IMG/VR virus record: IMGVR_UViG_3300006931_000029
Span: 124,001-188,000 of that record
Length of the DNA: 64,000 nt
Direction: 5' to 3' (one strand)
In this document: positions 1-64,000 of the stretch, piece after piece
Layout of the letters: each line of letters opens with the position of its first letter
Numbering within the stretch: the stretch's first letter is position 1
Translations under genes and position numbers: made by a program
The notes under the pieces: model-generated
Databases searched by the model: none
The model's input: only the letters and a program-made list of their open reading frames with translations
Told to the model about the DNA's origin: nothing

Positions 1-129
1 GCATCCTACGAGTCCCATGCGGACACGGACACCAAACATCATCCGCGTGAACCCGATTTCCCAGCGACCACCGAGAGACACCCAGCGGTGGAAGAAATTT
101 TCGTTGGGTTGTGCCGGTTTGAAAACCAT
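1..129 (-). CDS. hypothetical protein, partial (runs off window)
   Basis: ATG at 129, open to position 1 (MVFKPAQPNENFFHRWVSLGGRWEIGF...); TGTTTACA motif 29 nt upstream. Confidence 0.6.
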   Translation of the reverse strand, partial: MVFKPAQPNENFFHRWVSLGGRWEIGFTRMMFGVRVRMGLVGC

Positions 130-164
130 GACTCTATCTTAAGAACGTATCAAAATGTGTAAAC

Positions 165-200
165 AAAAAAAAAGAGGGCAGCTTTCGCCGCCCTCCTTTT
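165..200. terminator. intrinsic terminator, probably bidirectional
   Basis: GAGGGC(174-179)/GCCCTC(190-195) stem flanked by an A9 run and a T4 run, directly after the flotillin stop. Confidence 0.7.
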
Positions 201-223
201 CGGGGGTTTGGTGTAGTCCGGCT

Positions 224-2020
224 TTAGGTCTTCTTTGCCGCGGGCACTGCAGGCGAAGGTGTCGTTTCAACGTCCGTCACCATTCCCGCCATCTGAGCGA
301 GTTTGGACGGGTCCATCTTCAGAAGCTTCAGCAACGGCGTAACGTCAACGCCAGCCGCTTTTGCTTTGAGGAAGAATTCAGTAACCATGCCAGGGATTGC
401 GCCAGCGAAACTGGCGACGCCGCCGCCTTTGCCGTCACCGGTGCCCATGTCAACGATGGAAACATTCTTGATCGCACCCAGCGACGTGCCGAGAGGACCG
501 AACATTGCCGCCAACATTTTAGCGCCGGCATCGCCGCCCTTGTCGAAGAGCACAGGAAGACGATCGAGTACCATGATGAATTTGCCTTCTTCAGATAGTT
601 GCTTCAACGCCTCGGCCAATTTCTCGGTACCTTCAGCTTCGGCGAGAAGAGCAGCGCGTTTACCGTTGGCAACAGCGAGCAATCCTTTCTCAGAACCATC
701 GGCTTCGGCAAGAAGAGCAGCACGCCGACCGTCAGCAGCTGCGAGTTGGTTTGCACGAACACCTTCTGCGATGGCGAGTTGGGTTGCCTTATTGCCATCG
801 GCCTCGGCTGTCAACTTGACGCGTGTCGCTTCACCTTCAGCCGCAGCGATCGTGCGAGTCTTGGACGCGATACCTTCACCTTCCTTGACAGCAGCGTTTG
901 CTTTACCGGTTGCCGTGATTTCCAGTTGACGCGCCGTGCGTTCAGACACGGATTGCTGGTTATCGGCCTCAATGAGGGCAGCTTTGGCTTTCGCCTCAGC
1001 TTCGACGATGATTGTCGCCTGCAGTCTCTTTTGGTTGAGACTAGCCTGCTTTTCCTGCACGGCAATACCAGCGTCAGCGGCTGCGGCGTCTCTGGCCGCT
1101 TCTTTCACCCGGAGATTTTGCTCTTGGGCTGTTTTAGCAATGGCGTTGGCCATATCGGCCTCAGCTTTTTTGCCTTCAGTTTGAACCTTAAACTCGGCAA
1201 TCTGAATGTCGCGTTTCTTTTCGGCGTCAGCGACCATAGCGGCGTTCTGCGCCTTTACCTCGGCCGACTCGCGTTCAGCGTTAGACGTCTTGATGGCGGT
1301 TTCCTTCTTTGCTTCTGCCGTGGCGATTTCAGCATCACGGATGATGGCGGCGGTTTCTTTACGGCCGAGAGCCTTGATGTAGCCTTCCGCGTCTTGAACG
1401 TCTTGCACGACCAGCGTGATGATCTGAATCCCGAGACGGCGGAACTCGTCAGACGACTCTTCAAGAACCTGCTTGTTGAACTCAGAGCGATCCCGAAGAA
1501 TCTGCTCGACGCTCAACTTAGCAATGATGCTACGAACGTGACCGCGAAGGATTTCGCTAATCGTGCTCTTGATTTCTTCGGCGTCTTTGCCGAGGAATGC
1601 TTGCACCGCATTCGATTGTTCGTCGGGATTCGGCGAAACACGGCATGTGGCAACGGCAGTGATGTTAACCGGGACGTTCTTGGCCGTCGGCACCTGTTGC
1701 TCCTTAATTTCCACCTGGAAGGCAGCTGTGCTCATGACCTCGAACCGCTCCACGATCGGCATCAAAATCTTACCACCACCGGTGATGATTTTGAATCCGC
1801 GGATACCGGTCTTCTGAACGGACTCCTCGGTGTAGTTGTACTTGTACTTCCGGCCGTAGAAGACGCCGATGCCGTTCGGCGGAACCGTTTTGTAGCGCGA
1901 TGCGGCAATGAAGCCAACGATCGCGACGCAGATAACGACGGCGATGATTACACCTGGAACGAAAAAGCCACCAAGCAAACCGGGGCTTGCTTGAGCGAGG
2001 AAGAGCATGCTAGTATTCAT
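224..2020 (-). CDS. flotillin / SPFH (band 7) domain membrane protein
   Basis: N-terminal TM helix, SPFH core (LRGHVRSIIAKLSVEQILRDRSEFNKQV...LGIQIITLVVQDVQD...GYIKALG), long AEA-rich coiled coil. Confidence 0.93.
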   Translation of the reverse strand: MNTSMLFLAQASPGLLGGFFVPGVIIAVVICVAIVGFIAASRYKTVPPNGIGVFYGRKYKYNYTEESVQKTGIRGFKIITGGGKILMPIVERFEVMSTAAFQVEIKEQQVPTAKNVPVNITAVATCRVSPNPDEQSNAVQAFLGKDAEEIKSTISEILRGHVRSIIAKLSVEQILRDRSEFNKQVLEESSDEFRRLGIQIITLVVQDVQDAEGYIKALGRKETAAIIRDAEIATAEAKKETAIKTSNAERESAEVKAQNAAMVADAEKKRDIQIAEFKVQTEGKKAEADMANAIAKTAQEQNLRVKEAARDAAAADAGIAVQEKQASLNQKRLQATIIVEAEAKAKAALIEADNQQSVSERTARQLEITATGKANAAVKEGEGIASKTRTIAAAEGEATRVKLTAEADGNKATQLAIAEGVRANQLAAADGRRAALLAEADGSEKGLLAVANGKRAALLAEAEGTEKLAEALKQLSEEGKFIMVLDRLPVLFDKGGDAGAKMLAAMFGPLGTSLGAIKNVSIVDMGTGDGKGGGVASFAGAIPGMVTEFFLKAKAAGVDVTPLLKLLKMDPSKLAQMAGMVTDVETTPSPAVPAAKKT

Positions 2021-2599
2021 TTATTCGACAATAAGGGTTGATCCTGAAACTGAGACGACTCTGACTTCCCGCCCGCGTGAAATAAGCAACTCAGTCATCC
2101 TCGCTCTGGCGAAGAAAGTTGTGTATTGACCACTGACAGAAAGAGCAACTTCGCCGGTACCGCCTGGCACAATGTCAATCGTGACGGTGCCGGTTCTGCC
2201 GACAGCAGAGTCGATGTCCAAATTAGACGAGGCTTGCTGGCTGTAGAGCATGCGCAACATTCCGATCATCAATCCGCCAAGGCTCATACCGGATGCAAGA
2301 CCGACAAGCGATGAGCTCGTAACGCCAAGACCGTAGACGGTTGATAAGGCGCCGCCAGCTCCGAGACCAACGCAGAAGAGCGCGATGATCTTTGGCGAAA
2401 AGATGCTCACAGTTGCGTGGCCCGAATCTCCGCCATGATCGGCGTCATGGTCGTGCTCGTGACCGCCGTCGCCGTGTCCACCGCCGCCGAATTGGCCGAG
2501 TATCCAAGCAGCGACGAGGTAGACCATTCCAACTGCGATGCACAGCGAGAAGACAAGAAGTTGCGTTGAGTCACGCAGGGCGTTGATGAATGAATTCAT
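2021..2599 (-). CDS. nfeD: NfeD-like membrane protein (short form) with His-rich loop
   Basis: Probable start MNSFINAL at 2599; 3-4 TM helices, HGDGGHEHDHDADH loop, C-terminal OB fold (VGRTGTVTIDI...GEV...ISRGREVRVVSVSGSTLIVE); abuts flotillin. Confidence 0.85.
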   Translation of the reverse strand: MNSFINALRDSTQLLVFSLCIAVGMVYLVAAWILGQFGGGGHGDGGHEHDHDADHGGDSGHATVSIFSPKIIALFCVGLGAGGALSTVYGLGVTSSSLVGLASGMSLGGLMIGMLRMLYSQQASSNLDIDSAVGRTGTVTIDIVPGGTGEVALSVSGQYTTFFARARMTELLISRGREVRVVSVSGSTLIVE

Positions 2600-2838
2600 G
2601 GGAATGTTTGAGAACTGTAACGGTCTGGAAAACTTTGAGGGTACGGAAAGTGTTGAGGACAATCCCGGTTTTTGCAGTTGTCGTCGGCACAGATGTACTC
2701 TTCGCGCCATTGACGCTCGTAGATTCTGCAGGCAACTTCAAACGCTGCGTCGTCCACGTACTCTTCGCGTTGTGGTGCGCCATTCGGGTACGACGTGGTC
2801 TTCTGTAGCCAAAACTTCTTGACGACGATCTTGCTCAC
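2596..2838 (-). CDS. hypothetical protein
   Basis: 80 aa, ATGA-type overlaps with both neighbours. Confidence 0.6.
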   Translation of the reverse strand: MSKIVVKKFWLQKTTSYPNGAPQREEYVDDAAFEVACRIYERQWREEYICADDNCKNRDCPQHFPYPQSFPDRYSSQTFP

Positions 2839-3332
2839 TTGATCAGCGGGAGTTTGATCCGCGGAGACTTACGAGGACGCCTCTTGTTTTCAACCATCTT
2901 CTTCAGGATGGCTGTCCGATTCGCCTTGGCCGACACCAGAGATCGCTCGAGTGATCTGATATGGCCAACAGCTTCCGCGTACGCCACGCGGACAGAATGG
3001 TCGTGAAGCCGATTCCTGAACGTGTCGTCGTCCAGCCGCTGCTGAATCAAGCGCCGGAAAATGCGTAGAAGCGATCGGCGATGGCGGGAGTCCCATGCGA
3101 CGTGGTATGAACCCCGAACGCCGTGGATATAGGCGTGCCCTGACGAATACTTCTCAGAGACCCAGTAGCCGCGAACCCTCATCAGCTCTGGAGAAGGCGG
3201 TTGCTTCTGATCCGTCTGCGCCAGTTGAAAATCTGCCGAATGAACGTAAATCTTACCGCTGTGGCAGAGGAATTCCAGGGTAGCGGAATTGCCCTTGTCG
3301 TCCTTGGCTTTAGTGAAAATCGATTGATTCAC
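2835..3332 (-). CDS. hypothetical protein
   Basis: 165 aa, in operon; GTTCT motif 8 nt before the GTG start. Confidence 0.65.
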   Translation of the reverse strand: MNQSIFTKAKDDKGNSATLEFLCHSGKIYVHSADFQLAQTDQKQPPSPELMRVRGYWVSEKYSSGHAYIHGVRGSYHVAWDSRHRRSLLRIFRRLIQQRLDDDTFRNRLHDHSVRVAYAEAVGHIRSLERSLVSAKANRTAILKKMVENKRRPRKSPRIKLPLIK

Positions 3333-3382
3333 GAAGCCAGAGAACGTAGTCTGGCTAGCCAGGATTCAAAATTGTTTACGAA

Positions 3383-3694
3383 TCAGTTAATAGGCAACCT
3401 AGCTCTGTCTGGAATTCTCAACTGCTTGCCAGTTGGAATGTCCAGAAACGGATCGGTGAGATTGTTCACTTGAGCAATCGCCCACCACAATTTAGCCGTG
3501 CCGTAGAAGCTGAACGAGATGCGATCAAGCCTATTCTCGGCGCCTTGGCGAACGGTGTAAATCTGGTCAGTTGCAGCTGGCAGCACCACCGGTTGTTGGA
3601 GTCCAAGGACGATGACTCCACCGACGTCGTAAACCGGCGTCTTGCTGAACATCGAAAGACTTGGAAGTGGGACCTTCTTAACCGATACGGCCAT
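3383..3694 (-). CDS. baseplate wedge protein, T4 gp53/LysM-like
   Basis: RLDRISFSFYGTAKLWWAIAQVNNLTDPF...GKQLRIP signature. Confidence 0.75.
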   Translation of the reverse strand: MAVSVKKVPLPSLSMFSKTPVYDVGGVIVLGLQQPVVLPAATDQIYTVRQGAENRLDRISFSFYGTAKLWWAIAQVNNLTDPFLDIPTGKQLRIPDRARLPIN

Positions 3695-3699
3695 TTGCC

Positions 3700-4059
3700 C
3701 TAAGTATCACTCTTCTGGTCGCTCCGAACTAGCTTGAGAAGGTGACCGTATCTTCCTGTGAATCTTTCCACCTTGAGCGGAAACGACGGCTCCTCAATCT
3801 TCGAAAATCGTGAAGCCGTCAGGCACGGTTCGTAATTTTTTGGCCCACCTTCAGGCGGGGATCGTCGACCTATTTTCTCGCCATGCGGTGCGAAAACGAT
3901 TAGGTCGATGGTGCCGTCCGACCAGGTTTCTTTAACCTTTCCGAACGTTGGGCTATGATCGTCCGTGTGATCTTTGACCCAGTCTCCGGTTTTGAACGGA
4001 AACTTATTTTTCTGTGTTTGCTTTAGGGGCAAGTTTTTCCTTAAGAGCCAGTTCAACAA
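3700..4059 (-). CDS. hypothetical protein
   Basis: 119 aa, fills the gap; start uncertain (overlaps the ATPase end). Confidence 0.55.
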   Translation of the reverse strand: MLNWLLRKNLPLKQTQKNKFPFKTGDWVKDHTDDHSPTFGKVKETWSDGTIDLIVFAPHGEKIGRRSPPEGGPKNYEPCLTASRFSKIEEPSFPLKVERFTGRYGHLLKLVRSDQKSDT

Positions 4060-5866
4060 CGTTGAGATATTTCGAAACCTTTAGCACCATGTCCGAAGAA
4101 GGTTGTTTCTTCTTCGCAACGGCGTAGTACTTGGTCAACTTGATTAAATTGCGAACAGAACGACCTGCGATAGGGCCGAAGTGCTCAACGAGCCTTCCTA
4201 CGTCAGCGTCCGTGAAGTTCACAGTGAGTTGCTTTGAGAGCATTGTCCAAAGACTAGGAAGCAAGTCAGTCGTGGGTAGCTCGTAATGAAGATGCGCCGT
4301 CGCTCGGCTGAGAATAGCGTCGTCGATGTCATCACCAAGATTTGTGGTCATGAACATGATGCCGCGGTAGTATTCAAGAACGCGCAAAAACACGCCGACA
4401 ATCGCATTTTGTTGGATGTCGTCTCCACGCCGACGAACGTAGACATCGGCCTCGTCTAGCAACAGAATCGCCTCCCATCGCGCAGCCCTAGACAACACAC
4501 GCAGTAGGTTTTTCTCCAGCTGTTCAGGATCAATGCCCAACTGGGAACATTGTACTGAGTAAAACGGTTTTTCAAACGCCTCGGAAGAGGCTTCCGCTGT
4601 TAGCGTTTTTCCTAGCCCTGGACCGCCCGAGCAAATGGTGATGATTCCTCTGGCTTTTCCGCGTACGATGTCGCTGATGTTGACAGTCGTGGACGACAGT
4701 AGGATTTGAATGAACTCCATGTCCGATTCCGGAAGAATCAGCTTCTCCCAAATCGCTTTGTCATACTGATAAGGAATGATTGAATTCGCAGCCACGAAGA
4801 TGTGGAAATCTCGTTGAAGGTCGAACATACGCACGACAGGAATGGTTGGAACAACCGGATTTTTGATATTCCAGAAGTCGCTGCTGTCGTTGTCGTCATC
4901 GCCATCTTTGATTTCAAAACCGGTGGCCTTGTTGAAATCGTCGTCGTAGCCCTCCTCTTCGCAGTCATCCAGAACCAATCTGGATGGCAAACCTTCTACA
5001 GTCAAAGAAACGGTTTTCTCTCGCTGCCACCGGTAGTAGCTGTTCTCGTCCTGTTGAATAGAGATTCCTTCGATAGATTCATCTGATGGAATCCACTGAG
5101 TCCCGACCTTATCCGCAACAGCCGAGTAAGCCCTGTAGCTCTCCTGGTAAGACTTCATGAGCATCGGGTTGCTCAAGTAAAAATCGGCTCTAGCTAAGAC
5201 GGTATCCAACGACACGCCGTCTTGTTTGCGATCTTTCTTGCGCACTATGCGAGTCCTTCCCTCATCGTCTCCATCATTGTCAAGGTCGTCGTTGTCGATG
5301 TCAGACATTAGCGACACGCTACCGTTTCTGAACACGTTGCCGTAGATGTTGTACGTGTCCGTGCATAGGCGTGGGTTCTCCTTGCCGATAATAGCGCTAG
5401 CGCTAACCGTTACGCGCTCCGTAGTTCTGCGACTCGGCGCGGTGTACTCGATAGATGAGACAAACAACGGCGTCTCGAGATAGCCCTTGATCTTCACGAA
5501 AATCCAGCGATGCTCACTTGTCTTTTCGATGGCAGTTTTTAGCACCTTCGACAGCGTAAGTAGGTCGTGGATTTGAACTGATTTTGGGTCAAAATTAGCA
5601 GCTTTCGTTGCCTCTTGGAGTTGGTTCATGCTTCGAGCACGGCGCTCGAGCTCTTTGAACTCGCGATAGACACGAGCAGAGCCAGGAACCTTTTCGTTCA
5701 TGTCTTTAGACGCCAGCTTCTTGACGGCTTCAAGCTGATCCACCGTGGCGTGCGCCAATAGCGCCTCTTCGTCAATCGACCAATGCTCCTTATTCCATGA
5801 TTGGGATGCCTTCCCTTTCTTCAGCGCTTCCTTTAGGAGGTCGGCATAACGGTTAATGATTTGCAT
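4004..5866 (-). CDS. AAA+ ATPase
   Basis: Walker A GGPGLGKT, Walker B LLLDEAD, sensor FMTTN, DDAILSR arginine finger. Confidence 0.9.
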   Translation of the reverse strand: MQIINRYADLLKEALKKGKASQSWNKEHWSIDEEALLAHATVDQLEAVKKLASKDMNEKVPGSARVYREFKELERRARSMNQLQEATKAANFDPKSVQIHDLLTLSKVLKTAIEKTSEHRWIFVKIKGYLETPLFVSSIEYTAPSRRTTERVTVSASAIIGKENPRLCTDTYNIYGNVFRNGSVSLMSDIDNDDLDNDGDDEGRTRIVRKKDRKQDGVSLDTVLARADFYLSNPMLMKSYQESYRAYSAVADKVGTQWIPSDESIEGISIQQDENSYYRWQREKTVSLTVEGLPSRLVLDDCEEEGYDDDFNKATGFEIKDGDDDNDSSDFWNIKNPVVPTIPVVRMFDLQRDFHIFVAANSIIPYQYDKAIWEKLILPESDMEFIQILLSSTTVNISDIVRGKARGIITICSGGPGLGKTLTAEASSEAFEKPFYSVQCSQLGIDPEQLEKNLLRVLSRAARWEAILLLDEADVYVRRRGDDIQQNAIVGVFLRVLEYYRGIMFMTTNLGDDIDDAILSRATAHLHYELPTTDLLPSLWTMLSKQLTVNFTDADVGRLVEHFGPIAGRSVRNLIKLTKYYAVAKKKQPSSDMVLKVSKYLNVVELALKEKLAPKANTEK

Positions 5867-5936
5867 GGGTTAGCTGGAAGTTCTTGGACTATGGCCGACT
5901 CTACCGGCTTAATTTGATTTTGTAAACAAAAAAGAA

Positions 5937-8006
5937 ATGGCTAGAAAGACAGGTAAAAACACCAAGGAGAAACCACTATCTCGAATCGAAAAGGCGATTG
6001 AGGAAGTGATGAAGGGCGAGAACGCCGATCCGCTGTTGCAGAACTTATCCTCTGATGACCAAAAACTTCTCCAGGAAGCACTAGCCGAGTTACGGTCCAG
6101 TCCAGATATGGCCGACGCCTATCTGAAGGACCTATGGCGTTTGGACTACGAGCGGCGTCCACCGTCCATGCAAGAATTCCTCGAAGACCCCTACTGGCTT
6201 GGGGGATTGATGATGAAATCCGAGGAGTCGGAAGGTATGTTTCCGATGTGGAAAAAGCTTCTGTGTCAGGACTTCGACCTGGATTCGCGCGTCCACAACC
6301 TGGTTGTCTCTGGTTCTCTCGGCATCGGTAAGACCTTCGTAACCGTCACGATCTTGCTCTATCGGATCGTTCTCGCCCGGTGTTTGCGTAATCCGCAAGC
6401 ATTCTTCGGTCTCACGAAGGGATCATCCATCTTCTACGCCACGCTATCTGTCACGCGGTCGGTCGTGCAGGAAACCGCCTTCGGTGACTTCCTGAATTTC
6501 ATGACGAACTCGCCCTTCTTCGTGGAGGAGTGTCATTTCAACCCCGAGAAAAAGTACGCCAACTTCCGCATCTCGATCGGCCGAGGAATCTACCTCACGG
6601 CTGGTTCTCAAGGTTGGCACATTATTGGTCGTAACGCAATGGGCGTTGCGTTGGACGAAGGTAACTTCCGTCTCGAAGCCAATCCTGACCTGAAGGCGTA
6701 CAAACTCTATGATGAAGTTCGTACGCGTATTCGTAACCGTTTCCAGCGGATGGCAGGATTCTTGCCGGCTATTTCGATTCTGTCGTCCTCAGCTCGAGAC
6801 GAGTCTTCGTTCACAGAGCGTGTCAAAACGGACATCGAGAAGAGCAAGAAGACCGATCCGGACCAACGCATCTACTCCTATCCTGTTTATGTCATCAAGG
6901 AGCATACGCTGGTTCTCTCGTCCAAGTGGTTCAAGGTAGCGTATGGCCTAAAAAACGTTGATCCTTACGTCCTCAAAGGCATCTACGACAAGAAAGGAAA
7001 TCCTCTGGAAGGTGAGCCTCACGAAATATCACCGCCCGGCGCCAGAGTGGAATTGGTGCCGGAGAACTACAGAGAGGACTTTCGGCGCAACGTTAAAAAC
7101 GCTCTTCAAAACGTTTCTGGTATCTCGACCGGCGGTTCGTTCAGGTTCCTAAGCAATCAAATCGATTTGGAGAAGGCCATTGAAGCCGGCGAAGCGAATG
7201 GAATTGTGGCACCTCACACGATCCTGTCACTGCCCATTTCAGAGGAAGACCAATCCAACATCTGGGACTATCTCAATGCAAAACTTTTTCTCACGAAGCA
7301 GATGAGTCGTCTGCAGCCGAAGCGAGACCCGTTCGCGGCACGCTACTGCCACATCGACTTGGCGACTCGAACACAAGCCGGCATTTCTGTCTGTCACGTT
7401 GCTGGGAAACAGTTGGTTCAAGGACTAGTTCGAGACGGCGGCGAAGTGTTCGATGAGTACAGAGTCGTCGTGGAATACGACTTCATTCTATCTGTGGTCG
7501 CCGGCAAGTCAAAGCCAATCTCGATCATCAAGGTGATCAATTTCCTATACTGGCTACGTGACGTGTGCGGATACCGATTTGCCCTCGTGACCGCCGACCA
7601 ATTTCAATCTGCGCTTCCACTGCAGATGCTGGAGAACAAAGGCTTCAAGATCGCTAACCTCTCTGTGGATCGTTCAAAGAAACCGTACGAAGCATGGAGA
7701 GCTGGGTTTGAGGAACGCCGCATCAGAATGTTCCGCCATGAGATTCTGATGCAGGAAGCCGAAAACCTTTGCGATCTACCGGACAAGGTTGATCACTTGC
7801 CGGACCAAACCAAGGACGTGTGCGACTCAGCAGCTGGTTGCTACTATTCGGCGATCACGTTCAAAGACGATCGAGTGACCAACGCCGCGCACGGAGCAGA
7901 GCCGTCCATCTACACGAACCTGAACAATGACGATGGCGAACCACCGCCGGTGTCAGTCGTCGATTTGAATCAGTACAAGAAGCCCACAAAGAGCTTTAGC
8001 GTCTAA
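5937..8006 (+). CDS. terL: terminase large subunit (T4 gp17-like)
   Basis: Walker A VVSGSLGIGKT, Walker B VALDEGNF, coupling motif LSS, RNaseH-like nuclease residues HIDLA, TADQFQS, TKDVCDSAAG. Confidence 0.9.
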   Translation: MARKTGKNTKEKPLSRIEKAIEEVMKGENADPLLQNLSSDDQKLLQEALAELRSSPDMADAYLKDLWRLDYERRPPSMQEFLEDPYWLGGLMMKSEESEGMFPMWKKLLCQDFDLDSRVHNLVVSGSLGIGKTFVTVTILLYRIVLARCLRNPQAFFGLTKGSSIFYATLSVTRSVVQETAFGDFLNFMTNSPFFVEECHFNPEKKYANFRISIGRGIYLTAGSQGWHIIGRNAMGVALDEGNFRLEANPDLKAYKLYDEVRTRIRNRFQRMAGFLPAISILSSSARDESSFTERVKTDIEKSKKTDPDQRIYSYPVYVIKEHTLVLSSKWFKVAYGLKNVDPYVLKGIYDKKGNPLEGEPHEISPPGARVELVPENYREDFRRNVKNALQNVSGISTGGSFRFLSNQIDLEKAIEAGEANGIVAPHTILSLPISEEDQSNIWDYLNAKLFLTKQMSRLQPKRDPFAARYCHIDLATRTQAGISVCHVAGKQLVQGLVRDGGEVFDEYRVVVEYDFILSVVAGKSKPISIIKVINFLYWLRDVCGYRFALVTADQFQSALPLQMLENKGFKIANLSVDRSKKPYEAWRAGFEERRIRMFRHEILMQEAENLCDLPDKVDHLPDQTKDVCDSAAGCYYSAITFKDDRVTNAAHGAEPSIYTNLNNDDGEPPPVSVVDLNQYKKPTKSFSV

Positions 8007-8041
8007 TCTTTTTTGTTTACATTTTCAACCCACGTGTTCTT

Positions 8042-8278
8042 ATGGCCGACATGGTTGATCCAGTCGAACTCGACAAGTTAGTTGCGGACGCGCTTAAAAA
8101 CGCGATCGAGAACGGCTATGACGAAGTTCGGACCGACGAGCCACGCATCGTTGCGATGGACCTTATGTCCAATGATTCTTTCATCGAGACGAAGATGTCT
8201 GAGGTGGAAGACTTGGAAGAAGCAATCGGCATCGTCACAGCTGCTGTCGAACGCTGGCGCATCGAACACCGGTTTTGA
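8042..8278 (+). CDS. small acidic hypothetical protein
   Basis: 78 aa downstream of the TGTTTACA motif at 8014. Confidence 0.65.
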   Translation: MADMVDPVELDKLVADALKNAIENGYDEVRTDEPRIVAMDLMSNDSFIETKMSEVEDLEEAIGIVTAAVERWRIEHRF

Positions 8279-8279
8279 T

Positions 8280-8579
8280 ATGGTCGAGCTCTTCTTCAAA
8301 GCCACGTGGATTCCGGACATCAAGAAATTCCACGTCCAGTTCAAATGCAAAGGTCACACTCACGTTGAGATGATGGAGCAAGACCGTTACTTTGCGTTCT
8401 GTGATTCGCTCGATGACAGATTGGAAGTAGCTGGATGGAAGATCGAATTTCTACCTCACGGCAACAACGACCCGATTTTCACTGACAAAATCGTGGTTGC
8501 CTTGAGACAGTATTTTCGGGACATCCGCCGAAGCTACGAACTGTCGCTGCAGGGTAGTCCAACAATTTTTCATCTCTAA
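8280..8579 (+). CDS. hypothetical protein
   Basis: Probable start MVELFF at 8280, 1 nt after the upstream stop. Confidence 0.6.
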   Translation: MVELFFKATWIPDIKKFHVQFKCKGHTHVEMMEQDRYFAFCDSLDDRLEVAGWKIEFLPHGNNDPIFTDKIVVALRQYFRDIRRSYELSLQGSPTIFHL

Positions 8580-8580
8580 C

Positions 8581-8656
8581 GCTTCGATAGCTCAACTGGT
8601 AGAGCAGGGTTCTCTAAAAACCTTGGTTGTGGGTTCGATTCCCATTCGAAGCGCCA
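8581..8656 (+). tRNA. amber suppressor tRNA (anticodon CUA), tRNA-Trp-like body
   Basis: 76-nt cloverleaf: GCTTCGA/TCGAAGC acceptor, GCTC/GAGC D stem, GGGTT/AACCT stem with loop CT-CTA-AA (anticodon 8614-8616), GTGGG-TTCGATT-CCCAT T arm, G73, encoded CCA. Confidence 0.93.
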
Positions 8657-8666
8657 TATTTAGTCC

Positions 8667-8924
8667 ATGTCGGACGAACGCAAACTAGTCTCTGTCGATG
8701 AGATTGCCAAGCTACTTGCTAACGAAAACGGCGACTGGCCGTTTTCCGTCGAAGGTGACCAAGTCGAACTCGTCATCGAGAGCAACGTTTACACTCTTTC
8801 GAAAGAAGAATTCAGTCAACTCCAGGACGCGGCGAAGACGGTCAGTTGGAGAGAGTATTCGAACGGCGAACAGGTGGAGTCTGAAACTCCAGAAGCCCTG
8901 GTCGACCGGCTGCTAGACAGTTAA
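8667..8924 (+). CDS. acidic hypothetical protein with C-terminal PxxLVDxLL tag
   Basis: 85 aa ending ETPEALVDRLLDS. Confidence 0.7.
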   Translation: MSDERKLVSVDEIAKLLANENGDWPFSVEGDQVELVIESNVYTLSKEEFSQLQDAAKTVSWREYSNGEQVESETPEALVDRLLDS

Positions 8925-8992
8925 CAGCAGGCAAATAAGTTTTTTACTTTCTCGTTTACAATCGCGAGAAAAAGTATCCATGCTTGACTGTC

Positions 8993-9307
8993 ATGGATAA
9001 AACCTTCTTCCTATTCGATAGAAAAGAAATCGAGGGTTGGAAAGTACGCCTAGCGATGCTATGCCAATCCTGCCCTGTTCACGGTCGACACCCAGACTTT
9101 TGTCCTCTCCTCGAGCTTTCAAAATTAAAGCCTGGGGACCAGATAGACTTCATCAAAACGCTTCCTGTAGACGCTTTGAGGTACGTCTTGGCTAGACACG
9201 AAGTATGCATGGAAAACGAAGTTGGCAAATCGTTAAAAGACGCGTTAGTTAGTTCAAATGCTGACTCGTACGCGTTCTACGAATCGGTTCAAGTCGCTCG
9301 AGCATAA
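8993..9307 (+). CDS. Cys-containing hypothetical protein
   Basis: MDKTFF...CQSCP...CPLL...RHEVC; ATG lies inside an 8-bp inverted repeat. Confidence 0.65.
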   Translation: MDKTFFLFDRKEIEGWKVRLAMLCQSCPVHGRHPDFCPLLELSKLKPGDQIDFIKTLPVDALRYVLARHEVCMENEVGKSLKDALVSSNADSYAFYESVQVARA

Positions 9308-9467
9308 CCCTTCGAGAGAACAGAGGATTGCCGAGCTAGACCGTTGCACGTTATGGAATTACTGGCTAATCGAAGATGGCGAGCATTCGGCGGTGGATTC
9401 CAACAGAGTCCGAGAAAGGATCAACAGACTGTTGGATGCTAGGCTCTACCTTATGAAAAAGGTTTGA
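9258..9467 (+). CDS. hypothetical protein
   Basis: 69 aa filling the gap; start uncertain. Confidence 0.4.
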   Translation: MLTRTRSTNRFKSLEHNPSREQRIAELDRCTLWNYWLIEDGEHSAVDSNRVRERINRLLDARLYLMKKV

Positions 9468-9539
9468 GTTGAATTTGTTTCACTTTTTTTGTTTACATTG
9501 ACGAAGCCTTAGGCATTGTCGATGACGTTCTACTTCACC

Positions 9540-9803
9540 ATGAAATCCGAAAACTAGGTTCCTACCGTCGCCGATGAGGTGACGTTCCACTTCAACAAGG
9601 CCCATCTCACGGACTCCACGATTCCGATGTGGGTTCTCAAGTTGAAGGGTCAAACCTACTACGTTTCGCACGTTTCGTCCACGGCTCCATGGAGCACCAA
9701 GGAAACGCCTGACAACCCTGCTACCAAGGGTTCTCTCAAGTTCAAGAAGGTCGTGGTCTCAATCCACGACGGTGAAGCGGTCATCGAACCGATTGCCGCA
9801 TGA
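9540..9803 (+). CDS. conserved phage protein with in-frame amber at codon 6
   Basis: ATG AAA TCC GAA AAC TAG GTT... in frame with ORF 9579-9803 (FHFNK...IPMWVLK...PWSTKETPDNP.TKGS); ATG has the GTTCT upstream motif. Confidence 0.7.
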
Positions 9804-9812
9804 ACCAATTTT

Positions 9813-9908
9813 GGCAGAGTCGCCGAACGGTGAGCCGCAAGGCTCTTCAGGCCCGGGTGTCCGGAAGGAGACTCGTCTATGTAGGTTCGAATCCTACCTC
9901 TGCCTCCA
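9813..9908 (+). ncRNA. tRNA-derived RNA (Cys-like body) without an anticodon loop
   Basis: GGCAGAG/CTCTGCC-T-CCA acceptor, GTAGG-TTCGAAT-CCTAC T arm, GCC/GGC D stem with inserted GAGCC-GCAA-GGCTC hairpin, CGGGT/ACTCG stem capped by TCC-GGAA-GGA. Confidence 0.75.
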
Positions 9909-9910
9909 AT

Positions 9911-10041
9911 TTCCCTGTAGCTCAGAAGCTTTGCGAAGTCGCCCGCAGATCACGGGATGACGACGCAAATACCGTCGGCAACGACGAGGTAGAGCGGCCG
10001 GTTCTAACCGGAGTGTCGCTGGTTCAAATCCAGTCAGGGAC
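9911..10041 (+). ncRNA. tRNA-derived RNA (Asn-like body) with 62-nt D-loop insertion
   Basis: TCCCTG/CAGGGA acceptor, GCTC/GAGC D stem, CCGG-TTCTAA-CCGG arm, GCTGG-TTCAAAT-CCAGT T arm; insert at 9926-9987; no encoded CCA. Confidence 0.75.
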
Positions 10042-10050
10042 TTAATTTCC

Positions 10051-10434
10051 ATGAAAGCTGAAAACTAGGTAGATGAAACGCTGAGGCTCTACGTGATCCT
10101 CAGAAACGACGCTGGAATGACGCCCGGCAAGATGGCTAGTCAGGCATCTCATGCGGCGGTTCAAGCGAGCCTGGACTGCCTGGGCAGAGCCCCGGATCGA
10201 TTCAAGCGGTATCAAGACGGAACCTTCGGCACGAAGGTCGTCCTCCACGCTGACGAACTCAAGATGCGCTGGCTCTTTGAGCTGGCGACTGAGCGTCAGA
10301 TTCCCTGCGCCCTGATTGAAGACAGCGGCCATGCCGCGTTTCACGACGGGCGCCCAACCACCACCGCACTCGGCATCGGTCCCATTCAACGGCACGAGAT
10401 GCGAGAGCTGAAGAAACTGGAGCTCGTCAAATGA
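10051..10434 (+). CDS. pth2: peptidyl-tRNA hydrolase, PTH2 family, with in-frame amber at codon 6
   Basis: LRLYVILRNDAGMTPGKMASQASHAA, TKVVL, IEDSG, TTTALGIGP are PTH2 motifs; the only in-frame ATG ahead of the first beta strand is 10051, followed by TAG at 10066-10068. Confidence 0.88.
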
Positions 10435-10440
10435 ACTAGC

Positions 10441-10638
10441 TCACTCTTCATCGGAGTCGAGACCCGCCTTCTTGCGAGCGCACGAAATCGCATAGTCCTT
10501 CATGGACCTGCAACGACCGCCGAAGCTACACCACTTCGTTTCCATAGAATCTCCGCAGCAACAAACGTCATCATCGCAGTCTCGGTAGGCTCTTTCGATC
10601 CGCCGAGCAATCAAAAATCTCTGAACCCGCACTATCAT
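10441..10638 (-). CDS. Cys-rich hypothetical protein
   Basis: DCDDDVCCCGDSM...WCSFGGRC; fills an otherwise empty gap. Confidence 0.45.
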   Translation of the reverse strand: MIVRVQRFLIARRIERAYRDCDDDVCCCGDSMETKWCSFGGRCRSMKDYAISCARKKAGLDSDEE

Positions 10639-11104
10639 GAATCTCACCCAAATCAACGACAGTATCAACGCAGGCATTTACGCCAAGAACTTCAGCTACG
10701 CTTCGCCTTTCTCAAAAGGTGCTTATCTAGAATTTCGATTGCAATGGAAGGAAACCTACGCTCGCATCTCGAAAGCGATCCGTGCCAATAAGGCACTTGA
10801 GAAGGAATTTCAACGGTCACTCGTTGGTCTTTCCAAGTTAACCGCCGAGCAGTCGGCCATCCTCAAGGAGCAAGCAAAATTCGAACTACCGAAGTCCATT
10901 GGCTTCGTGCAAGTCACTGCTCCGAATTCACCAGGATGGTTGCCAACGTCGTGGCGGCTGAAAGCTACGGCACACTTCCTGCTCGTCCTCAACAAACAGA
11001 TGAAAATCGAGGCCGAGAAACAGTATCAGGATTCCCACGCCGTGTCCGGACAACCGGACGCGAACGCCTTACGCCAATCGAGCACGGGTCCCAACTTGTC
11101 GTGA
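10637..11104 (+). CDS. hypothetical protein
   Basis: 155 aa, protein-like composition. Confidence 0.55.
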   Translation: MNLTQINDSINAGIYAKNFSYASPFSKGAYLEFRLQWKETYARISKAIRANKALEKEFQRSLVGLSKLTAEQSAILKEQAKFELPKSIGFVQVTAPNSPGWLPTSWRLKATAHFLLVLNKQMKIEAEKQYQDSHAVSGQPDANALRQSSTGPNLS

Positions 11105-11322
11105 AACTCCCTGGCATCCGAATCGGAGTCGGGTGACCAGTTTCGAACGAATGCCTGAAGGTACGCCTTGCTGTCGTTTAGTACGGCAGCAAGGTCCTTG
11201 CGAAACTCGCCGGCGTCTTCGCCGGCTGGTTCGAATTCATGGATGAAGGTTTCGAGTGGGGAAGCCGCCTGGTCGTTCACTGACGCCTCAGACTGTTCCC
11301 ACGAGGGAAGTTTACGAATCAC
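11026..11322 (-). CDS. hypothetical protein
   Basis: Coupled (GTGA) to the phosphoesterase; overlaps the convergent gene. Confidence 0.55.
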   Translation of the reverse strand: MIRKLPSWEQSEASVNDQAASPLETFIHEFEPAGEDAGEFRKDLAAVLNDSKAYLQAFVRNWSPDSDSDAREFHDKLGPVLDWRKAFASGCPDTAWES

Positions 11323-11918
11323 GCTGAACTAAGAACAGTCCGTCCACGGTCGCCGGTCGTATCGGCGTTGTGGTGATCGACCGGTACCCAGGTCTTCGTC
11401 GCCATCTTTGCTTGGATTTGCTCTACGGTCAACGGGCGGAAGTCCCAACAGTCTACACCCACGTCGAACTGGCGCGCGTCCTGAGGATCAGGAAGAGTCC
11501 CATGGCTGTGCCCATACAGTTGCCAAGCGCCATGATGGCTCTTGTTCCAAACCTTCATCGCGTAGTGGCACAGCGTGATCGCCTGCTTGATCGTCTTGCC
11601 ATCCTCTTGGATTTTGACTTCGATCTCCAGAAGTCCGGCGACATTCTTGAACCGGTTAAGGCAGCGGAGCGCTCGATTCTCATGGTTACCCACGATCAAG
11701 ACGATGTTGCCGTTAAGCTTTTCGAGATACTGTTCGGCCGGACCGCCGCCTACTGCAAAGTCTCCGAGATGGTAAACGGTATCGCCGGGTTGGACGATTT
11801 CATTCCAGCGCCGGATCAATTCATGATCCATCTCCTCGGCCGTAGCAAACGGACGCTTGGAATACTTGATGATGTTAGCGTGCCCAAAGTGGGTGTCGCT
11901 GGTGAAAAACTGTCTCAT
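11319..11918 (-). CDS. calcineurin-like metallophosphoesterase
   Basis: SDTHFGH, YHLGDF, GNHE, LCHY, YGHSH, DVGVD motifs. Confidence 0.92.
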   Translation of the reverse strand: MRQFFTSDTHFGHANIIKYSKRPFATAEEMDHELIRRWNEIVQPGDTVYHLGDFAVGGGPAEQYLEKLNGNIVLIVGNHENRALRCLNRFKNVAGLLEIEVKIQEDGKTIKQAITLCHYAMKVWNKSHHGAWQLYGHSHGTLPDPQDARQFDVGVDCWDFRPLTVEQIQAKMATKTWVPVDHHNADTTGDRGRTVLSSA

Positions 11919-11928
11919 TTGAGTTGAA

Positions 11929-11957
11929 CCTACCAGCTGGTAGGGATTTTGTAAACA
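11929..11957 (-). promoter_or_regulatory. promoter with perfect 16-bp palindrome
   Basis: TTTACA-17nt-TAGGTT; CCTACCAGCTGGTAGG (11929-11944) overlaps the spacer and -10. Confidence 0.6.
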
Positions 11958-11960
11958 TTA

Positions 11961-12164
11961 TTATTCGATGAATTCCACGTCGTGGAACCAGGCGCGTCTG
12001 ATGTAGATGCCCTCTTTGATGAGATAACCAGTGTCGGACACACCGGTTATCTTGCCCTCGTGGACTGACATTCCGAATTGGCAGAATTGCAGAAAACGGA
12101 CTTGCTTGCCGATGTTACGGCGAGCCCTCCTTTTCTTCAGCCACCTAGAAAACCACTTGAACAT
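11961..12164 (-). CDS. small basic hypothetical protein
   Basis: 67 aa; GTTCT 8 nt upstream. Confidence 0.55.
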   Translation of the reverse strand: MFKWFSRWLKKRRARRNIGKQVRFLQFCQFGMSVHEGKITGVSDTGYLIKEGIYIRRAWFHDVEFIE

Positions 12165-12180
12165 TCACGGCAAGAACATC

Positions 12181-12975
12181 TTACCCGATAGCCCAGATGC
12201 GAATCACACCTTGACCACCTGCGCCACCTGCGCCTGAAAAACTTGGGTTCGCGGAACGGCCACCACCGCCACCACCGCCTCCGCCCATGAAACCGGCTCC
12301 ACCGGTTCCACCGCCCGCGCTACCACCACCTCCACCGCCGCCACCCGTGCCCCAGTTTTTTGACGACGTTGGCGCTGCGTTAGCTGCGCTTCCGCCTGCT
12401 AACGTGCTGCCGAGCTTTCCACCGTTTCCACCAGCAACCGCGGCATTGCCACCTGTTTGGCCGGCGCCGTTTCCGCCGCCACCACCAGCGTCAGCTGTCG
12501 CCGGTGTTGACGCGCCAGTGTTTGCCCCAGCGCCGGCGACACCACCTTGGATTGTGGTGTTGGCAACGCTGCCTCCGTTTCCAGTAACATTTCCTGCACC
12601 GTTGCAGCCGCTTCTTCCACCCGTGCCGCCACCGCCGCCGCGAGCGCGGAGAATAACTGTGCTGCTGGACGTGACCGTCGAGTCGCCGCCCGTACCGCCT
12701 GTGTTGCCTGTGTCAGCTTGAACAGCTGTACCGCCAGCAGCGGCCGATCCTACTGCTGCGGTCAAGCTAGACGCTACGTCGGCCGTAGCGAAGAAAGACG
12801 TCGCGAAACCTCCGCCTTGACCTCCACCACCTCCCGGATTTGTTACGCCGCACTGAGAAGAGCCGCTACCACCACCGCCGCCACTGCCAATCGCCTCGAT
12901 GATTAGCATGTCGGCAGACGTTGGAACAGAGTAGCTGTTCGAGCCCGTCGTGTAGACTGTGAGTGTGACTGCCAT
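12181..12975 (-). CDS. glycine-rich virion/tail-associated protein (paralog 3)
   Basis: YSVP...IIEAIGSGGGGG...AGFMGGGGGGG...GVIRIWAIG. Confidence 0.8.
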   Translation of the reverse strand: MAVTLTVYTTGSNSYSVPTSADMLIIEAIGSGGGGGSGSSQCGVTNPGGGGGQGGGFATSFFATADVASSLTAAVGSAAAGGTAVQADTGNTGGTGGDSTVTSSSTVILRARGGGGGTGGRSGCNGAGNVTGNGGSVANTTIQGGVAGAGANTGASTPATADAGGGGGNGAGQTGGNAAVAGGNGGKLGSTLAGGSAANAAPTSSKNWGTGGGGGGGGSAGGGTGGAGFMGGGGGGGGGRSANPSFSGAGGAGGQGVIRIWAIG

Positions 12976-12978
12976 GTT

Positions 12979-13887
12979 TTAACCTTGTGCCCAAAAACGA
13001 ACTACGCCGCCACCGCCAGCACCACCGCTACCCGACGGATTTGTGTTGCTGAATCCGCTGGCGCCTCCGCCACCACCGCCACCCATGAAACCGGCAGAAC
13101 CACCGCCGGAAGTTCGAGTAGAATTGCTCATAGCGCCTCCGCCACCGCCGCCTCCGCCGCCATAACCCCAGGTGTTTGAGTGAGTAGGCGTGGTACCGCC
13201 GGGTTGGCCACCTGATCCGCTATCAGCCGCGCCACCTGATCCGCCACCGGATGCGGTCGATCCGCCTTTAACTCCGCCGGCTCCGCCAGCCGCTCCTGCT
13301 GTCGTACCACCCGTGGATTTGCCACCACCTCCACCACCACCGCCTGCAGCGCCTGCTGAACCTGCGACGCCGTTAGTTCCACCAGCAGCGCCGCCTGTCG
13401 TATTCGCAGCTCCTCCCGCGCCGCTTGTTCCGCTTGAAAGACCCGCGCCACCGGCGTTTCCGCCAGGTGCGGTTACGATCGCAGTACCGCTCGACGTAAC
13501 AGTTGTAGAATTTCCGGCCGTACCAGCACCACCGTTTGCCGTACCCGTAACGCCGGTGCCACCACCGCCGCCACCTATTGAGACGATCAACGACGCGGCT
13601 GCATCTGCCGTGGATATGCGAACAAATGCGTAACCACCTCCACCACCACCACCGCCTCCGCCGCCGTTGTTGGTGGAAACGTTACTTCCGCCAGCGCCAC
13701 CACCGCCACCGGTTCCGATGCCTTCAATAAACAGCAGACTCGATCCGACTGGAACCGAGTATGTTCCGTTTGCAGTGAAGACGTCTAGCTGAAAAAATCC
13801 AGCGCTAGCTCCTCCTGACGCAGCGTCAGCTGTCGACCAAAAATTTCGACAATGACTCGTTTTTGTAACTCTGCTTGATTGGATCAT
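12979..13887 (-). CDS. glycine-rich virion/tail-associated protein (paralog 2)
   Basis: FFQLDVFT...IEGIGTGGGGG...AGFMGGGG...GVVRFWAQG. Confidence 0.8.
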   Translation of the reverse strand: MIQSSRVTKTSHCRNFWSTADAASGGASAGFFQLDVFTANGTYSVPVGSSLLFIEGIGTGGGGGAGGSNVSTNNGGGGGGGGGGGYAFVRISTADAAASLIVSIGGGGGGTGVTGTANGGAGTAGNSTTVTSSGTAIVTAPGGNAGGAGLSSGTSGAGGAANTTGGAAGGTNGVAGSAGAAGGGGGGGGKSTGGTTAGAAGGAGGVKGGSTASGGGSGGAADSGSGGQPGGTTPTHSNTWGYGGGGGGGGGAMSNSTRTSGGGSAGFMGGGGGGGASGFSNTNPSGSGGAGGGGVVRFWAQG

Positions 13888-14786
13888 CCTGTTGCCCAGA
13901 TACGAATCACTCCGTCTCCGCCGACTCCGCCGGTACCGCCGTTGTTGTTGCCGCCAGAAGTTGACGAGTGTCCGGAGCCACCTCCACCACCACCACCCAT
14001 GAAACCAGCGCCGCCAGCAACCGCGTTGCCTGAAGTTCCGTTTGCGCCACCACCGCCGCCACCACCAGAACCCCAGTTAGTCGAGTGAGAGGTCGCAGCG
14101 CCTCCGTTTGCTGCTCCGCCAGCTCCTTCGCCACCATACAATCCGCCAGAGTTTCCAGCCGATCCAGTGCCAAGAGACGCGGCACTACTTGAACCTGCGC
14201 CGCCGCACCCGCCACCGCCGGCTAACGCGGCAGTAGGTTGCGTTGATGCGCCTGAAGATACTCCGATAGTTCCGTCTCCACCGCCTTGCGTTGTGGCTCC
14301 AGCACCAGCCGAACCGCCCGCGGCGTTCGTGCCGCCGCCGCCCGCACCGCCTGCGAGCGCTCGAATAATTTCGTCTCCTGAGCCGTTGTTGTCAACAACG
14401 AACGAAGGGTTTCCAGCAGCGCCAGGACTTCCGCTGCTGCCTGCTGTGCCACCACCGCCTGAACCCGTGCCACCCGCCCCAACCGTGTAAGATAGCGGGC
14501 CGGTTAAATTTGCGACAGCAAACATAACGCGAGCGTAGCCACCACCGCCACCACCACCACCACCGAACGCAGCAGTTGCCGTGACAAAGGATCGGCCGCC
14601 TCCGCCTTGACCGCCGCCGCCTATGGCTTCGATCATCAACTGTGTCGCTGAACTAGGAATAGCGTAGCTGCCGGTTCCACTCGTGAAAACGTCCAACTGA
14701 AAAAATGCTCCGCCAGCGACTGGTACCGTTGTCCAATCTCTCCGTAGGTGTCCACCATCTTCTTTGTTAACCGTGGTAACGATCAT
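13884..14786 (-). CDS. glycine-rich virion/tail-associated protein (paralog 1)
   Basis: FFQLDVFT...IEAIGGGG...AGFMGGGG...GVIRIWATG. Confidence 0.8.
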   Translation of the reverse strand: MIVTTVNKEDGGHLRRDWTTVPVAGGAFFQLDVFTSGTGSYAIPSSATQLMIEAIGGGGQGGGGRSFVTATAAFGGGGGGGGGYARVMFAVANLTGPLSYTVGAGGTGSGGGGTAGSSGSPGAAGNPSFVVDNNGSGDEIIRALAGGAGGGGTNAAGGSAGAGATTQGGGDGTIGVSSGASTQPTAALAGGGGCGGAGSSSAASLGTGSAGNSGGLYGGEGAGGAANGGAATSHSTNWGSGGGGGGGANGTSGNAVAGGAGFMGGGGGGGSGHSSTSGGNNNGGTGGVGGDGVIRIWATG

Positions 14787-15133
14787 GCGTCTGTCATGCC
14801 TAGCAGTTGGACGGTTACGCCGGAACCATCTGCTAAGCCGAAGATGGCATCGTTCGTGTCAGTAAGAACCCATGGATATTTCGGTTCCAAAAGCAATGAC
14901 TCGTTGGTGACGAGAGTCACTTTGTACATCTGGTTGGTCGTAGCTACAGTGCCCAGCGAACCTCCCGAATCAGGCACGTTGTTCAATGTCACGACTCTAG
15001 ACGACGCGTTCGAATTGTGCAGTTGAATGCACCCGACATACGTCTTTGTCGAAGAGGGATTGGCGTAGATGGAAGCAGAAGCGCCAGTCGCAACCGACGC
15101 AATGTCCATCAGCTTGTTGAATTGAAGTGCCAT
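14783..15133 (-). CDS. small beta-rich virion structural protein
   Basis: Resembles 17371-17682 (I..HN.N...RVVT...ESL.L...VL...DAI); lies in the tail-fibre operon. Confidence 0.65.
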   Translation of the reverse strand: MALQFNKLMDIASVATGASASIYANPSSTKTYVGCIQLHNSNASSRVVTLNNVPDSGGSLGTVATTNQMYKVTLVTNESLLLEPKYPWVLTDTNDAIFGLADGSGVTVQLLGMTDA

Positions 15134-15136
15134 GGC

Positions 15137-17371
15137 TTAAGTAGCGAACAGCCAGAGAAAACGAGGGTCGTTGCCGGCCACGCCCTGGAAACCTTGATTT
15201 CCCTGGAATCCTTGAAAGCCTTGCGTTCCCGTTGCGCCTTGAACTCCTTGAGGACCTTGGAAACCCTGATTTCCTTGCGATCCTTGGGAACCTTGAGAAC
15301 CCTGCGATCCCGCAGGTCCAGCGAACGCGAATGTGAAACAGACCTCGTCATTCAGCGAGAACGTTGTACCGGAATCGTCCTGGTACGTGACAGCGAATTT
15401 GCGATAGCCGGTCGCCGACACCACGCTTCCTGTGAAGATGAATGTTGCAAACGTGTTGACGTCTGCCTTCTTGTAGACCTTTATCGTGCCGCGGTTGGTA
15501 GACGATCCGAAGTTGTCCAACGAATCCAACCATCCTGTGACGTCAACCAACGACTCGTTGAGCAAGTCAACATAAAGGAACGTAACAGAAGCATAGGTCG
15601 CGTTGTTGAACTTCAGGAAGCCATCGCCAGGATCAGAGTCGGCTGTGTTGGTGTTGAAGAAGAAAATCTGCGTGTCGCCGCCGGCACTAGAATCACCGGA
15701 CGAACCTTGGAATCCTTGCGAGCCTTGAGAACCCGTCGAGCCCTGGTTGCCTATAGACCCTTGGAATCCTTGCGAGCCTTGAGCTCCTTGATTTCCTTGA
15801 GCGCCCGTGCTTCCCGCCGCTCCTTGCGCACCAGTCAATCCCTGGAAACCCTGGCGGCCCTGGAAACCTTGTGCGCCTTGTGCGCCGTCGTTGCCGGGCG
15901 CTCCGGTCAATCCTTGAACACCTTGGTTTCCTTGGTTGCCAGTGTATGTCCACGTGAACGCAATGTCATTACCAGCAGTGAACGTCGTGCCTGAAGAATG
16001 CTGGAACGTGACGGCAATCTTTCGATAACCCGTCGCCGTTGTGACGCTTCCAGTGACGATGAACGTAATGAAGACGTTTGCATCTGCGCTCTTGAACAAC
16101 TTGAGCACGCCGCGGTTCGTCGACGAGCCAAAGTCGTCGATAGCATCCAACCACGTTGTGATGTCGACGCCACCTTTGTTGAACGTGCTCGCAAAAATCT
16201 GGGTGACAGAAGCGTAGGTCGCGTTGTTGAAACGGACCTTGCCGCTACCCGGGTCTGCGTCGCTCGTTCCGGTGTCCCATGTGTAGATTTGTGTGTCGCC
16301 GCCAGAACCTTCGCTGCCCTGCGCACCTGTAGAACCCTGATTTCCTTGGAAACCCTGAGAGCCCGTAGTTCCAGTTGAGCCTTGGAATCCCTGATTACCC
16401 TGCGAACCTTGGAATCCTTGGAATCCCTGCGCGCCATCGGGAGGACCTTGGAATCCTTGGAATCCCTGACTGCCTTGTGATCCTTGTGCTCCCGCAGTTC
16501 CGGCTGAGCCTTGACTACCTTGCGATCCAGTCGACCCGGTCGCACCTTGAAAACCTTGAAAGCCTTGCGCTCCAGTTGATCCCGCCGCTCCTTGAAGTCC
16601 TTGGAAACCTTGGCGACCTTGGAATCCTTGCGAGCCTTGAGCACCCGCTGCGCCTTGCGAACCCTGAAATCCCTGCGCGCCATCAGGAGGACCTTGGAAT
16701 CCTTGAAAACCCTGTGCACCTTGAGAGCCAGTTGAACCTTGAAATCCCTGCGAACCCGTCGTTCCTGTCACGCCTTGGAAACCTTGACGACCTTGGAATC
16801 CCTGCGCACCTTGCGATCCCGTGGTTCCAGTTGAGCCTTGGAAACCTTGGTTGCCCTGCGCTCCGCTGATGCCATAAGTGAAGATCGCGACTCCCGTGAA
16901 AACAGGAGACGGCGCTGCTGAGAAGACCGTGCAAGTTAGCGTGACGGTCGAATTGATGTTGTCGAACGAAACGTTAGTGATGCTGTAGACAACGTGTGTC
17001 GAAGAGTTCGTCTCGAGATAGATGACAAAGTGAGACGGTGCCAATCCCGAAAACCAACTCGAAGCGTTCTGACCCGCAAGGTTCGTTTGATTTGCGACAA
17101 TGGCTGTTGCGAGTTGAGGGCTCGCATTGTTCAATCGGAAAGTTCCAGTCGTTGGATTTCCAGTCGTCAGCGACGAATAGGTGTAGCGCTGCGACGGCCC
17201 GCCTGCTGTTCCTGTCGGCCCTTGAAAACCCTGAAATCCTTGAAAACCCTGAGCGCCCTGATTCGCGTCCGCGTAATCTTTGTTGACTGCGTCTTTGCCA
17301 TCAACCGGTGCACTCAAACCAGCCAACCGCTGGTTTTCGAGCGTATTGCCTCTTTGAATGATCGGAACCAT
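15137..17371 (-). CDS. collagen-like tail fibre protein
   Basis: N-terminal LSAPVDGKDAVNKDYAD knob motif, G-x-Q triplet tracts (QGFQG), three repeated globular domains. Confidence 0.85.
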   Translation of the reverse strand: MVPIIQRGNTLENQRLAGLSAPVDGKDAVNKDYADANQGAQGFQGFQGFQGPTGTAGGPSQRYTYSSLTTGNPTTGTFRLNNASPQLATAIVANQTNLAGQNASSWFSGLAPSHFVIYLETNSSTHVVYSITNVSFDNINSTVTLTCTVFSAAPSPVFTGVAIFTYGISGAQGNQGFQGSTGTTGSQGAQGFQGRQGFQGVTGTTGSQGFQGSTGSQGAQGFQGFQGPPDGAQGFQGSQGAAGAQGSQGFQGRQGFQGLQGAAGSTGAQGFQGFQGATGSTGSQGSQGSAGTAGAQGSQGSQGFQGFQGPPDGAQGFQGFQGSQGNQGFQGSTGTTGSQGFQGNQGSTGAQGSEGSGGDTQIYTWDTGTSDADPGSGKVRFNNATYASVTQIFASTFNKGGVDITTWLDAIDDFGSSTNRGVLKLFKSADANVFITFIVTGSVTTATGYRKIAVTFQHSSGTTFTAGNDIAFTWTYTGNQGNQGVQGLTGAPGNDGAQGAQGFQGRQGFQGLTGAQGAAGSTGAQGNQGAQGSQGFQGSIGNQGSTGSQGSQGFQGSSGDSSAGGDTQIFFFNTNTADSDPGDGFLKFNNATYASVTFLYVDLLNESLVDVTGWLDSLDNFGSSTNRGTIKVYKKADVNTFATFIFTGSVVSATGYRKFAVTYQDDSGTTFSLNDEVCFTFAFAGPAGSQGSQGSQGSQGNQGFQGPQGVQGATGTQGFQGFQGNQGFQGVAGNDPRFLWLFAT

Positions 17372-17682
17372 TAGATGGCAATGAAGGAGACAGTTGCACT
17401 GAGGGAACTGTCGGCGCTAGCAATGAGATAGATCGAATCCCCAGCGGAAAGAAGGATTTTTTCAGTCGAAAGGAACAGGCTGTCGTACGCTCTCATCGTC
17501 CGGCTTTTGATGATTGTGGTCGTCGGACTTGCAGCGTTTCCCTGTTTGATGACGTGAACATCCACCGTTCGCTCGGCATTTACATAGTTGCAAACCATAA
17601 TGTTCACAACCGCGTAGTTCAACCCCGCCGGGACGGTCAGAAGCGTTGTTCCCGCTGCTGCGATCAGGTTCTGTAAGATCAT
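17371..17682 (-). CDS. small beta-rich virion structural protein
   Basis: TTLLTVPA...NIMVCN...ILLSAGDSI pattern; coupled to the fibre gene. Confidence 0.65.
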   Translation of the reverse strand: MILQNLIAAAGTTLLTVPAGLNYAVVNIMVCNYVNAERTVDVHVIKQGNAASPTTTIIKSRTMRAYDSLFLSTEKILLSAGDSIYLIASADSSLSATVSFIAI

Positions 17683-20219
17683 GAGCTGAGGTCACGGTTC
17701 CAGGTGTATTGGAAATTGACGGTGAGGTAGTTCAACTTGATCTTCGTCTGAGCCTCGTCGAAAACGAACACGTAGCCGTTGTACTTCGAAGCGTTGATGC
17801 GGTTGATGACCTGCGTGTCCGGGTCCATGCCGCCGATGCCGATGGTGCGCCAATTTGTACCGTTCGCCATGTTCGTCTGGAACGTGGCTTGCTTGATGCG
17901 CGTGAATCCACCGGGAGTGTACGACTGCAGCGTGAGAGGAAGTTCGACGTGACGGGCGGTCGATCGATCGACAGACGTTCCGATGGTAGCAGGAGCGTCG
18001 GTTGCTTCTGAGATGAACGCAGATGCCCCAGTGACGTCTTGAATACCACCACCGATCAGGAACGCTGGGTCGCTTTGCGTGACGTCCACAACCGGCGTTG
18101 ATGCCGTTGCGCTGTTCAGCACGTCGACCAACCAGTTGACGACCTGCGTCGTCGACGTTTCGATCTTGATCGTGATTGGGATCGTGAGCGTTGGTCCAGC
18201 TCCGATAGCATTGCCATTGAAGTAGACAATGTTCGAGGTCGTGGCAACGGTTGAATCGCTCTCAACGAATGAGAATTTTCCAGCGCCCGGAAAGCTGCTC
18301 GAACTGTATGTGACAACAGACAGTTCCGTCGTGTCTCGATAGACGTGAATCTCGGTTTTAACACGACCGCCTGTTCCGCGATCGCCAACAACAGGAGCTG
18401 TACCTTCGCGCCGCATCGCCGGCCGAGGATTCGTCAACACGACGAAGTAGGTCGGCAACGCTGGATTTTGACGGATAGCGTAGATCGTGTAGAACGCAAC
18501 AGCGCCTCGAGTCGTGTCTGGATCGGACCCGTTGAGAACCACCCGGTAGCGTCCATTTCCGCTGAACAAGGTGGGATCACTCAGGTCGAAGATGTCTGTT
18601 GGAAGGACGGTGAATGTCGACGCCGTTGCGCCTTCGATTGCCTCCCACTCGTCTCCAACCTCATTGAATTTCTCCCACTGATATGTCGGCGTGACGTAAT
18701 TCTGCTGGACTGCCGTGAGCAGAATGGACACCGGGTTGGACGAGGTCGGCGTGAAGTCGGTCTTCCAGTTGTCCCACGGAGATTCGCCGATGTATGGGAT
18801 GGCGTTTGGAAATTGAGTTTGAGGATCGACGCCGTTCCAACCAGGAGTTAGTCCACCTTGGCGCTGAACTTGTGCCGACGGCGGTGCAACCAACGGCTGC
18901 ATCATGTCGATCGCATTCTCGATCTCACCAAACCACTGACCGGTCGATCCGTTGCCGGACCTGAAATAGAGAGTCGGGATTCCGCTGATCGTTGAGATTG
19001 GGGCGGCTGGTGAACACGTGACTTGGCGCGAGTTAGTGAACGCCGTGATGCGCGTGTATTGCGTCGAGATTTTGATGACCGAGCCAATGTCGGCGGCGGT
19101 GAACACGTATTCGCCTGTCTGAGCGCTGCCCGAATATGATAGCTCACCAGCCGTAGTCAAATTCATGTTCGCACCGACGCTGACCGCAGGTGGAATGTAG
19201 CTTCCGGTCGTGGCAACGGCAAGCTTTGCCGGAAGATTGCGGGGGTTCGTGAACGGATTTCTATCCGCTCGAGCGTAGAGTTTGATCGGCGAACCGGCTC
19301 CATTGCCCCAACGGTTGACATAACCGAATTGAGGCCCGAGGTAATTCGAACCAGGAGCATACGGCTCGTTGCACAATTGGCTCCGGTCGTACGGCCGAGC
19401 GAGACCGTTGACGTCGACCACACAGAGACCGTAGAGTTGGATTTGCTCCGTGCCGGTCGTGGTCGTTGCAGGCAGAACTGGCCAACCGGTCACCGTCGGA
19501 GACTTTCCATTCGGCGTAGCCGGAGACAGCTTGATGGACAGTTGGTAGGAAACCTGCAACCATTGTCCAGGAGATAGGAAGATGATGTCAGGAAGCACCA
19601 CCCGGCTGAACAGCGTGGTCGCCTTTGGAGAATCTTTGAAACCCAACTCAGCGATTTGAACCGGACTCGACTCGAGATAGAAGTCGAAGGTCCTGAACAT
19701 CGTCACTGTGTCACCATCAATTTCGGTACCGCACATGCCGTCACCGACCTGGTACCGCATGTTCATCGAGTATGGCGTGACGAGCGCCGTCTGATCGACG
19801 TTGTAGACATCGAACGCAGCCGAAGAAACCGTCTGAGAAACATCGACCGTTACTGTGGTCGTGTTGGTGTAGGCGGTGACTCTCGCAGACTTGTTGGTGC
19901 CGGGCCAGTAGATGAGCTTTCCGACTATGGAAGGAGAGAAAGAGTAAGAGCCAGCAGTGATGGAAACGGTCGTTGTTGCTTGAGACGCATTCGACGCCGT
20001 GGTGACTTTGGTAGGCGTCGTTCCTGTTCCCGCTACGCAAAACTGAAAGGCCTGCGCCCACGGCATGAAGGCGATCTTGTCCAGACCTGAGTCCAAAATC
20101 AAGTTGGGTAACCATTTGTCGTGCTGAAAGTCCACGGACCCGTCGGCATTCATCACGCGGCACTTGTACCGGCCGCGAGCCGACGTAACAAACTCTTTGT
20201 GAAAGACGGAGGCGGGCAT
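17679..20219 (-). CDS. large tail/baseplate-associated structural protein
   Basis: Probable start MPASVF at 20219; Thr/Ser-rich beta protein with internal repeat (FSPSIVGKLI..ARVTAYTNTTTVT / FTAADIGSVI..TRITAFTNSRQVT). Confidence 0.7.
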   Translation of the reverse strand: MPASVFHKEFVTSARGRYKCRVMNADGSVDFQHDKWLPNLILDSGLDKIAFMPWAQAFQFCVAGTGTTPTKVTTASNASQATTTVSITAGSYSFSPSIVGKLIYWPGTNKSARVTAYTNTTTVTVDVSQTVSSAAFDVYNVDQTALVTPYSMNMRYQVGDGMCGTEIDGDTVTMFRTFDFYLESSPVQIAELGFKDSPKATTLFSRVVLPDIIFLSPGQWLQVSYQLSIKLSPATPNGKSPTVTGWPVLPATTTTGTEQIQLYGLCVVDVNGLARPYDRSQLCNEPYAPGSNYLGPQFGYVNRWGNGAGSPIKLYARADRNPFTNPRNLPAKLAVATTGSYIPPAVSVGANMNLTTAGELSYSGSAQTGEYVFTAADIGSVIKISTQYTRITAFTNSRQVTCSPAAPISTISGIPTLYFRSGNGSTGQWFGEIENAIDMMQPLVAPPSAQVQRQGGLTPGWNGVDPQTQFPNAIPYIGESPWDNWKTDFTPTSSNPVSILLTAVQQNYVTPTYQWEKFNEVGDEWEAIEGATASTFTVLPTDIFDLSDPTLFSGNGRYRVVLNGSDPDTTRGAVAFYTIYAIRQNPALPTYFVVLTNPRPAMRREGTAPVVGDRGTGGRVKTEIHVYRDTTELSVVTYSSSSFPGAGKFSFVESDSTVATTSNIVYFNGNAIGAGPTLTIPITIKIETSTTQVVNWLVDVLNSATASTPVVDVTQSDPAFLIGGGIQDVTGASAFISEATDAPATIGTSVDRSTARHVELPLTLQSYTPGGFTRIKQATFQTNMANGTNWRTIGIGGMDPDTQVINRINASKYNGYVFVFDEAQTKIKLNYLTVNFQYTWNRDLSS

Positions 20220-20343
20220 GTTGCCCCTAAATACGCAGGTCAAGCAGAGTGTAGTTAGCGTCATGGGCACCATCCACGAAACCAATCGTCGTCGCGCATC
20301 GGCTCTGGCAAGCCAAATGTGACCTAGCGCTTTACCCGCCGCC

Positions 20344-20724
20344 ATGCAACCACCCGATCAAGAAGAACGGCTGAACGCTCCGCCACCTTACCGGCCGAGC
20401 ATCGATAGGATTTTCCTTGACAAACTAAGCGAGTCCGATCGCTACCTGGTCACGAAACTGGATTCCGTGGACCAGCGTATTGAGTGGTTAATCGTGGTCG
20501 CTCTCTCGAGCCACAACCGAGGCATCGACCTAGCGTCTTCTGTCAGAAAGTTAGAGGAACGTGTCGCCAGATTGGAACAGGCGAACGACCCAGAAGACAA
20601 AAGTATGCTCAAGTGGATTCGAGAGAATGTCATGGCTCCTGCTAAGATGGTCGGTTGGTTGATCGCCACCGGGATTGGAGCCCTGATCGTTGTTCTTCTA
20701 GAAAAATACTTTGGCAGCAAGTGA
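20344..20724 (+). CDS. coiled-coil protein with C-terminal TM (holin/XhlA-like)
   Basis: VRKLEERVARLEQ coiled coil; MVGWLIATGIGALIVVLL TM helix. Confidence 0.6.
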   Translation: MQPPDQEERLNAPPPYRPSIDRIFLDKLSESDRYLVTKLDSVDQRIEWLIVVALSSHNRGIDLASSVRKLEERVARLEQANDPEDKSMLKWIRENVMAPAKMVGWLIATGIGALIVVLLEKYFGSK

Positions 20725-21149
20725 ATTCACTCACCGACTACGTCAATCGGCTTCTCCGTCCTTCCAGAATCCTACTGGTTGAGGACGACGAAGCAGTTTG
20801 CGCTGTCATAGAGTCGCTAGCCAAGAAGTTCAACTGCGAGATGATGACCGTCCATACGGCGAAGGACGCGCTGAGAGAATCTCTCGAAACCAAGTACGAT
20901 CTCGTCCTGCTCGATTACCAGTTGCCGGACGGCAACGGTGTTGAAGTGTTTAAGACAATCCGGGCCAAGTCATGTGACGTGCCGGTTTGTATCGTGACAG
21001 GCTTTCTATCCGAACACCTGATCGATCAAGTGAAGGATATTGGATTCGCAGTCTTCGTGCAGAAGCCGAAGGACTTGACGATGAAGAATCTGATCAACAT
21101 CTTCATGACGTTCGGCATCAAGCCGAACCCGGCTGCAGAAGCCGGATGA
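20721..21149 (+). CDS. stand-alone response-regulator receiver domain
   Basis: GTG start overlapping the upstream TGA; ILLVEDD, YDLVLLDYQLPDGNG, CIVTG, QKP. Confidence 0.92.
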   Translation: MNSLTDYVNRLLRPSRILLVEDDEAVCAVIESLAKKFNCEMMTVHTAKDALRESLETKYDLVLLDYQLPDGNGVEVFKTIRAKSCDVPVCIVTGFLSEHLIDQVKDIGFAVFVQKPKDLTMKNLINIFMTFGIKPNPAAEAG

Positions 21150-21526
21150 ACCTAGCCGAACATGTCGTAGATGTTTTGCTTGAAGCCGTGCCGTCGTCAC
21201 TTCGAGTGAACCTAAGGTTTGCGCTTGATGGCCACGACGACGAGTTGGTTCTGCCCGGACTTGTGTCTGTTGAGAGCGCTCCGAAAAATACCTACGGTGG
21301 AGCATGGCGTTTGACGGTCTTCGACGCAAAGAAAACCATGGGTTTACTCCACATCAACTTCGAGTTGGATGGACAACCAACTCTAGAGAAGGTTCAACAG
21401 GTGCTTGGGCCAGACCATGACGCGTACGAATACTTGCTCGGAGACATCAACGATTGGCTCGAATCGTCTTCCGGAGAATTTGCCACTGACTTCTCCGTGG
21501 AAGGCGTGTCCGCCCCACCCGCTTGA
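21146..21526 (+). CDS. acidic protein with N-terminal VVDVLLE tag
   Basis: ATGA-coupled start MNLAEHVVDVLLEA. Confidence 0.7.
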   Translation: MNLAEHVVDVLLEAVPSSLRVNLRFALDGHDDELVLPGLVSVESAPKNTYGGAWRLTVFDAKKTMGLLHINFELDGQPTLEKVQQVLGPDHDAYEYLLGDINDWLESSSGEFATDFSVEGVSAPPA

Positions 21527-21530
21527 CCAA

Positions 21531-21878
21531 TCAGGTGGGACCCCTTTGAGGGTCAAGTCTCGAGGTGCTTACTCATAAGTGTCAGCGCGGAGAATCGAAA
21601 AAGAAAACGGTGGACGCGAGGGAGGAGTTCGGGTTTGCTAGTTGTTTCCTAAGCTGGGCAGGACCGCTTCACTGTCCCGTTCAACGCCTTGCGGCGAAGA
21701 CCCATGTTGCTTTTTCCATCCCCACAGAACCGCTGCTCAAGCCCCTAAAGCGGGGCTCTCATAACGATTGCCGAACTACCAGAGCAGTCTCCGTCGAGAC
21801 GGGAAGCAGTAGTTCATTGGCTCAGCAAAAAGGCTGACTCCGTCGAGTCAACACTCTCGGCCACCGGAAAAACGCCCC
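21531..21878 (-). ncRNA. candidate structured non-coding RNA (unrecognised)
   Basis: About 350-nt gap between convergent genes, with many hairpins and a long-range closing helix; GCAA tetraloop reads on the minus strand. Confidence 0.55.
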
Positions 21879-21887
21879 ATTAGGCTT

Positions 21888-22403
21888 CTACGACCTCTCA
21901 GCCGCTTCCGCAGAACCAGGCGTTTGTTCAAGAGAACGCTGTTCAGAATCGCCAGATTTCAACGTCAGGTTTGTTCCCCTGAGAGCAGCAATGCCGGACT
22001 CCCGGGCCAAATCTTGCAGCGTAAACAGGTAATTCTTCGCCAATTCGTAAGGGTCTGCGCTCATGAATCCGTACATCGGCGAGTACGACCGCCGATCCGA
22101 GTACAGCTCAAGGGAGAAGGCGAGACCGTTGTGGTAGCTGCCGAGCGAGTCAGATTGTCCACGAGCAAACACCCTGACGTTGCGAGCGTCGTAAACGAAC
22201 GACTCGATTCTTGCGTCGTTGTCCCTGATGATAACGCCGTCTCCTCTCACGAAGATGGCAATTCCTTTGCCCATTTCACCGCAGGAAAAACCCATCTTGC
22301 GAAGGATTTTCAGCGTAACCCACCAAACACTGGACGTGTCATCGGCAGGTTCCTTTGGTGCCAGTGCAAGCAATGAATTTCTGTTTACGAGTTCCAATTC
22401 CAT
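21888..22403 (-). CDS. hypothetical protein
   Basis: 171 aa; GTTCT 10 nt upstream. Confidence 0.65.
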   Translation of the reverse strand: MELELVNRNSLLALAPKEPADDTSSVWWVTLKILRKMGFSCGEMGKGIAIFVRGDGVIIRDNDARIESFVYDARNVRVFARGQSDSLGSYHNGLAFSLELYSDRRSYSPMYGFMSADPYELAKNYLFTLQDLARESGIAALRGTNLTLKSGDSEQRSLEQTPGSAEAAERS

Positions 22404-22419
22404 ACGTAAGGTGAGAACA

Positions 22420-22824
22420 ATGAAGCCTGCGAATCTAGTGGATCAAATGCTGGAGACCGACAGTGAGCCTGCGCGTGAGCCAACTCCTAGTTTGACGGTT
22501 CCAGACGCTGGCATGTCTCGGTATCCGAAGGATGAAGAGGCCACTCGCAACGCTGTCGAGAAAGTCGGGGATGGACAACAGCCGGATGAATTTTTCGTGT
22601 CGATCGGCGACGAGTTCTACGAGGACGAACCTGAACAATCCGGCGAGAGCTACAGCATCGGCCAGTTTGCCGATCCGAAGGAAGCCGAGAAGATGTTCAA
22701 CAACGTCGAGCTGAACGGCGCAGAAGGACCGCGCTGGGTTTCAGTCGAGAATCGTCTCAAAGGCCTGATCAAGCAACGCTACCTGAAGAAGGTGGTGAGC
22801 TATCAGGAGGAGACACGGGACTAG
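22420..22824 (+). CDS. acidic protein with N-terminal PANLVDQMLE tag
   Basis: ATG 22420; ends TAG TAG. Confidence 0.7.
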   Translation: MKPANLVDQMLETDSEPAREPTPSLTVPDAGMSRYPKDEEATRNAVEKVGDGQQPDEFFVSIGDEFYEDEPEQSGESYSIGQFADPKEAEKMFNNVELNGAEGPRWVSVENRLKGLIKQRYLKKVVSYQEETRD

Positions 22825-23089
22825 TAGGAGCAGTGCCGGACGAGAACTGAGTCGGGTGTTCCTGATCGGCGCCGTCGTAGTTGGCGCTGACCAATTCGCG
22901 CAGCGAGAAGGCAACGAACGGGCCTTTGAACTGACGAAGGTCTTCTCTCGATTGAACTAGTTCGGCTTGCTTGGCAGTCAAGACGAGAATCCGTTTACCA
23001 GATCGAAACTCTTCGACAAACGCAGCGGCACGCTCAGGTTTGAACGCCGTTGCGCCTGACTCACCGAGTAACTGCTTGATGAGCGTCAT
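22769..23089 (-). CDS. tagged small protein (LIKQLLGE)
   Basis: ATGA-coupled. Confidence 0.65.
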   Translation of the reverse strand: MTLIKQLLGESGATAFKPERAAAFVEEFRSGKRILVLTAKQAELVQSREDLRQFKGPFVAFSLRELVSANYDGADQEHPTQFSSGTAPTSPVSPPDSSPPSSGSVA

Positions 23090-23373
23090 AGCACGATCCA
23101 GTCTACTCCTAATCTTTCCATCGTGTCTAAGAGTTTGGAGGCTTCGGCTGAGAATTCAGCGACGTCGACTTCAACCATCTGCAGCGTGCCGACTTCGATG
23201 GTAGCGCCATCGTCGACGTTGAGATAATCTCTCAAGCCGCGCGACAGACCGACATCTTGAGCTTTGATTGCTTTGTAGATTTTCGGGCCGTTGCTGCCTG
23301 GATTTCCAACTTGAGCGGCATCGACAGGCGCTTCGCTCAACATCTGATCCACGATTGTCTTGGCGTTGTTCAT
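23086..23373 (-). CDS. tagged small protein (IVDQMLSE)
   Basis: ATGA-coupled. Confidence 0.7.
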   Translation of the reverse strand: MNNAKTIVDQMLSEAPVDAAQVGNPGSNGPKIYKAIKAQDVGLSRGLRDYLNVDDGATIEVGTLQMVEVDVAEFSAEASKLLDTMERLGVDWIVL

Positions 23374-23654
23374 GAGAATCCGGTTACGTCTGTGATGACC
23401 TTGGCAAATTCAGGACGCGCGCAAACTTTTGCCGCGGCATTTTTCAATGCCTGAGCGAGGTTGAATCGGTCGCTGGTCTCAGCGTTGGGCGTCATCACGA
23501 TGTCGATACCTTCGAGTTCAGTACCGTCAAGGCTGATGCTAACAGTCATGATGCGACCGCGTCGTGAAAGCTGGCGCGAGCGTCGGCCCTTATTGGCATC
23601 GCCCTCGGGTCCTTCTTCGTTGAGAAGCTTGTTAACTGTGTCAGAAGGTTTCAT
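23370..23654 (-). CDS. tagged small protein (PSDTVNKLLNE)
   Basis: Probable start MKPSDT at 23654, overlapping the upstream TGA. Confidence 0.7.
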   Translation of the reverse strand: MKPSDTVNKLLNEEGPEGDANKGRRSRQLSRRGRIMTVSISLDGTELEGIDIVMTPNAETSDRFNLAQALKNAAAKVCARPEFAKVITDVTGFS

Positions 23655-24169
23655 GGGTGTCCCGGCCTTGGCGGCCAAACTGGTTGAGCTTTCTGTTGTT
23701 GCAGCGGAGTTCTGCCTTCTCCGTATCCTAGCATGAAGCAAGCGAGCCGAGCGTACCGTCTTGCTTCTTCCGGGTTCTTGACTAAGTCGTTGGCTTTATC
23801 GATGCAGAGTGTCCAACACTCCTCCTTCATGCGAGCGTCGTACTCGGGCGAGTCTGGGTCTAAGTCTTCTGGTGCTACGTCGCCGAGGTATTGTTCGACC
23901 TCGTCCTTGATTCTTTTGACGATTGGATTTTCTCCACGCTCGGTGATCGAATCTTCGCTCAGCAGTTGCTCAACCACGCCGCTTGGCGTGAGGTCAGGAA
24001 GTACTTTGAAGAAGTCGAAATCAGAGCCGTCTTTTCCGTCAGAAACAGGTAGCTCAACGATTTCGCCGGGCTTCACGTCGCGAGGATGGCATTCACGCTC
24101 GCCTTCCCTAGTCTTGACCACAACGTGGTCATAACGGTCAAGAAGGTCTTTGTGCCGGATCATCCGCAT
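23651..24169 (-). CDS. acidic protein with internal PSGVVEQLLSE tag
   Basis: 172 aa; TGTTTACA 34 nt upstream. Confidence 0.7.
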   Translation of the reverse strand: MRMIRHKDLLDRYDHVVVKTREGERECHPRDVKPGEIVELPVSDGKDGSDFDFFKVLPDLTPSGVVEQLLSEDSITERGENPIVKRIKDEVEQYLGDVAPEDLDPDSPEYDARMKEECWTLCIDKANDLVKNPEEARRYARLACFMLGYGEGRTPLQQQKAQPVWPPRPGHP

Positions 24170-24224
24170 AGTTTACCTACAGACTAACAGAACACGGCAT
24201 TTTGTAAACAGATTCTTCCCAGCA

Positions 24225-24692
24225 ATGGAAAATGTAGCCCAGTCCGAGGAGTGGAAACGACTAGGGCTATCACTAGAAGCGTTTCAGGGAACCAATGTCC
24301 ATGATTCGGCCACGTGGACCATCAAGGTGCGGCGATCTGGAGTTTCCAATGGTCTGATTCAGTTTACTATCCGGACGCGTCTGGACTATGGTCAACTAGA
24401 CCCGTATGATGCTTTCCTAGGCTTGTGCGAGACGTTCGCCGGTCTTCCAGGAGATTATTACAGTTGGATCAGTCTCGCCGGCCTGCCTGACACCGAGTCG
24501 TACCGCTACCGCTTTCAGGAACTCCAACGCCAAAAACAAGGAACGATCGATGTCCTCGGCCCAGATGTTATTTCGAGAATTGCCAATTTACGTCCCACCG
24601 GGGAACAGAAGCGTGTTCTACCGGCCGGTCCAGCAAGCTTACGGGCGGTCAACCTACATCCAAATCCCGGAATGCCGATGCAAACCCCATGA
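24225..24692 (+). CDS. hypothetical protein
   Basis: Probable start MENVAQ at 24225. Confidence 0.55.
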   Translation: MENVAQSEEWKRLGLSLEAFQGTNVHDSATWTIKVRRSGVSNGLIQFTIRTRLDYGQLDPYDAFLGLCETFAGLPGDYYSWISLAGLPDTESYRYRFQELQRQKQGTIDVLGPDVISRIANLRPTGEQKRVLPAGPASLRAVNLHPNPGMPMQTP

Positions 24693-25189
24693 GCGACGAG
24701 GTCCCGAGGGAGGAGTCTGTGCCTGCACCGGAGCCATCCCCAGAATCGACCCCAAAACCGGCTGGAAAACTTAGGGCGGTCAATGGCGGAGTTGGAATGC
24801 CCGGAGCTGTGCTGCTCGATCTTTTCGGCAGCTACGTTTGGGACGCCTTCGGTGACCTTCCATACCACGTCGGGTCATCGCTAGAAATTGAGAAAGGAAC
24901 CACTGAGTGGGCTGGAGCGCGTCTGAACAAAAACCAATGGAGAGACGTTGATGTTCGATTGATCATGAGCGACGAAGAGTGGGAGAAGCAAGGATTCGGC
25001 GACCCAAGGGACACGCATCGAAACGCCAAGTGGGTTGCTATCACGCTGGCATGGACGGCTTTTGGCCGCCAACTTACGGGATTGCCCATTGATTTTCAGA
25101 TTCAACAACAGACCGAAGCGAATAAGGAAGAAGGCCTCCGGTCGGCAATCGGCCTCGTTCCTCATCGTTTCAAAAAATACACACAATGA
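24689..25189 (+). CDS. putative minimal nucleotidyltransferase (Pol-beta fold)
   Basis: YHVGSS...RDVDVRL...PIDFQI matches hG[GS]-x-DhDh-x-D. Confidence 0.6.
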   Translation: MSDEVPREESVPAPEPSPESTPKPAGKLRAVNGGVGMPGAVLLDLFGSYVWDAFGDLPYHVGSSLEIEKGTTEWAGARLNKNQWRDVDVRLIMSDEEWEKQGFGDPRDTHRNAKWVAITLAWTAFGRQLTGLPIDFQIQQQTEANKEEGLRSAIGLVPHRFKKYTQ

Positions 25190-25536
25190 ACAAAGTCCTT
25201 ACCTCGAAAGACATCAAGTCAACGTCTCCCATTCTGTCGTGCAGCGCAGCGGTCTTCAAGCTCGGCGGCCGAGATTTTTCAGCCCGGTCGTCGGCGTTCG
25301 AATCGATGTATGAGGTCGAGAAGTTCGTGAACGAACACGCCGGTTTTCTGGTGATCTTCGACCAGCCGAATCTCTTCGTGCCTGACGTTCCAACAAGCGA
25401 TCGTGACAAGGTTGTCCTCCGCTATGTGATCTTGCCGAACTTCCACGACTTGATCAGCAGAATGTATCAAGCCACGATAGACGTCGGACTTGCCGGCGAT
25501 CTGAGAAAAGACCTCGACACTTATTTTGGAAAGTGA
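25186..25536 (+). CDS. hypothetical protein
   Basis: ATGA-coupled, 116 aa. Confidence 0.6.
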   Translation: MNKVLTSKDIKSTSPILSCSAAVFKLGGRDFSARSSAFESMYEVEKFVNEHAGFLVIFDQPNLFVPDVPTSDRDKVVLRYVILPNFHDLISRMYQATIDVGLAGDLRKDLDTYFGK

Positions 25537-25823
25537 GTCCGTATCAGAAAGCTATTGCCGCCGTCGTTCTCAACACGGCATTTTCCGTTGAGGAGCAGGA
25601 CTACTATTGCGGCCAGCGAAATAGCGGCTGCAAGTGTCCGGTCGCTTTAGCCATCCGCCGGACTTTGGACACAAGTTCAACCGTGTCAGTCTGTGCTGCC
25701 ACAATCCGAATCGACTCCGTTTGGTTTGTGACACCGAAGGAGGTCGACGCCTACATTAAGGCGTACGACAGACGAGAACCGAATTGTTTTCTGCTCGATT
25801 TCAGAATCAAAGAAGTGGCTTAA
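25533..25823 (+). CDS. hypothetical protein
   Basis: GTGA-coupled; CKCPVALAI motif. Confidence 0.6.
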   Translation: MSPYQKAIAAVVLNTAFSVEEQDYYCGQRNSGCKCPVALAIRRTLDTSSTVSVCAATIRIDSVWFVTPKEVDAYIKAYDRREPNCFLLDFRIKEVA

Positions 25824-26515
25824 GCGTTCGCCCAGTCGAGGACGATCTTGGCCGCGGTCAAGAGACTCTCAGGTGGAATCTTCAAAGGATCGGCGTCGGC
25901 AAATTGGCCGAACGTGTCTTGCAGCTCGTCAGGAAGATTGATGGTGCCGCCGGTTTCATCGGTCATGCTGGCTCCCCAGAAACCGTCTGCCGTGCCGATG
26001 TCGAGAGTACCTAGCTTGTTCGGGCAGCTCAGGTAGCCGGGATATTCGTAGGAACACTTGACGCCATTCTCATTAAAGAATCTCTCACACTCGAGACCGA
26101 GCTGTTGAAGCGCGTTGTTCTCGTCTTCACTGAGAAGGGTTTCGACCACGTCGGATGGCGCGATAGTTTCACCTGTTGCGCGGTCGATGTCGAGTGTCCG
26201 CATGTTGCCGGACAACTTCAGCGTCTTGCGTTCAGGAGCTGGAGCCGATAGTAAATCCCAAATCTCGTTGGCATCGGTATTGATTGAACCGTCGACTTCA
26301 TCCCGAGAAGCGTCAAGATGCTGTAGCAGACCTTTCATCAACCGTTGGCGCTCGGATTGAACTCCACGATCAAAATTCAGATGAGACAAGATGGCGTTCG
26401 CAAGGCGCCCAATCTCGACTTCCATTCCACTTTCTTGATCGCGAGTGCGGCCACCGAGTTCGTTGTAGTCACGAATCTCCTTGTTGACCCACATCCTGTC
26501 GATCTTGCCGGCCAT
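25820..26515 (-). CDS. two-domain acidic protein with internal PSDVVETLLSE tag
   Basis: 231 aa in operon. Confidence 0.7.
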   Translation of the reverse strand: MAGKIDRMWVNKEIRDYNELGGRTRDQESGMEVEIGRLANAILSHLNFDRGVQSERQRLMKGLLQHLDASRDEVDGSINTDANEIWDLLSAPAPERKTLKLSGNMRTLDIDRATGETIAPSDVVETLLSEDENNALQQLGLECERFFNENGVKCSYEYPGYLSCPNKLGTLDIGTADGFWGASMTDETGGTINLPDELQDTFGQFADADPLKIPPESLLTAAKIVLDWANA

Positions 26516-26517
26516 CG

Positions 26518-26832
26518 TTAAGGAAGTTTGGCGATGAAGTCGGCAACGTCCCTGACAGGGATGAAATCGTTGCCGTACTCAAAGTCGGGCGCAACGGCCT
26601 TCACGAACTCAAACGTTCCGTCAGGATTGGCCATGACGTGGCAACTGATCTCTTCGCCGGTTTTGAGTTTGATTCCGATCTCGGCGACTTGCTCCGGTCC
26701 CATTACGTCGATGTGGGTAATGTCGCCAACACCAGTTCTGGCAAACGCGCCACGGAGTTCAGCAGTGAACGCCTCGATAGCGTCAGCTTCGCTCAGCATG
26801 TTTTCAACCATCTGCAGGGGCGTGATTTTCAT
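26518..26832 (-). CDS. tagged acidic protein (PLQMVENMLSE)
   Basis: ATGA-coupled. Confidence 0.7.
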   Translation of the reverse strand: MKITPLQMVENMLSEADAIEAFTAELRGAFARTGVGDITHIDVMGPEQVAEIGIKLKTGEEISCHVMANPDGTFEFVKAVAPDFEYGNDFIPVRDVADFIAKLP

Positions 26833-27194
26833 TCTTCGATGAGACGGCTAACAACTTGCCTTGGAGTGGATTCTCGGCGTAAAGGACGGCTAGGGCGACT
26901 GAAGTTCGTGAAAAATTTTCCGGCACTCCGGTCGGCTTTTGCTTGTTGGATCGCCGACTGGATTTCCTCAACTCCAGCCGTTTCTTTATCCACAAAGAAG
27001 GTCAAGCTGTCAACGAAGTGCCGACCGGCAGTCGAGTCCAGATATTCCTTCGCCTTCAGCGGATCGCCACCGAGGACGTCGATCAGGTAGTTGTAGATGC
27101 CGAGCACCTGAGCGCGGGAGACGTTGCCCCAATTGGCAAGCGTGCCGTAAAATCCCCAGTCGGTGTTGATGTCGTCGGCGGTGAACTGTGCCAT
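26829..27194 (-). CDS. protein with C-terminal PRQVVSRLIEE tag
   Basis: 121 aa downstream of the TGTTTACA at 27256. Confidence 0.7.
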   Translation of the reverse strand: MAQFTADDINTDWGFYGTLANWGNVSRAQVLGIYNYLIDVLGGDPLKAKEYLDSTAGRHFVDSLTFFVDKETAGVEEIQSAIQQAKADRSAGKFFTNFSRPSRPLRRESTPRQVVSRLIEE

Positions 27195-27268
27195 GTGATA
27201 AATATGAGCTCAGGTCTTGAGGCTCGTGACCCATACAACACAACCCAGCTGAGTTTGTAAACAAAAAT

Positions 27269-27805
27269 TTACTTCACCAACTCCAGATTCTCGTGGTCGA
27301 GAATGATGCCGTACGCGCCTGGCAGTTTGCTGTCCATTGGGTTGTGACCCAACTCTGAGATGTTCACAGAATACCGTCCATCTTCGTAGGCGTCACGAAT
27401 CACGCCGATCTTTCCGTTGCTGTCTCCTCGTTGGTTAGACTTCACTCTCGTGCCTGGAACAAGCTGAGTGAAACCCGACTCTTTGAACCAGACAATAGAC
27501 GCCTGGCGAACGGCTTCTCTGAGGTAGGAAGATGTTCGATCCATCACTTCAACCAGAGCAGAGTCGGCATCCCATCCGTCGTGCTCGAGCTCTCGAGCGA
27601 GACGATAGCCGTCGTCGGTGGTGGAACCCTTGATCGCACCCGTTAGCTGGTCGATGACGCTGTCCCGCTCTTCAGTTTCTTGCTCGTAGTCAGTCGAGTC
27701 ACCGTTTTGGTTTAACCACTCGATGACGTCAGGAAGCAGACGCTCAACGGCGGTCTTGATGATCGCTGAGTCGTTGACGGTGGGACGTTTCGTCAGTGTC
27801 GGCAT
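27269..27805 (-). CDS. hypothetical protein
   Basis: 178 aa. Confidence 0.65.
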   Translation of the reverse strand: MPTLTKRPTVNDSAIIKTAVERLLPDVIEWLNQNGDSTDYEQETEERDSVIDQLTGAIKGSTTDDGYRLARELEHDGWDADSALVEVMDRTSSYLREAVRQASIVWFKESGFTQLVPGTRVKSNQRGDSNGKIGVIRDAYEDGRYSVNISELGHNPMDSKLPGAYGIILDHENLELVK

Positions 27806-27807
27806 AC

Positions 27808-28179
27808 TTAGGTATGAACTAAGGGTTCGAGGTTGAATGACTTCAAGGCAGCAAGAGCTTCGTCCACCTTCTCGTTAGGAACAACGACCACGATAGTCTT
27901 GGTGGTTTGGGTTTTCTTCCACTCGATGAAGACCGTCTCGGTGTTGCGATCGCCATTGTACGGATCGGGACCTTTTCCCTGCCACGCGACGTAACCGCCG
28001 AAGTCGTTTTCGATGACGAATTCTCGGTCCGCTTTTCCTGGTTTCACGAACCACGATCCGTCTTCCTTTGCTCCCCACAATTCTGCCCAAAGATCGTCGT
28101 TGTAGTCCTCGAAATAAAAACTGTCTCCGAGCTCATTGATGAAACGACAAAATTCGATGGCTGTTGTGGGTGTGGACAT
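27808..28179 (-). CDS. hypothetical protein
   Basis: 123 aa. Confidence 0.65.
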   Translation of the reverse strand: MSTPTTAIEFCRFINELGDSFYFEDYNDDLWAELWGAKEDGSWFVKPGKADREFVIENDFGGYVAWQGKGPDPYNGDRNTETVFIEWKKTQTTKTIVVVVPNEKVDEALAALKSFNLEPLVHT

Positions 28180-28203
28180 AGGAATGTTTACTAAAGAACA
28201 CGG

Positions 28204-29010
28204 TCAGGTCTCCGAGGCCGTGACAACAGGTTTCGATTTTTCCGAATCCCAATTCATCGCGAGACGCGATATTTGACCGACGTACTCAGCCGCTTTTTCC
28301 TTCGTCCACGCGTGAATAATCCAACTGCCGTCTCGGTATGCCCTCGTCGTCTTTTCCGCTGAGAAGAGAAGCTCGAGCATGTCTGCCAATTCCTTTGGTA
28401 TGTTTTCGATCTCGATGTGGTAGACGCGTTTGCGACTACCGAGAACCATTGCGTGGGTCGGAATGTGGTTAAACACGACTCGGTACCACGGTCCGGTCCA
28501 GTAGCTGCCGTAGAGATTTTTCGTTTCGGTGAATTCGAGACCGTTGAAGTTGATGTCTTCGTCACACACCAGATTGTGCCAGAAATAATGATTGCTGAGA
28601 TGGCCGTAGCCATTCATGCATGTCCGATGGGCGGTTCGCTTCATCGATTGGATGTGCTCCTGATTTCTCAGAGACTCCACTGTATTTTCCCACCCGCGCT
28701 GGCAGATGGGACAAATTTGGTTTCTCACGTCGGCCACGATCGTACCCGTGACCGACTTGTCGTCACCGCCAAAGTGTTCGTGCCATCGAACCCATAGCTG
28801 GTTGTATTGGTCAAACCCGCAGGCAGGAGAACCATCGTTCAGTCTGTCGGGCGTCACGGGCTTGAGGATTTCGTTTCCTTTGCTGCCACCGAAGTGGATC
28901 GTGCTCATGGGTTGGTCGGGTTTGGGATCGCGTGTGTAGAAGCATGGACCTTTGTCGCCAAAACACAGGTGGCAATCGCCATCGCCATTCGTATCATTTG
29001 GGCAAGGCAT
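28204..29010 (-). CDS. hypothetical protein with Cys motifs
   Basis: Probable start MPCPND at 29010, 29 nt after TGTTTACA; CPIC...HRTC. Confidence 0.65.
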   Translation of the reverse strand: MPCPNDTNGDGDCHLCFGDKGPCFYTRDPKPDQPMSTIHFGGSKGNEILKPVTPDRLNDGSPACGFDQYNQLWVRWHEHFGGDDKSVTGTIVADVRNQICPICQRGWENTVESLRNQEHIQSMKRTAHRTCMNGYGHLSNHYFWHNLVCDEDINFNGLEFTETKNLYGSYWTGPWYRVVFNHIPTHAMVLGSRKRVYHIEIENIPKELADMLELLFSAEKTTRAYRDGSWIIHAWTKEKAAEYVGQISRLAMNWDSEKSKPVVTASET

Positions 29011-29140
29011 AGCGTCACCCAAACGCCTCAGCCAATAATGTAAACAAAAATTGGGGCCGACGTGTGGGTTTACACCACGAGGAGCATCAGATTGAACGCT
29101 TCCGCCGTCCACGGCGGACCCGATTACCCGTCGGCACTGA

Positions 29141-29392
29141 CTAAAATACCACAGCAGAGAACGGAAATGGACCGCCTGCAATCCTGGTGGCTTCAGCGGC
29201 AACGTCCGGCGGTAACCCATCTTTGAGCAAAGCTTCGCGTAGCTGAACGAAGATGCTGTAGTGAAGCATCAGGTAACGGACCGCAATCGCCGCCTCGTTG
29301 TGGTCGTGCGCTGCTTGCATCCAGAGCACTAGAGACTTGTTGGCTTTTCCGATGTCCTTTAGCATCTCTCCCTTAAAATTGTTGTTTAGCAT
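29141..29392 (-). CDS. hypothetical protein
   Basis: 83 aa. Confidence 0.5.
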   Translation of the reverse strand: MLNNNFKGEMLKDIGKANKSLVLWMQAAHDHNEAAIAVRYLMLHYSIFVQLREALLKDGLPPDVAAEATRIAGGPFPFSAVVF

Positions 29393-29410
29393 TTTCCTAA
29401 CAATCGGGCG

Positions 29411-30043
29411 TCACGGTGAACGCGCAAGCATGTACCGCCCGTCTGGCTTTAACTCAAGCACAAAGTACCCGCAGTTTGGCGGATTCTTCTCGGCTTCAAA
29501 TTGTTCGACAGTATAGTGCAGCCACCGCATCACGATGATTCGGCTCGTGTACCCGTGCGTCACCAGAATCAAGTTATCCGGATGGTCTGGTCGAGCAAAA
29601 TCTCTGTGCAACGTCTCGAGAAAAGTGGATATACGATCGAACACGTCTGCGCCTGATTCTCCATCGGGAATCCGGTACCAAAAACGGGAAAAGGCATCGC
29701 GCTCTTTGTCGATGCGAATGGCTTCTTCAGGATCGCGCAAGTGTCCCCATTCCTGCTCTCGGATGCGTGGGTCTTCCTTCACCCACGCAGGAGGTTTTAT
29801 GCCAAGCCGAGAGCGAAGCATGTGTTCGGCCGTTTCCCTGGTTCGTTTGAATGGAGAAACCCACATCGCAAACGGCTCGACACCAATCACGTCTGCGAAC
29901 AACCTGTCACCGGCCCAGAATGCCTGTTCCTTTCCTTTGTCAGTCAGAGGGATCAGGTGGTCCTGAGTTTTGCCTCTCGTCTCTTTGTCGGCGTTGGACA
30001 TCGACTCACCGTGGCGGATGATGACAATCCTTTTTGGCTTCAT
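29411..30043 (-). CDS. histidine phosphatase (phosphoglycerate mutase family)
   Basis: IIRHGES, SPFKRTRETA, DPRIREQEWG, PDGES, LVTHG, NCG. Confidence 0.93.
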   Translation of the reverse strand: MKPKRIVIIRHGESMSNADKETRGKTQDHLIPLTDKGKEQAFWAGDRLFADVIGVEPFAMWVSPFKRTRETAEHMLRSRLGIKPPAWVKEDPRIREQEWGHLRDPEEAIRIDKERDAFSRFWYRIPDGESGADVFDRISTFLETLHRDFARPDHPDNLILVTHGYTSRIIVMRWLHYTVEQFEAEKNPPNCGYFVLELKPDGRYMLARSP

Positions 30044-30051
30044 AGTTCTCC

Positions 30052-30063
30052 AGAACGTGTTCT
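30052..30063. promoter_or_regulatory. bidirectional GTTCT element
   Basis: Near-palindrome AGAACGTGTTCT gives GTTCT 7-8 nt before both divergent starts (30043 and 30071). Confidence 0.55.
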
Positions 30064-30070
30064 AACCTGA

Positions 30071-30508
30071 GTGCAGAAAATCATCGGCTACATCACATGG
30101 GATTCCACGCCAACAGTTGGAACTGCCCACGGCGTCCACCGGCTTTCGTTTATCGACGTCCTCACGGGCACAAGCATGTCGTTTCCTCCTGAGGAAATCA
30201 TCGTTCAACAGTTCATCATCGCCGGCAAGGTCGCTTCGCGGTTGATTGAATCATTGCCGATGTTTACACCACGCAAACCGAAGCCGGACGGGTCGCCGTG
30301 GAAAGCCAACATCAAAGACGAACCGGACATCACGATCCTCGGCACGCTTGCGAGATGGCCGATCCTCTCCGACCCGGCACCGGAAATGGAAGACAAACTC
30401 CTCTTGATTGCCCCGAAGCCGGGTGGAGTCGACAAAGTCTTTGAGGTAACAATCACCGGCCAATTTGCCGATGCTATCCTCAACCCTCAGGAAGGTCCAC
30501 GTTCGTAG
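30071..30508 (+). CDS. hypothetical protein
   Basis: 145 aa, divergent gene. Confidence 0.6.
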   Translation: MQKIIGYITWDSTPTVGTAHGVHRLSFIDVLTGTSMSFPPEEIIVQQFIIAGKVASRLIESLPMFTPRKPKPDGSPWKANIKDEPDITILGTLARWPILSDPAPEMEDKLLLIAPKPGGVDKVFEVTITGQFADAILNPQEGPRS

Positions 30509-31437
30509 TCGGTCAAGTCTCTCCACTCGCGCATGCTGCTGATAGACGAGAGGTCGACTTCTGAGTAACGCCGTTCGATTGCGGCATCAGAGCCGACGTT
30601 GATGAAGACAGCGCCAGGTGCCGCTTGATCAACGAACTGAGTCCACGCTTTGGCGTCATAGGTTGCCGTGGTAGGGAAGGACGGAAGCTCGTGCGATTTG
30701 ACTGCACGAAGGAATGGAACCGTAGCGCTGATCAACTCTGCTCGGCCGATCTCGCCATCATGCATGTTACGAGCAACGGCAATTCCACGGGCTCTTGCGT
30801 TCGGCCAACCGATCTGAAGACCCCGCGTCATCGTGCCGGTGCTGACAGCGCACCAAAACTCTGGCGGTTCGCCATGAACTTCAGCGATGTCGGCGGCAAA
30901 TTTCACGATGCCGGCCGTCACCTCAGGCACGCCTTTCAGACCGAACGGCAAGTACTTTGCGCCGTGCTTAGCGGCCCACTTTCTGGCATAGCTGTTTAGC
31001 ATCGGCATCGCTGCAGTCCGGATGAACCGAAGGTCGGCGCCATAAGCCTTGCAAACCGCCTGGTGCTTCGAGACTTCGCCGCTAGCAGGGACGAAGAAGA
31101 CGGTCTTCTTCCCGTACATCTGCGCAAGGACGCAGATGGCTTCTGCCGCGTGGCCGACTCGAGGAGCGCAGTAAACCAGCGTGTCTTCCGGCGTGGTGGC
31201 AATCAGCTTCTCGGCCGCGTAGGCTTTGAAACCTGCCGGGGCTTTGTCACACCTCACAACGTTCAACGGACGATCATCAGTGCCAAACCGTTCAAGCAGA
31301 GATGCCGCGTCAGGCATCCGACTTTTGAAGTTCGTGCCATAAAGTTTTAGGTAGAAGTCACGCGCACCTTGAGCGTTCAGGGGAGTTGGAATATCTCGGT
31401 TGCTGGGATCGGCTGTGATCGTGAATTGAGGCTTCAT
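30487..31437 (-). CDS. PLP-dependent fold-type II (cysteine synthase/TrpB-like) enzyme, phage family
   Basis: FKAY, VYCAPRVGHAA, FFVPAS...YGADL, WCAVSTGTM phosphate loop, YDAKAW. Confidence 0.65.
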   Translation of the reverse strand: MKPQFTITADPSNRDIPTPLNAQGARDFYLKLYGTNFKSRMPDAASLLERFGTDDRPLNVVRCDKAPAGFKAYAAEKLIATTPEDTLVYCAPRVGHAAEAICVLAQMYGKKTVFFVPASGEVSKHQAVCKAYGADLRFIRTAAMPMLNSYARKWAAKHGAKYLPFGLKGVPEVTAGIVKFAADIAEVHGEPPEFWCAVSTGTMTRGLQIGWPNARARGIAVARNMHDGEIGRAELISATVPFLRAVKSHELPSFPTTATYDAKAWTQFVDQAAPGAVFINVGSDAAIERRYSEVDLSSISSMREWRDLTDYERGPS

Positions 31438-31895
31438 TCAGTCTTTGTTTGGATCGTGGCGTGAGGAAAGGCAGGTGTTATTTTCTGGAGAATGTTGACA
31501 GCTTTTTTGCCATCTGTTTCGCCACCTTTGAGTTCCTCGATGTGAACGTAGTCGGTCTTCGTGTTGAGCTTGTTGAATCCGAATTCCAACATGAGCAAGT
31601 GAACGGCGGCAAGCGATGGAAGTGGGCGATCCACGCTTCTCACATCTTCAATCGAAACCGAGATGTGCCGAACCCAGTCGATTGGATGGTTTTGGCGTTC
31701 GATAGAAAACGTCACCATGTAACCCATCGGAATCATGATCGTCCTGTTAGGATCATCACCGACAGGCTTGAGCCGACCGTGTTTGTCGTTGACGCGAGCA
31801 ATCATCTCCTCTAGACCGATAGGATTTTCGTACGCGTAACGAATGACCTTTCCTATGGCCTCTCTGACGGAATTGTCGATGACTATTGGTCGCAT
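31434..31895 (-). CDS. hypothetical protein
   Basis: RHISVS motif; in operon. Confidence 0.6.
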   Translation of the reverse strand: MRPIVIDNSVREAIGKVIRYAYENPIGLEEMIARVNDKHGRLKPVGDDPNRTIMIPMGYMVTFSIERQNHPIDWVRHISVSIEDVRSVDRPLPSLAAVHLLMLEFGFNKLNTKTDYVHIEELKGGETDGKKAVNILQKITPAFPHATIQTKTE

Positions 31896-32095
31896 AGGCG
31901 TTTCAGTTTTTCAGGTGCTTCCGGCTGTTGAACAAGAACGGTAACCGTGACCAGCCTGCATGTCCGGGCGTAGTCTTTGTGGCGGTATTTTGAATCTGTC
32001 TTGGTTAAAGCGTCGAACGCATCTCCTTCCTTGCTACGGATGGTGGACGGCAGCAACTTACCTTTCGGCGTGGTGTAGGCAAAATAGGTGCTCAT
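31883..32095 (-). CDS. hypothetical protein
   Basis: ATGA-coupled. Confidence 0.55.
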   Translation of the reverse strand: MSTYFAYTTPKGKLLPSTIRSKEGDAFDALTKTDSKYRHKDYARTCRLVTVTVLVQQPEAPEKLKRLCDQ

Positions 32096-32364
32096 ATTCC
32101 GGCTCCCATGTTGTCGATAGCAGTTTGAGTTAAACGTTCTTGCCGACTCGGCAAGTTGAAGAGATATTGGGCCAACAGTCCAGGATTATGTTCGTTGCCG
32201 TTACCCTTCACCCGATAGATGGAGCTAGGCCATAATTTGCCTTGCTTCACCTTGTCCTGGAGCTCGTCCAAAGAGGAACACTCACAGACAACCAGGCAAT
32301 TACTCAGCGCGCGTCTGGGTTGACCGAATTTGTCGTAGAGCTGTTTTCTATCGACAGGCATCAC
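32092..32364 (-). CDS. hypothetical protein
   Basis: Coupled to neighbours. Confidence 0.5.
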   Translation of the reverse strand: MMPVDRKQLYDKFGQPRRALSNCLVVCECSSLDELQDKVKQGKLWPSSIYRVKGNGNEHNPGLLAQYLFNLPSRQERLTQTAIDNMGAGI

Positions 32365-32903
32365 CGTTTTTCGGTCGTGGTAGTGATGACGCCGATGAGC
32401 GTGTTCATCTCCTCTGCTTCCTTCAACTTAGCATCGCGCTTGTTCTTGATCGACGTGCAGTCAACAGGCAGGCGGTAGCGCTTGAAGAATTGTTTGACCC
32501 GCTGGACATTAGCGGCCATCTTGGCAGGTTCCTGCGCTTCACGAAGAGAACCGGGCTTGTCTGAAATCGGCCAAGAGATTGTGAACAAGAGTTTGTTGTC
32601 GTCCGCCTGAATGGTCACGCTCAACGAGTCGAGCTCTGAATTGATGATTCCGTGGTTTCCTTCGAGGCCGAAACATTCGCCAAGACTCCATGATTGCACC
32701 GGATGACGGAATTCACCAGAGACGCAGATGTGGTTCACGCTGTCGATCTCAACCTTGCATCCCATTTTTCCAACCTTCTTGAAGCCAAGATGGATGCGCT
32801 CAGAACGAGCTTCGTCTTCGAGCGCTAGAATTCGAGCGCTGCGAAAGGTGATCTCTCGACGCAATCGTAGTTGTTCGCGATAGGGTGTCTCTTTGGTTTT
32901 CAT
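32361..32903 (-). CDS. hypothetical protein
   Basis: ATGA-coupled, 180 aa. Confidence 0.6.
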   Translation of the reverse strand: MKTKETPYREQLRLRREITFRSARILALEDEARSERIHLGFKKVGKMGCKVEIDSVNHICVSGEFRHPVQSWSLGECFGLEGNHGIINSELDSLSVTIQADDNKLLFTISWPISDKPGSLREAQEPAKMAANVQRVKQFFKRYRLPVDCTSIKNKRDAKLKEAEEMNTLIGVITTTTEKR

Positions 32904-33406
32904 GGCTGGAGCCGTTTGCGGATGTTCTCGATCTCTGGGTGAATGGCTTTAGCGTGGGTGATCTGTTCGAGGATCAACGGCCAACGACCGCGGTAGTCTT
33001 CGATCACGCTATCGTAGACACCGTGCTTGTCAGTGAAGTCCAGCACGTATTCGGTCTTGAACGGAACGCCGATGTACTCTTGCCCGCTCCTCCACGTTGG
33101 GTCGATAACGTAGCCGTTAAGATCGATGCACCACGCGTGAAGGACTGGAATGACAGCACCTAGCGCGTAGCCTTCGCAGTAGATGGCGTCGTGCATCATG
33201 GCGTAGTTGAGAGCGTTCTTGAAACATTCCTTCAGCTTGCCAAACTTTGGGAATGATTGGTTCACGGTTCGGCAGTGCAAGCCGTGATCTAGAATGAACT
33301 GGCACGAGCTGTGGCCGTTATTGCACAGCTTCTGCATCTCTGCATTGATGCGCAGGTAACCGGCAACGCTGGCGTCGGTCTGAAGTTGCATCGGATACTC
33401 TTTCAC
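32900..33406 (-). CDS. hypothetical protein, possible Cys-His catalytic (papain/transglutaminase-like) fold
   Basis: KECFKNA...YCEGYA...LHAWC...VIDPTW. Confidence 0.6.
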   Translation of the reverse strand: MKEYPMQLQTDASVAGYLRINAEMQKLCNNGHSSCQFILDHGLHCRTVNQSFPKFGKLKECFKNALNYAMMHDAIYCEGYALGAVIPVLHAWCIDLNGYVIDPTWRSGQEYIGVPFKTEYVLDFTDKHGVYDSVIEDYRGRWPLILEQITHAKAIHPEIENIRKRLQP

Positions 33407-33912
33407 GACACGAGCTCCGTGTATTGCTTGGCGAACAGCGGGTCCATCGTATCCTTGTCAAGCGACCCGTTTTTGTCTGGTACAACGAGTCGAAGGACTG
33501 GACGGTCACACTCGGTCGCTTCGACGAAGCATGTTGGCATCGTAGCAATGTCGGCGTAGACGACGCCGGGAACGTATGGTTGGCCGATGTTTTCCGTAGC
33601 GGCGATCCGATACTTCGAAGCGATGTGGTGGAGAATGCCCATCGCATTTCGCTGGCCGATGTTGATGACGATCTGAACATCGGGAAAACCGAAGGTCTGC
33701 TTGAGACCATGCGTGTGAATGTTCACCAATCCAGGAGCGGGACCGCCGTCGATGACAAGATCAATCCAAAACCCGTATCTGGCCACCTGCTCCTCCTGCC
33801 ATTGACGGACCTGAGCCAGACGCTCTTCGAACGTACCGGGCAAATTGCACATCGCGCACTCGGTTTTCGGTTGAGGAAGATCGGATTTCATTTGAGGAAT
33901 TTCTTCAGCCAC
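33403..33912 (-). CDS. DUF4262-like protein
   Basis: YGFWIDLV...HTHGL..TFGFPDVQI...VLRLVVPDKNG. Confidence 0.55.
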   Translation of the reverse strand: MAEEIPQMKSDLPQPKTECAMCNLPGTFEERLAQVRQWQEEQVARYGFWIDLVIDGGPAPGLVNIHTHGLKQTFGFPDVQIVINIGQRNAMGILHHIASKYRIAATENIGQPYVPGVVYADIATMPTCFVEATECDRPVLRLVVPDKNGSLDKDTMDPLFAKQYTELVS

Positions 33913-34202
33913 TTAGGCTCGTCGTTGGAGTTGATGGGTTTCGAGATGCGTAAAACTTCGGCGTTTGTCGGGTGATCTTGGCGATAGTACCGGTGGGTTT
34001 TTCCGCCGTTCGGCCAGTGGACGTCGATGTAGCGGATGAACTTGGTGTCTTTAGATTTCCCGGCGTCTCGGTCAGAGGTGGTGCAGAGGATCGGATGCTG
34101 GCCATTTTCGAACTGACCGTTGTGGTAGTATTCGTAGAGAGCGGCGATTTCTTTGTCAGTAAGCAGGTAGACTATCTTGATGTTTTCTTCGGCGACTCTC
34201 AT
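33888..34202 (-). CDS. hypothetical protein
   Basis: 104 aa in operon. Confidence 0.55.
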   Translation of the reverse strand: MRVAEENIKIVYLLTDKEIAALYEYYHNGQFENGQHPILCTTSDRDAGKSKDTKFIRYIDVHWPNGGKTHRYYRQDHPTNAEVLRISKPINSNDEPKWLKKFLK

Positions 34203-34205
34203 TCG

Positions 34206-34640
34206 TTATTTGCGGGGAGGACGTTCATGGATTGTTTTGAGCTCAGAAGGGACGCGGAGGACTGGAGCTACGTCTTCCAGCGTATGCCCACGGTATTTCC
34301 AGGTTGATTTACGGCGACCGTTGACGAGTGGAATCTTATCATACGTCCACGACTGGTCGAAAACGTAAACATGAAACACGGACATCTTATTTGCAATCTC
34401 CTCAATCGTAGCGCCGAAAGTCGTGCTCGCGGATTCTTTGTCCTCCCACGGAGTGATGAAGCCGCCGAGAGTAATGCTTTCGACCATGCCCATGCTCACC
34501 AGCTTTCCTGCCAAGTCAGCTGTGTTGAAATCATTCTTCAAGACCGGAGCTACGTGTGTAGGATACCCGTCGAAGTGGAGATAGCATCCTTGATAGATGC
34601 CGTCCTTGGTCTTGGCGATGATGGCGGCGTGCGTACTCAC
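34206..34640 (-). CDS. conserved phage protein
   Basis: MSTHAAI...YLHFDGYP..VAPVL pattern. Confidence 0.65.
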   Translation of the reverse strand: MSTHAAIIAKTKDGIYQGCYLHFDGYPTHVAPVLKNDFNTADLAGKLVSMGMVESITLGGFITPWEDKESASTTFGATIEEIANKMSVFHVYVFDQSWTYDKIPLVNGRRKSTWKYRGHTLEDVAPVLRVPSELKTIHERPPRK

Positions 34641-34993
34641 GCGATTTCAGCGGCTCGGTCGAGGCGTGACGCGATGAGGTTTAAGGCTTGATCCCGAAGC
34701 TTGTCGAAGATCATGACGCGCTTGCTACGCGCAGCGCTGGTTTCCAAGCAGTCAGCGTTAAGGCAAGCCGGAATCTTCTTTGTTGGCCACGCCTTTTGAT
34801 GAAAATACCGGATGACGCTGTAGTCTAGGACGTTGAAAGGCCTAGCGGTCGGTTGCCACAGCAGGATTTCGATAGCGAGTTTAGTGTTCATTTGAAGAAT
34901 TTGAACCACATGCCGGCGACGGTCGCGAAAGCGACGACAAGCATGAGAGTTAGTACGCCGACGATTGCCAGTGGATGCATGGTTATGAGGCAA
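34637..34993 (-). CDS. hypothetical protein
   Basis: Fills gap; start uncertain. Confidence 0.45.
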   Translation of the reverse strand: MPHNHASTGNRRRTNSHACRRFRDRRRHVVQILQMNTKLAIEILLWQPTARPFNVLDYSVIRYFHQKAWPTKKIPACLNADCLETSAARSKRVMIFDKLRDQALNLIASRLDRAAEIA

Positions 34994-35279
34994 TGGCGGT
35001 TACTCGGCCGTAGATGGACGTCGTCCAGCCGTTAGTTTTTCCTTTGTTGTTGCCGATGAGAAAGCGATCGCCTTGAACTGCCTTGACGAGATGGAGGTAT
35101 TGGAATCCGTTTACTTTGCAGAGAACCACGTCGCCCTTCTTGACTAATTCCAGCGCGACAGGTTCGACGGTGACCAATTGGCCGGACTCCACTTTGCCGG
35201 CCATTGAACCACCACGAGGACGGAACTGGACGGTCTTTCCAGCCTTAAGGTCGGCGATGTATGAAGTTGCCCAACTCAT
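34983..35279 (-). CDS. S24/S26 peptidase-like protein
   Basis: Start MSWATS at 35279; RPRGGSM...GDVVLCKV...YLHLVK...IGNN. Confidence 0.65.
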   Translation of the reverse strand: MSWATSYIADLKAGKTVQFRPRGGSMAGKVESGQLVTVEPVALELVKKGDVVLCKVNGFQYLHLVKAVQGDRFLIGNNKGKTNGWTTSIYGRVTAIAS

Positions 35280-35464
35280 GGCTTGAATCCTTTTGGAACG
35301 TGGATGGTAACTCTCGACCCTCTGTAGTCGAACCAGAATTTGCCGCCGCAATTGATGAAATACCCAGCGCGGTTCTTGCGCAGACCAGCCACGTATGTCG
35401 TGAGAGACTTACGGTCTGGTTCCGGCAGAGCCGGAACGACGTCGAGTTTAAGTCGCGCGATCAT
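35276..35464 (-). CDS. hypothetical protein
   Basis: ATGA-coupled on both sides. Confidence 0.5.
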   Translation of the reverse strand: MIARLKLDVVPALPEPDRKSLTTYVAGLRKNRAGYFINCGGKFWFDYRGSRVTIHVPKGFKP

Positions 35465-35799
35465 TTGGTCACAACGGTCACTGGATAAACGGTCACCTCG
35501 GCATACGTTTCGCCGCCGACCTTAGCCGTGATGACAGTTGCAATGCCGTCCTCGTTGACATTGACGTTGACTTCGTAAGCAATGTTGTCAACTGCGTCGT
35601 CATGGAACTGGCTGTTGTGCTCCTCGGCAGATGTCTGAAGTTGCTCTCTAGCGTATGCAACAGCGTCTGTTTGCGCGCCTTGGAAGACGGTGTTTCTTGA
35701 ACCTTTGAGCTCGGCGATTTCTTGGTCGCTGAGGTCTGAATAGTCGCCGTTGAGGTCGTCGACGAGAACGATCTGCCACAGTTCGGGTTTGGTTTTCAT
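35461..35799 (-). CDS. acidic hypothetical protein
   Basis: ATGA-coupled. Confidence 0.6.
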   Translation of the reverse strand: MKTKPELWQIVLVDDLNGDYSDLSDQEIAELKGSRNTVFQGAQTDAVAYAREQLQTSAEEHNSQFHDDAVDNIAYEVNVNVNEDGIATVITAKVGGETYAEVTVYPVTVVTK

Positions 35800-36254
35800 T
35801 CGGCGTGGGTAGCGGGTTTCATGGAGCGGACAAGGTCTTCACGATCGAACAGGGTCGGCGCAGCGTCGAGCTTGGCGAGAAGTTCTTCGTCCTTCAGAAG
35901 GATCGACCAGCCACAAGGCAGGCAGACAGCCATCCACGTCTGACCATCGCAGAAATCGACCTCGACAACGTCGCCGACCGACAACGACCGGCAGCGATTG
36001 CCGTCGTCCGCCCAGATCGCCTCACGTTCGTTCTGCCGAGTAGGGTCGTTGGAGACGCTGAAGAACTCTCTGGCGAAGGCGCCGGTGACCGCAACCTTTG
36101 CTACTGGGTTGATTCCGTCCATGAGGCTGAAGAAGTACCGCGCCGACGGCTGGAGCTTCACCACGCGGCTTGGAAGTTCGGCACGTGGACAACCGAAGAG
36201 ACGCGCCCGGACTTCAGGCACCACTGCTGAACGAAGAGGAGCTGGAGAGTTCAT
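35796..36254 (-). CDS. hypothetical protein
   Basis: Start MNSPAP at 36254, 30 nt after TGTTTACA; RSLSVGDVV motif. Confidence 0.65.
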   Translation of the reverse strand: MNSPAPLRSAVVPEVRARLFGCPRAELPSRVVKLQPSARYFFSLMDGINPVAKVAVTGAFAREFFSVSNDPTRQNEREAIWADDGNRCRSLSVGDVVEVDFCDGQTWMAVCLPCGWSILLKDEELLAKLDAAPTLFDREDLVRSMKPATHAE

Positions 36255-36315
36255 GAGCCCATCCAACCCACTTTGGATGGAAATGTAAACAAAAAAGTGT
36301 TGAAAAAATGAGCAT

Positions 36316-36348
36316 AAAAAAGCCGCCCTCCCCACACGGGAGGGCGGC
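36316..36348 (-). terminator. intrinsic terminator
   Basis: 11-bp stem GCCGCCCTCCC/GGGAGGGCGGC followed by U6 on the minus strand, after the PEP-CTERM gene. Confidence 0.9.
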
Positions 36349-36395
36349 CCATCTATCGTCGGCGGCTAACTTTCGAAGGATTTCCGCCGAATTGG

Positions 36396-37151
36396 TTAGG
36401 CTAGGGCCGCGCTGCGCTGCCGCATGCGGTGAAGCTTGACCAGGCCCAGCAAGAAGAAGCCAGCAGCCAAGCCATAGGTGCCGGGCTCAGGAACTGGCAC
36501 GATGCCGACCGGTTGGTTGTTGATCCGAACACCGAACACACCATCATCGAAGTCCTGAAGGCCGGGGCTGATTTGCCCGCGGTCATCAATACCGAAGATG
36601 TAGTAGGTGAAGTTGATGTCGGAGGCCGTAAATGTCGTCCAGTGAAGGATGTCATCCATCGCATACTTCACTCCGTCCGTTGACGTGTCTTGATGCCAGA
36701 AAACCAAGTCGGTTGCCGCGTTAGCACCGATGCGCCACGTTAGCGTGGAGCCGGCGCCGTAGTTGGCGTAGAGGACCTGATTGCTTGCACCGAGAAGAGA
36801 CGATTCTGACCCGATGTTGTTTGCATCCGAGCTGTCCTTTGCGAGGAAAACTACGTCGGCGAAGAAGCCGGCGCCAACCTGTAGGTCCGATGGGGAGGTC
36901 GGATCAAGGTTCGGGATGTTGTTGAATGTGAGGCCTGCGTAGTTGAACGTGTGAATCTGGCCGTCGAAGTCCGGCACCGGTTGAAAGGTACCGAGATTCA
37001 AAAGCGTACTGTTCACGAACGCCGCATCCGCCTTCATCGCCGAGAACGGCGCGATAGCGGTATTGGACGAGCTGTAGATCAACTGAGCATGGGCAGAACT
37101 GGCGCAAAGCGCCAGAACGAGACTAAGCAACTGCAGTGCGTTCTTTTTCAT
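36396..37151 (-). CDS. PEP-CTERM (exosortase-target) secreted protein
   Basis: Signal peptide ending AHA; C-terminus VPEPGTYGLAAGFFLLGLVKLHRMRQR (VPEP + TM + basic tail). Confidence 0.9.
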   Translation of the reverse strand: MKKNALQLLSLVLALCASSAHAQLIYSSSNTAIAPFSAMKADAAFVNSTLLNLGTFQPVPDFDGQIHTFNYAGLTFNNIPNLDPTSPSDLQVGAGFFADVVFLAKDSSDANNIGSESSLLGASNQVLYANYGAGSTLTWRIGANAATDLVFWHQDTSTDGVKYAMDDILHWTTFTASDINFTYYIFGIDDRGQISPGLQDFDDGVFGVRINNQPVGIVPVPEPGTYGLAAGFFLLGLVKLHRMRQRSAALA

Positions 37152-37184
37152 ATATGGTGTGATTCCCCGTATCTCTACGGAAAC

Positions 37185-37997
37185 TTAGAAGGCAGCGATG
37201 TCTGCTACCCATGGTGGCGCCATGTTGATCCTGATCTCGGTCAAGTTCACCGACGCCATGGAGCCGAAATACTTCGGCACGCCATTGACGACGATGAACA
37301 CAGGTGACCCTGAGTCACCAGCTTGAACGACCACAGGCGCCGTAGATTTGTTGCTCGCGGTGGCGACCCAACCAGCGCCGCTTGCGAAGGCGTACTTCAA
37401 CAGCGTTTTGCCGGCGATTGGACGCGTGAGACTGCCAAGACCGAATGCGACAACCTCGCGGCTCACGTACTTGTCGGCAGACTCGAGAGGAGCGATAGCG
37501 GCTGGCTTCACTCCGAGAATGTTGCGATCAAGCTGATAGCACTCGAAGTCGTCTTTCGTGAAGATGACCTTGCTGATGATCGCGACCTCGCCGCCGAAGG
37601 CGACCTTCAACCCGATGTAAGGAGCGAACGGAGCGTTGTTGTAGTGGTGAGCTGCAGCGATGACGTTCGGACGAACCAAAGCGCAGAGACGAATCTGACC
37701 ACCCGGATTGATGATGCCGACTGAATCGTAGCTGTTCACCAGCGTGGTTCCACTCGTGATCAGAACCTCGGTTGGGGGTGGCTGAACGTACACGTCTGTC
37801 GTGTATGAAGGGAACGTAACCATGACGCCGTCTTTCACCACGGGCGGCGGGAAGACAGTCACGGTTTGCTTGACCGGGTCTGGAGTGACCAGGACTTTTG
37901 TTGACGTACCAGCTGTGGACGTGATACCGAAAAAGCTCGGGTTCAGTCCGCCGTTTGCAAGCAGTTCGTTAGCAGTTGTTGCGTTTTGAATAATCAT
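37185..37997 (-). CDS. trypsin-like serine protease domain protein
   Basis: VIAAAHH (His), DFECYQL (Asp), QAGDSGSP (Ser). Confidence 0.8.
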   Translation of the reverse strand: MIIQNATTANELLANGGLNPSFFGITSTAGTSTKVLVTPDPVKQTVTVFPPPVVKDGVMVTFPSYTTDVYVQPPPTEVLITSGTTLVNSYDSVGIINPGGQIRLCALVRPNVIAAAHHYNNAPFAPYIGLKVAFGGEVAIISKVIFTKDDFECYQLDRNILGVKPAAIAPLESADKYVSREVVAFGLGSLTRPIAGKTLLKYAFASGAGWVATASNKSTAPVVVQAGDSGSPVFIVVNGVPKYFGSMASVNLTEIRINMAPPWVADIAAF

Positions 37998-38021
37998 GGT
38001 TATGGTGGGAGGACCTATCTA

Positions 38022-38909
38022 CTAGGCATTAACCTCCGCCATTTTGCTGCGAACCTTGTTAGTCATTTTGCTCCGAAGCTTAATTTGCTTCGACCACAAC
38101 CAGCATCGAATACGATCAGGAAAATTCACGGCTCTCAGCCAGAACCGGTAGAAAGGAGTGACATACTTCCATTCGCCGAGTGGGCGAGACGGGAGGTGGT
38201 TCAGCTTCTTGATGAGACGAAGCATGCGATCGTCATCACGTTCTCTCGACGAGCACAAGTTAGCCGCACAGAGTTCTGCGCCGTGCGCAAGCGACAACAA
38301 CCAAAGGTGTTCGTATCCTGCGGGGCTGAGAATGTGGTCGATTGACCGCTCGCTCAAACAACCACTCATCTTCAAGATGGTTTGCTTGAGTGGGAACTTA
38401 CGCGAAGAGAATAGGTCAGTGCCGATGATAGTCATGCGCGGTGCATCGGGTTTCTGCCATGCGTCCAACGTCTGCTCTGAGCAGCGGATCAGGACGTCGA
38501 GAGCCTCGAGAGAGGAGAAACCGACCACCGAATTGTTTGTGAGGAGACCAGAACTCCAGTCGTTCATCTTGAAGACTTCGCGGGCACAGGCTGCACGGTT
38601 TGCCTTAGGCACAGGCAGCTTGAAGTCCTGACGATTCCAAACCAGCACGTCGGAGTCGACCCAGTAGACCGCCTCGTAGAGTCCGGTCTTGAGGTGTGAC
38701 CGAACAAGCTGAAGACGACAGATGTCCGAGCGGGTAACCTTGGTGAAAGGAGCGCGGCAGTATTGCTTCGCGAAGTCGAACAGTTCGTCACCGACGTAGA
38801 GGTACTTGTAACCGCGGATGAACGCCCACGTCTTCACGCTGCTCATGCACGCTTGAACCCAAGCTGCAGGGTTCGGACGGCTCGACTGGAGGACAAGGAT
38901 TGGCTTCAT
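38022..38909 (-). CDS. GT-A fold glycosyltransferase (nucleotide-diphospho-sugar transferase)
   Basis: SVKTWAFIRGYKY, KVTRSDICRL, VYWVDSDVLV (DxD), NNSVVGF. Confidence 0.7.
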   Translation of the reverse strand: MKPILVLQSSRPNPAAWVQACMSSVKTWAFIRGYKYLYVGDELFDFAKQYCRAPFTKVTRSDICRLQLVRSHLKTGLYEAVYWVDSDVLVWNRQDFKLPVPKANRAACAREVFKMNDWSSGLLTNNSVVGFSSLEALDVLIRCSEQTLDAWQKPDAPRMTIIGTDLFSSRKFPLKQTILKMSGCLSERSIDHILSPAGYEHLWLLSLAHGAELCAANLCSSRERDDDRMLRLIKKLNHLPSRPLGEWKYVTPFYRFWLRAVNFPDRIRCWLWSKQIKLRSKMTNKVRSKMAEVNA

Positions 38910-38912
38910 GGG

Positions 38913-39173
38913 TTAATCTCGGTTGAGTGCTGAAAGCATCATCTTTTTCGCTTCTTCGAACTTGAGCTTACCAGCTTCCGTCTCACCCTTCTCGACCAGT
39001 TTAACGGCTTCGAGATGGACGCGAATGGCGAGAAGCGCTTTGTCGGCTCCCATCTCGTTCGCGATGATCGCAGCAGCGATGTCCCGGTCTTGGGGCGTCC
39101 AAGACGTCGAGTGCCCGAGTCGCACCAAGATGCGATCTGCAGACTTTACGGCTCTAGTTGGTAGAATGGCCAT
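38913..39173 (-). CDS. hypothetical protein
   Basis: 86 aa, first gene after an AT-rich promoter region. Confidence 0.55.
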   Translation of the reverse strand: MAILPTRAVKSADRILVRLGHSTSWTPQDRDIAAAIIANEMGADKALLAIRVHLEAVKLVEKGETEAGKLKFEEAKKMMLSALNRD

Positions 39174-39254
39174 TGTTTTGTCCGTGTCGCATTAGCGCGG
39201 ACGATTGACACCTGTTGTAGACTTTCGATCCATGCGAAATATCACAATGTCAAA

Positions 39255-39300
39255 AAACGATAAAGTAAACATCAAAATGTAAACAATTTTCGTTAAGAAC
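39255..39300 (-). promoter_or_regulatory. AT-rich promoter region with tandem GTTTAC
   Basis: TGTTTACA at 39278-39285 plus a second GTTTAC about 14 nt downstream. Confidence 0.5.
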
Positions 39301-39333
39301 TCGCTTCAGTTCATGCCGCTGACTGGTGCAACT

Positions 39334-39942
39334 TCAGCCGAAAGCCGATTGGGCCGCTGGTTTCTTGCCATGAAGCATAGCACGAAGGTCTACAATCCGC
39401 TCCTTGTGACGTTTTATTTTCGTGTGACACTCCGACTCTGCCGTCGCATACATGTCCATTTGTACCTCTCGCATCCACACGCGAAGGTCGTCGTTTTTGT
39501 AGACGAACTCGAGACGCGTAAAAGCTGGATTGTGAGGCTGTAGTTCGGCTCGTTCGACGTAGAGGTTGGTGAACCGACTCGGGATGCTGATGTCCACTGT
39601 CACGCGCTTGTTCTCTTCCTCTTCGCAGTCAGCGAGAATGATGCTGTAAGTCGCCGTGATGACGCGAGGTGAACTGAAGTCGATTGAGTTTTTGTCCTGC
39701 TTCTCGTGATGACCAAGACGAACTTTTTCGAGACTGATCGGTCCGCTCCCTCGGCTGTACGCGAACGCCAATCCCCTCGGCATTACAAACAGCCATCCAT
39801 CTTCAATCGCCTTACGAATGGCGTAGTCAAGGTTCGTGCCACGAAATTTCTTGTTCAGAGTTTCGGCGGCGAGAAGCGTTTGGGCGAAAGCACCTGGCGC
39901 TGATTTGAAGACGATGGGTCTGGCTTTGGGTTTCTTGCTCAT
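39334..39942 (-). CDS. hypothetical protein
   Basis: 202 aa. Confidence 0.65.
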   Translation of the reverse strand: MSKKPKARPIVFKSAPGAFAQTLLAAETLNKKFRGTNLDYAIRKAIEDGWLFVMPRGLAFAYSRGSGPISLEKVRLGHHEKQDKNSIDFSSPRVITATYSIILADCEEEENKRVTVDISIPSRFTNLYVERAELQPHNPAFTRLEFVYKNDDLRVWMREVQMDMYATAESECHTKIKRHKERIVDLRAMLHGKKPAAQSAFG

Positions 39943-39961
39943 AGTGGTTTAGGCGACGATG

Positions 39962-40270
39962 TTAGTCTCCGTTTGCGTCGAAGGAAAGTTCAAGGATTCT
40001 GCCGCACCAACGGCACGCGTACCAGACGCTGCCTTTGTGACGCAGCCAAATCAGCCGGTTGATTCGACGAGAAAGGACGCGGCGTTTCGCAGTGGTTCTG
40101 ACAGTGGTTTCTACTACCACGAACCTGGTAGGGCGATGATCAAGCTCGTAGTCGGGATGTTGTTTGACTCGGTTACGAATCGTGGAAACATTCGAACGAA
40201 CGTCAACCAAGAGCTGCTTGATTGCAAGAAGGAGGCGGCGGTTGTTAAGATCGTGCTTGTGGTCGCTCAT
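39962..40270 (-). CDS. hypothetical protein with CRWC zinc knuckle
   Basis: ATGA-coupled. Confidence 0.5.
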   Translation of the reverse strand: MSDHKHDLNNRRLLLAIKQLLVDVRSNVSTIRNRVKQHPDYELDHRPTRFVVVETTVRTTAKRRVLSRRINRLIWLRHKGSVWYACRWCGRILELSFDANGD

Positions 40271-40689
40271 GCTAGTTTCCTCGGGTATTTGGCCAGCATT
40301 GCAGGCATGAGTTTGATATTAGCCGATGAATTGGCCGGATCATGCCACGCCATGAACTCTCGCACCTCCATGCAGTCGATGTCTGTTCGACCTTCAACTG
40401 ACGCACGCGCGGCGATGACGTCCGGGCTGGATTCCGGGTAAGCGTCCACTCGTTTTGGTGCAAGAAATTTGTTGGCCATCGTGAGACCGCCGAGACAGAG
40501 CTTAGCGTTCTTGGCCGCCTTCTCTTCCCAGTCCGGCTTGCGATAGTCGATCTTCGTGTGACAGAAAAATGGGAAGTTGCGCCACAGATTCTCCAAGACC
40601 GTCTGCGGCGTGTAGTCGCCAAGATAGGATGGCAATGCCGTGTGACGGAACGGACACGCCGGACACTGGACTTTGCAGGGCTTATTCAT
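40267..40689 (-). CDS. Cys-rich hypothetical protein
   Basis: PCKVQCPACPFR...FFCH...LCLG. Confidence 0.65.
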   Translation of the reverse strand: MNKPCKVQCPACPFRHTALPSYLGDYTPQTVLENLWRNFPFFCHTKIDYRKPDWEEKAAKNAKLCLGGLTMANKFLAPKRVDAYPESSPDVIAARASVEGRTDIDCMEVREFMAWHDPANSSANIKLMPAMLAKYPRKLA

Positions 40690-40859
40690 CCGCGGCTGAG
40701 AATGAACGTCAGCTCGGCAATGTGACGTTCGGTCGATTCGGCGATACAGATTGCTTGGAATCGCGTGATGTCGGATTTTGTCTTGTCGTTTCCGGCTTCG
40801 CGCATGAGCTTAGCGAACGCGCGTTGACTCTCCAGGTACTCTGCCATTTTGGTGTCCAT
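40686..40859 (-). CDS. hypothetical protein (57 aa, below the ORF-track cutoff)
   Basis: MDTKMAEYLESQRAF...LSRG-TGA, overlapping the next ATG. Confidence 0.55.
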   Translation of the reverse strand: MDTKMAEYLESQRAFAKLMREAGNDKTKSDITRFQAICIAESTERHIAELTFILSRG

Positions 40860-40861
40860 GG

Positions 40862-41059
40862 TTAGGCTCGGCGTTCTAAAATTTTCTTCAGTGCTGTGAC
40901 TCGAACGTTATTGCTAAAGACCTGCCGATCGTCCCACTTCCTGTCCCATCGAGCCCATCCACTGCCCAAAAGCACCACGCTTTCTTCAAGTTCACGGCGA
41001 TTGCGCTTCGAAACGGTCCGTTGGACCAGTTGAAAGATAGGTTTGACCGTGTCACCCAT
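40862..41059 (-). CDS. hypothetical protein
   Basis: Start MGDTVKP at 41059. Confidence 0.55.
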   Translation of the reverse strand: MGDTVKPIFQLVQRTVSKRNRRELEESVVLLGSGWARWDRKWDDRQVFSNNVRVTALKKILERRA

Positions 41060-41312
41060 CGACCTGAATCCTAGTGCCTTGAGTAGGTCTTTCAGCTGTT
41101 CCGTCACAGATAGCGACGATGCGTCTTGAATCCACGACGGTGCAACGGGCTTGGACGGTTTTGATTTGGCGCTTCGGTATGTCATAGTGAGGATATTTGC
41201 CTGCGTGGTACCAGCAACGCTTGATGCTAAGCTGTTCGGCCATCTTGTGCAGATTCTCGACCGAGTATGGCACGCAGACGAGGTGACGCTGGTTGTCACA
41301 GTAGAAGGTCAC
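41052..41312 (-). CDS. DUF4031-like protein
   Basis: HLV....ENLHKMAEQL...WYH...PHYDIP. Confidence 0.65.
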   Translation of the reverse strand: MTFYCDNQRHLVCVPYSVENLHKMAEQLSIKRCWYHAGKYPHYDIPKRQIKTVQARCTVVDSRRIVAICDGTAERPTQGTRIQVDG

Positions 41313-41650
41313 CGATAGAGCGGGTACTTCACGAGCGCAGCACGTTCTAACAGCTCAAGCTCGTAGGATCGTTCCCACGTTTGGCCGTCGGTCGGATGCT
41401 GGCGAATGCGGGCTTCCTCGACGGCCATGTAGCGAACCTTGTAACGCCAGATGCCGAAGACCGGATCGTAGAAACCGCCGGTCACGATACCAACTTGGCC
41501 GCTGAGCTTGTTGCGAACGGCGTCACCTTGGTTGTAGAACGGGTCGACGCCGACAGGGATGGTGGCAATCTGCGGAGACCGGATGGCCGGTTGAACGACG
41601 CAGCCGGTGAAAGATACCGACAGGAGAAGGAGTGGAAGCAGGAATTTCAT
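41309..41650 (-). CDS. putative lipoprotein
   Basis: Signal LLLLSVSFTGC with lipobox Cys. Confidence 0.6.
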   Translation of the reverse strand: MKFLLPLLLLSVSFTGCVVQPAIRSPQIATIPVGVDPFYNQGDAVRNKLSGQVGIVTGGFYDPVFGIWRYKVRYMAVEEARIRQHPTDGQTWERSYELELLERAALVKYPLYR

Positions 41651-41653
41651 GGT

Positions 41654-42223
41654 TTAGATTTTTGTGTAGCTGATGTCGTCGGTGGCCGACAAATGTTTCA
41701 GCTTGAGTTCGGCTTCGTTGACGTCGGTGACCTTTCGTTTCTCTCCGCCGACGCTGGTGATCTCGTAGGTTTCACCGCCGAGGCGGTAGCTGTTTGCCAT
41801 CCTCAAGATTGTGTCTCGCATCGTATTGGCGAGATGCGTGGCATGAGGAAGAATTTCGGCTTCGATCTGACGCTTGAGCTCCATGGCGGTGCCCCGCTTG
41901 CCGTCGTGGTTATTCTTTGGACCGACGTCGGTGAGGCACAGGTAAGCGTTCATGAACGGATCAGTGTGTGCCGTCCCACAAACCATAACCGTCGCCCAGG
42001 TGCGGATGATCGTCTCACGAATTTTCGGCTCAAGCATCTCTCGTGAGATGTTGACGATCTGTTCGTCGGTGAGCTCGTAGACGTTATCGTGGGCTCGACT
42101 GATCTCAGCCAGTGCCGTCTGAAGGATGAAATTGGCCTGAATGCTGGAGAAGTTAAGGTCTTTGCTACCGACGATTTGCTGTGCAATTTCGGCGACGTTG
42201 CGCCATTGAGATGGAATGCTCAT
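41654..42223 (-). CDS. hypothetical protein
   Basis: Probable start MSIPSQW at 42223. Confidence 0.6.
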   Translation of the reverse strand: MSIPSQWRNVAEIAQQIVGSKDLNFSSIQANFILQTALAEISRAHDNVYELTDEQIVNISREMLEPKIRETIIRTWATVMVCGTAHTDPFMNAYLCLTDVGPKNNHDGKRGTAMELKRQIEAEILPHATHLANTMRDTILRMANSYRLGGETYEITSVGGEKRKVTDVNEAELKLKHLSATDDISYTKI

Positions 42224-42365
42224 GATTCTTTCTGCATCGAAGCCTTCTTGCGAGCGAGGAGGATGTCTAGCTTTGTGAAGTGTTTCTTTGTGCGTGGCTT
42301 GGCGTTTTGAAGACGTTTGACTGCCCGTTCTGTGCGAGCGGCGTTGAGTTTTTGGCCAGCGTATT

Positions 42366-42647
42366 TCATTTGTCGGCCTTTTTGGCCAGTTCAAGCTTTA
42401 AGAGGGCAACGTCACGCTCTAGCTGCGCGATGCGTTCAAGGTCGCTGAGAGTCGACTTCGACGCTTGATGACGAGCTTCTATCGCTTTAATTTCGGCGAT
42501 GAAGTCAATGTCGGACTGGCTGACTCTGCCGTAGCTGCGCCAAATGTTAGGATCGAATGCTATCACGAGTGCGAATACGACGAGAGGCAGAAACACGACT
42601 AATGATTTAGCTTTCATGCGATGGCAGCGTTGACTTGGTTCGCCCAC
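42366..42647 (-). CDS. membrane-anchored coiled-coil protein
   Basis: LVVFLPLVVFALVIAF TM followed by heptads. Confidence 0.55.
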   Translation of the reverse strand: MGEPSQRCHRMKAKSLVVFLPLVVFALVIAFDPNIWRSYGRVSQSDIDFIAEIKAIEARHQASKSTLSDLERIAQLERDVALLKLELAKKADK

Positions 42648-42958
42648 TCTTTTTGCTGAGCGTCGAGTTGAATTCGAACACGAGCAGCCGACTCAGTCTC
42701 GGGCTTCGGATAACCGAGGCTCCATGCGAGTTCGAGCGGCGTGGTATTCTTGAGAAGGACGAGCATCTCGGTAACCGTCAGGCGGGCGAAGACGAACTTC
42801 ACCCAAGATTTGGCTTTCGCCATCGGCGCACGGTACTTGAAACGAGCGATCGCCTCACGAGGTTCGTCGATGATGACGTAAACTTCAGATCGACCGGAAA
42901 CCATTCCGACTCGGTTACCGTCCACGAAGATGAGATTGGCTGCGATGGTGACTTTCAT
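42614..42958 (-). CDS. hypothetical protein
   Basis: 114 aa. Confidence 0.6.
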   Translation of the reverse strand: MKVTIAANLIFVDGNRVGMVSGRSEVYVIIDEPREAIARFKYRAPMAKAKSWVKFVFARLTVTEMLVLLKNTTPLELAWSLGYPKPETESAARVRIQLDAQQKEWANQVNAAIA

Positions 42959-42964
42959 GGTCGT

Positions 42965-43168
42965 TTAGCCAACCATCATGAAGCCCGTGCCGAGAATCTC
43001 GTTGACTCCCTTTCCACCGGGGCAGATAAAGACTGCCGTCCAACGATCCTCGATCGTCTTGCAAACCAGATGACGAACCGAGAGGTTCGTGAACTTCGCC
43101 AGCGCCGTGGTCAGATTCGCTTCGGTCGCATAGCTCTTAACGTTTTTGGAGGAGATTTGGGTTGCCAT
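42965..43168 (-). CDS. hypothetical protein
   Basis: Start MATQIS at 43168, 30 nt after TGTTTACA. Confidence 0.6.
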   Translation of the reverse strand: MATQISSKNVKSYATEANLTTALAKFTNLSVRHLVCKTIEDRWTAVFICPGGKGVNEILGTGFMMVG

Positions 43169-43242
43169 GAACCCATACAACCCACTTTATCTGAAAATGT
43201 AAACAAAAAAGTATAACAAAAGTGAGTCTAGTTTTTTACAAT

Positions 43243-44568
43243 TCAACTGATCCTGGTGACCTTCAAGAAAGACCCAACCAAGACGTTGCCCGTGCCACTG
43301 GTTGCCTTCTTCGCGGTGAGAAACAGGTTGCACGCCGAATTGGGTGCCGTGATCAGACCACCAAACGTCACAACACCGTTCCCGACTTGTCTGATCATCG
43401 CTGTGGATTGGAAACCTTGGGCAGTGATCTGATCAACGACCCGCAGAGCATTCGCACCCAGCGTGGCCTGTGTGCCTTCCATCCATCCGTTAATGGTAGC
43501 GCCAGCGACGCTGCATTGAATACCGAACTGAGCACCTGCCGTCGACGATGATTGAGCTCCGATAAAACCGTTGAACTCGTAGACCCCGTTAGCGACTAGG
43601 GCAACGGTCGAGTCGGTGATCGTCGTGTTGACGGTGGTGTAGGCAGCAACTACGTCTACCGTTCCCCAGATGCTCGTCGCGCCTTGAAAACCCTGTGGTC
43701 CCTGAGCTCCGGTCGTTCCTTGACTGCCCGTAGTTCCGGTCGTCCCTTGGAATCCTTGCGAACCTTGAGTTCCAGTTCCTCCTTGCAAACCCTGGAATCC
43801 TTGAGCACCAGTGCCCGTCGCACCTTGGAATCCCTGGAAACCCTGGTTGCCCGTCGTGCCTGTCGCACCTTGAACTCCTTGAGAACCGGTCGAACCTCCT
43901 ACTCCTTGGAATCCTTGAAAGCCCTGACTTCCTGTCGAACCTGTGGCGCCTTGCAATCCCTGTGATCCGACGCCGGTTGCACCTTGGAAACCTTGACTGC
44001 CTTGCGAACCGGTCGTGCCGGTTACGCCTTGAAAACCTTGGCGACCCTGAAATCCCTGAAAGCCTTGAGCTCCGACGTCGCCTTGAGAACCCGCGCTTCC
44101 CTGCAAACCCTGATTGCCCTGCGCCCCGGTGTTTCCAACAACGCCCTGCGATCCTTGAGAACCGACGGCTCCTTGGGCACCTGTCGCGCCCTGAGAACCT
44201 GTCGAACCACCTACTCCTTGGAAACCCTGAGCTCCGACACCAGTCAAACCTTGAAAGCCTTGGAAACCCTGGTTTCCTTGTGAACCAATCGATCCTTGAA
44301 CTCCTTGTGAACCGGTCGCTCCTTGCGACCCGACTGCGCCTTGTACGCCCTGACTGCCAGTTACGCCTTGAAAACCCTGGTTGCCTACGGCGCCTTGGAA
44401 ACCCTGCAGCCCACTGGAATACGGCAGAGAATTCCAGCGCGTAACTCCGTCACCTAGCTTCCACTTGCCGGTGTCAACCTCAACGCCGAGTTCACGTTCA
44501 GCGAGAAGAGGATTGATGGCGGTGGCAAGTGCTGCCAACCCGCCACGTTGCTGCATCTGCTGGGCCAT
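43243..44568 (-). CDS. collagen-like tail fibre with Mtd/hyaluronidase-type N-terminal motif
   Basis: NPLLAERELGVEVDTGKWKLGDGVTRWNSLPY, about 240 aa of G-x-Q triplets, C-terminal beta domain. Confidence 0.85.
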   Translation of the reverse strand: MAQQMQQRGGLAALATAINPLLAERELGVEVDTGKWKLGDGVTRWNSLPYSSGLQGFQGAVGNQGFQGVTGSQGVQGAVGSQGATGSQGVQGSIGSQGNQGFQGFQGLTGVGAQGFQGVGGSTGSQGATGAQGAVGSQGSQGVVGNTGAQGNQGLQGSAGSQGDVGAQGFQGFQGRQGFQGVTGTTGSQGSQGFQGATGVGSQGLQGATGSTGSQGFQGFQGVGGSTGSQGVQGATGTTGNQGFQGFQGATGTGAQGFQGLQGGTGTQGSQGFQGTTGTTGSQGTTGAQGPQGFQGATSIWGTVDVVAAYTTVNTTITDSTVALVANGVYEFNGFIGAQSSSTAGAQFGIQCSVAGATINGWMEGTQATLGANALRVVDQITAQGFQSTAMIRQVGNGVVTFGGLITAPNSACNLFLTAKKATSGTGNVLVGSFLKVTRIS

Positions 44569-44802
44569 TTAGAATGATCCGCCATCGATGGGTGTTGTTC
44601 CGCCGTAGTTCGTGTCCCACGTCCCGCCATCAATGTTGCCCATGGACGAGGCTTGAGCTCCTTGAGAGCCTTGAACACCTTGCGGTCCTGCCACTCCTTG
44701 AGGACCCTGCGGTCCAGAAGGAATGCCCGTAAGCGTATCGCCCGGCTGAAGGAGCTCGAGGTCACCCTGCGGGGTGAGTACGAGTGGTCTCCTCTCGGAC
44801 AC
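44569..44802 (-). CDS. small collagen-containing structural protein
   Basis: RRPLVL...LELLQPGDTL; GPQG repeats; IDGG motif. Confidence 0.65.
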   Translation of the reverse strand: MSERRPLVLTPQGDLELLQPGDTLTGIPSGPQGPQGVAGPQGVQGSQGAQASSMGNIDGGTWDTNYGGTTPIDGGSF

Positions 44803-44805
44803 GCG

Positions 44806-45276
44806 TTACAGTTTGATGCTGCGGTAAGGCGCAGACAGACGTAGGTCCGTCGGCGACATTGCTTGGCCCAGCTCCACGACGAACGCACCATCGGCCGTCG
44901 GAGCTTGGTCACTGGCTTCACCAGCAACAGTATCGGAGAGGAAGTAACGAACGCCTTCGGTCAAACCGCCGGAGGTACCGAACGCCGCATCCCACGCCGC
45001 CGTCGAGGCGGTATGAACTCCGCTCAGCAACACGTCGCCGATCGCGCCTGGAGCAATGGTACCGTTGAACACAAGTCCAATGACGTCCTTCGTCGCCAGC
45101 GCGTTGGCTCGTGCCTTCTTGATGGTGCCATCGCCGTCGTTGTAGACGGGAGTGCAGATGGCTAGTGAGCCGACTTCGTTGTTAGTCTGACGCGCTGCGT
45201 CGTAAGACTTGGTGTAATCACCAGCTTGGAGCTGCTGAAGTTCACCGTTGACGAGAACAAGTGGTTTGCGAATCAT
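44806..45276 (-). CDS. structural/decoration protein
   Basis: RKPLVLVNGELQQLQAGD; VYNDGDGTIKKARA...VIGLV; GVRYFLS. Confidence 0.65.
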   Translation of the reverse strand: MIRKPLVLVNGELQQLQAGDYTKSYDAARQTNNEVGSLAICTPVYNDGDGTIKKARANALATKDVIGLVFNGTIAPGAIGDVLLSGVHTASTAAWDAAFGTSGGLTEGVRYFLSDTVAGEASDQAPTADGAFVVELGQAMSPTDLRLSAPYRSIKL

Positions 45277-45282
45277 TGGAAG

Positions 45283-45759
45283 TTAGAGGAGGATTGGATT
45301 GGCGAGAGTAATAAATACCTGCGTTGGTGTGACGACGCTTCCGATCAGCTGATTCCAACCAGTCGTCGGTGGGATAGTGGAAGGCCACTTGCCATTGGCC
45401 CACAATTTTTGGCGTGCTGTCCACTTCCACGCCGGATTTTCGCACACGCCGTAGAAGCATACGACAACGCTCATGCCGGGCCACGCTTCGTCAAGAGCAA
45501 CGCCGGCCAAAAGATTCATGTTGTCGAGGTCGCTGCTGTCGCATCGATAACCGTCTGTCGTCACCAACGAATACGCCTCGATGTGGGCATTCGCCGTCAT
45601 AGTGAGAAGACCGGCATTAACCGTTGACCCGACGTCGCCCGGTATACCTCCTCCACTGCCGTCAAGTCCTCTGGCGCCTTGTGGTCCTTGAGGACCAGGC
45701 GTACCTCGAGCGTCGAGGCCTCTTTCAATTCCAGGAAACGGTATTTGGACTACTTGCAC
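45283..45759 (-). CDS. structural/decoration protein with short collagen segment
   Basis: GPQGPQG; YRCDSSD...LAGVA...G...NPAWKW. Confidence 0.65.
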   Translation of the reverse strand: MQVVQIPFPGIERGLDARGTPGPQGPQGARGLDGSGGGIPGDVGSTVNAGLLTMTANAHIEAYSLVTTDGYRCDSSDLDNMNLLAGVALDEAWPGMSVVVCFYGVCENPAWKWTARQKLWANGKWPSTIPPTTGWNQLIGSVVTPTQVFITLANPILL

Positions 45760-45779
45760 TCACTACCTACCGGCTAAAA

Positions 45780-46100
45780 TCAAGCCGTAACTTCTCGGTC
45801 AGAGACTGGAGCAGCAGGTATTAAGTTACCTGTTACAGTAGGTTCTTTCGTACCTATCGGGACTGTGACTGCTGGGGTAGTTGACTTCAGAGCGTTCATC
45901 AGAAACACGGTGAGCACGATCAACGCTTGCGTGTTGTCGATGACCAAGATTTCACCCTTCTTGACACAGTTGACAGTCCAGACTCCGAGGATGTCGATGA
46001 TGATCAACGCGCCAACCCATTGGCCCCATTTCGATGTATCGCCGAGACGAGATTTGATCGCGTCGTAGAATGACTGTAGGAAGTTCATCATGGTCATCAT
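45780..46100 (-). CDS. putative holin
   Basis: About 100 aa with two TM segments, next to the fibre genes. Confidence 0.5.
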   Translation of the reverse strand: MMTMMNFLQSFYDAIKSRLGDTSKWGQWVGALIIIDILGVWTVNCVKKGEILVIDNTQALIVLTVFLMNALKSTTPAVTVPIGTKEPTVTGNLIPAAPVSDREVTA

Positions 46101-46108
46101 TTATGCAT

Positions 46109-46141
46109 AAAAACAGGGCGACCCGTTTCCGAGTCGCCCTG
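46109..46141 (-). terminator. intrinsic terminator
   Basis: CAGGGCGAC/GTCGCCCTG 9-bp stem followed by U5 on the minus strand. Confidence 0.8.
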
Positions 46142-46158
46142 GTTCAAAAACGATCTGG

Positions 46159-46641
46159 TTAGACCGTCGGCGCGTCCGGAACGACCGGAGTAGCCGGAGC
46201 ATCCGGCACCACGTCGGCCAGCGCTTGCGCAGAGGCCGACAGAGAGTTCAACGAGGAAAGGAATGCCTCGTCCGTGACGTTCGGGTCTTGAGCGTCGGCG
46301 ATCAACTGGTCGATCTGCGCCTGCATGGCGGTGACCTTCGCGTTGATCTCTCCGAGAGCTTCTGCGTTCTTGGCTGCGGCTGCAGCAATGGCTGTTTTGA
46401 TTTCGCTGAGTTTCATATTGATTTCTTGGATTTCCTGACGTAGTGAATTCAGGTCGTCTTTGGTTGGTGCATTCAGCAAGTGGGACCTGAACCACTCGAG
46501 AATGAAAAAGAGAGCGCCATCGCCCGTGGTAGGCAATGACACTGCGGGTCCTGGCGGACCTTGTTCTCCGCGCTCTCCTGGTTGACCCTGCGGTCCTGTG
46601 TCGCCTTTTGGTCCTGGCGGACCTGGATGGTGATCGTGCAT
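46159..46641 (-). CDS. collagen-headed coiled-coil protein
   Basis: MHDHHPGPPGPKG...; long Ala-rich coiled coil; alternative start MKLSE at 46416. Confidence 0.6.
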   Translation of the reverse strand: MHDHHPGPPGPKGDTGPQGQPGERGEQGPPGPAVSLPTTGDGALFFILEWFRSHLLNAPTKDDLNSLRQEIQEINMKLSEIKTAIAAAAAKNAEALGEINAKVTAMQAQIDQLIADAQDPNVTDEAFLSSLNSLSASAQALADVVPDAPATPVVPDAPTV

Positions 46642-46643
46642 GG

Positions 46644-47537
46644 TTACGGAATTATCGTGACGGTTATTTTCTGACTGACAGTGGAGCCTGCGGTGTTTGA
46701 GACCGAGCACATATAGACACCACCGTCGGAGGCCTGCGCAGATGCGACGGAAAAGACTTGGTTCGTTGATCCTTGGATTGGCGTTCCGTTCTTGAACCAT
46801 TGGAAAGAAAGTGGTGGTGATCCTTCAGAATCGGCTGATAGGGTGAGGAGTTGTCCTACCTTAACTGTCGTAGCCAAGGCGAGTTTCACTGATCCGGCTG
46901 GTGCAAATGCAACGTAGACAAATTTGGTGCCATCGCTAGCAAGGAGTTGTCCTGCGTGATTGGCAGGATCAGGAAGTCCTGAAACACCCGGAGGTCCTTG
47001 CGGGCCGACGTCACCCTTCGGTCCTTGTACGCCGATGCCTGGCAATCCCGGGTCGCCTTGATCGCCTTTCGGACCTTGCGGGCCTGGAGGTCCTGGAATT
47101 CCGGTAGGCGGAGGAGGTGGCGTTACACCAATCGACACCGACGAACCAACCTTCGTCTTCAGCTTTGCACCATCTTCCATGGTGATGGTAACTCCAACCA
47201 AGGGCGAGAGATTGTTCGACCCGAGTGTAGCGCTGAATCCTCCGCTCACGTTGTTCGCGACGACGATCGCAATACCGCCGGCCGATTTGACTACGTTAAT
47301 CTTGTCAAGGACACTGTTGACACCTCGATCAAGCAAAACAATTTTGCCAGCCCACGCAGCGTCTGCCGATTGGCCGAGTCCGCCGTAAACCAAAACAGCT
47401 GTGGTCGCAACCTTCGGCGTGCCAGTGACGTAGACGGCAGGGTATGCGTCAGGCGTTGCAAAGACGTAGACAGCGTCTGCGGCCGCCAAAAACGGTAACA
47501 GAAATAGGAATCCCAAGAAAACGGTAAGGCGCTTCAC
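46644..47537 (-). CDS. secreted PA-domain / collagen / Ig-like protein
   Basis: Signal peptide, PA domain ([10 protein letters not shown]...[11 protein letters not shown]), GPP repeats, Ig I-set (LSFQWFKNG...[11 protein letters not shown]). Confidence 0.85.
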
Positions 47538-47636
47538 GGCACCTTATGTATCCGCTTCGTCTACTCAAAAACCGTAAAGCGACAACTGTCTACAGGTCTT
47601 ACACTATCCGTAAATTTCTCGATGTAACGATTCGAT

Positions 47637-47758
47637 AAATTTTTTGAGCGCAACGCATTTTGAAACGGCTTACGGCGCACGCGCTGGCATAAAATTATCT
47701 GCATCAACGCTGAAAATTTTGAGCGCCGATTAGGATTCGTTTCAGGAACATTTGTTCC
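47637..47758. promoter_or_regulatory. regulatory region with direct repeat and palindrome
   Basis: TTTTGAGCGC at 47642 and 47717; GGAACA-TT-TGTTCC at 47745-47758; lies in a 250-nt AT-rich gap. Confidence 0.45.
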
Positions 47759-47787
47759 ATCTCGCGGCTCCAGGCTGGGCTCAGAGC

Positions 47788-48102
47788 TCAGTCCAGAACG
47801 ATCTGGCTTAGACCTTCTCCAGGTTTCCAGGTAGCGGTTGCCGTTGCCTTGCACCTCATGCAGCGGATAGGCATGTTGTCCATTTCCATGATCGGAGAAA
47901 CCATCGAATGAGCTTCGTGAATCGTTCGCCAATCGTGGTCTCCTCGCTTGCACTTTAGCTCCTCTAGCCGCTTGGCAATCCTAGCGTCATCACGCTTCAT
48001 CCTGCGATAATGCATCAACGTGAACAGAAGCATCACGATCGTGGCCCAACAGCCAAGAAAGAATTCGGGCGGCGCGTTGACAAGTCTGTCCACTAAGCTC
48101 AT
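47788..48102 (-). CDS. membrane protein with zinc finger
   Basis: TM helix; CKRGDHDW...CMRC. Confidence 0.6.
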   Translation of the reverse strand: MSLVDRLVNAPPEFFLGCWATIVMLLFTLMHYRRMKRDDARIAKRLEELKCKRGDHDWRTIHEAHSMVSPIMEMDNMPIRCMRCKATATATWKPGEGLSQIVLD

Positions 48103-48380
48103 GGCGTAATTGTGAACTCAGCTTTGAGCACGGCCGTAGGTTTTATCACTTCGACCGTGATGACACCATAGCGCACAGCCAACCTCACAGCGTCGGCTAG
48201 GCACTTTGCATTGATCTTTTTGTAGAGGTGACCGCGCTGAGTCTCTATAGTCTTCGTGCCGACGTCGCAGACGGTTGCTATCTCCTTTGCCGATTTTCCA
48301 TTCGCCATCATCTCCCAAATTTGGTACTCACGTTCCGTGATCTTGAATCCATTCACGGTAACTTTAGAGTAGACGGTCAT
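48099..48380 (-). CDS. stand-alone LuxR/NarL-type HTH regulator
   Basis: ITEREYQIWEMMANGKSAKEIA...VGTKTIETQRGHLYKKI...DAVRLAVRYGVI. Confidence 0.9.
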   Translation of the reverse strand: MTVYSKVTVNGFKITEREYQIWEMMANGKSAKEIATVCDVGTKTIETQRGHLYKKINAKCLADAVRLAVRYGVITVEVIKPTAVLKAEFTITP

Positions 48381-48826
48381 TTTGGCGGTGGAGCGTGTGG
48401 GTCCTCGATGGCGTCTAAGCGAATAGCTTCAGCAAGAATACGCAACGCGTTGTGAGTTCTCAGAGAACGACCGCCACCGCCAGAGGTTCTGAACCGCAAC
48501 CATTCGGATGTGCCGCCAGGCATAAGCTGTGAACCGTGGGGACGCGATGAGACATAGACATGCATATCACCATCTGGAGCACGAAGTACACCAATCTTGC
48601 CCTGGTATGTGCCGTCGTGGTCGTCGTGCAACCGCTCAAGCACGCCGTCTTCCACGCTTGTCAGCGGCCAGAATGACTCTAGGACGGTTTGAATTACCAG
48701 CTGCGGATTGACGTTGATCGCTTGCTCGATTGCCTTTCGAAGGCTTGCCAGTCTTACTGCGTGGTCGAGTGAGCGAGAGAAGGGCGTCGGCCCATCCGTT
48801 CCAGTAGGTGGAGTCTTCGAGGGCAT
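48377..48826 (-). CDS. hypothetical protein
   Basis: C-terminal LERLHDDHDG...WLRFRT.GGGGRS portion looks real; start uncertain. Confidence 0.55.
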   Translation of the reverse strand: MPSKTPPTGTDGPTPFSRSLDHAVRLASLRKAIEQAINVNPQLVIQTVLESFWPLTSVEDGVLERLHDDHDGTYQGKIGVLRAPDGDMHVYVSSRPHGSQLMPGGTSEWLRFRTSGGGGRSLRTHNALRILAEAIRLDAIEDPHAPPPK

Positions 48827-48893
48827 CGGATACTTTGGCGTTCTGTCGTGCTTCAGCGGCCTGCTTTCTAAGCTCGTCTTCGCTGAAGGTCAC
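48636..48893 (-). CDS. hypothetical protein
   Basis: GTG overlapping the upstream TGA; overlaps the next ORF. Confidence 0.4.
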   Translation of the reverse strand: MTFSEDELRKQAAEARQNAKVSDALEDSTYWNGWADALLSLTRPRSKTGKPSKGNRASDQRQSAAGNSNRPRVILAADKRGRRRA

Positions 48894-49330
48894 GCTAGTG
48901 AATCTTGGGGTTTCCAGGTGGTAGGACGAGAGCACCAAGCTCGGTGCATAAAATCCTTGTTGAATCCTTTGAAGAGATACTTTGGGTCCATGTCCAGCAT
49001 CTTCGCCGTGACGTTGATGACCCGAGTCGTGTTGGCTTTTGAGTCACCGAACGCATGAGACACAAGCCAAATGGCGTGGACAATCTTCATCTTCCGCTTC
49101 GTCTCTTCCACCACCGCCGTCGAATTGACGTACGTTGGATCGTACTCCCAGTCCCACTCTTGGCAGAGGTAGTCGATTGCTGCACACTCCTTGTCCGACA
49201 TCTTGTACTCGGTGTCGAACGGATAGATCATGAACTTCAACTCGCCGAAGTTCTGGGTTTCTTCAAGGAACGACCATGCCTCACCGTCGTCCTTGAACAT
49301 TCTGCGGAGGTGATCGGGTGCTTGTGGCAT
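48890..49330 (-). CDS. hypothetical protein
   Basis: MPQAPDHLRRMFKDD...CAAIDYLCQEWDW. Confidence 0.65.
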   Translation of the reverse strand: MPQAPDHLRRMFKDDGEAWSFLEETQNFGELKFMIYPFDTEYKMSDKECAAIDYLCQEWDWEYDPTYVNSTAVVEETKRKMKIVHAIWLVSHAFGDSKANTTRVINVTAKMLDMDPKYLFKGFNKDFMHRAWCSRPTTWKPQDSLA

Positions 49331-49331
49331 G

Positions 49332-49649
49332 TCAGAGATTGGTTAGCGAGAAACGACTCGACTTCTTCTTTGGCGGCGGTCTTGAGTCTTGTTCGAACTT
49401 GATCTCTTGGTCGATGGCGGCTGCTGAAAACGTAACGCCTTTACGGCGACGGGGCACAACTGTCTGCGATCCTTGATGACCCTGGGGTCCTGAGTACTGA
49501 ACTCCTTGATGCCCTCCTCCAGAGGATTGGGAACCGGCAGAACCGCCGCCTCCGCCACCTCTGACGGCAACATAAGACACACCCCAGTTAAGTCTAGGGG
49601 CATGCGACCCAGAATCAAGCACCACGAAATCGTCACCATTTGCGCCCAT
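49332..49649 (-). CDS. low-complexity hypothetical protein
   Basis: Gly-rich; in operon. Confidence 0.45.
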   Translation of the reverse strand: MGANGDDFVVLDSGSHAPRLNWGVSYVAVRGGGGGGSAGSQSSGGGHQGVQYSGPQGHQGSQTVVPRRRKGVTFSAAAIDQEIKFEQDSRPPPKKKSSRFSLTNL

Positions 49650-49726
49650 CGGGCCAACAGGTCCGACGCAACCGGTCGGCCCGATGTTACGCGCGAATGG
49701 ATTTGGATTCCTGTGCAGTTGGCCCC

Positions 49727-49927
49727 TTAGACGAAAGGGCGCACAAGGACGTCGACGAGGGCGAGGTCAGTTGGGAGTTTATCTTTGTTGTCGAGCGTGG
49801 CTTTCATCGCAGCGGCACGGTCGTCAGTGGCGATGAAACAATACGGCGGAACGATGAGCACCTCGGGTGTACCTTCTTCGCGCTGTTTGTGGGTAGGTTT
49901 CTGAACGATAGCGACTTCGTAGAGCAT
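49727..49927 (-). CDS. hypothetical protein
   Basis: MLYEVAIVQKPT...VLVRPF; GTTCT 10 nt upstream. Confidence 0.7.
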   Translation of the reverse strand: MLYEVAIVQKPTHKQREEGTPEVLIVPPYCFIATDDRAAAMKATLDNKDKLPTDLALVDVLVRPFV

Positions 49928-49942
49928 AGGTTTTGGTAGAAC

Positions 49943-50272
49943 TCAACCTGATTTTCGACTGGAAATTTCCTTCAGTAAAGACCTGATGATGTCGTGGTAC
50001 TCTTGCCAGTGAAGCGGCATGGTCGGAGAGTAGTATTCCACGTTGCCTAGTTTCTTCTCGATTTCAGCGTGACGCTTTGAGAGCGGTAGAGGCGCGAGTA
50101 TCCAGCGACGATGATGTCCATGGATCGTTGGTTGTTCAACGGCAAGCCCTTTCTTTACCAGGCGATTCAGTGCAGCCACTTCCCAACTTCGGACGTCTCC
50201 ACCGGAAATCGGTGACAGCTGCAACAGCTTGTAAACACGAGCCTCAAGCTCGGTGAGTTTAGGATCGCCCAT
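49943..50272 (-). CDS. possible winged-helix protein
   Basis: LTELEARVYKLL...ALNRLVKKGLA. Confidence 0.5.
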   Translation of the reverse strand: MGDPKLTELEARVYKLLQLSPISGGDVRSWEVAALNRLVKKGLAVEQPTIHGHHRRWILAPLPLSKRHAEIEKKLGNVEYYSPTMPLHWQEYHDIIRSLLKEISSRKSG

Positions 50273-50317
50273 GAGCAGAAGAATTCGTTTACGTTTTAAC
50301 AGACTAGTAGGTAGTCT

Positions 50318-50587
50318 ATGAAACCGATCCAACTCGTCGAGGCTCTGCTAGGTGACACGCAGCCAGTGATCGTGCAAGATCGTGTGATCCCGAACGGCGA
50401 CATGGTTTGTCCTCACTGCAAGGAAAGCATCCACGAAAAGGGACTAGCGTACCGAGATGGTCAACACATCCACGGTGCCTGCGGCGGTACGGTGACTCTT
50501 CCTCCACCATCAGCGACCGAGCTGAAGTGGCTCGACCAATTCAAATCACAGGTCTCGAGTCTGAAGAATCCGCCGGCGAATATCTGA
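50318..50587 (+). CDS. zinc-ribbon protein with N-terminal PIQLVEALLGD tag
   Basis: CPHC...HGACG. Confidence 0.65.
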   Translation: MKPIQLVEALLGDTQPVIVQDRVIPNGDMVCPHCKESIHEKGLAYRDGQHIHGACGGTVTLPPPSATELKWLDQFKSQVSSLKNPPANI

Positions 50588-50738
50588 TTTCGATCCAGAA
50601 GCCGATCATCGGCAATGGACAGACATAGAGGCGCTTGGCCTTCTTGTCGTAGTAGGCGCCAATCCACAGGTCGTACCACCGAAAGAAGGTTTCGACGGTG
50701 AGTTCCCAATCGCAGCGATAAGACGAAGGCGTTTGCAC
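50541..50738 (-). CDS. hypothetical protein
   Basis: FFRWYDLWIGAYYD...YVCPLP. Confidence 0.55.
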   Translation of the reverse strand: MQTPSSYRCDWELTVETFFRWYDLWIGAYYDKKAKRLYVCPLPMIGFWIEIRYSPADSSDSRPVI

Positions 50739-50741
50739 GGA

Positions 50742-51122
50742 CTAAACCTCTTCTTTTCCGTCACGAATCATCTGAGCGCCCGGATACTTCTCCTGCAGCT
50801 CCTTGAACTCTTTCGATAGGGTCAAGAGAGCGTCGATCTTTTGGGCTTTGAGCTGCGCCTCGATTCGATCGGTGATGATGTTGACCAGCTCCTTCAGCGA
50901 ACTGTGATTTGGATCGTCGAGGTTTCGATTGTCTACTGTGTTGGCGTAATTTTCCGCCCAGATACCCAAGATTCTGAGGTCCTGAACATTGATGACGATC
51001 GTCGCATCATTCTTCGGATCACACGGGATGTCCTTCGTCCCACAAGCCGGACAACTCGTTGCTCCTTTCAACTCGTCAGCGGTGAAAGATTTATTGCAAC
51101 GAATACAACGGGCGGCGTCCAT
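50742..51122 (-). CDS. zinc-ribbon protein
   Basis: CIRC...CPAC. Confidence 0.65.
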   Translation of the reverse strand: MDAARCIRCNKSFTADELKGATSCPACGTKDIPCDPKNDATIVINVQDLRILGIWAENYANTVDNRNLDDPNHSSLKELVNIITDRIEAQLKAQKIDALLTLSKEFKELQEKYPGAQMIRDGKEEV

Positions 51123-51125
51123 GTC

Positions 51126-51350
51126 CTACTTATCGACGCGAAACGCATTGCGAATCTCGTCCCGCTCCTTCGTCCAGTCTTTGCACCAGTCAATGATCGG
51201 TTGTCGGGCGGTAGGAACTTCCATTCCAATCATGATAACGAACTCTTGCAGCGCATACTCCATGGCGAGAACTCTGGCTTCCCAATGAGTCTGCGGCTCA
51301 CAGCCAGGCGGTTCCTGGCTGGGAAGGCCTCGGTCTTCGTTAATGTCCAC
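51126..51350 (-). CDS. hypothetical protein
   Basis: 74 aa; GTTCT 6 nt upstream. Confidence 0.55.
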   Translation of the reverse strand: MDINEDRGLPSQEPPGCEPQTHWEARVLAMEYALQEFVIMIGMEVPTARQPIIDWCKDWTKERDEIRNAFRVDK

Positions 51351-51939
51351 CTGACGAGAACGCCTTCACCAAGTCCAGATATGGTTGCGACATCTTGTGA
51401 GCTGCCGTCCTCGACGCCCAATCGATGGCCGTGTCAAGACTCATGCTCATGTTTCGAATAGCGTATGCAGCAGCGACAGCCCCGGTCCGGTCTGTACCGT
51501 TCAAGCAGTGAACGTAGATTTTCTTCGCGCTCATCTCATTCAGTCGGCTGATGAAATCGATCAGCCCTTCGAAGTCGTAGGACTGTGCCGAAGGACCGGT
51601 GACGTCCGGCGTCGTACCGCCTTCGATCGGCCACCAACAGAGAAGCCTGTTTTGATAAGGCATCGCGTGCATCAAAGCAGGGTCCCACTGAGGATCGAGA
51701 AACGGCGGAGCACTACGGGTGAACTTGCAGGCGTAGGTGCGCTCGAGAACCTCTAGCAGGTCAACCTCGCCGGTGTTATCGGTCAGACAGATTTGAATCA
51801 AACCGGATTTCTCAGAACCGATCAACGAATCGAGCTGAGCAAAGTCGACTTCTCGGTCCTTGTTCAGTGGGAAGTTGCCACGCCAAAGATTGCCATGGAT
51901 TTCGGAGACGCGAGCCGGATCAAGGATGGGATTGTTCAT
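51340..51939 (-). CDS. protein tyrosine/dual-specificity phosphatase
   Basis: IYVHCLNGTDRTG = HCx5R catalytic loop; LWRG near the N-terminus. Confidence 0.85.
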   Translation of the reverse strand: MNNPILDPARVSEIHGNLWRGNFPLNKDREVDFAQLDSLIGSEKSGLIQICLTDNTGEVDLLEVLERTYACKFTRSAPPFLDPQWDPALMHAMPYQNRLLCWWPIEGGTTPDVTGPSAQSYDFEGLIDFISRLNEMSAKKIYVHCLNGTDRTGAVAAAYAIRNMSMSLDTAIDWASRTAAHKMSQPYLDLVKAFSSGGH

Positions 51940-52319
51940 GGTTGTGTTCGTTCGCCTCTGCGCATCTTCATTTCAGCTTCTCGCGACTCCTTGAGAGCAT
52001 GATAGCTCTCACGGTCAGTCTTGAGATGGTTAAGAAGCCAAGCTTCAGTCATGTTGCTGGCGAAGATTTCTGCCTCCTCATAGTCAGTGAAAACCCACGG
52101 ATGGGTCAAGCACCAATGACGTGGATTAAACGTCGCCGTGTATGACTTCGTCAACCTCAACCAAACGCCAGATGACACGCGTCGAAATTCAATGATGCTC
52201 CCACCTGGATACGGTATTACCCGTGCTTCCAACCGAGGGATAGGAATAGCTGGAAGCGTGTTGAGCGGTGAGGAGATTCGCCGCTTCCACCAAACTCGAA
52301 GTATGCGCAGCCATCTCAC
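51936..52319 (-). CDS. hypothetical protein
   Basis: ATGA-coupled. Confidence 0.55.
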   Translation of the reverse strand: MRWLRILRVWWKRRISSPLNTLPAIPIPRLEARVIPYPGGSIIEFRRVSSGVWLRLTKSYTATFNPRHWCLTHPWVFTDYEEAEIFASNMTEAWLLNHLKTDRESYHALKESREAEMKMRRGERTQP

Positions 52320-52678
52320 TTTTTCTTAAACGCTTCCAGTTCCGGCGGGCCATAGACGTTGTCGACGGCTGAGTTTGCCGTATACCGAGCGTCGCTCGAT
52401 CCAGCGCCATTGTCAATCGCCTTGTTGAAGACTGACCACCAGAGAACTGCTCGGTCGCCGGCAACCACCATAGTCGTGGGAAGCGGAAGCTTCGCCGGTT
52501 GCTTTGCGTCCTTGTCCATGTAGACGATGATGTCCGGACCAGGAAAATAGACGTGAACGTAAGCGTTCACCAGCAGCGTTCCGCAGATGAACAATACCGC
52601 AAGGGCGATTGCCACGTCGCGAGGATCGAAATACTGCCACCAGCGTTTGCGTGGCGGCGGGTTGCTGAGCTGCTTCAT
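52316..52678 (-). CDS. membrane-anchored hypothetical protein
   Basis: Single TM helix. Confidence 0.6.
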   Translation of the reverse strand: MKQLSNPPPRKRWWQYFDPRDVAIALAVLFICGTLLVNAYVHVYFPGPDIIVYMDKDAKQPAKLPLPTTMVVAGDRAVLWWSVFNKAIDNGAGSSDARYTANSAVDNVYGPPELEAFKKK

Positions 52679-53190
52679 GGTTCGATGATCTTAGCGATTG
52701 TGGCTAGCGCTTCCTTTGTAGAGTGGTGCATTCCAGTCGTGAGGTAATCAGAAATCCGCTTAGCCTTCTGCTCAGGAGAACTGTCTGGCCATTTGGCCTC
52801 CGGAATCTTGGATGCGTCTGTCAGCAGGGTGATGCCGTGAACGCCATGAAAATCAGCACGAACTCGGATGACGTTTGATTCGATCGTCTTGAACAAATAG
52901 CCCTGCGGACATTCCTTGATCAAGTTTTCAACGTCGTCCTTGTTGATGCAACCGTACTCCGACCGGTCCGGATTGTCGCCGTTCAGTATTTTGAATGGCC
53001 GAGTGAGGAAGCTGTTGTTCAGCCCGATGATCGAAATGAACTTGGTGGATGGACCGTAAGCAGTCAGCGTGCCGGCTCTAGGATCATTCCACCAGACGGC
53101 GCAGCTCCTGCACTCGCACCACTTGGGATTCTCAGCGATGCGGCTGGGAACCACCAAGCTGCCACAAGAGTGGCAAAACATCATCTTCAT
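52675..53190 (-). CDS. zinc-ribbon protein
   Basis: CHSC...CECRSC. Confidence 0.65.
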   Translation of the reverse strand: MKMMFCHSCGSLVVPSRIAENPKWCECRSCAVWWNDPRAGTLTAYGPSTKFISIIGLNNSFLTRPFKILNGDNPDRSEYGCINKDDVENLIKECPQGYLFKTIESNVIRVRADFHGVHGITLLTDASKIPEAKWPDSSPEQKAKRISDYLTTGMHHSTKEALATIAKIIEP

Positions 53191-53474
53191 TTGCCGAACC
53201 CGCCGCCACCCTTCTTGAAGTCGTCGACAGTGATGTCGCTGGCCCTGAAGACGACGAGAGGATAGTAAGGAGCGAAGATTGACACGCTCTCGTTGCTATT
53301 GCGATGCCACCGCGCGAACAGAGCCATCTGAACTTCCAGGAGTCTGGTCATGTCCCTGTCCACCTCCGGTGAAAGTGGAACGGTCACACTGGGATAAACC
53401 AGTCTCAGCCGAAGTTCCTCAGCTGAAAGTTCCTCATCAGTCCACTCTGAATAACGGTGTGCAACGACTCTCAT
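53187..53474 (-). CDS. hypothetical protein
   Basis: Start MRVVAH overlapping the Tad1 stop. Confidence 0.5.
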   Translation of the reverse strand: MRVVAHRYSEWTDEELSAEELRLRLVYPSVTVPLSPEVDRDMTRLLEVQMALFARWHRNSNESVSIFAPYYPLVVFRASDITVDDFKKGGGGFGK

Positions 53475-53896
53475 TTGGTATGGGTGCCCTCTACTCCGCG
53501 GGCTAGACGGTCTTTGGTTCTCTTCTGTAACCACTCGAGTGCAGATTCCAGATGCTTCAGAGCCTCAGCGTTTTCCACACAGGCGTATTTGCCTGGGATG
53601 CTGAAGTTGAACGAGCTGTCCTCGTTGCGGGCGTACTGGAATCCCCGCATGCGATCGATGGCAACGGCGATAATCGCTTCGTTCGTAATGCCGTTACGGT
53701 CGGCTGGGGTTTGAATCGGTCCGTTTTGGAACCGAAGGTTCACGCCGAACGGTACGCGCTCACCAGCAATCGCGCCGGCTTCGCCAATGATGTCGTACTT
53801 GTGGTTGGCACCGCCAGGACCTGGCGCGTCAACAGCTGCGATTTCGATGGCTTCGTTGAGACCGCCGACAATGTGATTTGAGATGATGCGTTTCAT
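53471..53896 (-). CDS. tad1: Tad1-like anti-Thoeris/anti-CBASS signal sponge
   Basis: GPGGANHKY, FQNG, NGITNEAII...DRMRGFQ, ENAEALKHLESALEWL..RT.DR..RGVEGT match the Tad1 family pattern as recalled. Confidence 0.75.
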   Translation of the reverse strand: MKRIISNHIVGGLNEAIEIAAVDAPGPGGANHKYDIIGEAGAIAGERVPFGVNLRFQNGPIQTPADRNGITNEAIIAVAIDRMRGFQYARNEDSSFNFSIPGKYACVENAEALKHLESALEWLQKRTKDRLARGVEGTHTK

Positions 53897-54271
53897 TTAG
53901 TAGGGTGGATTTTTGGTTAGTTCCTCAGCGATGCAGAACTTTCCCCTTACTCTTGTCATCAAAACCTCTTTCGCAATGTCCGGTCCGGCGGCGAAGTCGC
54001 AGTGAGCCATGCTCTGTGGAAAACCAGTTGCTTCGAAGGCCCACTTAGTCAGGTCGTCTAGCGTAGCCAACGTCTCAGCTGTCGGTCCCCATTCGTCATG
54101 AATGATCCAGACGTCTGGCCTTCCGTACAATCGAACGGTCAGCCTGTTCGCTTGATGAATCCAATAGGAGCGGCGTCGCCTGCTGCGTTGGCGATCGACG
54201 TTGCGGTACGCTCTGGCAATCTTGTGCAGTAGCCGAGAACGAGTACACGCGTCTAGTTTTGGTGTCTTCAT
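53897..54271 (-). CDS. hypothetical protein
   Basis: Probable start MKTPKL at 54271. Confidence 0.5.
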   Translation of the reverse strand: MKTPKLDACTRSRLLHKIARAYRNVDRQRSRRRRSYWIHQANRLTVRLYGRPDVWIIHDEWGPTAETLATLDDLTKWAFEATGFPQSMAHCDFAAGPDIAKEVLMTRVRGKFCIAEELTKNPPY

Positions 54272-54371
54272 CGTGAAGCCAATGTGGCCGAGCTTTCGCC
54301 CGGCCACAAGGTCCAGCTTCAACTTACGGACACCGGCAAACGCCGGGCCGCTCAAGTGATAAGAACAGCGA

Positions 54372-54728
54372 TCAGGCTTTCTTAGCCTTGGGTGGCACCA
54401 CAGACACAGAGACCAGCATGCCATAGGTCCGATTGTGGCGGGCGAAACGGCGTCCGGACATAAGTTTGGCAGTCGCGAGGCTGACGAACTCGAACGTCTC
54501 CTCTGTGCCGTCTGCGTGTGTGACGACCGTCTTGACGGAACCGAACTCCGCCTTCAACTGAACGAGAATGGTCTCAACGGCGTTGACGGCACTGGCGAGT
54601 TTCTTGTAGCCTTCACCGCCGCCACCTTGATTGCGGTTGTTGCCGCCCTGAAAATGGAAGAACCATTCCGGCTTCCAGATTTTGGATTTTGCTTTGCGTA
54701 CTTTACCGTGGAAGACTTCGATGTGCAT
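54372..54728 (-). CDS. DUF1508/YegP-like protein
   Basis: Start MHIEVF; WFFHF.GGN......GEGY...ASAVNAV. Confidence 0.6.
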   Translation of the reverse strand: MHIEVFHGKVRKAKSKIWKPEWFFHFQGGNNRNQGGGGEGYKKLASAVNAVETILVQLKAEFGSVKTVVTHADGTEETFEFVSLATAKLMSGRRFARHNRTYGMLVSVSVVPPKAKKA

Positions 54729-54729
54729 G

Positions 54730-55161
54730 TTAGCTTGATGTTGGGATTGTGGTGCCGCCGGAAGCGATATAGTCGAGCACGTGACCGTAGGTCTTGAACT
54801 TCTCTGCGTGCTCTTCAGGAATTTCGCCACCGATTTGGTCTTTGAACTCCTCCTCGATCGCCATAAGCAACTCGACCATGTCGAGTGAGTCGCAACCAAG
54901 ATCGTCAAAGGTGGCAGAACCAACCACCTGGTCGGAGTTCAGGTTCAGCTGATTGACGAAGATTTCTCGGAGCTTAGTGTCGACTTCTTGGCGTTCCATA
55001 GCGGTTTGAGGTTGGATGAATAAGGCGTGGTGAAAAGCTTTGAGTAGAAGAACTCGGTCGAAGTTGCTGATAGTTGGATCGATTCCCAGTGGAAGCCTGA
55101 CGTAGTTCAGCGCAAACAGAAGCCACTCGCGTTCCTCGCGTAGGCGTTGCAGCTCGTCCAT
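54730..55161 (-). CDS. acpP: acyl carrier protein domain, with possible 54-aa N-terminal extension
   Basis: TFDDLGCDSLDMVELLMAIEEEF...IPEEHAEKFKT; internal ATG at 54999 gives a stand-alone ACP. Confidence 0.9.
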   Translation of the reverse strand: MDELQRLREEREWLLFALNYVRLPLGIDPTISNFDRVLLLKAFHHALFIQPQTAMERQEVDTKLREIFVNQLNLNSDQVVGSATFDDLGCDSLDMVELLMAIEEEFKDQIGGEIPEEHAEKFKTYGHVLDYIASGGTTIPTSS

Positions 55162-55436
55162 TACGGAAGCCTCTTGGAGAGTTCCTTCCGCTTCGTAGTT
55201 TCAAAGTCGTCCGGTTCCGCCTCCACAATCTTGGAAAGCTCTGCAAGATCACCGAGAATTTGTCGGTATTCTGGAAAGATGAAGCTGATGATTAGCACGC
55301 GGAAACTGCCAATCTCTGCAGTGCGAGCAAGGATGATGTTGAGGATGGCCTTCTTCATCTCCTTGTTGCTCATGTGATCCGCGGAGCGCATGTAGTATTC
55401 CAGGAGCTGCGGGACGGTTTGGCGTCTGTCTTTCAT
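55161..55436 (-). CDS. hypothetical protein
   Basis: Coupled to neighbours. Confidence 0.55.
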   Translation of the reverse strand: MKDRRQTVPQLLEYYMRSADHMSNKEMKKAILNIILARTAEIGSFRVLIISFIFPEYRQILGDLAELSKIVEAEPDDFETTKRKELSKRLP

Positions 55437-55678
55437 TTGCGTGATCCTCCTTCAACTGTTGATGTGACTATCTTGCCGCCGAGAACCGTGGCGCCCCAAC
55501 CTCCGTTGAGAGCGCTAGTCGAGATGATGTAGCCGAGGTAGCCGTCAACTCCGAAGCAGTAGGAAACCTGTTCACCTCGGTACATGAAGACGCCCTTCGG
55601 TCCTCCTGCGGCGTGAACGGCGGTTGGCGCGTCGATCCATTGGGCGTTTGGCGACGTCGTGTATTCATGCCGACTCAT
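55433..55678 (-). CDS. hypothetical protein
   Basis: ATGA-coupled. Confidence 0.55.
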   Translation of the reverse strand: MSRHEYTTSPNAQWIDAPTAVHAAGGPKGVFMYRGEQVSYCFGVDGYLGYIISTSALNGGWGATVLGGKIVTSTVEGGSRK

Positions 55679-56301
55679 ACCAGTCCTGCGTCAGTTGCCT
55701 TCTGAACAATCTCAGTGGAGTCATCCAGCGAGAATTCTCCGGTGGTCATCAGTTTCTCGACCGTAATACCCTTCAAGAACTGCGGACCTGTGAATCCTGC
55801 TTTGATCAGACGCGCTATCATCGCAAGTGAGACACCTAACACGCTCCGGAAAGCAGACGCGTCCCGGTTTGATGAGTCTAGCGATTCGTCGAGGTCTCGC
55901 TCCTCGTCCTGCCGTTCGATGAAGTCTTTCGCCAGCTTCGCCATGTTCAACTTGTCGATCCTGCCTTTGATGACGTACGAGTTGTCACCCATGCCGATCG
56001 GCTCCTTGAGGGCGTACTCCGATCGAGAAAGGATTGCTTTCAATTCACCGATGTTGAACTCGTCTCTGAACAAGTCGATGGCTCCATCTCGATAGTCAGG
56101 AACGGTGTACAGCTCGACGGCCAGTTTTTCTAGTTCGGCCCAGCGGTCAAACAAGATAACCGAATGATGCTCCTCGTTGCGGTGTTCTCGGCGGAACATC
56201 ACCAGTGACCGATGTACGCGATGCAGCGTAAGTGCGGGACAGGATTCTGCCGCCTTCTCCGCTGCCAAAAGTGCGGCGGCACGGAAATACAGATTGAGCA
56301 T
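55675..56301 (-). CDS. hypothetical protein
   Basis: 208 aa; GTTCT 8 nt upstream. Confidence 0.65.
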   Translation of the reverse strand: MLNLYFRAAALLAAEKAAESCPALTLHRVHRSLVMFRREHRNEEHHSVILFDRWAELEKLAVELYTVPDYRDGAIDLFRDEFNIGELKAILSRSEYALKEPIGMGDNSYVIKGRIDKLNMAKLAKDFIERQDEERDLDESLDSSNRDASAFRSVLGVSLAMIARLIKAGFTGPQFLKGITVEKLMTTGEFSLDDSTEIVQKATDAGLV

Positions 56302-56347
56302 GTCTGCGTAGAACGTAACCTGGATAGGTAAACGATTCCAGACTAAG

Positions 56348-56578
56348 TTATGTTTCGCTAATGTCTATCTCAACCTTGACCGTTCCGTCGGCACACTTAA
56401 CCTCCATCAAACGGATCGTGCGACCTTGAAGAATGAGAATGACGAGAGTGGCACGGCGATGGCGGTTAAAATCCCTTTCCCATGAACAGCCAGCCGATTC
56501 AACTAAGGCGCTGAGCGCTTCGTGAGCCATCGCCATCTCTTCTTTGGTAAAATCCAGTGAATCAGCCATCTTGCTCAT
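56348..56578 (-). CDS. hypothetical protein
   Basis: ATGA-coupled. Confidence 0.55.
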   Translation of the reverse strand: MSKMADSLDFTKEEMAMAHEALSALVESAGCSWERDFNRHRRATLVILILQGRTIRLMEVKCADGTVKVEIDISET

Positions 56579-56841
56579 GACGCAGATAACGTTCGAAACT
56601 TCTTCTCGTTTGCCAGTATCAACCGGAGTTTGGCCTGCGTTTCAAGATAGTGCTTGATGGTTGCAACCGTCCAACCGAAGACAGTCGCCTGTTCCCAGAG
56701 AGCCATCAAGATGTGCACGTGCTGGTTTGCATTGTGCACGGACATCCCTGAGCAGTAAAGGTTTACCTGCCGGAGAAGTTCGTTAGGATGCTCAAAGTAG
56801 TTGTCCACCTCACTCGGGTTCTTTGCGCTCTCTTCGTGCAT
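56575..56841 (-). CDS. hypothetical protein
   Basis: 88 aa. Confidence 0.5.
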   Translation of the reverse strand: MHEESAKNPSEVDNYFEHPNELLRQVNLYCSGMSVHNANQHVHILMALWEQATVFGWTVATIKHYLETQAKLRLILANEKKFRTLSAS

Positions 56842-57019
56842 CGTCAGACTTATCGGTAACTATCGGAGTGACCGCGATTCCATGCATGTCGATTAGCGCC
56901 ACGCCATCGTCCACCATGAAGGCGTGGTCGTAGCCAGCTGCCTTCAACTTGTTAGCGATCTCGTCGAAGGCTGGTTTGCTGATCTCAAGTCTGGCGAAGG
57001 TGTGAGTGATCCTCAACAT
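56810..57019 (-). CDS. conserved small phage protein
   Basis: THTFA.LE.S..AFDEI..KL.AAGY.HAF...IDMHGIA; start 31 nt after TGTTTACA. Confidence 0.65.
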   Translation of the reverse strand: MLRITHTFARLEISKPAFDEIANKLKAAGYDHAFMVDDGVALIDMHGIAVTPIVTDKSDDARRERKEPE

Positions 57020-57076
57020 AGCGATGGACAGAACTTGGTCTGACGCGCTTGTAAACAAAAACTTGTAGACAACGTG

Positions 57077-57547
57077 TTAATAGCCGCGCAGTTCGTCTCG
57101 AACTTCCATCAACAAATGGCCCAACTTATTTTGGCCAACGCCGTCGCACACGCCCCAAAAGTGGTCGCTCCACCAATTTTTCTCTTCAAGAAATTTCTGC
57201 CCCGTGTCCAGCAGCGCTCGCCTCATCTGTTCGTTGGCGTACTTGGCCCGAAGCACGTCGCGCATGACGTCGACCTTCCGGGTCTCCCAATCGGCGGTAA
57301 GCTTTGCCGTCTGCCCTTTGGTCTTTGCCTGGAATGGTGAGCAGCCCTTGAAGTAAGACCGAGCATTCGGCCAATGATCTTCCTTTGGCCACTTCGCCGC
57401 CTGGTAGGCGTTCTCGCTGGACGGAAAGAACTCGCCCTCGTAGTGGAGGGGAGTCGGAAACATGTTCGACAACCAGCGATACGGGCCGAAGAACCCTCGA
57501 ATCACCAGGTCGTTGTGGACGTACTCGAAGTCAGGTGGGATTCTCAC
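57077..57547 (-). CDS. NADAR (YbiA-like) ADP-ribosylguanine/N-glycosidase family protein
   Basis: YRWLSNMFP, FPSSENAYQAAK, WETRKVDVM...KY, LLDTG, WSDHFWGV...GQNKLGHLLMEVR. Confidence 0.9.
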   Translation of the reverse strand: MRIPPDFEYVHNDLVIRGFFGPYRWLSNMFPTPLHYEGEFFPSSENAYQAAKWPKEDHWPNARSYFKGCSPFQAKTKGQTAKLTADWETRKVDVMRDVLRAKYANEQMRRALLDTGQKFLEEKNWWSDHFWGVCDGVGQNKLGHLLMEVRDELRGY

Positions 57548-57564
57548 CTGACAGAGAACGAAAA

Positions 57565-57795
57565 CTAGTCCTCAATCAATTTGCTGACAAGAGATTCGGC
57601 AGCTTTCCTGCCGGTCTTGATCTTGCGCCACTTCGATTGGGCGGGATCGTCATTGGTGAACATCACGCGCTTCACGCGGCCATCGGCCAATCGAATGCGC
57701 ACGCCATCGTCTTTGTCGTGGCCGATCAAACCGACCACCTTGCCGACGCCAAATTCTGGATGTTTCACGTCGTCACCGACTTGGACCATGAGCAT
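57565..57795 (-). CDS. stand-alone UvrD/PcrA C-terminal Tudor-like domain with C-terminal LVSKLIED tag
   Basis: VGDDVKHPEFGVGKVV...VRIRLADGRVKRV. Confidence 0.65.
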   Translation of the reverse strand: MLMVQVGDDVKHPEFGVGKVVGLIGHDKDDGVRIRLADGRVKRVMFTNDDPAQSKWRKIKTGRKAAESLVSKLIED

Positions 57796-57833
57796 GATGA
57801 CTAATTACTCTGTCAGGAAACGGGTGTAAACGC

Positions 57834-58517
57834 CTAACTGACGCCGGCGTGGAGTTGGCGCATCTGATCCGGCGAGAGCCAGTGGTATCCGAGTTGGGTT
57901 CTTGCGAAAGACATCGGATGGTTCAGGGTTTCCGGCGCCATCGTGTGGAGCAGGAAGGTGTCGTACATCAAGACGTCACCGATGGCCCGCCACCAATAGC
58001 CGATCGTCACGTCCGCGTAACCGTTCCAGGTTGGGTTTGGATGGTTGCCAATGTAGTCGAACAGGCGTTTAACCAGCGCGGCGCTGATGGCAAATCCCGC
58101 ACCTCCGGCGTAGTACTGGACGTGGATGTCGGTCTTCTCACCGTGCATGCTGTCTCTGTACTTGTCCTTGTCCGGTGAAAACCAGAATGGCCAGCCAGTT
58201 GCGATCGACCGTCCTGGTTGCCGACCCACCATTACCTCCTCGAGATGGAGGACCAGGTTGTTGACGAGCACGTAGCCATCATCATCGGCGAAGTAGTACC
58301 AGTCTTGGGTCGGATCGTAGTTGCTCCTGTCTTTGAAGAAGGCAACGTACTTCAACGCCATGTTGTCGTAGCCGATGGCCGTGCCATAGCCGACCTTCTC
58401 GGGACCGGGTTCGTCGCTGAGGAAGACGAAGTTTTGTCCCTTCAACCAAGTCTCTCGCTGGGCTTTCTGCCGCTCAAGGTACTTTTCGCAAGTCAGTAGG
58501 ACGTATTTGATCTTCAC
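57834..58517 (-). CDS. GT31 (Fringe/galactosyltransferase-like) glycosyltransferase
   Basis: QRETW, WYYFADDDGYVLVNNL, YYAGGAGFAIS, DVTIGYW, YHWL. Confidence 0.85.
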   Translation of the reverse strand: MKIKYVLLTCEKYLERQKAQRETWLKGQNFVFLSDEPGPEKVGYGTAIGYDNMALKYVAFFKDRSNYDPTQDWYYFADDDGYVLVNNLVLHLEEVMVGRQPGRSIATGWPFWFSPDKDKYRDSMHGEKTDIHVQYYAGGAGFAISAALVKRLFDYIGNHPNPTWNGYADVTIGYWWRAIGDVLMYDTFLLHTMAPETLNHPMSFARTQLGYHWLSPDQMRQLHAGVS

Positions 58518-59011
58518 GGCTGCTTGCGTTTGCGCGTGGGTAAAACGTATCCCTGAGCTTTAGCAAAATCTCTCAGCTGGTTCGCCGCCGCTTCAATCTC
58601 TGCATCGGTCACGCCGTCGTCGGTGTCGTCCCAAATGGCGGAAATTTGTTGCTGGTAATACTCGGTGTCTGAGAAGTCTACCACCGATTCTCCGGTCTTC
58701 AAACTGTCCAGATTGACCTTGGAAAAGATACGAAATAGCTCCTCGACTGGAGGAAGTTTTCTCTTCTCCGGAGCGTTATTCGACGCCCATGCCTTCAGCT
58801 TATCGATCTCGTCGGCGCCATAAGCTTGGTCTTCGTCTTCTTGCTGAATCGAATTCCAGTCATCGTCGTCCAGCGCCAAGATAAGGCGTTTGAGTTCGGC
58901 CTCGTCCTTGATCCTCACGCCTAACTCGATCGCCAACCGATGAGCCAAGCTCAGAATCGGATCGATGTGGTTCTCCGCAAGCAGCTTCTCGACGAGGTCT
59001 TCTGGTTTCAT
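58514..59011 (-). CDS. acidic protein with N-terminal PEDLVEKLLAE tag
   Basis: Start 31 nt after TGTTTACA. Confidence 0.7.
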   Translation of the reverse strand: MKPEDLVEKLLAENHIDPILSLAHRLAIELGVRIKDEAELKRLILALDDDDWNSIQQEDEDQAYGADEIDKLKAWASNNAPEKRKLPPVEELFRIFSKVNLDSLKTGESVVDFSDTEYYQQQISAIWDDTDDGVTDAEIEAAANQLRDFAKAQGYVLPTRKRKQP

Positions 59012-59049
59012 GGCTGTGTTTTAACCACTTCAGCTGCGTTTTGTAAACA

Positions 59050-59694
59050 TTATTTCCTCAGCCATCCGGTATGGTTCGGAGTCTGCCAGTTAGGAAGGTA
59101 GCCGATCTTCCTGAAGTGGTCGTGCACTGCCTTCTGGACTCCGGTGTAACCCCAATCGTCGACGATCAAGATGCCGCCCGGTACCAGTTTGTCCCACAGA
59201 TAGTCCATGGCCACAACCGTCGGGTCGTGCATGTCCATATCAAGGCGGAGCATTGCAATCGGACCTGGTTGATTGTCCGGCAACGGCAGAGTGTTCTGAA
59301 TCCATCCCTCGACCAACCGGAACTGTTCGAATGGCAGGTTCAGCTCGATGATGTGGTTCTCGACGTCGGTTCGCCGGTGCGCCGTGATCCCACTCGACAC
59401 GAGGAGGTCTTCAGGTAGTTCGCGATTCGGGTCGAGCTTGTCGCCGAATCCCGGCTGGTATTCGTCGTGGCGACCGGCCAGTTGAATGCCTTCGAAAGAA
59501 TCGTAACCCCAAACCGTCTTCGTCTTGGCCGCGAGGTGCATTGCAATGATGGATGAACCCATCGCGACGCCGCACTCAACCAAATCTCCTTCCAGGTTAG
59601 ACGCTTCTTGTGCGAGACGATACGTCTCTTGAAGCGTGGATTCGAAACCGTAGAAACGGTGGAGGATTTTCTTGAGGATTTCCTGGTCGGTCAT
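59050..59694 (-). CDS. TylF/MycF-family sugar O-methyltransferase
   Basis: GDLVECGV..GSS, WGYDSFEG, LRLDMD, LVPGGILIVDDW. Confidence 0.9.
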   Translation of the reverse strand: MTDQEILKKILHRFYGFESTLQETYRLAQEASNLEGDLVECGVAMGSSIIAMHLAAKTKTVWGYDSFEGIQLAGRHDEYQPGFGDKLDPNRELPEDLLVSSGITAHRRTDVENHIIELNLPFEQFRLVEGWIQNTLPLPDNQPGPIAMLRLDMDMHDPTVVAMDYLWDKLVPGGILIVDDWGYTGVQKAVHDHFRKIGYLPNWQTPNHTGWLRK

Positions 59695-60485
59695 TCGTTA
59701 AGTACCGGCTTGGTCTTCTTCCACTCCTCGATCAGGTAGCAGAGGCGCTCGTACTCCAGCTCGTCGATACTCAACAGCGTGAGCCACGTCTTGAAGTAGT
59801 TGTCCAACTCTTGGGCGCGAGGATGCGTCTGCTTGTGATAAATCTCAAAGTCCTTCCTGTTTTGAACCTTGTCGGCGATCAGCATCTGCTTCACCTCGGG
59901 CAGTGGCGACATGGTCAAACTCTGCAACTCGTCGAAGCTGAGGTAGGAGTTGGCCGTGCGACGGTACTCCATGGCGAGGATGATGACGCTGATGCCATCG
60001 TTAGCCACGCCGTGAACCAGCCAGTTTCGATGAACCGAATCCAGGTCCATGGAGTGTTCCAGGTTCACGTCGTCTTGCACGAACGGGTGCAGGCAAAAGG
60101 CCATCATCGCATTTGGCGTGGCTCCGATCGCCTTCAAGACGACGATCCCTTCGTCGATGTGGTTGATGTACGGAACGCCGGACCGCTGGGCTTTCTTCTC
60201 GGCGTAGAATCCTTTGATCGCTGCGTACGAGCAGGACTTGGTAACGTCCCACGCGATCGGTTCGACGGGCTCCATCTCGTCGTAGCAATAGGCGCCGGTG
60301 TGTTGGCTTTCGTCGTGCTTGACGAACCAAACGTCGCCTCCGTGACCGGGCACGTGACCGACAACGGTACCCTTTATGCCGATCTCTCGGCACTCTAGAT
60401 GCCGAGGCACGATCATCATTCCGTCTGTGGTTCCGAGTTTAGCAATCCTGACCTTCAAGTAGGGTTTGACGTCGTTGCAGTTCAT
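59691..60485 (-). CDS. HD-like (SpoT/MESH1-type) domain protein with N-terminal extension
   Basis: RSGVPYINH, FCLHPFVQDD (HD replaced by HP), MLIADKVQN. Confidence 0.6.
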   Translation of the reverse strand: MNCNDVKPYLKVRIAKLGTTDGMMIVPRHLECREIGIKGTVVGHVPGHGGDVWFVKHDESQHTGAYCYDEMEPVEPIAWDVTKSCSYAAIKGFYAEKKAQRSGVPYINHIDEGIVVLKAIGATPNAMMAFCLHPFVQDDVNLEHSMDLDSVHRNWLVHGVANDGISVIILAMEYRRTANSYLSFDELQSLTMSPLPEVKQMLIADKVQNRKDFEIYHKQTHPRAQELDNYFKTWLTLLSIDELEYERLCYLIEEWKKTKPVLNE

Positions 60486-60751
60486 GCTGGGTTGGTGGCT
60501 TCTTCGAAGTTAGTTGTGAGAAAGTGTGGCGCAAGACCACCGATCATCGTCAAGAAGATAGGCGATCCGTTGTTGAGTGCTTCGAGCTGCTCCTTCGACG
60601 GAGTGTGGGCGACAACGCACATCTGCAATCCATCGCATGAGCCTTGGCTGATAGGACCGATGAACCCAGGAATTGTGCGAACCTGACTCTCAGCGAGTCC
60701 TGCTGGCGGACCAAAGTCAGTGTTGGCCTGTGGGAATTTGGTGAATTGCAT
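60482..60751 (-). CDS. conserved small phage protein
   Basis: FPQAN...IP....CVVAHTPS.E.L..LN.G.PIFL. Confidence 0.65.
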   Translation of the reverse strand: MQFTKFPQANTDFGPPAGLAESQVRTIPGFIGPISQGSCDGLQMCVVAHTPSKEQLEALNNGSPIFLTMIGGLAPHFLTTNFEEATNPA

Positions 60752-60929
60752 CGAGTCTTTCTTTTCCTGCCGGCGTGATCCAGTAGCCCATGCCGATCTT
60801 AGTGGCGTACTTCAAACTTTCCAGATGGACGCACGACTTTGGGTTGAACCTGTAGGACTTGCGGTTGAGGTTGTGAGCCCGCATGTCCGTCAACGCAAGC
60901 AACTGGCGAGTGGTCAATTGAGTGTTCAT
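60717..60929 (-). CDS. hypothetical protein
   Basis: 70 aa. Confidence 0.5.
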   Translation of the reverse strand: MNTQLTTRQLLALTDMRAHNLNRKSYRFNPKSCVHLESLKYATKIGMGYWITPAGKERLDAIHQIPTGQH

Positions 60930-61111
60930 GGTAGGAGTTTCTCCACTTCATCTATCCTACCGGCGTCTACGGCGTCTCGAGGAGAGCAACCTAAGTCAGG
61001 ATGGACTGTGAACCACCACCTCATCGAAGGAATCCTCTTGCCCAAATCCAACAGGCGTTGAGCCATACCGTCGTCCATCGGCAGCGTGTTGCTGTTGGTA
61101 TTCGTAACCAC
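60926..61111 (-). CDS. hypothetical protein
   Basis: GTTCT 7 nt upstream; ATGA-coupled. Confidence 0.5.
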   Translation of the reverse strand: MVTNTNSNTLPMDDGMAQRLLDLGKRIPSMRWWFTVHPDLGCSPRDAVDAGRIDEVEKLLP

Positions 61112-61123
61112 GTTCAGAAGAAC

Positions 61124-61390
61124 TTAACCGCCGACGCCTAGCGGCGCGTTGCTTGGCACATTTGTCTTCGGCGCAAGCGTCGCAGAGTTTGCCGTGTCCG
61201 CCGATTGGCCCATAGTACCGTGCTGGTCGATAGCACCGGGGCTTGGAGCAATAGACTTCCGGTTTATCGTGCAAAACTGACAGAACGAAACTGGTATGGG
61301 TGGTGGAAGTGGCATGACCAGCATGGATTGGTCGCAGCGACACTGCAGAATCTTTCCACCATTCAGCAATTTGCGTCCGAAGGGAATCAT
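61124..61390 (-). CDS. hypothetical protein
   Basis: ATG 7 nt after the structured RNA; an alternative frame (60996-61427) is also plausible. Confidence 0.35.
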   Translation of the reverse strand: MIPFGRKLLNGGKILQCRCDQSMLVMPLPPPIPVSFCQFCTINRKSIAPSPGAIDQHGTMGQSADTANSATLAPKTNVPSNAPLGVGG

Positions 61391-61397
61391 AAAACAC

Positions 61398-61651
61398 GCA
61401 CAGCCGATCTAGCTGGTCGACGGGCATTCACCCTCGTTAAGAACACCTGTCATCCCAAACCAGATCGGCTATGCGGCCCGTCACGCACGACGGGTTGTGG
61501 CCCTTTGGTTGCGCCAGTGTGCAGGGTATAGCGATGAGCTGCAGTCTCGTTCGCATCTGCTCCTAAAGCCTGTCCAACCGGGACTTTTATGACTATGACA
61601 GGTTAACCCACCCGTCGATTCGAGGATGAACCGGGTTTCGCTAAACTGTGC
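61398..61651 (-). ncRNA. candidate structured RNA or leader (unrecognised)
   Basis: Terminal GCACAG/CTGTGC pair, nested 8-bp and 9-bp long-range helices, and a crossing 9-bp helix; GTTCT 5 nt upstream. Confidence 0.55.
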
Positions 61652-61662
61652 CAGAGAGAACG

Positions 61663-61854
61663 CTATTTGATCCTCCACGGCGGGCGACTGCGCAACGCGT
61701 GCAGCACATCAATTCCCATCCAGATAAAGCCGATGATGAGGCAAGCCCTCAGAAAGCCAGGTGTTGCAGTATCGAGCACGTAAAACGTGGCAGCTGCAAT
61801 GCACATCGCAAGGATACCGCATAGAAACAACCAGAGAATCCACTCAGTCTTCAT
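61663..61854 (-). CDS. small membrane protein
   Basis: Two TM helices. Confidence 0.6.
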   Translation of the reverse strand: MKTEWILWLFLCGILAMCIAAATFYVLDTATPGFLRACLIIGFIWMGIDVLHALRSRPPWRIK

Positions 61855-62182
61855 CGTGGAGTATTTCTATGAAACGTTCCGCTCGTTCCTGTTCATCCAT
61901 CACAAAGTTGACGAAGTCGTATGACTTTGTCGGCCACTCGAGAACCTGAGCCGACGTCATCGACGAACCCTCAGGTGGTTTCATACACGACATCTTCCTG
62001 ACAGACTTCATCGCCAAGCGGTCGTCGTCATCGACCCGCACATCGACGATGTCAAGCGCGTCTTCCTCAAGATCGTTGTAGATGCCGTTGTCGTCGCTGA
62101 TCTCTGTTGCGCGACCCTCCTCGGGGTTCAAGAGCATCAAGTGACCTAGCGCGTCTCGGTAAACTGCTCCGCGGAAGGTCAT
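61844..62182 (-). CDS. acidic hypothetical protein
   Basis: Start MTFRGA overlapping the upstream TGA. Confidence 0.6.
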   Translation of the reverse strand: MTFRGAVYRDALGHLMLLNPEEGRATEISDDNGIYNDLEEDALDIVDVRVDDDDRLAMKSVRKMSCMKPPEGSSMTSAQVLEWPTKSYDFVNFVMDEQERAERFIEILHDED

Positions 62183-62382
62183 CGTTTGCGATTGCGTAGA
62201 TGCCAAATCAACGGCATGGCGGTTGCAAAGCCTAGCCACGGAATCCATATCAGTAACGCCCATGCGTGGAACGTAGTCACGAGACAGGCCAGCGCAAACG
62301 GTACCCACGCTGCAATCAGCATGCCGATGAAAGGATTAGCTGGAGCTTTCATGTTTGGCTGGAAGCAGAAACTCCTTGGCAA
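62179..62382 (-). CDS. small membrane protein
   Basis: Two TM helices. Confidence 0.55.
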   Translation of the reverse strand: MPRSFCFQPNMKAPANPFIGMLIAAWVPFALACLVTTFHAWALLIWIPWLGFATAMPLIWHLRNRKR

Positions 62383-62797
62383 AATCTCGGTTATTCAATC
62401 CAGTGTATTTCCAATCGTCAACGTCTTGTCTCGACGGTGTGACTGGTTGACCGTTGTGAGTCCACACAATCTTGGCTAACGTCATGCTTTCGATCCGCGC
62501 AAGATACTCCAACACTTTGGCGAGATGAGTCAGTTCCACCGTCTCAGCGGCGGGCTCAGTGTCTACGTTCGGCTCTTCACGCTTGAAGATACGGATGAGC
62601 TGACCCATCTTGATGTTGTTGTAGACAATGGCCGACTGGCGTCCTTGATGGAAGTTCACGCCGTAGTAGTCGTTCCTCTCCTTGCACCAGGCGATCCATT
62701 CGTCGCAGCTGGCAAGCTCCGCCTTGTACTCGCGTTCGTACAGCGCCTCAAAATCAGCCAGAGACTTAGGGTGAACGTATGGCGTCGGCGAACTCAT
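62336..62797 (-). CDS. hypothetical protein
   Basis: 153 aa; GTTCT 7 nt upstream. Confidence 0.65.
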   Translation of the reverse strand: MSSPTPYVHPKSLADFEALYEREYKAELASCDEWIAWCKERNDYYGVNFHQGRQSAIVYNNIKMGQLIRIFKREEPNVDTEPAAETVELTHLAKVLEYLARIESMTLAKIVWTHNGQPVTPSRQDVDDWKYTGLNNRDFAKEFLLPAKHESSS

Positions 62798-62808
62798 GTT
62801 GGTTAGAA

Positions 62809-63180
62809 CTAACCCTGTGACGGGTCTCCGTCCATGTCCAATATCCGAGTGGGACGTGGGAATTCGGTGATGTAGAGATGCCGACCTACTTCCTTCGCCA
62901 CGATTATCGGTCGTGCACCACCGACCGGATAGATGTCAAGGATATAGGAGCCGAAGTCCAACCATGAATGCTCCCATAGCTTCGACGGCACGTACCAGCC
63001 ACGAACCACTGTGCCTTTGCCCGTCCACTCATGGAAAGTCTTCGCTGCGGTGTGGCAATCAGAGATTCCTTCCAGCATGTTCAACGCTGTCCACGCGTCA
63101 GCCAACAGCTCGTCGATCTCGGCCGGCGTACTCGGCAAGTCGCCAGAGACCTGAGCGTAAGGCGTGAACGTCGGTTTCAT
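62809..63180 (-). CDS. hypothetical protein, possible Cys-His catalytic fold
   Basis: DCHTAA...VVRGW...WEHSWL...ILDI. Confidence 0.6.
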   Translation of the reverse strand: MKPTFTPYAQVSGDLPSTPAEIDELLADAWTALNMLEGISDCHTAAKTFHEWTGKGTVVRGWYVPSKLWEHSWLDFGSYILDIYPVGGARPIIVAKEVGRHLYITEFPRPTRILDMDGDPSQG

Positions 63181-63371
63181 TCTTCGACGTTAACGTAATG
63201 GTAAGGAACAGGCGGCGTGCCCTTCTCCTGAATACGAAAGTTGCGTGCGCCCGCCTCCACTAAATCTTGAATCGTAGCTTCAGGGTCAATGAAAATCCTA
63301 ACGCCTCGCCCATCGATCATCTCGAGTTGCTCAGGGCGGGTACGGATTTCGTGAATGACTTTCTTCTTCAT
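63177..63371 (-). CDS. hypothetical protein
   Basis: ATGA-coupled. Confidence 0.55.
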   Translation of the reverse strand: MKKKVIHEIRTRPEQLEMIDGRGVRIFIDPEATIQDLVEAGARNFRIQEKGTPPVPYHYVNVEE

Positions 63372-63372
63372 G

Positions 63373-63576
63373 CTATTCGTGTCGTGGAACCGATTGAGGA
63401 TAGATGGACAAGTAGTGGGCAGGACACATGCAGTGGCGTTTGAACTCGACCTCTCGGTGTGCAGACATTACTGTTTCAAGTACGTCCCTCGGGTGACACG
63501 GGAATCGTATCGAGACTTCGCCCTTGCCACGGCAGTCGTTGCATTCCCAACCGAAGACCTGAGAAGTTGGCGTCAC
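63373..63576 (-). CDS. zinc-ribbon protein
   Basis: CNDC...H...HC.C. Confidence 0.55.
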   Translation of the reverse strand: MTPTSQVFGWECNDCRGKGEVSIRFPCHPRDVLETVMSAHREVEFKRHCMCPAHYLSIYPQSVPRHE

Positions 63577-63995
63577 AACTGTGGCAGTTCCGGGTTTGGA
63601 TCGGGCATCCAGTGAGTGACGTGTTCAGTCTTCAACCAGTAACGGCCGCCGTCCGGAGCTGAGAAGTATGGATACCGCTTGTCATTGTCGGCGAAGAAGA
63701 AACCACCACGATAGACGTGTCCATACCTGATGAAGCGAACCATATCGCCTGCGTGAGGAATCGGTGCGCCATCCACGATTTTGATCCACGCGTCGGTGTA
63801 GACACCTAGCTCCTCCATGCGATCGGCAATAACCTTTCGGCGCTCATCAGGTTTCAAACCCTCCTTTGGTTTGCACGTCTCGGTTCCGATGAGTCGACGA
63901 GTCTTTGCATCGAACGTCCAAACTGTCAACATGCGACAGTTTGCGTGGATTTTGTAACCGTGGTAGAAGGCACCGGACGCTTTAGCTGGAGGCAT
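63573..63995 (-). CDS. hypothetical protein with DUF551-like C-terminus
   Basis: Ends VTHWMPDP; may extend beyond the window. Confidence 0.6.
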   Translation of the reverse strand: MPPAKASGAFYHGYKIHANCRMLTVWTFDAKTRRLIGTETCKPKEGLKPDERRKVIADRMEELGVYTDAWIKIVDGAPIPHAGDMVRFIRYGHVYRGGFFFADNDKRYPYFSAPDGGRYWLKTEHVTHWMPDPNPELPQL

Positions 63996-64000
63996 AAATT

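Follow-up and report, generated by a model that had tools for sequence, protein, structure and literature searches.

What is encoded in a stretch of about 360 nt that lies between two convergent phage genes, shows no credible ORF, and yet is rich in complementary segments? The stretch belongs to a 225-kb soil phage, IMG/VR record IMGVR_UViG_3300006931_000029 (224,954 bp, with direct terminal repeats). The DNA analysed here, referred to below as the window, comprises 64,000 nt corresponding to bases 124001-188000 of that record, and all coordinates are those of the window. A first-pass annotation, made from the sequence alone, had proposed an unrecognised structured RNA of approximately 350 nt at 21531-21878 and interpreted it as a trans-acting phage ncRNA. 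We present a comparative analysis of this region, from which we infer that it holds a gene for a large, elaborately folded noncoding RNA in the sense of the minus strand, matching no known RNA family.

Setting and coding potential

The gap covers 361 nt (21527-21887) between a plus-strand ORF ending at 21526 and a minus-strand ORF ending at 21888. The former (20987-21526) has homologs of about 126–129 amino acids and is absent in some related phages. To the left lie a receiver-domain (CheY-like) gene (20655-21149, plus strand; Pfam PF00072, E = 2.5e-19), which is the constant syntenic neighbour of the element, and tail-fibre-like genes with collagen repeats and a glycine-rich domain. To the right, on the same strand as the RNA and upstream of it, lies a 171-amino acid ORF of unknown function (21888-22403, minus strand), followed by other small genes of unknown function. 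The AlphaFold2 model of the 171-amino acid protein was too poor to use (mean pLDDT 49), and no partner protein has been identified.

The gap is not coding. Codon-usage log-odds scores are about 0 in all six frames, compared with 0.15–0.27 for the neighbouring genes, and this also holds when TAG is read through, which yields no credible ORF. Stop-free frames exist, but they differ in frame and strand between homologs, and 58 of 79 alignment gaps are not multiples of three. A protein gene, read under table 11 or with TAG as a sense codon, is therefore very unlikely.

On its own the sequence is not remarkable. Its predicted fold is no better than that of shuffled sequences on the plus strand (z = -1.06), and only slightly better on the minus strand (z = -2.0), such that an argument based on the single sequence would be weak. 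One fact does stand out: the 10-mer CTCCGTCGAG occurs only twice in the whole 225-kb genome, both times inside this gap and 49 nt apart.

Homologs in related phages

A blastn search of phage GenBank with the region returned nothing. Scans of IMG/VR with the two flanking proteins, two conserved RNA patterns and a receiver-protein profile found no relatives other than the phage's own record. The twin-loop pattern gave 42 loci in IMG/VR, many with several regularly spaced matches, which were judged unrelated from the match pattern alone. A scan of GTDB genomes with a conserved 20-base pattern found nothing, and a pattern scan of metagenomes gave the own record, one related contig (L044) and one unrelated ORF-poor sequence (L048/L049), which shares only a 22-nt string of the beta hairpin described below and scores 13 bits with our model of the 3' domain. 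In a further contig (L046), carrying a 58%-identical homolog of the 171-amino acid gene, the DNA downstream is not alignable and has no match to that model, although this contig may end too early.

A word-indexed protein search was more productive, revealing relatives of the 171-amino acid protein, the receiver protein and the 126-amino acid protein upstream of it. The contigs carrying them gave nine distinct lineages: the window itself and those represented by contigs L044, L051 (a 229-kb phage), L053 (a 222-kb phage), L056, L057, L058, L060 and L064. All show a gene-free gap of 358–446 nt following the receiver gene, or one extra ORF of about 126 amino acids, whatever the next gene is. The extra ORF is absent in L053 and other lineages. 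In the lineages represented by L056, L060 and L064 the 171-amino acid gene is missing, and a 135-amino acid gene on the other strand follows. The gaps align end to end at about 51–89% identity. The nucleotide identity of the RNA region to the window is 65–90%, about equal to that of the receiver gene (66–89%).

Consensus structure and strand

With the exception of the ninth lineage (L064), which was added later, the homologs were aligned and folded using RNAalifold. The minus-sense alignment gives a consensus energy of -88.2 kcal/mol and 87 predicted pairs, 42 of which show compensatory double changes, while the plus sense gives -66.4 kcal/mol. With L064 included the same helices are found, with 74 pairs, 35 of which show double changes. 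We curated a set of 94 pairs from the RNAalifold pairs, two extra pairs in hairpin A and a pseudoknot. In this set 92.8% of 745 cells are standard pairs and 47 pairs carry double changes. Column shuffles give 80.7±0.8% (maximum 83.1) and 28.7±3.1 (maximum 37), respectively, and sliding the 3' partner by 1–3 columns gives 36–46% and 7–16. Since the nine lineages come from a single phage clade, these shuffle controls, which are not an R-scape-type test, overstate the significance.

The folded molecule has the sense of the minus strand. When this strand is read there are 83 G·U cells and 12 A·C cells; on the plus strand these numbers swap. In addition, one hairpin carries a tetraloop which reads GCAA only on the minus strand. 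The first-pass annotation had described the element on the plus strand.

The observation made in that annotation is confirmed: all the complementary segments it listed are present where it placed them. Compensatory changes in the homologs support CGGTGG/CCACCG together with CGAG/CTCG, both twin hairpins, GAACTAC/GTAGTTC, AGCCCC/GGGGCT and CGCC-GCAA-GGCG. Two of its pairings are not supported. The local hairpin GACCC/GGGTC is paired in 85% of cells with one double change, and competes for bases with a better-supported loop-loop pseudoknot. The proposed pseudoknot AGTTCGG/CCGAACT is paired in 72.7% of cells, and is complementary only in the window and its closest relative, L044. The element is also larger than the 348 nt proposed. 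Its minimal conserved structured span is about 417 nt, running at least from 21509 to 21925 and overlapping the last codons of both flanking ORFs, while its core, from helix P1 to helix alpha, covers about 360 nt (21509-21867).

Anatomy of the predicted RNA

Read 5' to 3' on the minus strand, the predicted RNA begins with helix P0 (21870-21925; 5' strand 21925-21915, 3' strand 21880-21870), in which four pairs (70/121, 71/120, 73/118 and 74/117 of its alignment) show double changes. It encloses the stop codon of the 171-amino acid ORF, and its loop is 42 nt here but about 18–22 nt in lineages without that ORF tail. The last 25 or so residues of the 171-amino acid protein, which overlap P0 and conserved upstream nucleotides, are poorly conserved as protein, although the DNA under them is conserved even in lineages that lack the gene.

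An 11-bp long-range helix, P1, closes a multi-branched domain of about 250 nt. Its 5' strand (CCGGUGGCCGA; 21857-21867) pairs with its 3' strand (UCGCGUCCACCG; 21608-21619), and corresponds to the CGGTGG/CCACCG and CGAG/CTCG pairings. Its 11 pairs are 89.7% paired, five with double changes. Within the domain, hairpin A (21830-21856), the first of the twin hairpins, is 90.8% paired, with six pairs showing double changes and 14 G·U but no A·C cells. Its loop, CGACGG, is invariant (plus-strand CCGTCG at 21840-21845). Hairpin B (21770-21821) is capped by the same invariant loop (plus-strand CCGTCG at 21791-21796). Its inner stem is 100% paired, with five of six pairs showing double changes, and its outer stem, which includes GAACUAC/GUAGUUC, is 87% paired with seven. 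The stems of the two hairpins vary freely; the inner stem of B, for example, is GUCUC/GAGAC here, UUCUC/GAGAA in L044 and CCUGC/GCAGG in L053.

The twin sites, G[AT]CTC-CGTC-GAG[AT]C, lie 49 bp apart and are unique in the genome, which raises the question of whether the element works at the DNA level, as a folded single-strand origin or primosome site, an operator pair or a packaging site, with the twin 5-bp inverted repeats as protein-binding sites. G-T wobbles are also tolerated in folded single-stranded DNA. However, variable stems with fixed loops are the opposite of what a double-stranded operator would show, and long-range helices, a GNRA tetraloop and a loop-loop pseudoknot with strand-asymmetric wobbles are typical of RNA. 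We consider this explanation very unlikely.

Helix P3 (UUGCU, 21828-21824, with AGCAA, 21711-21707) closes a sub-domain (21707-21828) holding hairpin B, hairpin C (21740-21757; the AGCCCC/GGGGCT pairing) and a conserved purine-rich strand (21720-21727). It is 97.5% paired with one double change. A Y-shaped sub-domain follows (21656-21703), consisting of an outer stem (21703-21700/21659-21656), the GCAA-tetraloop hairpin (21685-21696), an invariant AACG and hairpin D (21678-21660). The stem of the GCAA hairpin differs in 6 of 8 lineages yet always pairs, and in hairpin D four of five pairs show double changes. A pyrimidine-rich strand then precedes the 3' strand of P1. A further long-range pairing, between the purine strand (about 21727-21720) and the pyrimidine strand (about 21627-21620), is suggested by L053, L057 and L058 but is not established.

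Directly after P1 is a linker (21592-21607; alignment columns 301-332) which is U-rich in all lineages, and which in the L057/L058 lineage carries an extra small hairpin. It leads to an 83-nt 3' domain (21509-21591), a four-helix junction of alpha (21591-87/21513-09), beta (21586-21567), gamma (21566-21540) and delta (21539-21514). The beta hairpin carries the longest invariant strings, GACAC and UAUGAGUA; its AGUA and GA elements recall, by resemblance only, a loop-E or bulged-G module. The domain is locked by a 7-bp loop-loop pseudoknot (21522-21557) between CUUGACC in the gamma loop (21557-21551) and GGUCAAG in the delta loop (21528-21522). The pseudoknot is paired in 56 of 56 cells, three of its pairs show double changes, and its two departures from Watson-Crick pairing are G·U on the minus strand.

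A covariance model of the 3' domain scores 91–104 bits in every lineage and finds a single copy in the phage genome. The domain is 95.6% paired compared with 85.9±1.3% in shuffles. None of 500 shuffles reached the observed values for four of the five measures (percent of cells paired, pairs and cells with a change on both sides, and covariation score), whereas for the fifth, further standard pair types, 91 of 500 did.

Over the whole element the invariant runs of four or more columns are the two CGACGG loops (each including its closing C-G pair), GACAC and UAUGAGUA in the beta hairpin, and four runs that extend into helix strands or junctions: UUUUGC, GCAAC, AACG and UCUCCG.

Transcription signals and relation to the flanking genes

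No sigma-70-like promoter was found in 20300-23000, and no terminator follows the 3' domain. A conserved GUUCU about 8–11 nt upstream of P0, with AAUCUGG further upstream, may be part of a phage promoter, but this is unproven. The motif AATCTGG-N-GTTCT occurs six times on the minus strand, against about one expected for a slightly different form of the pattern, and several copies lie inside ORFs just before the next start codon.

One alternative is that the region contains only cis-acting end signals of the two convergent genes, such as terminators or 3'-UTR stabilisers. A terminator scan calls hairpin A plus CUUUUUG terminator-like on the minus strand, and finds a weak terminator-like site at 21691-21710 on the plus strand. 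However, the number of such sites equals the shuffle expectation (3 against 3.0), and the U-run after hairpin A is the 5' strand of helix P3, which pairs with GGCAA about 115 nt downstream. Conservation and covariation cover the whole 360–417 nt, and the element persists where the minus-strand gene is absent. This explanation is also very unlikely.

A more serious possibility, though one to which we give less weight than to a single RNA, is that the element represents two units. The first would be an RNA of about 330 nt, from P0 to P1, ended by P1 plus the U-rich tract acting as an intrinsic terminator, and the second a separate 83-nt structured RNA or a read-through extension. In agreement with this, the GC-rich 3' strand of P1 is followed directly by a U-rich tract in all lineages, although the sequence of the tract varies (alignment columns 289-320); the L057/L058 lineage has its inserted hairpin in the linker; and the 3' domain is a self-contained junction. 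On the other hand, the strands of P1 lie about 250 nt apart, which is unusual for a terminator. The two parts are always adjacent, in the same order and with similar spacing, and the scan found no promoter or terminator signal belonging to the 3' domain itself.

The element always lies tail-to-tail with the receiver gene or the ORF inserted after it. In 6 of 8 lineages the last 18–22 nt of that ORF, including (in the window) its TGA stop, lie inside the delta hairpin and pseudoknot strand, giving a 22-nt overlap. Both flanking ORFs thus simply run on into the putative RNA gene. The element might therefore act mainly as an antisense or convergent-transcription regulator of the receiver-domain gene, its structure serving only to stabilise the RNA. 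We regard this as unlikely, since in the lineages represented by L056, L060 and L064 the receiver gene stops just outside the RNA, so that overlap is not conserved, and since a simple antisense RNA would not need about 94 covarying pairs, a GNRA loop and a pseudoknot.

Comparison with known RNA families

Of the three grounds for rejecting the proposal that had been named beforehand, a match to a known Rfam family, a lack of covariation among homologs and a lack of transcription, the first two were not observed. Of the 4227 families of Rfam 15, none matches the element at its gathering threshold, the only such hits in the window being two tRNAs elsewhere. At E ≤ 10 there are two hits at 21878-21949 (E 0.8 and 9.9), overlapping only the P0 region at the 5' edge. 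In seven homologous loci two isolated and mutually unrelated weak hits fall inside the RNA, each in one lineage only: Polynucleobacter-1 in L057 (18.4 bits against a cut-off of 37; E 6.5) and SpR10 in L058 (19.9 bits; E 4.8).

A strongly diverged member of a known family also remains very unlikely, in spite of the size, which is like that of RNase P RNA or tmRNA, and the fact that the phage carries tRNA genes, an amber-suppressor tRNA and a Ro60-like TROVE protein. A tmRNA would have a tRNA-like domain (acceptor stem from the 5' and 3' ends, T-arm), a tag reading frame and an SmpB partner, but ARAGORN finds no tmRNA, no Rfam tmRNA model matches, no conserved T-loop is present in the alignment, and the genome has no SmpB. 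RNase P RNA is defined by the conserved P4 pseudoknot and the CR-I to CR-V sequence blocks; there is no match to its models up to E = 10, and the only P4-like pairing is the unsupported AGUUCGG/CCGAACU. For group I and group II introns, which are inserted in a host gene with flanking exons and have a conserved catalytic core (P3-P8 with P7, or domain V), there is no Rfam match and no downstream minus-strand exon, because the opposite strand encodes the receiver gene. No hits to GOLLD, ROOL, HEARO, OLE or raiA were found up to E = 10, and no IscB- or TnpB-sized gene is adjacent. Reverse transcriptase (RVT_1) and RtcB genes are absent from the genome.

Interpretation

What the analysis itself establishes is a conserved, single-copy, noncoding element, present in nine lineages, whose minus-strand transcript would fold into a two-domain, pseudoknotted structure under clear selection for pairing. 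We are highly confident that it is a structured minus-strand RNA, although this rests on sequence comparison alone. Transcription, including its strand, ends and abundance, is inferred. From the persistence of the element where the upstream co-oriented gene is missing we infer a stand-alone gene with its own promoter; action as a folded RNA in trans, most likely as the RNA part or scaffold of a phage ribonucleoprotein, is likewise inferred. In this view the two identical loops would serve as a pair of binding sites for a dimer or for two copies of a protein, the GNRA loop and the pseudoknot(s) would build a compact tertiary core, and, where the convergent ORF runs into the 3' end, the two transcripts would be mutually antisense. 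The combination of variable stems with invariant loops, two identical loops, a GNRA loop and a locked 3' junction fits a protein-binding scaffold or ribonucleoprotein core best, but a catalytic role is possible. Our confidence in this full statement, including action in trans as a scaffold or ribozyme, is only moderate.

The interpretation given in the first-pass annotation is thus supported in part. A conserved, structured, noncoding RNA-type element that is absent from Rfam, distinct from tmRNA, RNase P and HEARO, and located in a cluster of small phage genes is upheld; the trans action remains inference, and the strand, the extent, one local hairpin and the pseudoknot required correction.

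More speculatively, and with a low probability, the element could be a new class of functional RNA machine specific to a clade of jumbo phages, either a new ribozyme or a self-assembling or protein-organising RNA. Its two CGACGG loops, GNRA loop and pseudoknots would form an active or assembly core acting during infection, for example on host or phage RNA, or within a virion or replication complex.

Large RNAs with this much conserved structure are rare. Those whose role is known are ribozymes or cores of ribonucleoproteins, and the orphans (GOLLD, ROOL, OLE, raiA) have recently proved to form unexpected architectures. A compact example of about 400 nt, fixed in position in the roughly 225-kb phages of this clade, would add a new RNA class and a tractable object for probing, cryo-EM and activity assays. 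It would also point to an RNA-based function in jumbo-phage infection that protein annotation cannot see. What is new is the RNA family; the broad kind, an orphan large structured phage RNA, has precedents.

Related systems

A published survey of candidate structured RNAs in IMG/VR (PMC10690425) likewise found conserved structured elements in phage intergenic regions by comparative analysis. It reported motifs of 29–151 nt and required at least three distinct IMG/VR regions. The present RNA is far longer and, in our scans, only the window's own record in IMG/VR carries it, so that it would probably have been missed.

Bacterial and phage Y RNAs (YrlA), bound by Ro60/Rsr, are structured RNAs that tether proteins (PMC4201824), and this phage encodes a Ro60-like TROVE protein next to a tRNA cluster. 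Y RNAs are, however, 80–130 nt long, are encoded next to Ro60, contain a tRNA-like domain and carry a GNCGAAN0-1G or GGUCCGA motif in the terminal stem (PMC4201824). The RNA described here is three times longer, lies about 92 kb from the TROVE gene, has no tRNA-like domain, gives no Rfam Y_RNA match and, on inspection by eye, lacks the motif.

The prohead (packaging) RNA of phage phi29 is a phage-encoded, trans-acting structured RNA that works as part of a protein machine and uses loop-loop contacts. It is about 120–174 nt long and its loops pair between molecules. In our RNA the predicted loop-loop pairing lies within one molecule and the two identical loops are not complementary to each other; no homology was found.

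A further comparison is with the large "ornate" orphan RNAs of bacteria and phages, GOLLD, ROOL, raiA and OLE. There is no sequence or structure match to their Rfam models, and the present RNA is known only from one clade of about 225-kb phages in metagenome and public-run assemblies. GOLLD and ROOL are often carried by phages or prophages (bioRxiv 10.1101/2024.12.08.627333). Like these RNAs, the element is hundreds of nucleotides long, noncoding and of unknown function, with many covarying helices, pseudoknots and GNRA-type loops. At about 360–420 nt it is smaller than GOLLD, ROOL and OLE, which are about 600–800 nt.

Genes and sequence motifs flanking the structured RNA

Several of the small proteins encoded to the right of the RNA, at window positions 22420–22824 (+), 22769–23089 (-), 23086–23373 (-) and 23370–23741 (-), and also at 3870–4277 of L056 (a contig representing a related phage lineage), begin with a similar N-terminal motif of the type K-x-[ILT]-V-[DEN]-[QK]-[ML]-L-x-E, for example MKPANLVDQML and MNNAKTIVDQML. 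This is probably what the first-pass annotation, which located the RNA within a cluster of tagged proteins, had referred to, and the motif may be a targeting or packaging signal. The 134/135-amino acid member is the constant neighbour on the 5’ side of the RNA. Just to the left of the receiver gene and RNA locus are tail-fibre-like structural genes, specifying a 744-amino acid protein with collagen triple-helix repeats (15137–17371, minus strand; E = 2.3e-50) and a protein with a glycine-rich domain (12181–12975, minus strand).

The motif [AGT]ATCTG[GA]-N9-17-GTTCT[CT] occurs six times in the phage genome (contig G000:C1), always on the minus strand, at 188635, 185439, 178658, 175356, 145932 (window 21932–21958) and 40141, against approximately one expected occurrence, although the latter figure was computed for a slightly different pattern. 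One copy is located just upstream of the P0 helix of the RNA, and three others lie 5–11 nt before a start codon. The motif could be a promoter or another shared signal. A second possible phage promoter motif is found in two gene-free stretches (window 8930–8990 and 9470–9530, plus strand), which share a T-rich run followed by GTTTACA and, about 30 nt later, a start codon. Lastly, an exact 22-nt copy of the string found in the beta hairpin of the RNA (GACAC-N-TATGAGTA-N-GCACCTC), followed by a small hairpin, is carried by an unrelated, ORF-poor metagenome sequence (L048, 2772–2795; L049, 1960–1983). Since R1, the covariance model of the 3’ domain of the RNA, gives this sequence only 13 bits, the resemblance is probably due to chance.

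tRNAs and the TROVE-domain protein

A tRNA with the anticodon CTA (amber suppressor) is located at window positions 8581–8656 (+). ARAGORN labels it as tRNA-Pyl, and it scores 65.8 bits with Rfam. Yet 27 of the 156 long ORFs in the genome end in TAG, including the 171-amino acid gene beside the RNA, so this codon is not wholly recoded. A call of tRNA-Glu(TTC) at 9813–9908 (+) is unusually long (96 nt), and its Rfam score of 31.6 bits is marginal against a cut-off of 29; it may have a long insert or be a tRNA-like element.

The phage also encodes a 520-amino acid Ro60-like protein containing a TROVE domain (PF05731; E = 7.8e-13) at approximately 52566–54128 (-) of the genome, corresponding to positions 889–2451 of L062, the sequence of this locus. 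The gene lies directly downstream of a cluster of at least five tRNA genes on the same strand (L062, 2526–3303). The lowest-scoring full-length “tRNA” of the cluster (35 bits), which is the one next to the TROVE gene, could be a tRNA mimic resembling YrlA.
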